Below, piece after piece: positions 1-25,587 of a stretch of 25,587 bases of DNA. This stretch comes from a virus (Duplodnaviria; Caudoviricetes), in IMG/VR virus record IMGVR_UViG_3300017754_000922, positions 1 through 25,587 of that record; one strand, written 5' to 3'. The notes under the pieces were generated by a model that searched no databases, had not been told where the DNA came from, and worked only from the letters and a program-made list of their open reading frames with translations. A program made the translations under genes and the position numbers. Each line of letters opens with the position of its first letter. Within the stretch, counting starts at the first letter, position 1.

Positions 1-1
1 C

Positions 2-613
2 TTAAAGATAAATTATTTCTTAGATGATTTCTCTAAGCAATTACTTACTGTAGATGCAGACCTTTTAGATAACTCAACATATGGTATATTTGTTTCTAAC
101 TCTACTAAGGCATTTGAGGTTAAGGAACTTGTATCTCAATTAGCACATGCAGCAATGCAGGCTCAGAAAATTGATCTATCTGATGTTATTAAGATTGTAA
201 GAGCTGATGGAGTACAAGAGGCAGAGGAGATGTTGTTAGCTTCTGAATCTAAGAAGAGAGAAGATATGCAGAGAGAGCAAATGATGCAGTTACAAAAACA
301 ACAGGAAATGCAACAACAAGCTTTTGCTCATGAAAAAGAACTAAGAGAATTTGATAGAGAAACAGACTTGATGAGAGAAGAGATTAAGAATAAGAGAGAG
401 ATACAGAAACAAACTATTTTATCAATGGGATTCTCTGAAGATAAGGATGTTGATAAGGATGGCAAGTTAGATGTTCTTGAGGTAGCTAAGCAAGGAGTTG
501 ATATAGACATCAAACAAAGAAGACAAACTTTAGAAGAACAAAAATTTAAACATCAAACAGAAGTAGATAAAGAAAAAGTAGAGTTGGATAAAAAGAAGAA
601 TAACAAAAAATAA
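2..613 (+). CDS. Portal protein, C-terminal part (5'-truncated by the window)
   Basis: The frame of ORF 155..613 is open back to position 2 (LKINYFLDDFSKQLLTVDADLLDNSTYGIFVSNS...), so ATG155 is internal. Q/E/K-rich coiled-coil tail with a DxDxDG-type motif (DVDKDG, 446-463). Position two genes upstream of the MCP fits a crAss-like portal. Confidence 0.8.
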   Translation, partial: LKINYFLDDFSKQLLTVDADLLDNSTYGIFVSNSTKAFEVKELVSQLAHAAMQAQKIDLSDVIKIVRADGVQEAEEMLLASESKKREDMQREQMMQLQKQQEMQQQAFAHEKELREFDRETDLMREEIKNKREIQKQTILSMGFSEDKDVDKDGKLDVLEVAKQGVDIDIKQRRQTLEEQKFKHQTEVDKEKVELDKKKNNKK

Positions 614-691
614 TAAAACGTAATTTAGAAACAATCAATTAGTATAACCAATTTTTAAGAATCAAACTTAAAAATATTTAATTTTCAAACT

Positions 692-699
692 TAAATTTG
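692..699 (+). promoter_or_regulatory. Candidate Bacteroidota -7 promoter element TAAATTTG
   Basis: Exact match to TAnnTTTG in the intergenic gap, 8 nt before ATG708. No clear -33 TTTG. Overlaps the second copy of a TCAAACTTAAA direct repeat (662-672, 685-695). Confidence 0.35.
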
Positions 700-707
700 T
701 AAAATGT

Positions 708-1811
708 ATGAGTACAGAAAAAGAAGTAAGCTTAGCAGATTTTAATTGGGATAACGGAGATGATTTTTTTGGTGCTACAACAATAGAAAGTAAAGAGGAT
801 AACTCTGCTTCTTTTGGGGAAGAACAAAGTAAACCATCAAAGTTAAGTCAAGTAGAAGAGGAAGAAGAACCTGAAAAGTTAGGTCCACAAAAAGAAGAAA
901 AAGAAAGTCAGGAAGATTTCTTTGATGCAGCAGAAACAGAAGAAGAAACTTCATCAAAATCTTCACAATGGTCTAGTATTTACAAGGAACTTAAAAGCAA
1001 GGGTGTTATTAGTATTGAGGTAGAAGATGAGGAAATAGATGCTGATAGGTTTGTTGAAATTCAAGAAGAAGAAATTGAAGCTAGACTAGATGAAACAATA
1101 CAAGCTTTCATGAGTGAACTTGATGATGATGCAAAAGCATTTCTAAAGTTTAAAAGAGAAGGCGGAGATACAAAACAGTTCTTTGATATATACTCCAAAT
1201 TAAGTGAAATACCTGTACCATCTGTTGATGATGAGAGATCTCAGGAAAGATTTTTAGAATACTATTATTCTAATTATGAAGACCTGGATATAGATGATGT
1301 TGATGATAAGATTCAATGGTTAAAAGAAACAGGTAAACTTGGTAAATATGCTGAAAAGATTTATGATCAATTACAAGATGATGAAGAGCAGATGAAAGCT
1401 GAAGTCTTAGAAAGACAAAAAAGAGTAGCTGCTCAACAAGAAGAACAAAGAAAGCAACTTGTAAAAGACCTTAAACATACTATAGATACTACTGGTGCAA
1501 TTAAGGATTGGAATATAACTCAGAAGGATAAAAAAGAACTTCATGGGTATATGACAAAGCCAGCAGTTAAAGTAGGACCTAATCAGTTTTTAACTCAGTT
1601 TCAGAATGATTTACAAGGAGTATTTAAAGACAAAGAAAAAATGATTCTTTTGGCTAAAATTATTAGTTCTGATTTTGATGCTACTGACTTGAAAGAAAAA
1701 GCAAAAACTGAAGTCATCAGAGAAACAAGACAAAAAATAAATAACCAAAAAGCAAATCCATCAATTAGCACAAAAGGTTCTCGCAATAAAGGGTTAGCAG
1801 ATTACTTTTAA
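708..1811 (+). CDS. Acidic scaffold-like protein between portal and MCP (crAssphage gene-77-like position)
   Basis: 367 aa with a very D/E-rich N-terminus, coiled-coil middle and basic C-terminal tail. Lies immediately upstream of the MCP. Confidence 0.7.
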   Translation: MSTEKEVSLADFNWDNGDDFFGATTIESKEDNSASFGEEQSKPSKLSQVEEEEEPEKLGPQKEEKESQEDFFDAAETEEETSSKSSQWSSIYKELKSKGVISIEVEDEEIDADRFVEIQEEEIEARLDETIQAFMSELDDDAKAFLKFKREGGDTKQFFDIYSKLSEIPVPSVDDERSQERFLEYYYSNYEDLDIDDVDDKIQWLKETGKLGKYAEKIYDQLQDDEEQMKAEVLERQKRVAAQQEEQRKQLVKDLKHTIDTTGAIKDWNITQKDKKELHGYMTKPAVKVGPNQFLTQFQNDLQGVFKDKEKMILLAKIISSDFDATDLKEKAKTEVIRETRQKINNQKANPSISTKGSRNKGLADYF

Positions 1812-1832
1812 TTTTAAACAAATTTTTTAAAA

Positions 1833-3287
1833 ATGGCACAATTAAATAATAAGTTAGTAACCAAGCAAATGCCTTGGCATGCAAACATGACAGACCTAAA
1901 TCACTTGGGTGCTGCTCTTATTGCAAAGCCACATGTATTTGAATCAGTAATGACTAAGCTATTTACAGCTACACGTTATTCTGATAATCCAATGACTTAC
2001 ATTTTATCTTCTACTGCAAAAGAAGAAGAAATCACTTCCAATGAATGGGAATGGGGTTTAAGAACAGGTTCAACTAGACCATTGGTAGTAGTTGAAAATG
2101 TAGAGCTAGCAGCTAATACAACTCCTGGTAAACTTAAGCAAACATTCAAAATCAAACTTGATGAAAACTGGTTTGTTCCAGGTGATATTATCCACCCAGG
2201 TACAACTAACAAAAAGTATCAAGTTCGTATTCAAGAAGAACCTTACAGACATGGTAAAGGTTGGGTTTACACAGTAAGATTGATGTCAGACAATGGTGCT
2301 GATTTCCTTCCTGTTACTTACCTTTCTCCAGGTACTCAATGGGCAAAGTTATTCTCTCAATATGAAGAAGCTGGAGAACAATCAGGTTCAACTCAGTACT
2401 CTCTTCCTATCACATTGAGAAATAGACTTTCTCGTTTTAGAAAGAAATACCAAATTACAGGTGATGCTCACAATCAGGTTTTGGCTGTTAAAGTTCCAGA
2501 TCCTAATGGTAAAATGCATGACACTTGGATTAAATATGCTGAGGTTGAATACTGGATGCAATGGTACAAAGAATTAGAAAGAGGTTACTGGTATTCTCGT
2601 AGTACAGACTCTGTACTAGGTGCTAATGGCAGACCTATCTATTCTGGTCCTGGTATCCAAGAGCAACTTGAAGATTCTCACATTCATCGTTATACTCACC
2701 TAACTGCTACTCTAATTGAAGAGTACTTGATGGACATTTTCTACTCTCGTGTTAAGCCTGGTGGACAACGTAAAATCAAAGCATTTACTGGTGAATATGG
2801 TATGATCATTTTCCATCGTGCAATCCAAGATTGGATGGAGAAGAAAGGATTTATCCAAGTTGTAGACCAATTGTTCATTGACAAAACTACATCTCCTTAC
2901 AATGACCAAGCTTTAGTTGCTGGTTATCAGTTTGTGAAATATAGAATGGCCAATGGTGCTGAACTAGAACTTATCCATAATCCTCTATATGATGATCGTG
3001 AAATCAACTTTGAAATTGATCCTGTTACAGGTTATCCTACAGAATCAATGAGGTTTACATTCCTTGACTTCTCTGGTGAGAAAGGTGAATCTAACATCAA
3101 GCGTATTAAGAAAAAAGGTGGTATGTCTTTGATCTATACTGCTGGTTTGATTACTCCTTATGGTCCTGTAAACAACAAACTTGCTTCTCACTCAGGTGAC
3201 TACTATGAAATGCATGTTAAAGACCAATGTGGTATCCACATGGAAGATGTATCTCGTTGTGGTGAACTTATCCTTGCTCGTAACTAA
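1833..3287 (+). CDS. Major capsid protein (crAss-like, HK97 fold expected)
   Basis: 484 aa, a typical crAss MCP size. Motifs recalled from this family include NEWEW, FKIKLDENWF..GD, RKKYQITG, GPGIQEQL, GYQFVKY...NG...HNPLYDD. Codon usage suggests high expression (CGT, ATC, TTC, AAC frequent). Followed by a strong hairpin. Confidence 0.9.
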   Translation: MAQLNNKLVTKQMPWHANMTDLNHLGAALIAKPHVFESVMTKLFTATRYSDNPMTYILSSTAKEEEITSNEWEWGLRTGSTRPLVVVENVELAANTTPGKLKQTFKIKLDENWFVPGDIIHPGTTNKKYQVRIQEEPYRHGKGWVYTVRLMSDNGADFLPVTYLSPGTQWAKLFSQYEEAGEQSGSTQYSLPITLRNRLSRFRKKYQITGDAHNQVLAVKVPDPNGKMHDTWIKYAEVEYWMQWYKELERGYWYSRSTDSVLGANGRPIYSGPGIQEQLEDSHIHRYTHLTATLIEEYLMDIFYSRVKPGGQRKIKAFTGEYGMIIFHRAIQDWMEKKGFIQVVDQLFIDKTTSPYNDQALVAGYQFVKYRMANGAELELIHNPLYDDREINFEIDPVTGYPTESMRFTFLDFSGEKGESNIKRIKKKGGMSLIYTAGLITPYGPVNNKLASHSGDYYEMHVKDQCGIHMEDVSRCGELILARN

Positions 3288-3297
3288 AATCCAATAT

Positions 3298-3322
3298 AGG
3301 AGAGGGGTTATTCCCCTCTCCT
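3298..3322 (+). terminator. GC-rich hairpin after the MCP (leaky terminator or mRNA-stabilising stem)
   Basis: AGGAGAGGGG (3298-3307), TTATT loop, CCCCTCTCCT (3313-3322): a perfect 10-bp stem, followed by only a weak U-tract. Confidence 0.7.
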
Positions 3323-3368
3323 TATAATACTTCACTTCATTCCAATTTTTTTAACTAAATAGAATTTT

Positions 3369-4178
3369 ATGTCAGAACGTAATCCAAATTTTGTAGAATT
3401 AAGACCTATAGAAACAAGTAAGTGGCATGGTAAAACAGGTAAAGATGACTTTAGTCAAGACCAATCTTCACAAGTTTTATATGATGCAACAACAGGTAAA
3501 TATGCAACTGGCTTAACAGAAGAAGAAGCAGAGAAATATGGTAAGCTAATGGGTTTAGATTTAAGTGATACTTTTAATCCTAATAAACCTCATGAGTTTT
3601 GGTCAACTAAAGTAGCACAGTTAAAGTTTCCTAACAGAACACTTGTGTTAGATATATCAAGACCATTAGACTATATTAAAGTTAAAAACTACAAAGCTTC
3701 TGTATATGTAGCTAATTCAGAAAAAGAATATCAGGAAGGTAGATGGCCTTTAGCAACACATATTCTTTATGATGAAGGAGAACATGTTGAGATTGAAGCA
3801 CACAAGTTAAATAAGAAGAAAGAAGCTTATAAGATTATTGATAAGCTTACTAAAGAACAAAAAGTTTCTTTGATACAGATCATCTTAGATATTTCAGTAA
3901 GAAAACAATCCAATGAATTCATTGAGGTTAAGATTTCTGAAATTATTGAAGGAGAATATATAAATGAATTTTTGAAATATTCTAAAATGGATAAAAACCA
4001 ACTATACATTAAGGGTATGGTGGTTGAAGCTTTATACAAGAATATTTTAACTAAAGAAGGTGCAGGTATTTATTACATGGGTGATATACTTGGACATAGC
4101 ATAGAAGATGTTACAGAGTACTTTGCTAACCCTCAGAATCAAGAGATTAAAGCAAGAATATTAGAAAAACTAAACTAA
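3369..4178 (+). CDS. Conserved crAss-like protein downstream of the MCP (gene-75-like), function unknown
   Basis: 269 aa, directly after the MCP. Motifs TGLT.EE, FW, LD...PLD and a helical C-terminus. Confidence 0.7.
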   Translation: MSERNPNFVELRPIETSKWHGKTGKDDFSQDQSSQVLYDATTGKYATGLTEEEAEKYGKLMGLDLSDTFNPNKPHEFWSTKVAQLKFPNRTLVLDISRPLDYIKVKNYKASVYVANSEKEYQEGRWPLATHILYDEGEHVEIEAHKLNKKKEAYKIIDKLTKEQKVSLIQIILDISVRKQSNEFIEVKISEIIEGEYINEFLKYSKMDKNQLYIKGMVVEALYKNILTKEGAGIYYMGDILGHSIEDVTEYFANPQNQEIKARILEKLN

Positions 4179-4195
4179 TAAATAAATAGTGGGAC

Positions 4196-4912
4196 ATGGA
4201 TGCTAGAGCAATGCATTATGATTTAAAATTTAAACTTAACAAAGTTGATTCTCAACAATTCAGAAACTTAAAGGTTCCTGAAATTGACTGGGCACTTAAT
4301 GAAGCACAAGAAGTTTTTATCAAAAACATTGCTGAACCAAGAACCAAAAACGGTTATGGATTTGAAGTGAATCAGAGGAGTATAGATGACATCAGAACTA
4401 TAGTTGTGAATAATCTAACTCCTCTTCCTACTATCCCATTTGATACAAAGTCTGATACAGTAACATTACCTGTAGACTATTTGTATTTCTTATCAGGCTA
4501 TGCCTGTATTACAAAAGGAAAATGTGAAACTAAAGCTAGACTTTATTTAAAGCAGCATGATGATTTACATGAAGAGAGTCCTTTTGACTGTAGTTCATTT
4601 GAATGGGGAGAAGTCAATATAAGATTTTTCGAAAATGGACTACGAGTATTTAATGATGCAACCTTTATTGTCGATTCCATATGTGAGTTTAATTACATTA
4701 GGAAACCTAAATATATACAAAATGCTCAAGATTATGTTGGTGGAACTTATAAGTTACCTAATGGTACTATACTATCAGGTTTCCAAAATTGTGAGTTATC
4801 AGAACATACTCATAGAGAGATTGTAGATATTGCTGTACTTATCCTAACTGGACAAATGCAGATTCCTGATTATCAGATTAAACAAGCAAAAATTAGTCTT
4901 TTAAACAATTAA
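4196..4912 (+). CDS. Tail/neck ring protein (gene-74-like)
   Basis: 238 aa. Motifs EID..LNEAQ, GFE..QR..DD.R, LP.DYLY, Y.RKP and CEL.EH.H.EIVD.AV resemble crAss ring proteins. Syntenic position fits. Confidence 0.75.
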   Translation: MDARAMHYDLKFKLNKVDSQQFRNLKVPEIDWALNEAQEVFIKNIAEPRTKNGYGFEVNQRSIDDIRTIVVNNLTPLPTIPFDTKSDTVTLPVDYLYFLSGYACITKGKCETKARLYLKQHDDLHEESPFDCSSFEWGEVNIRFFENGLRVFNDATFIVDSICEFNYIRKPKYIQNAQDYVGGTYKLPNGTILSGFQNCELSEHTHREIVDIAVLILTGQMQIPDYQIKQAKISLLNN

Positions 4913-4926
4913 ATTAATTTAAAAAA

Positions 4927-6117
4927 ATGAGTGCAAATAACCCAGTTTTTCAAGTACTTGTACCTACTGGAAATCAAGGAATACTAGCAGCAGGTTCTGC
5001 TGTGACTTCTTTAGCAGTTGGTCAAATTGGTGTATTTTCTGCTACTACAGGTTTATCTCAAGATGCTACCACTATTGTTAATGAAAGAGCTATCTTTTTG
5101 GCAGTAGGTGTAGATACAACTGGAGGTACTACTTTAAATAGTGTTAACACATCAGCAGGTCAAAACATTCCTAGAAATGACATTGATGCTTATAGCTTCA
5201 GATGTTATAACCCTGAACAACCAAACATTGTAGACATTACAAACTTTACTAATGTTGAGTGTGAAACTACCTACTCTTTCAAAATTGAATTTAGAGGTAA
5301 TTCTCAAGCATACCAAATGTATGGTTTCAATCAGTTTACTAAAGTTTTCTCTGTAACAACTCCTTGTTGTGGTGCAGGTTGTGATTGCCCAAGTGGTGAT
5401 TGTAACAAGCTAGCAGAACTATTTGTTAATGCAGTTAATGCTGATACAGATGGTATTGTATTTGCTAACTACCTTGACTACACTACAACTCCAGGTTCTC
5501 CTGTTGTAGTTCCTGCTGTTGACGTTGCTGCATGGATTGCTGCTAACCCTGGTAAGTGTTTAGGAGTTCGTTTAACAGACATTCCTTCTAAAGTTTATAC
5601 TTACTGCCAAATTCCTCTAAGATACTACAAGATGGTACAATTCTTAATGATTGTTTCATTGATTGATGATCTTAGTTGTGAAGCACTTACTAACACTTTC
5701 CAAATTCCTTCATTTGGTGAAGGTCAAGGTAAAGACATTGGATGGTTAGAGTATGAAGCAGGTGGATACAATGGTAAACCTGGTCCTTACAGAGTTGGTG
5801 AAATGGCTGGTACAGCTATTGGTAACTTTGAAAGATACTCTACTAATTCAGGTAAGTACAATCAATTAAACCTTCACTATTCTCCTCAAATTGTAGGTGG
5901 ATGGGATGAGTACAAAAACAAAATGAATACTATAGTAGTTGCTGAGTGTACTACAGGTGTTAATGCCAATAGAACATTTGATCAATTACTTCCTGTTCTT
6001 GATGCTTACTTTGGTACTCAAGGATTCAAACCATTAGAAGATGCTCTTGCAAATTGTGACTGTTCTACAGTTCAATTTACTGATGAGTTTGCTGCTGATG
6101 AAAATGGTTTAGGATAA
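4927..6117 (+). CDS. Abundant structural protein, probable auxiliary capsid protein (gene-73-like)
   Basis: 396 aa, T/G/V/N-rich beta composition, GEG.G...LE motif, 13 Cys. MCP-like codon bias and its own terminator suggest high copy number. Confidence 0.65.
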   Translation: MSANNPVFQVLVPTGNQGILAAGSAVTSLAVGQIGVFSATTGLSQDATTIVNERAIFLAVGVDTTGGTTLNSVNTSAGQNIPRNDIDAYSFRCYNPEQPNIVDITNFTNVECETTYSFKIEFRGNSQAYQMYGFNQFTKVFSVTTPCCGAGCDCPSGDCNKLAELFVNAVNADTDGIVFANYLDYTTTPGSPVVVPAVDVAAWIAANPGKCLGVRLTDIPSKVYTYCQIPLRYYKMVQFLMIVSLIDDLSCEALTNTFQIPSFGEGQGKDIGWLEYEAGGYNGKPGPYRVGEMAGTAIGNFERYSTNSGKYNQLNLHYSPQIVGGWDEYKNKMNTIVVAECTTGVNANRTFDQLLPVLDAYFGTQGFKPLEDALANCDCSTVQFTDEFAADENGLG

Positions 6118-6130
6118 TTCTAATTTATAT

Positions 6131-6170
6131 AAAAAGAGAGAGAAACACTCTCTCTCTTTTTTATTTTTTT
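6131..6170 (+). terminator. Intrinsic terminator
   Basis: AAAAAGAGAGAGA (6131-6143), AACAC loop, TCTCTCTCTTTTT (6149-6161), then TATTTTTTT. Confidence 0.8.
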
Positions 6171-6191
6171 CATTCTTTAAAATTAAATAAA

Positions 6192-6674
6192 ATGGGAATC
6201 CCTAAATATTTAGAAGAAAAAATTAAATCTATTATTCATTGTTGTATATCTGCTATCCAAGCTGCTATAGCTCCTAATACTCCTACTTTTATCTTAAGAA
6301 GACCTAATGATGAGCCTTTTGTAATTGATGGTCCTAATAATGATCAAGCTACTGTAGGTATGGCAGATTATGCTTTAGTTGGTACTCCTGTAATTACAGG
6401 TAAGCAATATAATGGAATTGATGTTTATGAAGCTAGATTTGATACTGTTCTTTCAACTACTGGTGGCACTATTACTTTAGAAACTGGTGTTGATAGATTA
6501 TTTGAAGCTGATTTAGTTTTTCTTTCAGCTGGCATTCAATATTATCTTAATGGTACAATAGATACTGTTTGTGATGCTCATGTAATAGTTGATGGAACAG
6601 ATTTAAAACTTGTATGGACTACTGCTCATACTACTGATAGAGTATACTCTATTGTAAGATTTATTTATGATTAA
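6192..6674 (+). CDS. Hypothetical virion (fibre/decoration-like) protein
   Basis: 160 aa, A-rich start, N-terminal helix with CC followed by a beta-rich domain. Confidence 0.6.
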   Translation: MGIPKYLEEKIKSIIHCCISAIQAAIAPNTPTFILRRPNDEPFVIDGPNNDQATVGMADYALVGTPVITGKQYNGIDVYEARFDTVLSTTGGTITLETGVDRLFEADLVFLSAGIQYYLNGTIDTVCDAHVIVDGTDLKLVWTTAHTTDRVYSIVRFIYD

Positions 6675-6686
6675 TAAAAATCAAAA

Positions 6687-7559
6687 ATGCTAACATTATC
6701 TAAAACAACAGATTGTGGGTATATAAAAATAGAGTCCGATATTTTATCGGACTTTATTTCTAATCCTCAAAACTATACTAGTTTTACAGTTACTGGAAAA
6801 GTTAATTGTTGCACAGAGTCTAACCATACTCAAACTATAATTGGAGATCAAATAGGTCTTAGTGAATGGACTATAAAATTTCCAACTACTACTACATCTT
6901 ATATCAATGGTATTTGGTTTGAAAACATTTATACTAATGCTAGTTTTAATGTATTGACAACTCCATTACTTGTAGGAAATTATAGTTGTTCAATAGGAAC
7001 TATTACTGCTTTATTTCCAATTGTTGAACAATACTTTGTAGATAACTTTGCTATAGTTCCTACTCAAAGTTATACTTATGATTCTTTAACTGGAGAATGT
7101 ATATATACTATTTCTGATTTACCTTCATCAATTAAACCTAAGTATTTTGAAGTAGAAACTAGTTCTATAGTTACCTATACTTATTTTAGTTTCTTACCTA
7201 TAAATAATGGATTCTTTGATGGTGCAGCATTGTTATTGAGTCCTATGTTTTTTGCTCAAGGTAACACTTTTCAAGATGGGGTATATACTATAACATTGAA
7301 TTACATTAATTCAGAAGGTAACATCATTACAGAAACCAATTGTTTCTTTTTAGATTGTAATACTGGTTGTACAGTATCAACAAAGATAAAAGAATTACAA
7401 GAAGCTAGTAATGAAAAAAATGCTACTAATATCTTTTTATTACATTACACTCTAGTTGAAGGTTCTAATTGTGGTTGTAATTGTGATGAACTTTGTGAAA
7501 TATTTCGGAAATTGTGTACTAATTTAAATTCATCTTCTTGCCTTTGTGGTTGTGTATGA
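6687..7559 (+). CDS. Cys-rich virion protein, possible tail hub/fibre-attachment protein
   Basis: 290 aa, T/S/N/I-rich, DGVY motif, C-terminal Cys cluster (CGCNCDELC...CLCGCV), 16 Cys. Confidence 0.55.
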   Translation: MLTLSKTTDCGYIKIESDILSDFISNPQNYTSFTVTGKVNCCTESNHTQTIIGDQIGLSEWTIKFPTTTTSYINGIWFENIYTNASFNVLTTPLLVGNYSCSIGTITALFPIVEQYFVDNFAIVPTQSYTYDSLTGECIYTISDLPSSIKPKYFEVETSSIVTYTYFSFLPINNGFFDGAALLLSPMFFAQGNTFQDGVYTITLNYINSEGNIITETNCFFLDCNTGCTVSTKIKELQEASNEKNATNIFLLHYTLVEGSNCGCNCDELCEIFRKLCTNLNSSSCLCGCV

Positions 7560-9058
7560 AAACAAACTGTAACATAGTTAAAAACATGTATGACAGAGTA
7601 ATCCGAAGAAAACTTGGATTACTCTGTACTGATGACTTATCTAATGAAATATATTTAGAATCTTACAGAAATAGATTAGACTGTGAGATAGTTGATACAT
7701 CTTGTTATGGTGATAACAAACCATGTGAAACTACTACTTATATACCTTGTGGTTTTACTGTAAATATTACCTATGAACAAATAAATGGTAACTATGTATT
7801 TACTGCAACTCCTACTGGCAATGTTGGTGCTGTAACTTATACTTGGGATTTTAATCCTTTTGCATGGAATGTAGTAAGTATTATAGGAAATGTAATGACA
7901 TTAGAGCCAGCATATCCTATAGGTGGATCTTTTATTTCTGTTACAGGGTTAGACACTAGAGAGTGTCCTGCAGTAGATTATATTAGAAATGTACAATACT
8001 ATACTGCTTTAGCTTTGACTACAGATTATAAATGTAAGATAGGTGACATAGGAGATTTCTGTATTACAGTTGTAGGTGGATATCCTCCTTATACTTTAGT
8101 AGGATCTCCAGGTGGTGGAGAAGTTATAACTTCAAGTGGAGGTTCATATTGTGAATCTCTTTTAAATGGAACTTCTTGGAGTGTGTATGCTATAGATTCC
8201 CAATCTAATGTAACTCCAATTAATTCAGGAACTATAGTTTGTCCTTTTGATTGTGATAGTGTTACTATTAATTCTGATGTAACTATAGATTGTTTAGTAG
8301 ATGGATTAGGAAACTCAACAGGTCAAGCTCAAGTATCTGCTAATCCTACAGGTGGTACTGCACCTTATATTACTACAATATCAGTTAATGGTGGTCTTCC
8401 AGTTACTTTTGTAAATGGATCTATATACAATCATGATGATGATATTGAAATATTTGTAGTAGATGCTAATAATTGTGAAGGATACTTTATGGATAAGATA
8501 TCTTGTCCTCCTACAGTTCCTGGTGGTTTATTTGATGATTGTGAAGCCTTAGCTGGATATTTAAAAGATAATGGTGGTGTATTTGCAATACAAGTTTCTA
8601 TTCTTAATGCTGCACTTGCAGTAGGTGGTGGCTACTTTGTAGACTATAAAGTTGAATGGGTTAGTACTATTCCTGCTCCTTTAACTATTGCTAACTTTCC
8701 TGTAGTACAAGCTACTATTACAAATAATACAATTACTAATTTAGGTAGTCAAACTGTATTACCTTCTTTTGCACCAATAGGTAATCCATATGTATATAAT
8801 GGTGGAATAGTTACTAATAACCAAGTAACTATACAAGCAGGTTATACTACAAATTTAATTTGTGGTCCTTCACTTAGAGCTTTTGTTCCAGGAGTTCCTA
8901 ACTTAAGTTTAAAAGTTGATTTAGATTTTACTGTAGTATTACCTAGTGGATTAGTTTGCCATTTGTGTGATTCAGCATTGTTTAGTTTAGATTATGATCC
9001 TTGTGATTTTATTCCTACAGATCAAATTGAATTTCTTTTATTAACTGTTTGCCCATAA
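7556..9058 (+). CDS. Cys-rich fibre/adhesin-like protein with SprB-like repeats
   Basis: The more likely start is ATG7556 (ATGA overlap with the upstream TGA 7557-7559) rather than TTG7538. Contains GGYPPYT (8075-), TGGTAPY (8348-) and VVDANNC motifs. About 21 Cys. Confidence 0.65.
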   Translation: MKTNCNIVKNMYDRVIRRKLGLLCTDDLSNEIYLESYRNRLDCEIVDTSCYGDNKPCETTTYIPCGFTVNITYEQINGNYVFTATPTGNVGAVTYTWDFNPFAWNVVSIIGNVMTLEPAYPIGGSFISVTGLDTRECPAVDYIRNVQYYTALALTTDYKCKIGDIGDFCITVVGGYPPYTLVGSPGGGEVITSSGGSYCESLLNGTSWSVYAIDSQSNVTPINSGTIVCPFDCDSVTINSDVTIDCLVDGLGNSTGQAQVSANPTGGTAPYITTISVNGGLPVTFVNGSIYNHDDDIEIFVVDANNCEGYFMDKISCPPTVPGGLFDDCEALAGYLKDNGGVFAIQVSILNAALAVGGGYFVDYKVEWVSTIPAPLTIANFPVVQATITNNTITNLGSQTVLPSFAPIGNPYVYNGGIVTNNQVTIQAGYTTNLICGPSLRAFVPGVPNLSLKVDLDFTVVLPSGLVCHLCDSALFSLDYDPCDFIPTDQIEFLLLTVCP

Positions 9059-9086
9059 TTTATTAAACTTAAAATATTATAATGAG

Positions 9087-9473
9087 ATGTTTACTGATCC
9101 CCTTATTTCTAAACTTATAATTTATATTTTAACTTTTTTATTTGCATCACTAATAGGAGTGTTAACTTGGGTTGGTAAATCTATAATTTCTAAGATTAAT
9201 ATTATAGTGCAAAACCAAGAGCATGATGCTATAGATAGAACAAGTATTAAAAAGGATATAGATTCAATTAAATGTGATATAAGTGAAGTTAAATCAGAAC
9301 TTAAAGATATCACAGAAATAAAACAAAAACTTGTTAAGCTTGAAACCAATGAAGTACACCTTATCTCTAATGTATCTAGCATTATAAATAACATGGGTGA
9401 TGTTCAAAAAAAACTTACTGAGTTATCTGAAAAGGTTTCTGTCCATGAACAAATAATAATTAAACCTAAATAA
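9087..9473 (+). CDS. Membrane-anchored coiled-coil protein (holin/spanin-like lysis accessory candidate)
   Basis: N-terminal hydrophobic helix LIIYILTFLFASLIGVLTWVG followed by a heptad coiled coil. Confidence 0.55.
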   Translation: MFTDPLISKLIIYILTFLFASLIGVLTWVGKSIISKINIIVQNQEHDAIDRTSIKKDIDSIKCDISEVKSELKDITEIKQKLVKLETNEVHLISNVSSIINNMGDVQKKLTELSEKVSVHEQIIIKPK

Positions 9474-9474
9474 T

Positions 9475-9699
9475 ATGCAATTATTAGAATTATTAAAAAA
9501 ATACCAAAGACCTGTTAGAACTGTTCTTTGGACTTTATTGATTACTCTTTCATATCTTACTTGTTTATATAGTTCAAAACCTTGTCCTGATGGATTTGTA
9601 GTTGAAACTATTCTTATAGCAATGTTTATAGATATGGGTATTTATACTATAACAAGAACATTTGAAAAAACTAAAAACATAAATAACAATGACAACTAG
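9475..9699 (+). CDS. Small two-TM protein, holin candidate
   Basis: 74 aa, two hydrophobic segments (VLWTLLITLSYLTCLY; FVVETILIAMFIDMGIYTI) and a polar C-terminus (RTFEKTK). Confidence 0.55.
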   Translation: MQLLELLKKYQRPVRTVLWTLLITLSYLTCLYSSKPCPDGFVVETILIAMFIDMGIYTITRTFEKTKNINNNDN

Positions 9700-9979
9700 A
9701 GATGATATCCATAAAATTAAACAATCATTAGAGTGTGCTTGTCAAAATAATGCTGCTAATCTTGTAGTATTAGGAGATATATTAGATACTTTAGAAAGTA
9801 TTAACACTACAACTCTTAATGCTAATTGGACTAGCATTGTAGGAAACTCAATTGATTATACTTATGATGCTAATAATAATGTAACTGTTGCTGAATACTA
9901 TACTGGTGCTACACTTATATTTACTCAGACATTTACATATGATGCAAATAACAATTGTACTAATATAACTACAACGTAA
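9689..9979 (+). CDS. Small virion/fibre protein with two YD-like hairpin repeats
   Basis: YTYDANNN (9857-9880) and FTYDANNN (9932-9955), 25 aa apart. Confidence 0.55.
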   Translation: MTTRDDIHKIKQSLECACQNNAANLVVLGDILDTLESINTTTLNANWTSIVGNSIDYTYDANNNVTVAEYYTGATLIFTQTFTYDANNNCTNITTT

Positions 9980-9983
9980 TAAT

Positions 9984-11249
9984 ATGTATAGAATTAACCC
10001 CTATACTGGAAGACTAGATAATGTTGGTAGCTATCAAAATATTGGTTTTTCAGACTCCCCCAACTTTGACGCATTTAGTAGATTAAGAATTTCAAATCCT
10101 CTTACTTTATTTAATGCACAACTAACTTATGATCTTGCTCCTTTATTATTTGAACAAATAACAAATGGAACAGGTGCTGCAATTACACATGATGCAACAA
10201 ACAGATATGCAAATATGGCATTTTCATCTACCCCTACAGGTGGAAAAGCAATAATGCAATCATTTGAATATTTACCATATCAACCAGGTAAATCACAGTT
10301 GATATTTGTTACATTTAACTTTGTTGAAGGTGTTCCAAATGTTTTAAAATTTGCAGGTTACTCTGATGGTATTAATGGTGTTGAATATCAATTAAATGGT
10401 ACACAAAAACAATTTACTTTATATTCATCAACATCACAAGGTAATCTTACAATTACTCAAAATAATTGGAACTTAGATAAATTAGATGGTACAGGACCTA
10501 GTGGTGTTACACTAGCAACAGATAAAGTTCAAATATTGGTAATTGATTTACAAGCTTTGTATGCAGGTAGAGTTAGAATAGGTTTTGATATTGATGGAGT
10601 AATAATATATGCACATGAATTTTTACATGCTAATATAATTTCACCACCTTATTTAGCTTATGCAAGTTTACCTGTAAGATGTGGAATGACATCTACTGCA
10701 ACAGTAACTACATCAATGTATTTTCTTTGTTCTGTTGTAATATCAGAAGGTGGAGGAGATGATGTTAGTCAGTTTGGATTTACATTTCAACAAATGAGTG
10801 GATCAACAAATGTTTTAACATCGCTTACACATGTTTTAAGTTTAAGACCTAAGCTTACCTTTAATGGTCTTACTAATAGATCAAGGGTATCATTTATTGA
10901 TGTTGAAGTTTATAATGGAGGAAATCAACCTATAGAATGGCATCTAGTAGTTGGTCAAGCTTTAACAGGTACTACTACATTTAATGATGTTAGTACTGCT
11001 TATTCAAGTACAGAATATAATACTGCAGGAACTCTTAGTGGAGCATATGCTGTAAAAATAGATGGTGGTTGGGTTCCAGCAAGTGGTAGTGTTAAATCTG
11101 TTACAAATACAGCTATCAATTCAAGATATCCAATTACTTTAAATGCAGCAGGTGCACATAGAACATTAGGTACAATCAGTTTACTTATGACAAGTTTAAG
11201 TGGAACACAAGCATGTAGGGGAGCAATAAAATTTAGAGAAATCAGATAA
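9984..11249 (+). CDS. Fibre/receptor-binding-like beta-sandwich protein
   Basis: 421 aa. DAFSRLRISNP, YQPGKS, WNLDKLDGTGPSG and GRVRIGF motifs recalled from a widespread family of aquatic-virus structural proteins. N-terminal INPYTGRLD peptide. Confidence 0.6.
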   Translation: MYRINPYTGRLDNVGSYQNIGFSDSPNFDAFSRLRISNPLTLFNAQLTYDLAPLLFEQITNGTGAAITHDATNRYANMAFSSTPTGGKAIMQSFEYLPYQPGKSQLIFVTFNFVEGVPNVLKFAGYSDGINGVEYQLNGTQKQFTLYSSTSQGNLTITQNNWNLDKLDGTGPSGVTLATDKVQILVIDLQALYAGRVRIGFDIDGVIIYAHEFLHANIISPPYLAYASLPVRCGMTSTATVTTSMYFLCSVVISEGGGDDVSQFGFTFQQMSGSTNVLTSLTHVLSLRPKLTFNGLTNRSRVSFIDVEVYNGGNQPIEWHLVVGQALTGTTTFNDVSTAYSSTEYNTAGTLSGAYAVKIDGGWVPASGSVKSVTNTAINSRYPITLNAAGAHRTLGTISLLMTSLSGTQACRGAIKFREIR

Positions 11250-11265
11250 TTAAAATTATAACAAG

Positions 11266-11676
11266 ATGTATAAATTAAATCCTATAACTACTAAGCTTGA
11301 TTATTATGAACCAAGTAATAATTCAATAGAAATACAAGTTGCTGCAAGTGATGAAACTACAGCAATAACTGCTGGAACTGCTAAAGTAACTTTTAGGTTA
11401 CCTTGTGCTTTTACTTTAACTGAAGTAAGAGCATCATTAACTACAGCACAAACAAGTGGTAGTATTTTTACAATAGATATAAATTTAAGTGGAGCATCTG
11501 TTTTAGGTACTAAATTAACTATTGACAACACAGAAAAAACAAGTGTAACTGCTACAACTCCTGCAACATTAGTTACTACATCAATGACAGATGATGGAGA
11601 AATAACAATTGATGTTGATCAAATTGGTGATGGAACTGCAAAAGGTTTAAAAATAACTTTAATAGGTACAAGATGA
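11266..11676 (+). CDS. Small fibre-associated beta protein
   Basis: 136 aa, very Thr-rich, SDETT...FRLP...VRASL...IDVDQIG...GLK motif set. N-terminal LNPITTKLD peptide. Confidence 0.6.
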   Translation: MYKLNPITTKLDYYEPSNNSIEIQVAASDETTAITAGTAKVTFRLPCAFTLTEVRASLTTAQTSGSIFTIDINLSGASVLGTKLTIDNTEKTSVTATTPATLVTTSMTDDGEITIDVDQIGDGTAKGLKITLIGTR

Positions 11677-12464
11677 TAATTAATCCATATATATTTAGTA
11701 GTGTTAGTTATGACCCTGATGCACAAGCATTCTTTAATGCTACAGGTATAACTAATACTGTTCAAATGAATGCAGTAAATCAATTGGTAATTGATTTAAA
11801 AGGCTATAATATATGGACTAAATGTATTGCTATATATCCATATGTAGGAGGTACTGCTACAACTCATAAGTTTAATTTAGTTAATCCTTTAGATACTAAT
11901 GCGGCATTTAGGATTCTTTGGGCAGGTGGTGTTACTCATAATGCTAATGGTGTAACAGGTAATGGCACTAATGGTTATGGTGAAACTTATATACAACCAT
12001 CAACACATTTAACTCAAAACTCAACTCATATATCATTTTGGAGTAAAACAAATAGTCAAAATACAAATGCTGAAATGGGTATTCAAGATGGAGCATTAAA
12101 TGCTTCATTGAGAGTAGTAACAAGAAATGCATCTAATCAAAGTATATATTCAGTTAATGATAATACTGGTAGTGTAGCAACTTCTATTACTGATTCATCA
12201 GGATTTTGGGTTATATCAAGAACTGCATCTAATAGTAGAAAGTTATACAGAAATGGTACTTCATTATTAACTAATACAACTGTTTCAGTTGCAAGATCTA
12301 CAGCTACAATTCCAGTATTAGGGCAAAAAGGTGCTACTAATACAATGGGTGCTTACTTAGCAAAGAATCATAGTTTTGCATCTATAGGAACAGGTTTAAC
12401 TGATACTGATGTAACTAATTTAAATACAGCAGTATCAGCATTTCAAACAGCATTAGGTAGATAA
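11673..12464 (+). CDS. Fibre protein with probable LamG/ConA-like lectin fold
   Basis: ATGA overlap with the upstream gene. DPDAQAF...LVIDLK...W...AIYP.VGG N-terminal part, then a beta domain with KLYRNG. Confidence 0.6.
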   Translation: MIINPYIFSSVSYDPDAQAFFNATGITNTVQMNAVNQLVIDLKGYNIWTKCIAIYPYVGGTATTHKFNLVNPLDTNAAFRILWAGGVTHNANGVTGNGTNGYGETYIQPSTHLTQNSTHISFWSKTNSQNTNAEMGIQDGALNASLRVVTRNASNQSIYSVNDNTGSVATSITDSSGFWVISRTASNSRKLYRNGTSLLTNTTVSVARSTATIPVLGQKGATNTMGAYLAKNHSFASIGTGLTDTDVTNLNTAVSAFQTALGR

Positions 12465-12474
12465 AAATATTATT

Positions 12475-12675
12475 ATGATAGAAGTAGGTTTATTAACAGA
12501 TTTACAAAAAGATGATTTAGTAGGACAATGGTATGCACCTGATTCCTACTTTAATCCTATTCAAGATTTTAATGATGATTGGGTTATTTCTACAGAAGAA
12601 ATTGACCAATGTATAAATCCTGATTTTTTGTGGGTAAAGAATTTACCCCTAATTGAATATATCCCTAAAGAATAA
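12475..12675 (+). CDS. Small acidic protein, possible fibre assembly partner/chaperone
   Basis: 66 aa, VGLLT..QKD...FNPIQD.ND.W.IS..E...WVK.LPLI, directly after the lectin-like gene. Confidence 0.55.
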   Translation: MIEVGLLTDLQKDDLVGQWYAPDSYFNPIQDFNDDWVISTEEIDQCINPDFLWVKNLPLIEYIPKE

Positions 12676-12677
12676 AA

Positions 12678-13535
12678 ATGAAAATATTCAGACCCCAATT
12701 TACAATTAAATCAGAGTCAGAAAAAGAAAAGATACAAAGAGAGTTAGATGAGATAAGACAAAGGTTATCAAATAAGATTAACACTAAAATGCAAAAGTGG
12801 TTAGTGTTATCTGACATTCACAGACCTTTCCATAATCAAGTATTATGGTCTAAGGTTTTACAGTTAATTAAAGATTTAGGTAGTTCACTATATGGAGTTA
12901 TACTAGCAGGAGATTACCTTGACCTATACACACTTGGCAGTTATAATGCAGAATCACTTGCTAATTTGTCAGGCCTTACATTACAAGATGAATACATAGA
13001 TGGATTACAAGGTATTGATGAATTAAATTCAGTACTACATAAAGATGCTAAGAAGTTATTTTTATTTGGTAATCATGAGGATAGATATTTCAGACATGTA
13101 AAAGAAAAGGATAATGCCAAATATGGTGGAGCATTATTAAATCCTATTGAAGCATTGTACTTACATGAACATAACTGGGAAGTTAAAACAGATTGGCAAT
13201 CAGATTACTTTACTCTTGGTAAACATTTAGATGTAATACATGGAGTATATACTAGTATCAATGCAGCTAAAGCACATCTTGATAAAACTCAACATTCAGT
13301 AATGTTTGGCCACACACATAGAGTACAATGTTTTCATACTGGAAACAAAGCTGCTTATAATATTGGTGGATTATATGACATTAAGAGTAAAGGATTTTCA
13401 TATATGCCTAGGTTACAAAGAGAAACATGGGCAAATGGATTTGCTATTGTAAATATAAATGATGATGGAGAGTTTTATGTAGAACAGGTAAATGTATGGA
13501 AGGATAAATTTTTTGCAGATAGTAAAATGTATTAA
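12678..13535 (+). CDS. Calcineurin-like metallophosphoesterase
   Basis: Complete motif set: SDIH, GDYLD, GNHEDR, HG, GHTH. Confidence 0.9.
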   Translation: MKIFRPQFTIKSESEKEKIQRELDEIRQRLSNKINTKMQKWLVLSDIHRPFHNQVLWSKVLQLIKDLGSSLYGVILAGDYLDLYTLGSYNAESLANLSGLTLQDEYIDGLQGIDELNSVLHKDAKKLFLFGNHEDRYFRHVKEKDNAKYGGALLNPIEALYLHEHNWEVKTDWQSDYFTLGKHLDVIHGVYTSINAAKAHLDKTQHSVMFGHTHRVQCFHTGNKAAYNIGGLYDIKSKGFSYMPRLQRETWANGFAIVNINDDGEFYVEQVNVWKDKFFADSKMY

Positions 13536-13577
13536 AACTATTTGTTGATTAAGTGATAATTTTTTAAGATATTTGTT

Positions 13578-14321
13578 ATGAAAAAACAAATATCTTTTTA
13601 TATGAATAAAGTAGAAGTTCTTTTAATCAATATTGATGAAGCTTTTCATGATTTACAATTTGAACCTGAAAGGCATATATACAGAATAGGTAATAAAACA
13701 TTACCTTCAGTATCATCAATGATTAAAAAACATGTAGAACCTTTTGATGAAATATATTGGGCAAACAAAGTTGCCAATAAAAGAAAATGTTCTGTAGCAG
13801 AAGTATTAAAAGAGTGGGAAGATAAGAGAAATAAATCTACAACTAATGGGACTAGTGTTCACTTATTTGCAGAAAAATGGTGGGAAGATAAAACTAAAGT
13901 TGCTACAACAATACAAGAACAAGGGTTAGAAAAATTCCTAAAGTATATAACAGAAGAAAAAGGATATGAATTAGTTTGTACTGAAATACAAATGTATTCT
14001 AAAATATATAACTATGCAGGTACTTGTGATTTATTAGTTTATGATCCTATAAATGACAAAGTTATCTTATTAGATTACAAAACAAATTTTGAATTAGATA
14101 AACAATATAATTATTTATTAGAACCATTTAATTACTTACCTGATACTCAATCAAATAAATATCAAATACAGTTGAGTTATTATCAGATAATGTTAGAAGA
14201 AGCAGGAATAAAAGTAGATGAGAGATATGTAGTTTGGTTAAAACATAATGGTGAATATGAAATGAGGTATTGTAATGATTTTACTGATACACTTAAAAAC
14301 TATTTAAATGAAAATAATTGA
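13578..14321 (+). CDS. PD-(D/E)XK nuclease (RecB/Cas4/lambda-exonuclease-like superfamily)
   Basis: LPSVS, GTSVH, E...AGTCDLL...LLDYKT and YQIQLSYY motifs. The start could be ATG13602. Confidence 0.85.
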   Translation: MKKQISFYMNKVEVLLINIDEAFHDLQFEPERHIYRIGNKTLPSVSSMIKKHVEPFDEIYWANKVANKRKCSVAEVLKEWEDKRNKSTTNGTSVHLFAEKWWEDKTKVATTIQEQGLEKFLKYITEEKGYELVCTEIQMYSKIYNYAGTCDLLVYDPINDKVILLDYKTNFELDKQYNYLLEPFNYLPDTQSNKYQIQLSYYQIMLEEAGIKVDERYVVWLKHNGEYEMRYCNDFTDTLKNYLNENN

Positions 14322-15003
14322 AGCTATACAAAGAGTGCAATCTCTATACTCTAAAGGTGTTGCTGCTGATGATAGAAGATTAACTAATAGACATATTTAC
14401 AGTAAACTAAGAACTGTAAGATCTAGATTGTTATATGAAAAAATAAATAAAAGACAATATATATCAAGTGTAAATTATCAGGTGTTAGGTTGTGTAGAGT
14501 TAGTTAAGGCACCATTATCTGAGTGCCCTTGTCTTCCACCTTTAGGATGCTGTATATATAAAACTAAACAACCTCTTCCTACTCCAATTAGTGGGATTAA
14601 TGGACACATTATTAGAAGTGTTACATCTTTAGATGGTAATATAGTTTATTCTGAAATTACATGGCAGGATAAGAAGTATAAGCAATATGATAAATATACT
14701 GCTACAAAACCTGACTATTTTATTTCTAATGAGTATTTGTATGTAACTGCAAAAAATGAAACTGAAGTTATCAGAATTGAGTTATTGTTAGATGATCCTT
14801 TAGAAGCTTATTCATTTCCTTCTTATTGTCCTGTAGTACAACAAGATTGTACTTCACTATATGAGAGAGAATTTAACTTGGATAACTCTATGATTGATGC
14901 TTTACTTGAACTTACAGTACAATCATTGTTAGTACCATTTAATGCAGGTGTAGAAGATTCATCTAATAATGCTAAGGATAATCTAGAGAATACAACTAAA
15001 TAA
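14308..15003 (+). CDS. Tail ring protein
   Basis: 231 aa with an N-terminal helix and DD..L..R.I motif, Q.L.CVEL, CPC...GC and YFI.NEYLY. Position before the HU/IHF-like gene fits the crAss layout. Confidence 0.65.
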   Translation: MKIIEAIQRVQSLYSKGVAADDRRLTNRHIYSKLRTVRSRLLYEKINKRQYISSVNYQVLGCVELVKAPLSECPCLPPLGCCIYKTKQPLPTPISGINGHIIRSVTSLDGNIVYSEITWQDKKYKQYDKYTATKPDYFISNEYLYVTAKNETEVIRIELLLDDPLEAYSFPSYCPVVQQDCTSLYEREFNLDNSMIDALLELTVQSLLVPFNAGVEDSSNNAKDNLENTTK

Positions 15004-15009
15004 TAGAAT

Positions 15010-15537
15010 ATGAGTAAAGGAAAGAAATTAGAAACATTTATCACAGCATATAAGAATTATAGAAAGAATAATAAAGCAGTAACAAGAAAAGAATACTTAG
15101 ATATAGTTAATGGATTTGCTGAGTTTTTAATGGATTGTATATTGAATGCAGAAACAGTATATCTTCCAGAGAAGTTAGGAGTAATACAAGTTATAGGTAA
15201 AAAACTACAACCTAAAGTTACTGATGATGGAATACAAGGATTAAGTATAAACTGGGGAGCTACTGTTAAACTGTGGAAAACATGTGAACCTTGTAAGGAT
15301 AAGCAACAAAAGGTATATTATTTTAATGAGCATAGTGATGGAATAAGGTATAGATTTATGTGGTCAAGGACTGCTATGTTGATGACAAACAAGTATTTAT
15401 ACACTTATGTTCCTAATAGAAGAAGTAAATATAAGTTACATGAAAAGGTAAATGAGGGTAAAGAGTATCAGTTATTAGAAGGAAGATATGCTCCATTTAC
15501 TAAGTCAAAAAATAAAATTAAAAATACAGAGATATGA
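15010..15537 (+). CDS. HU/IHF-like DNA-binding protein (crAss-like IHF homolog)
   Basis: Basic 175 aa protein. Helix followed by VYLPEKLGVIQV (HU/IHF strand motif), INWGAT, YYFNEHSDG..YRF.W. Conserved position upstream of the tail tubular gene. Confidence 0.75.
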   Translation: MSKGKKLETFITAYKNYRKNNKAVTRKEYLDIVNGFAEFLMDCILNAETVYLPEKLGVIQVIGKKLQPKVTDDGIQGLSINWGATVKLWKTCEPCKDKQQKVYYFNEHSDGIRYRFMWSRTAMLMTNKYLYTYVPNRRSKYKLHEKVNEGKEYQLLEGRYAPFTKSKNKIKNTEI

Positions 15538-16538
15538 GTAATGAAGTTACACCTTATGTATCTATAAATAGAATCTTAGGAAAACTAAGAAGAGATTATG
15601 GTACTGTACAAAATATAAGTGAATCTGATATGATAGAGTGGGCAGCAGAAGCTTTAGAAGCTATTGGTGCCATTACTCTTTATGAGGAAGCTGTTGCTTT
15701 TATTGAAGTTAGAAATCATCAGGCAGAGTTACCTAATGGACTTCATGCTATTGTTCAGATAGCTAGAAATACTTGTTGGGATGATGTTACAGGATGTGGT
15801 GCTTGCCCTTCAGATGTAATTCAGTCTGCTATTGAAAGTAATCAAACTACTTCTCAAAATACTACTCCTATTCCTGTTGCACTTAACTGTGATGGTGAAC
15901 CTATAGATGCTTATGAGTTAGCATACTATAGACCTTACTATGATATGAGAAATGAAACAGGATACTACTCTAACTCTTATCTTTTTAATAATTGTTTTTC
16001 AGTAGTGAGGTTATCTAATCATTCATTTTTTAATTCATTGGTATGTCAACATCCTGAAGGAGAAAAACTTTACTCTGAAGGATCAGGTATGTTTAATGAA
16101 TACACTATTATAAATGGAGATACTTTAAGATTAAGTTTTGAAAAAGGACAAGTAGCAGTATCTTATGTTAGAGTACAAGTTGATGATGATGGTTATCCTA
16201 TGATGCCTGACCATTATTCTTATACTACTGCAGTAACCAAGTATATTATATATAAATTAATGGAAAGAGAGTTTTATGCTAACAGAGAAGGGGCAGTATC
16301 TAAGTTACAAAAAGCAGAACAAGACTGGCATTGGTATTGTAAACAAGCTCGTAATAGAGCTATGATGCCTAAAGGTGTTGACCAATGGCAAAACATTCTT
16401 GAACAAAGACAATACTTGTTACCAAGAAATACAAGATACTATGGATACTTTGGTAAAATGTCAAGACCTGAATCTCGTAAATTTGATGATCCAGATTTCA
16501 GAAACTATTTCAGAGGTTATTATAACAGATATATATAA
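15534..16538 (+). CDS. Tail tubular / first ring protein (P22 gp4-like position)
   Basis: ATGA overlap. DMIEWAAEALE.I, AELP, G.V..SY...VDDDGYPM.PD and W..YC.QA motifs. Directly upstream of the tail stabilisation gene. Confidence 0.75.
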   Translation: MSNEVTPYVSINRILGKLRRDYGTVQNISESDMIEWAAEALEAIGAITLYEEAVAFIEVRNHQAELPNGLHAIVQIARNTCWDDVTGCGACPSDVIQSAIESNQTTSQNTTPIPVALNCDGEPIDAYELAYYRPYYDMRNETGYYSNSYLFNNCFSVVRLSNHSFFNSLVCQHPEGEKLYSEGSGMFNEYTIINGDTLRLSFEKGQVAVSYVRVQVDDDGYPMMPDHYSYTTAVTKYIIYKLMEREFYANREGAVSKLQKAEQDWHWYCKQARNRAMMPKGVDQWQNILEQRQYLLPRNTRYYGYFGKMSRPESRKFDDPDFRNYFRGYYNRYI

Positions 16539-19500
16539 TGGATAAAAATACAAATAGACCACATAAGGGTATGCTACAGGATAACAATCCTGTAGATCAA
16601 CCCAAAGAAAGTTATAGATATGCACTTAATGCTGTCAATGAAACTAATGATGGTAATAGAACTCTTTTATCTAATGAAAAGAGTAATGAGTTATGCTGGT
16701 CATTACCTGCTGGGTATTTACCTATTGGTCAAGTATATACTGTAAATAATGAAGTAGTAATATTTTCTACTGATGGTATTGATAGTGAAATAGGTATAGT
16801 TAGAGATTGTATTTATGAATCTATAGTTAGTTCTTCATGTTTTAACTTTACTGTTCAATATCAGATAGATGCTATATACAGACTTAGAAATGGTTGTGAA
16901 AGAGTAATTTATTTTACTGATGGATATAATCCTGTAAGACAAATAAATTTAGACAAGTTAAGCTTTTATTATACTGATGCTTATAAAGCATGGTTAGAAA
17001 ATCCTGTAGGGCCTTGGGTTGGAGAAAAATATAATTGTGATTTATTTGCAATTATTCCTCCTTATCAGATACCATGTTTTTCTGAAGCTCAAGTTATAAA
17101 TGGAGGTAAATTATTATCAGGTTCATATAACTTTGCTATACAATATTTAGATTCTGATTTTAATCCTACTCCTTGGATTACTGTATCTAGACCTATAAAT
17201 ATTTATACTGATAGTATTAATATAGGATATTTAAACATTGATGGTTCATCAAATATAGAATCTGATGCTTTAGGTGGAACTGCTATTCCATCTAATAAAG
17301 CTATACAATTAACTCTTACTAATCTTGATGAAAACTTTACCTATTATAGAATAGCAGCAATTCAAGCTACATCATTTAATGGAACAGTTACTTCTGTTAT
17401 TGCATCTGATACAGTACCAATAAGTCAAATTACATTTATATTTGATGGTAACCCCTCATCTTATACTGAAATATCAATTAATGATATTTATCCTAGTAGA
17501 TTAAATCTTGAATATGCTCAACATATAGAACAATTAGAGAATAGATTAATCTTAGCTAACACTAAAGGTAAACAAGTAAACTTTTGTGAATTTCAAAAAT
17601 ATGCTTCTAAGATTGCATCCCATTATATTATTAAAGATGTAGAAGATACTAATGTAAGAGCTGAAGGTAATCCTAAAAATCCATTATCACCTTTTGAATG
17701 TGTAGGATTTATGGGTGGTGAAGTATATGCTTTTGGTATAGTATATGTTTTTAAAGATGGATTTGAATCTCCTGCATATCATATTCCTGGACCACCAGTA
17801 AATAAAAGATGGGATTGGAATACTAATACTTGTAAAGATGTAGTTACTGATTATGGTAAATTACGTGATAATAGAGATATTACTTCTTGGAATACAAATA
17901 TAGAACATATTGTTCCTCAATCATTAGCAGGATTATATGATGCAGGAGCAATTTTACCTTATGTACAAAGATGGAGAGTAAATGAAACTGCTATTGCAAC
18001 AAGTCCTGGTGTTGAAGGACATATGGCATTTTGGGAATGTTCTACTTCTATGTATGATAAAAGAGAATCTTGTTTAGATGAAGATTATTGGGGAGTAGAT
18101 TTTTGTGGTGACCCATTAGAAGGTACTAAAGTTAGACATCATAGATTTCCATCAAGAACTTTAGAACCTCATGTAAATAATAATGGAGGTATTAATACTT
18201 TTTATAATATTGTAGCTAAGGTTAAACTTATAAGTGGACCATGGCCAGATCCAGGAAATCCTGTAGATTTATATACTGATTATCTTTTAAATGCAATACC
18301 TCAAACTACTGTAATATCTCCTATTAATGAATCAGATTTAGATCCTACTACTTTAGAATATACATTTACTGTAGCAACAGAGCTTGCAAATGCTCCTATG
18401 TTAATAACTAATATTGTTTGTAATCTTGATCCAGCAAGTCTTTGTGTTGCATATTCTTCTAATTTTGAAGTAACATATACAGTAGAGTTTGCATATCAAA
18501 CTTCTTATAATTATTCATCATTAAAATTATTAGGTGTACAATTTGACAATATAGAGTACCCTCATCCTGATATTGTAGGACATTACTTTGTTAGAGCTGA
18601 AAGAGATGAATTTAATAGAACAATATTAGATTCAGCTATAGGAAATAAAATGAGAGAAGTAAATACTGATTCTTTTAACTATATTACTTTCTCTTATTTT
18701 ACTCAAGAAAATACTGATGGGTCATATCATAATTATTTTTTTGCTCCTAAGTTTATGTATCAAAGACAAGACTTATCTCCTCAATATATAAAGTCAGAAT
18801 TACTATTTGATGCTAATAGTGTAAGTTTAGGTGATATAATAGAAGATGCTGTTGGTAACTGGGTAGTAGATGTTGATACTGTAGTAGAATACAGAATCCA
18901 AAACTATAGTGGAACTAGTAATGCAGCATGTGGAAATAATCATACTCCTTTAGCTTTTATGACTTTAAATGGAGCATCTTATGATGATAATTTTACTCCA
19001 GGTAGAAGAGTTTATAATAACTCATTAGTTAATAATATTCAAGTAGGTAGATTAGGTAGCCAATTACCAATTAATCCTAGTGAACAACGTGATTTACCTT
19101 ATGTTACTTATAGAGTAGAAAGAGATGTACATTGTAATCTTGATGGTATTAAGTATTACAAGATGCATAATTGTATGATTGAAAATGAAGTTAGTCCAAG
19201 ATTATTTGCAGGAGATGTATATATAACTCAATTAAAATTATCTAATACTTTATTTAGAGAATTTTTTGATGGCCCTGAAGATATGATAGTTAATGCTTTA
19301 GGATTATTTGCAATAGCAGTTTCTACAATATTAACCTTAGTAACTTTTGGTGCTGCTACTCCATTGTTAATTGGTGTAGTAGTATTGTATAGTATAGGTA
19401 TTACTGCAATAGGTATTACTGCATTAGTACAAGCAATGAAAGAATCTGATTTAGATCAAACAGTTACAGATCCTGAATTAGATGGAATAGATACTTATTA

Positions 19501-21271
19501 TAGGTCTTTTGTAGCTTATGCTAATGAATATATCAGAGGTGTATATGTAGAATCTGAAATCAATACAGCATTAAGACAAGAAACTAATAATGAGTGTGGA
19601 ACTTATTATAAAGAAAATAGACCTATAGTACAACATTATAGAGATAAGATAATGTTCTTTAATTATGATGAAGAAAAATGGGTTCCTAAAGCTGCACCAT
19701 GTCCTGAACCTTATCATTATAATGTAGACTTTTCTAGAATGGCTAAAGAGAAAATTTATTTTCCTTTACTTAGATCTTATGATTGTTGTTCAGAATGTTT
19801 AGAAAGTTTTCCAACAAGAGTATATTACTCTGAACAAAGTTTTTCAGAAGAAAATGGAGATAACTTTAGAGTTATCCTTTCTAACAACTATAGAGATATA
19901 GAAGCTGAACATGGTTCTATAACTGACTTAGTTAGAAAGAATAATAGTTTATTTATACTTACTGAAGAATGTTTATGGTACTTACCACAAAATGTACAAC
20001 AATCAGTAGTTAGTGATATAGTTACCTTTTTGGGAACTGGTAGTTATTTCTCTATACCTCCTAGAAAGGTAGTAGATTCTGATATGGGTAGTGCAGGTAC
20101 TAGACATAAATGGTCAGTAGTTAAAACTCCAATAGGTATAGTATATATATCTGAAATAGAAAAAGCAGTTTATATTACAGCAGGAGAAGGATTGCAAAAG
20201 ATTTCTAATCAAGGAATGTATAATTGGTTTTTTGAAAATGTAGAATCTTATTTAGGTAATCAGTTTTTACAATTAACTGGTCAAGAGTTTCCATATTTGA
20301 ATAACCCTAATAATCCTAATGCTGTAGGTATCCATAGTGTATATGACCCTAGACATCAAAGAATACTTATAACTAAAAGAGATTATAAACTTTTACCTCC
20401 TTATTCTGAAAGTATTACAATTGTAACTGATCCATTATTTACAGGATATGTAGAAGATCAAATATATTACATTGAGTTTTTAGAATTGTTTGCTGTTGGA
20501 GATGATGAAGGTGGAGCAACTCCTATATTCTTTACTAATGAAGAATACTTTGAGAACAAATCATTTACAATAAGTTTTTCACTATTGTCAAATACATGGG
20601 TATCATTCCATTCTTATTTACCATTATTTTATTATAGTGACCAACATAATTTTTATTCTTCTGTAGGTACTACTAACTTATATAAACATAATATAATAGG
20701 TAACCATCAAAAGTTTTATGGTGTAGATTATCCATATATTCTTGAAACAGTATCTGTATCTAATCCATTAACTACAAGACTATGGGAAGATATTACATTA
20801 GAAACTTATGCAAGAACTTGGGATGCTATCAATAAAGATTACTATGATGTAAGATGGAAAACATTTAATTATGTTACACTATATAATAGTAGACAAACTA
20901 CAGGTGAATTAGAGATGATTGTTAAAGATACTCAAGCTGATCCTGAAGATTATTATAAGCAACAAACTACTAACTCTAATACATCTATTGTAGTAGATAG
21001 AAAAGAAAGAGATTGGCATGTAAATGATTTTAGAGATATGAGAATTGATTATACAATTCCTATGTTTACTAAAGACTGGACTGCTTTAGCACCTGAGTAT
21101 CCTATTGATAAAGTAATTAATCCTGCAGTTATTGACATAGATAAAGACTGGTCTGATCAAGAAAGTTTCAGAGATAAATATTTAATTATAAGACTCAGAT
21201 TTGCTAACTTTGAAGAAGTAGAATTGACTACAAACTTTGTTATTGAAACTGAACAACAATCTTTCAGATAA
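16538..21271 (+). CDS. Tail stabilisation / muzzle protein (P22 gp10-like)
   Basis: 1577 aa, TAATG overlaps at both ends. KGM..D...QP..SY.YALNAV, IYFTDG.NP.R.IN, GEVY.FGI, RHH.FP and TISFS....W.SFHSY.P motifs typical of crAss-like muzzle proteins. Confidence 0.85.
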   Translation: MDKNTNRPHKGMLQDNNPVDQPKESYRYALNAVNETNDGNRTLLSNEKSNELCWSLPAGYLPIGQVYTVNNEVVIFSTDGIDSEIGIVRDCIYESIVSSSCFNFTVQYQIDAIYRLRNGCERVIYFTDGYNPVRQINLDKLSFYYTDAYKAWLENPVGPWVGEKYNCDLFAIIPPYQIPCFSEAQVINGGKLLSGSYNFAIQYLDSDFNPTPWITVSRPINIYTDSINIGYLNIDGSSNIESDALGGTAIPSNKAIQLTLTNLDENFTYYRIAAIQATSFNGTVTSVIASDTVPISQITFIFDGNPSSYTEISINDIYPSRLNLEYAQHIEQLENRLILANTKGKQVNFCEFQKYASKIASHYIIKDVEDTNVRAEGNPKNPLSPFECVGFMGGEVYAFGIVYVFKDGFESPAYHIPGPPVNKRWDWNTNTCKDVVTDYGKLRDNRDITSWNTNIEHIVPQSLAGLYDAGAILPYVQRWRVNETAIATSPGVEGHMAFWECSTSMYDKRESCLDEDYWGVDFCGDPLEGTKVRHHRFPSRTLEPHVNNNGGINTFYNIVAKVKLISGPWPDPGNPVDLYTDYLLNAIPQTTVISPINESDLDPTTLEYTFTVATELANAPMLITNIVCNLDPASLCVAYSSNFEVTYTVEFAYQTSYNYSSLKLLGVQFDNIEYPHPDIVGHYFVRAERDEFNRTILDSAIGNKMREVNTDSFNYITFSYFTQENTDGSYHNYFFAPKFMYQRQDLSPQYIKSELLFDANSVSLGDIIEDAVGNWVVDVDTVVEYRIQNYSGTSNAACGNNHTPLAFMTLNGASYDDNFTPGRRVYNNSLVNNIQVGRLGSQLPINPSEQRDLPYVTYRVERDVHCNLDGIKYYKMHNCMIENEVSPRLFAGDVYITQLKLSNTLFREFFDGPEDMIVNALGLFAIAVSTILTLVTFGAATPLLIGVVVLYSIGITAIGITALVQAMKESDLDQTVTDPELDGIDTYYRSFVAYANEYIRGVYVESEINTALRQETNNECGTYYKENRPIVQHYRDKIMFFNYDEEKWVPKAAPCPEPYHYNVDFSRMAKEKIYFPLLRSYDCCSECLESFPTRVYYSEQSFSEENGDNFRVILSNNYRDIEAEHGSITDLVRKNNSLFILTEECLWYLPQNVQQSVVSDIVTFLGTGSYFSIPPRKVVDSDMGSAGTRHKWSVVKTPIGIVYISEIEKAVYITAGEGLQKISNQGMYNWFFENVESYLGNQFLQLTGQEFPYLNNPNNPNAVGIHSVYDPRHQRILITKRDYKLLPPYSESITIVTDPLFTGYVEDQIYYIEFLELFAVGDDEGGATPIFFTNEEYFENKSFTISFSLLSNTWVSFHSYLPLFYYSDQHNFYSSVGTTNLYKHNIIGNHQKFYGVDYPYILETVSVSNPLTTRLWEDITLETYARTWDAINKDYYDVRWKTFNYVTLYNSRQTTGELEMIVKDTQADPEDYYKQQTTNSNTSIVVDRKERDWHVNDFRDMRIDYTIPMFTKDWTALAPEYPIDKVINPAVIDIDKDWSDQESFRDKYLIIRLRFANFEEVELTTNFVIETEQQSFR
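19394..19423 (+). repeat. Perfect 15-bp tandem duplication (IGITA-IGITA)
   Basis: ATAGGTATTACTGCA at 19394-19408 and 19409-19423, inside the hydrophobic segment of the muzzle protein. Confidence 0.9.
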
Positions 21272-24200
21272 TGGCTAAAAGAAAAAAATATAAAAATGGT
21301 GGAAATGTAAATCCAACAGATCCATCAATAGATTTTTTAAAACAAATGATAAATAGTCCTTTGTTTAATGAAAGATATGCTAGTATGGTAAATAAACCTA
21401 TGAGTGATATAGGTGATGAAGCAAGTAAGTATAGAGAATTTTTAAACAATAATTTAAATACAGTTAAGATTGGAGATTGGGAAAATTCTAACAAAGGAAA
21501 TTGGAATGGATTATATAATCTTCAATATAGTGATGATGAAAAAAATACATTAAATAATAAGTTACAATCTTATCAAAAACAAAAACAAGATTTTATATCT
21601 AATCATGGATTAAGTAATATAAATACTAATTCATATCTTAAAGATGAACTTAAAGGTTTTTCTCAAAAAATAAATAATTATAAAAATAAATTAGATAATC
21701 CTCATACTGTATTTATAAATCAAAATCAAGATTTACCAGCAACAAAAATACATGAGTTATCACATGCATCTACAATAGGTCATAAAGGATTAAACACTAA
21801 TAATAAGTTTAATATAGATCTTAATAATATACCTGATAATTTTAAACAAATATATTCTGATAAAGAATATTATGAAAATCCTACAGAAATAAAAGCAAGA
21901 GTAGATGCTGTTAGGAAATGGATGATGGATAATAAACTATATGATCCAGTTAATGAAAAATTTGAAAAAAAACATTATGATGAGTTAAAAAAATATTCGC
22001 CTTCTTCTCCTATTTATGATACAAATAAAGAGAATGGATTTCAATCACAAATGCAAGATTTAATGATTCCATTTAAAGAAGAAGATGTAATTAAAATGTT
22101 TAATTCTTTTGTTAAAAATGATAATCTTTCTTCAGTTCAAACTGCAGCTTTAGGCGGTAAAATAACTAACAATATGAAAAAGAAAAAAAATAAAAAATTA
22201 TCTATAGATAATGGATTACCTAAATATCTTCCTGGTGGATTTATTAATGCATTACCAGTTATTGGTGCTTCTGTAAATGAAGTAAATAAATTATTTGGAT
22301 TACCTGTATCTAATATGTCATCAGATAATAATAGTAGTGCAAATGGATTAAGTAAAGCTGCAGAAGGATTAGCAGAAGCTGCTAAAGGATCAAGTACAGC
22401 TAATGCTTCAGGTGCTGGAGGAGGATTAGGTTCTTTAGGTAAAGGAGCAGGTAAAGGATTACAATCTTTAGGAAGTAAAGCTGCAGGTTCATTACAAGGA
22501 AATTTAGGTAACTCAAGTAATTTAGCATCAGGGATGGGAGCTTTATCTCCATTAATTGGAGCAACTGGAAAAGCAGTTTCTGAAATGGTTAATTCATTTA
22601 TTGAACCTGAAGAAAATTATAGAACTACACTTAGAAATATAGGAGCTCATTATGCTAATGGTGGTAAGATAAATATTAAACCATCTAAGAGAGGTACATT
22701 TACTGCAGCTGCAACAAAGAGAGGTAAAGGTGTTCAAGAGTTTGCTAGACAAGTATTAGCTAATAAAGATAACTATTCTCCTGCTATGGTTAAAAAAGCT
22801 AACTTTGCTAGAAATGCAGCTAAGTGGAAAAAAGCTATGGGAGGTTTAGTAGAACCTGAGATATTTGAAATGGGTGGTAATATTACTCCTGTAAATATGG
22901 GAAATTCTACATCTCTTGATTCTGATATGATGGAAGGTAAAGTTCCTTCTAAAAAAGAATTGATGAATTATTTAAGAAATTTTTCTGATGAATCTCTTCA
23001 GCAAAGATTAAATAAATCTTTACAAAAACAAAACTTTAATAGTAACTTAAAAGGTACATCATCTGGTAAAAACAATATTGGATTAAATTATAAAGCAGGT
23101 CCTTTTACTCAATCAACAAGTATAACTAATGATCGTAGATTAGCTCCTATTGATAAGTTTACATTTGCTAGTGATAACCCTACTAATTCACAATTAAATC
23201 TCAATACAAGGTTAGGATATAAAGATAAGTATGGATTTAAAGGTAGTGCAGATTATTCAAATTCTACAGCTAAAGATAACCCTAATGCAAAATTTAATCT
23301 TGGATTTAATAAATATGGATTTACTGGTGATTATAATTATAATTATGATAGAGATAATCCCAATTTTAATTTTGGTGGAGGCTATTCAGGTAATGGAGTT
23401 GATGCAAATTTTAAAGCATCAAAAAGTAAAGATACTCCTTATGATTATGATACTAATATTAATTATGATAATAATGGTATAACAGGAAACTTTGGATTTA
23501 CTGGTAACAAAACTAATCCTAATTATAACTTTGGATTAGGTTATACCAATAATGGATTTAGTGGTAATTTTGCAGCATCAAAAAGTAATGAAGATCCTTT
23601 TAATTATGAAGCTAGTTTAGGTTATGATAATAATGGTGTAACTACTGGAGTTAAATTTACTGGAAACAAACTTGATCCTAAGTATAATTATAATTTTAAT
23701 TACTCTCCAGAAAAAGGAGGATTTGGTACTAATACAAATATTGATTTTAGTAAAGATAATATTGATGCTGAATTAGGACTTAATTATAAAAATAAAAAAT
23801 TTAATACTGGTGTAAATTATAAAACATCTGTTAATCCTGAAGAAGAAACTCAAACAAATAGTTTAGATGCTAGACTTGGGTATAGAGGTAAAAACTTTAA
23901 TGCTGGGGTTGATTATGAAAGACAATTTGCAACAGAAGGAAATCCTGCTACAAATAAAGTAGGTGTTAATGTTGGATATAATAAAAATGGTTTTGGTGTT
24001 AATGCTGGAGTTAATTATAAAACTTTAAGTGAAGCTCAAAAAGAAATGGATAAAGCATCACCATTTGAAGTTAAAGCAGGAGTAACATATACTCCTAAAC
24101 GTAAGGCAAAAGAAAAAACTACACCTTGGAAATTGCCTTCAGAATTAATTAAAAAAGTTGAGCCTATGAAACCATTAATAAATGAAAAACAATTAAGTAA

Positions 24201-25587
24201 AAAACAAAAAGCTATTAATGACCTTAATAAAGCAATTGCTTTATCTAAAGAATTAAAACTTAAAGCATATGGTGGATACATGGATGCATTTGATGCTATG
24301 GCATTAGGTGGGGTAACTAATAATAATCCTACATTTCCACCACTAAGAGCAACTGCATCTGATAGCTTAGATGTATATAAATCAGCAATTGATTTTGAAA
24401 ATAAAATGAAAGGTTTAGGTTATGAAAAACAAGGTACCTTTGATATGTTTGATGCTTATAATCAATTTATAGATACTGATGAATTTGGATTAACTAATGG
24501 AAAACTTAAAGTTAAATCACCTGATAGAAAATTAGAACAAGTTAAATTAACAGGAACTGCAGCAGCTAAAAATCCTAACAAACAAGTTAAAGATGTAGGA
24601 GATTTTTATTCTAATAAAAAAGTTAATGATTATAAGTATAATGTAGCTGAGTTACTTTCTCCTTTAGGTTATAATACAGATCTTCCTTATCAAGTATTAG
24701 ATGAAAGAATAGCTCCTCAAGGAGCTGCAAAATATACTTTAAGTAATCCACTTAACCCTAAAGCTGAAGATGCTGCAATAATGTTAAACTATGACCCAAT
24801 TGCAGTTAAACCATATGCAATGAGAACTCCTGCTGAACAAGCTGAGTATGAAAAAAGATATGGTAAACTTCAACCTGCTGTTAATGTTTCACCAACAAGT
24901 AATGTAGTACCTGTATCTGACCTTAGACCTGGTGCTAAAAAATATTTTGAAAATTATAGAAAAGAAGGTAACCCTGAATTAGCAGATAGAGATGAAGCTT
25001 TATATAGAAAAATTTTAAGATCAGGAGTTGTAACTGGTGAAGAAGCTGTTAACTTAGGAGTTCCTGGAGTTCTTCAAAGATTTGGATCTCAAAAAGCTAT
25101 GGGTGGAATGATAGATCCTTTAATGGCATTTGGTGGTATGATAGACCCATCAATGTATATGGAACAAATGATGTATGGTTCTTATGCTGGTGGTGGACAA
25201 GTTCCTCAAAACATTCCTGTTGAAGTAGAAGGTGAAGAAATGTATGAATTACCTAATGGACAAACAGGAGAGTTTCAAGGTCCTAAACATGAAAATGGAG
25301 GAATACCTATTGCTCTTCCTGAAGGTACTAAAATCTATTCTGACAGATTAAAAGTAGATGGTAAAACTATGGCTCAAAGAAAAGAAAAAAGAGATAACAA
25401 TATTAAGAAGTTAGAAAAGCTTCTTACTAAAAATCCTAGTGATAGGTTTATAAAAGAAGCAATTAAAAGACAACAAGAAACTGCATCTTTAGAAGAGCAA
25501 GGTGATATGCAAATGCAAGAGCAAGCTAATCAACAACAAGCTATGCAAGAGCAGATGATGGAAGAAATGTTAATGGGTGCTGCACAA
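21271..25587 (+). CDS. Giant multidomain cargo/ejection protein, at least 1439 aa, 3'-truncated by the window (missing from the ORF track)
   Basis: ATG21271 overlaps the muzzle TAA. Hand translation (MAKRKKYKNGGNVNP...EEMLMGAAQ) finds no stop to the window end. Contains HELSH, a beta-barrel-like region and an EVEGEE/HENGG domain. Position after the muzzle gene equals that of crAss cargo protein genes. Confidence 0.88.
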   Translation, partial: MAKRKKYKNGGNVNPTDPSIDFLKQMINSPLFNERYASMVNKPMSDIGDEASKYREFLNNNLNTVKIGDWENSNKGNWNGLYNLQYSDDEKNTLNNKLQSYQKQKQDFISNHGLSNINTNSYLKDELKGFSQKINNYKNKLDNPHTVFINQNQDLPATKIHELSHASTIGHKGLNTNNKFNIDLNNIPDNFKQIYSDKEYYENPTEIKARVDAVRKWMMDNKLYDPVNEKFEKKHYDELKKYSPSSPIYDTNKENGFQSQMQDLMIPFKEEDVIKMFNSFVKNDNLSSVQTAALGGKITNNMKKKKNKKLSIDNGLPKYLPGGFINALPVIGASVNEVNKLFGLPVSNMSSDNNSSANGLSKAAEGLAEAAKGSSTANASGAGGGLGSLGKGAGKGLQSLGSKAAGSLQGNLGNSSNLASGMGALSPLIGATGKAVSEMVNSFIEPEENYRTTLRNIGAHYANGGKINIKPSKRGTFTAAATKRGKGVQEFARQVLANKDNYSPAMVKKANFARNAAKWKKAMGGLVEPEIFEMGGNITPVNMGNSTSLDSDMMEGKVPSKKELMNYLRNFSDESLQQRLNKSLQKQNFNSNLKGTSSGKNNIGLNYKAGPFTQSTSITNDRRLAPIDKFTFASDNPTNSQLNLNTRLGYKDKYGFKGSADYSNSTAKDNPNAKFNLGFNKYGFTGDYNYNYDRDNPNFNFGGGYSGNGVDANFKASKSKDTPYDYDTNINYDNNGITGNFGFTGNKTNPNYNFGLGYTNNGFSGNFAASKSNEDPFNYEASLGYDNNGVTTGVKFTGNKLDPKYNYNFNYSPEKGGFGTNTNIDFSKDNIDAELGLNYKNKKFNTGVNYKTSVNPEEETQTNSLDARLGYRGKNFNAGVDYERQFATEGNPATNKVGVNVGYNKNGFGVNAGVNYKTLSEAQKEMDKASPFEVKAGVTYTPKRKAKEKTTPWKLPSELIKKVEPMKPLINEKQLSKKQKAINDLNKAIALSKELKLKAYGGYMDAFDAMALGGVTNNNPTFPPLRATASDSLDVYKSAIDFENKMKGLGYEKQGTFDMFDAYNQFIDTDEFGLTNGKLKVKSPDRKLEQVKLTGTAAAKNPNKQVKDVGDFYSNKKVNDYKYNVAELLSPLGYNTDLPYQVLDERIAPQGAAKYTLSNPLNPKAEDAAIMLNYDPIAVKPYAMRTPAEQAEYEKRYGKLQPAVNVSPTSNVVPVSDLRPGAKKYFENYRKEGNPELADRDEALYRKILRSGVVTGEEAVNLGVPGVLQRFGSQKAMGGMIDPLMAFGGMIDPSMYMEQMMYGSYAGGGQVPQNIPVEVEGEEMYELPNGQTGEFQGPKHENGGIPIALPEGTKIYSDRLKVDGKTMAQRKEKRDNNIKKLEKLLTKNPSDRFIKEAIKRQQETASLEEQGDMQMQEQANQQQAMQEQMMEEMLMGAAQ
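23356..23673 (+). repeat. Two diverged 159-bp (53-aa) tandem repeats in the beta-rich domain, plus the start of a third
   Basis: NPNFNFGGGY...ASKS...YDNNG...FTGNK at 23356 and NPNYNFGLGY...ASKS...YDNNG...FTGNK at 23515; DPKYNY at 23674. GCATCAAAAAGTAA occurs at 23416 and 23575. Confidence 0.85.
25093..25149 (+). repeat. 30-bp (10-aa) tandem duplication of a GG motif
   Basis: KAMGGMIDPL / MAFGGMIDP; GGTGGAATGATAGATCC at 25102 and GGTGGTATGATAGACCC at 25132. Confidence 0.8.

What the first reader, a model, noticed from the sequence alone, without database searches (positions are those of the whole stretch)
21271..25587. Cargo polyprotein segmented by recurring xxxGG motifs: candidate processed multi-effector injection system
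Seen: this ORF (absent from the track) has YKNGG (21289), AALGG (22144), YLPGG (22225), YANGG (22651), KAMGG (22831), FEMGG (22864), KAYGG (24262), MALGG (24298), KAMGG (25093), MAFGG (25123) and YAGGG (25183). They fall at the N-terminus and at the junctions between compositionally distinct modules, often in pairs or triplets. The modules are a zincin, a Gly/Ala-rich segment, a basic mini-domain, a beta-barrel, an unknown domain and an EVEGEE/HENGG domain. Known: the gene after the crAss muzzle encodes packaged cargo ejected through the tail, and similar (F/Y)AxGG motifs occur near the processed C-terminus of lambda gpH-type tape-measure proteins (from recall). Inference: the motif is a cleavage or packaging/threading signal that lets the phage add arbitrary effector cassettes to one virion-loaded precursor and release them on infection.
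Basis: partly seen in the sequence, partly recalled or inferred. Interest (0 to 1): 0.88.

Follow-up and report, generated by a model that had tools for sequence, protein, structure and literature searches.

The report
Gly-Gly seams in crAss cargo protein
The gene after the tail tip of this crAss-like phage encodes a chain of swappable protein modules joined at a short motif ending in two glycines, and this likely virion-carried protein is probably cut at those joints into separate pieces, which has not been shown directly.

Summary
All 11 motifs are present and non-random. The ORF (cut off by the contig end) is the likely orthologue of crAss001 cargo protein C1 (gp45): it follows the muzzle gene and shares the basic mini-domain and the portal-binding domain. 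All 59 homologues carry the motif. Homology breaks at 278 of 351 motif sites versus 179 of 466 other GG sites, and motif-cut segments recur in shuffled order. The motif marks joints only: one cassette has it at 48 of 49 internal ends and 0 of 11 C-terminal ends. Selection acts on protein, not DNA. My re-matching of published crAss001 virion gel peak lists finds the equal-size, equal-copy portal (11 of 23 peaks) but no full-length gp45 in any of 13 bands. That is indirect support for cutting. Against: no new termini seen, no protease assigned, C2 also missing from the gel, and one GG bond lies inside the cryo-EM model. Best reading: a processed cargo precursor (about 0.5); uncut hinge about 0.3. 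Ten paper searches found no description. This scan noted the motif before on four other genomes.

The parts
16538..21271 (+). Muzzle gene (context; fixes the C1 position)
   Evidence: PF25731 E 8.7e-52
21271..25587 (+). C1-like cargo ORF, 1439 aa, 3' end missing (contig end)
   Evidence: complete homologues go on into a conserved C-terminal family of 51 segments
21271..21303 (+). 11-aa basic leader ending in YKNGG
   Evidence: 21 of 60 family members have a leader ending in such a motif within 27 aa
21304..22158 (+). HExxH cassette (putative zincin-like metallopeptidase), family F12, ends AALGG
   Evidence: 6 of 60 proteins; HELSH and downstream Glu invariant in 9 sequences; model pLDDT 74.7; no fold match
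22159..22239 (+). 27-aa basic spacer ending YLPGG
   Evidence: weakest motif, no breakpoint
22240..22665 (+). Gly/Ala-rich segment ending YANGG
   Evidence: G+A 0.32, best hydropathy window 1.05 versus 1.73 in gp45
22666..22845 (+). 60-aa basic mini-domain (F4) ending KAMGG
   Evidence: phrog_20603; matches gp45 372-430, E 2e-6; 398 stretches in viral contigs
22846..22878 (+). 11-aa spacer ending FEMGG
22879..24276 (+). Beta-rich cassette (F14, barrel plausible) ending KAYGG
   Evidence: 5 of 60 proteins; all-beta low-confidence model
24277..24312 (+). 12-aa spacer ending MALGG
24313..25107 (+). Unknown cassette (F6) ending KAMGG
   Evidence: 11 of 60 proteins; no Pfam match
25108..25197 (+). 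Two spacers ending MAFGG and YAGGG
25198..25587 (+). [quoted passage not shown]
   Evidence: profile-profile probability 91.8, E 7e-7; phrog_15413; pairwise BLAST and PF25725 not significant

Best explanation
The ORF is a chain of interchangeable modules joined at a protein-level [YFMK]-A-x-G-G motif; it is likely the C1 cargo protein of a crAss-like phage, and the motif is probably a protease site at which the packaged precursor is cut into separate pieces. Shown: the motif, its position at module joints, module shuffling, homology to gp45. Inferred: the precursor would dock on the portal through the EVEGEE/HENGG domain, carrying every attached cassette into the particle; it would be cut at the joints during or after assembly; the pieces would be stored in head and tail and ejected separately. 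A new cassette is tolerated only between two motifs, which explains why recombinants join there. The cut may lie just before A-x-G-G rather than after GG. The enzyme is unassigned; the conserved HExxH domain of the polymerase-region cargo or a host peptidase are the likeliest candidates.
For: Breakpoints at 278 of 351 motif GG sites vs 179 of 466 equally masked other GG sites vs 23% random; 177 of 234 vs 138 of 317 after collapsing identical contexts. 32 reusable segment families; 53 architectures in 60 proteins, 13 family pairs seen in both orders. Junction-only rule for F4: downstream GG at 48 of 49 internal vs 0 of 11 C-terminal ends; upstream at 54 of 55 internal vs 0 of 5 N-terminal. Synonymous positions vary; window copies share a median 5 nt. 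phi14:2 gp70 and phi4:1 gp041 homology starts at the GG. crAss001 gp45 has 9 such sites; its two modelled pieces, 214-245 and 425-552 (PMC10172136), each fall almost wholly in one cassette. gp45 is at chance in all 13 virion gel bands, while the portal gives 11 of 23 peaks in the ~100 kDa band (null 1.3; gp45 2 of 23, null 1.6). Precedent: P22 gp7 starts Lys-Gly-Gly after a host peptidase cut (PMC8402733).
Against: No credible new-terminus peptide in the peak lists. gp46 (C2) is also undetected, and band 10 was nearly empty, so absence may be technical; no fragment band was found either. The modelled range 425-552 begins A425-F-G-G-W, so the bond after that GG is built as intact, and the authors propose a continuous chain. 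No GG-specific protease found in 59 of 76 ORFs of G002 and 17 of 80 of G001 scanned by Pfam, apart from a sub-threshold JAB. The motif is degenerate, and Fpv1 gp31 has no strict match. All experimental evidence is from a distant homologue, not this phage.
Confidence: 0.5

Rival explanations
1. The motif is an uncut hinge or unfolding/threading point: C1 stays one chain running from head to tail, and GG joints let independent modules pass the portal and tail one by one.
For: Authors' continuous-chain model and an intact G428-W429 in the modelled range; no new termini; junction-only placement fits equally.
Against: A hinge needs no conserved Y/F/M at -3, Ala at -2 and hydrophobic residue after GG; tandem motifs 7-20 aa apart and motifs next to short basic ends; no full-length gp45 in the gel.
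Confidence: 0.3
2. The motif is a repeated docking peptide bound by portal, scaffold or capsid during packaging.
For: AFGG starts the portal-bound modelled segment; phi4:1 gp041, a virion protein by MS annotation, has motifs but no match to the core-domain profile.
Against: Absent where a cassette forms the protein end; nearly absent from C2 and polymerase-region cargo that are also packaged.
Confidence: 0.1
3. The motif is only the imprint of a short DNA repeat used for recombination, with no protein role.
For: phi14:2/phi4:1 DNA homology (78%, 659 nt) starts just after the motif; first Gly codon is GGT in 66% vs 44% elsewhere.
Against: Second Gly and Ala codons follow background; Y/F/M use different codons; median shared DNA 5 nt; 156 of 156 DNA-pattern hits in the coding frame.
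Confidence: 0.04
4. The phage's own JAB peptidase cuts after GG and its ThiF/E1 enzyme activates the freed C-terminal Gly-Gly, as for ubiquitin-like proteins.
For: G001 and G002 carry adjacent JAB-like and ThiF genes, shared with crAss001, DAC15, cr128_1 and Fpv phages.
Against: PF14464 found in only 5 of 10 records; absent from phi14:2, p-crAssphage, crAss002, jaberico and phi4:1, all with motif-bearing cargo; present in Fpv1, whose C1 has no strict motif; the operon has its own candidate ubiquitin-like ORF (read by eye).
Confidence: 0.06

Closest known systems
crAss001 cargo protein C1, gp45 (Bayfield et al. 2023, PMC10172136; PDB 7qog_M; Pfam PF25725)
   Same: Position after the muzzle; basic mini-domain and portal-binding domain homologous; gp45 has the same GG motifs.
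   Different: At least 1439 vs 842 aa, with three large extra cassettes; below the PF25725 threshold; the paper treats C1 as one chain and its main text has no 'cleav' or 'protease'.
Polyvalent proteins of phages (Iyer et al. 2017, PMC5512222)
   Same: Unrelated domains in one virion-associated chain, zincin-like peptidases predicted to process them; ART-PolyVal PF18760 in homologue P0041.
   Different: No junction motif in the passages read ('glycine' 0, 'crass' 0 hits); here the HExxH cassette is optional (6 of 60), so it cannot be the general processing enzyme.
Adenovirus protease maturation at (M/I/L)XGG sites (PMC4246237)
   Same: GG-ending sites in virion core precursors, removal of short terminal peptides.
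   Different: The hydrophobic residue here sits one position further upstream (Ala at P4); no such protease found in relatives; cutting not shown.
P22 gp7 and T5 pb2 processing (PMC8402733; bioRxiv 2022.09.20.507954)
   Same: Ejected proteins cut during assembly; mature gp7 starts Lys-Gly-Gly; both pb2 pieces stay in the particle.
   Different: Single cuts, not a repeated motif delimiting shuffled cassettes.

Membership tests
crAss cargo protein C1 (gp45) | Gene directly after the muzzle gene | tested here: met
   PF25731 ORF ends at 21271 where this ORF starts; same order in crAss001
crAss cargo protein C1 (gp45) | Portal-binding domain homologous to gp45 425-552 | tested here: met
   hhalign probability 91.8, E 7e-7, 76 columns; pairwise BLAST not significant
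crAss cargo protein C1 (gp45) | Passes Pfam PF25725 crAss_CARG1 | tested here: not met
   No Pfam hit for P0001; gp45 and cr128_1 gp049 pass
crAss cargo protein C1 (gp45) | N-terminal Gly-rich transmembrane helix | tested here: inconclusive
   Gly/Ala-rich segment present, best hydropathy 1.05 vs 1.73 in gp45
crAss cargo protein C1 (gp45) | Present in the virion | not testable with these tools
   Homologues in crAss001, phi4:1 and phi14:2 are virion proteins by MS
Polyvalent proteins | Several unrelated enzymatic domains in one chain | tested here: inconclusive
   One HExxH cassette here; ART or lysozyme in 3 of 59 homologues
Polyvalent proteins | Encoded among virion genes | tested here: met
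Polyvalent proteins | Zincin-like MPTase domain | tested here: inconclusive
   Invariant HExxH and Glu on a predicted helix after a strand; no Pfam, PDB sequence or Foldseek match
Adenovirus-type GG maturation | (M/I/L)XGG consensus | tested here: not met
   Ala dominates P4, Y/M/F/K at P5 vs consensus
Adenovirus-type GG maturation | Virus-encoded cysteine protease for the site | tested here: inconclusive
   None among 76 ORFs of two relatives scanned by Pfam; window genome incomplete
Ubiquitin-like JAB/E1 processing | JAB gene wherever the GG substrate occurs | tested here: not met
   5 of 10 records
Lambda gpH-type tape-measure motif | Same motif near the processed C-terminus | not tested

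The most novel reading that the evidence does not exclude
Crassviruses and their relatives load the particle with one precursor, C1, that is cut at repeated Gly-Gly seams, a polyprotein-type cargo system not described for tailed phages. The head and tail segments of gp45 seen by cryo-EM would be separate chains, and any domain placed between two seams would be packaged and injected.
Probability: 0.45. Interest if true: 0.9.

Novelty: new variant of a known kind. Interest (0 to 1): 0.72.

Why it matters
C1 is a core virion protein of the most abundant gut phage group. A seam grammar explains how these phages swap lysozymes, ADP-ribosyltransferases and peptidase-like domains into the particle. 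If the seams are cut, the published picture of one C1 chain threaded through the portal needs revision, and an unknown maturation protease exists. The question is directly testable with cultured crAss001 and its existing MS and cryo-EM data. It would also give a rule for loading proteins into a gut-commensal phage particle.

Tried and rejected
Pfam, NCBIfam and PDB sequence searches of the ORF: no hit. Foldseek on the HExxH model: nothing at E <= 0.001; no fold search was obtained for the beta-rich model, so 'zincin fold' and 'barrel' stay open. Atlas hits were below 0.9 (LPD23 0.85, Porin_4 0.83): leads only. Stand-alone forms: none for the beta-rich cassette at 209-667 aa, none in viral contigs, only the window's own contig in metagenomes (L114); the one short HExxH protein P0062 matches the start of the 1821-aa ORF in L109 and is treated as truncated. 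JAB as universal enzyme rejected. The cargo's own HExxH cassette as general enzyme rejected (6 of 60). DNA-repeat-only origin largely rejected. Semi-tryptic search: of 27 predicted masses one (gp45 12-21) matched peaks in two high-mass bands and is taken as chance; the 373-374 site was set one residue off, and its flanking short peptides are below the measured range. The first breakpoint run lacked a masking control and was replaced. No complex prediction was sent. Extended Data Fig. 3 and Table 3 of PMC10172136 (gp45 peptide map) and the labels of Fig. 3a in PMC6235969 are not held as text and bear directly on cleavage.

Full report
Setting. The window is a whole 25,587-nt contig holding a crAss-like structural block: portal end, major capsid protein PF23898, rings PF25702 and PF24228, muzzle PF25731. 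The ORF at 21271-25587 starts where the muzzle gene stops and runs off the contig at 1439 aa.

Observation. It scores 7 sites here at 2 bits or more (one is the internal HENGG), against a shuffle mean of 0.2 (max 3 in 1000) and none in 6946 aa of the other window ORFs. Across homologues the GG context is K at -4, Y/M/K/F at -3, A at -2 and I/V two places after the GG.

Identity. The basic mini-domain matches crAss001 gp45 372-430 (E 2e-6). The EVEGEE/HENGG domain matches the gp45 425-552 family by profile comparison (probability 91.8, E 7e-7), but not pairwise and not at the PF25725 threshold. In PMC10172136 (passages, outline, two sections and one supplement search read) that segment is the portal-bound domain of cargo protein C1. 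So the ORF is likely a large, divergent C1. Virion location is inferred from homologues annotated by MS.

Modules move at the motif. A search with the core domain gave 59 homologues of 797-2039 aa among 344 candidates; all 59 have at least two motifs, median five. With every GG masked, homology breaks fell at 278 of 351 motif sites, 179 of 466 other GG sites and 23% of random sites; after collapsing identical contexts, 177 of 234 versus 138 of 317. These sites are not independent, so the size of the effect matters more than the p-value. Cutting at motifs gave 335 segments of 35 aa or more: 32 families and 50 singletons, 53 architectures in 60 proteins, and 13 family pairs seen in both orders. 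In this ORF 7 of 11 sites score as breakpoints. The HExxH, beta-rich and unknown cassettes occur in 6, 5 and 11 of 60 proteins. Homologues carry ADP-ribosyltransferase (P0022, P0041) or tail lysozyme (P0043) cassettes. C1 genes of crAss001, DAC15, cr128_1, jaberico, p-crAssphage, crAss002 and phi14:2 carry the motifs; DAC15 has the mini-domain twice, each copy between motifs. phi14:2 gp70 and phi4:1 gp041 share a stretch whose protein homology starts at the GG and whose DNA homology (78%, 659 nt) starts just after it. In two near-complete relatives only the C1 gene has more than one motif match. Fpv1 gp31 is a counter-case with no strict match.

What kind of signal. Of 398 matches to the mini-domain, the best 80 loci were held, giving 60 distinct flank pairs (one locus dropped for lack of an end match). 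A GG follows it at 48 of 49 internal ends and 0 of 11 C-terminal ends, and precedes it at 54 of 55 internal and 0 of 5 N-terminal starts. It is therefore a joint, not a tag that each cassette needs. In 183 motif contexts from 89 genes the second Gly and the Ala use background codons, the first Gly leans to GGT (66% vs 44%), and the window's copies share a median of 5 nt in register. Selection is mainly on the peptide.

Is it cut? No direct test was possible. PMC6235969 (passages, one section, source-data parts) deposits MALDI peak lists for 13 crAss001 virion gel bands. I matched them to 30 crAss001 proteins. Bands resolve to gp44/gp34, gp47/gp50, gp49/gp44, gp26/gp22, gp22/gp25, gp25, gp23, gp32, gp36 and gp29, in descending mass; band 10 had 7 peaks and is unassigned. 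gp45 is at chance in all 13 (z 0.7 or less). In band 5 (about 100 kDa by order), after removing 44 of 67 peaks as recalled trypsin and keratin masses, the portal (92 kDa, 12 copies) explains 11 of 23 (null 1.3) and gp45 (91 kDa, 12 copies) 2 of 23 (null 1.6). gp45 has 23 observable peptides, the portal 35. Yet gp45 peptides are found in whole virions. This fits a fragmented C1. Limits: gp46 is also unseen, no fragment band or credible new terminus was found, 25-kDa rings were not seen as separate bands, and gp45 could migrate oddly. From the structure paper, the modelled pieces 214-245 and 425-552 and the four named peptides sit within single cassettes, with one exception: 425-552 starts A425-F-G-G-W, so it includes the GG at 427-428 and 434-435. 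I saw only the stated range, not coordinates. Either those sites are protected, or the cut lies before A-x-G-G, as for P22 gp7, which starts Lys-Gly-Gly after a host peptidase cut (PMC8402733 passages), or there is no cut.

Enzyme. A Pfam scan of 59 of 76 ORFs of G002 and 17 of 80 of G001 found adjacent ThiF/E1 and sub-threshold JAB genes. JAB occurs in 5 of 10 records tested and is missing from five phages with motif-bearing cargo, so it is not the general enzyme. An HExxH occurs in a polymerase-region cargo protein of crAss001, jaberico, Fpv1, G002 and phi14:2, but not in the DAC15, phi4:1 and G001 ORFs checked, which were a partial set. bioRxiv 2020.03.07.982082 (passages) already suggests that this zincin processes fused polymerase cargo. 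It, or a host peptidase, is my leading candidate; this is inference.

Module identities. The HExxH cassette has invariant His, Glu, His and a later Glu on a predicted helix after a strand (pLDDT 74.7), but no fold match. The beta-rich cassette models as more than 20 strands at pLDDT 50. Both labels are plausible and unproven.

Known and new. The carrier is known (C1) and the idea of multi-enzyme injected proteins processed by zincins is known (PMC5512222 passages). GG-directed maturation is known in adenovirus with a different consensus (PMC4246237 passages), and single cuts in T5 pb2 (bioRxiv 2022.09.20.507954 passages). Ten searches (listings only unless named above) found no description of the seam motif; the library lacks most subscription papers. 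Four earlier notes of this scan describe the same motif on other genomes and leave cutting open; they are not independent support.

Verdict. Real, widespread and apparently undescribed; a new variant of a known kind. Cut precursor about 0.5, uncut hinge 0.3, docking peptide 0.1, JAB/E1 route 0.06, DNA relic 0.04. Interest 0.72.

Noticed in passing
L018:14690-18515 (G002) and L024:11915-15637 (G001): Four-gene ubiquitin-like operon in the replication block: candidate Ubl with a KTKSG stretch, a 407-419 aa ORF of possible E2 type (both read by eye), JAB/JAMM and ThiF/E1. JAB and ThiF relatives in 74 and 77 phage records, including crAss001, DAC15 and Fpv phages. Not found described in searches.
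   Followed up: partly
L115:28983-32141 (phi14:2 gp69, gp70) and L013:8768-13674 (phi4:1 gp041, gp040): The C1 region is spread over two genes, and the two phages share a recently exchanged HExxH cassette starting at the motif.
   Followed up: partly
L054, L077, L095, L097 (gene after the presumed portal): In another phage group the same basic mini-domain ends small 180-360 aa proteins placed between the presumed portal and capsid genes, preceded by one GG motif.
   Followed up: partly
L106 and L051: Runs of several neighbouring genes each carrying K-[YF]-x-x-GG-like motifs, some at the N-terminus.
   Followed up: no
crAss001 gp66 (outside the fetched loci): Listed as 'Protease/Transmembrane', HHpred 99%, in Supplementary Data 2 of PMC6235969; an untested candidate processing enzyme.
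   Followed up: no
PMC6235969 gel bands 1-2: Above 300 kDa the peaks match muzzle gp44 together with ring proteins gp34 and gp40, suggesting a tail complex that survives the gel.
   Followed up: no
window 12678-14321: A metallophosphoesterase and a PD-(D/E)XK nuclease gene lie inside the structural block before the ring genes.
   Followed up: no
L012 / W04:66233-66346 (Fpv1): The JAB match is in two pieces around an endonuclease gene in several Fpv phages, suggesting an intron.
   Followed up: no
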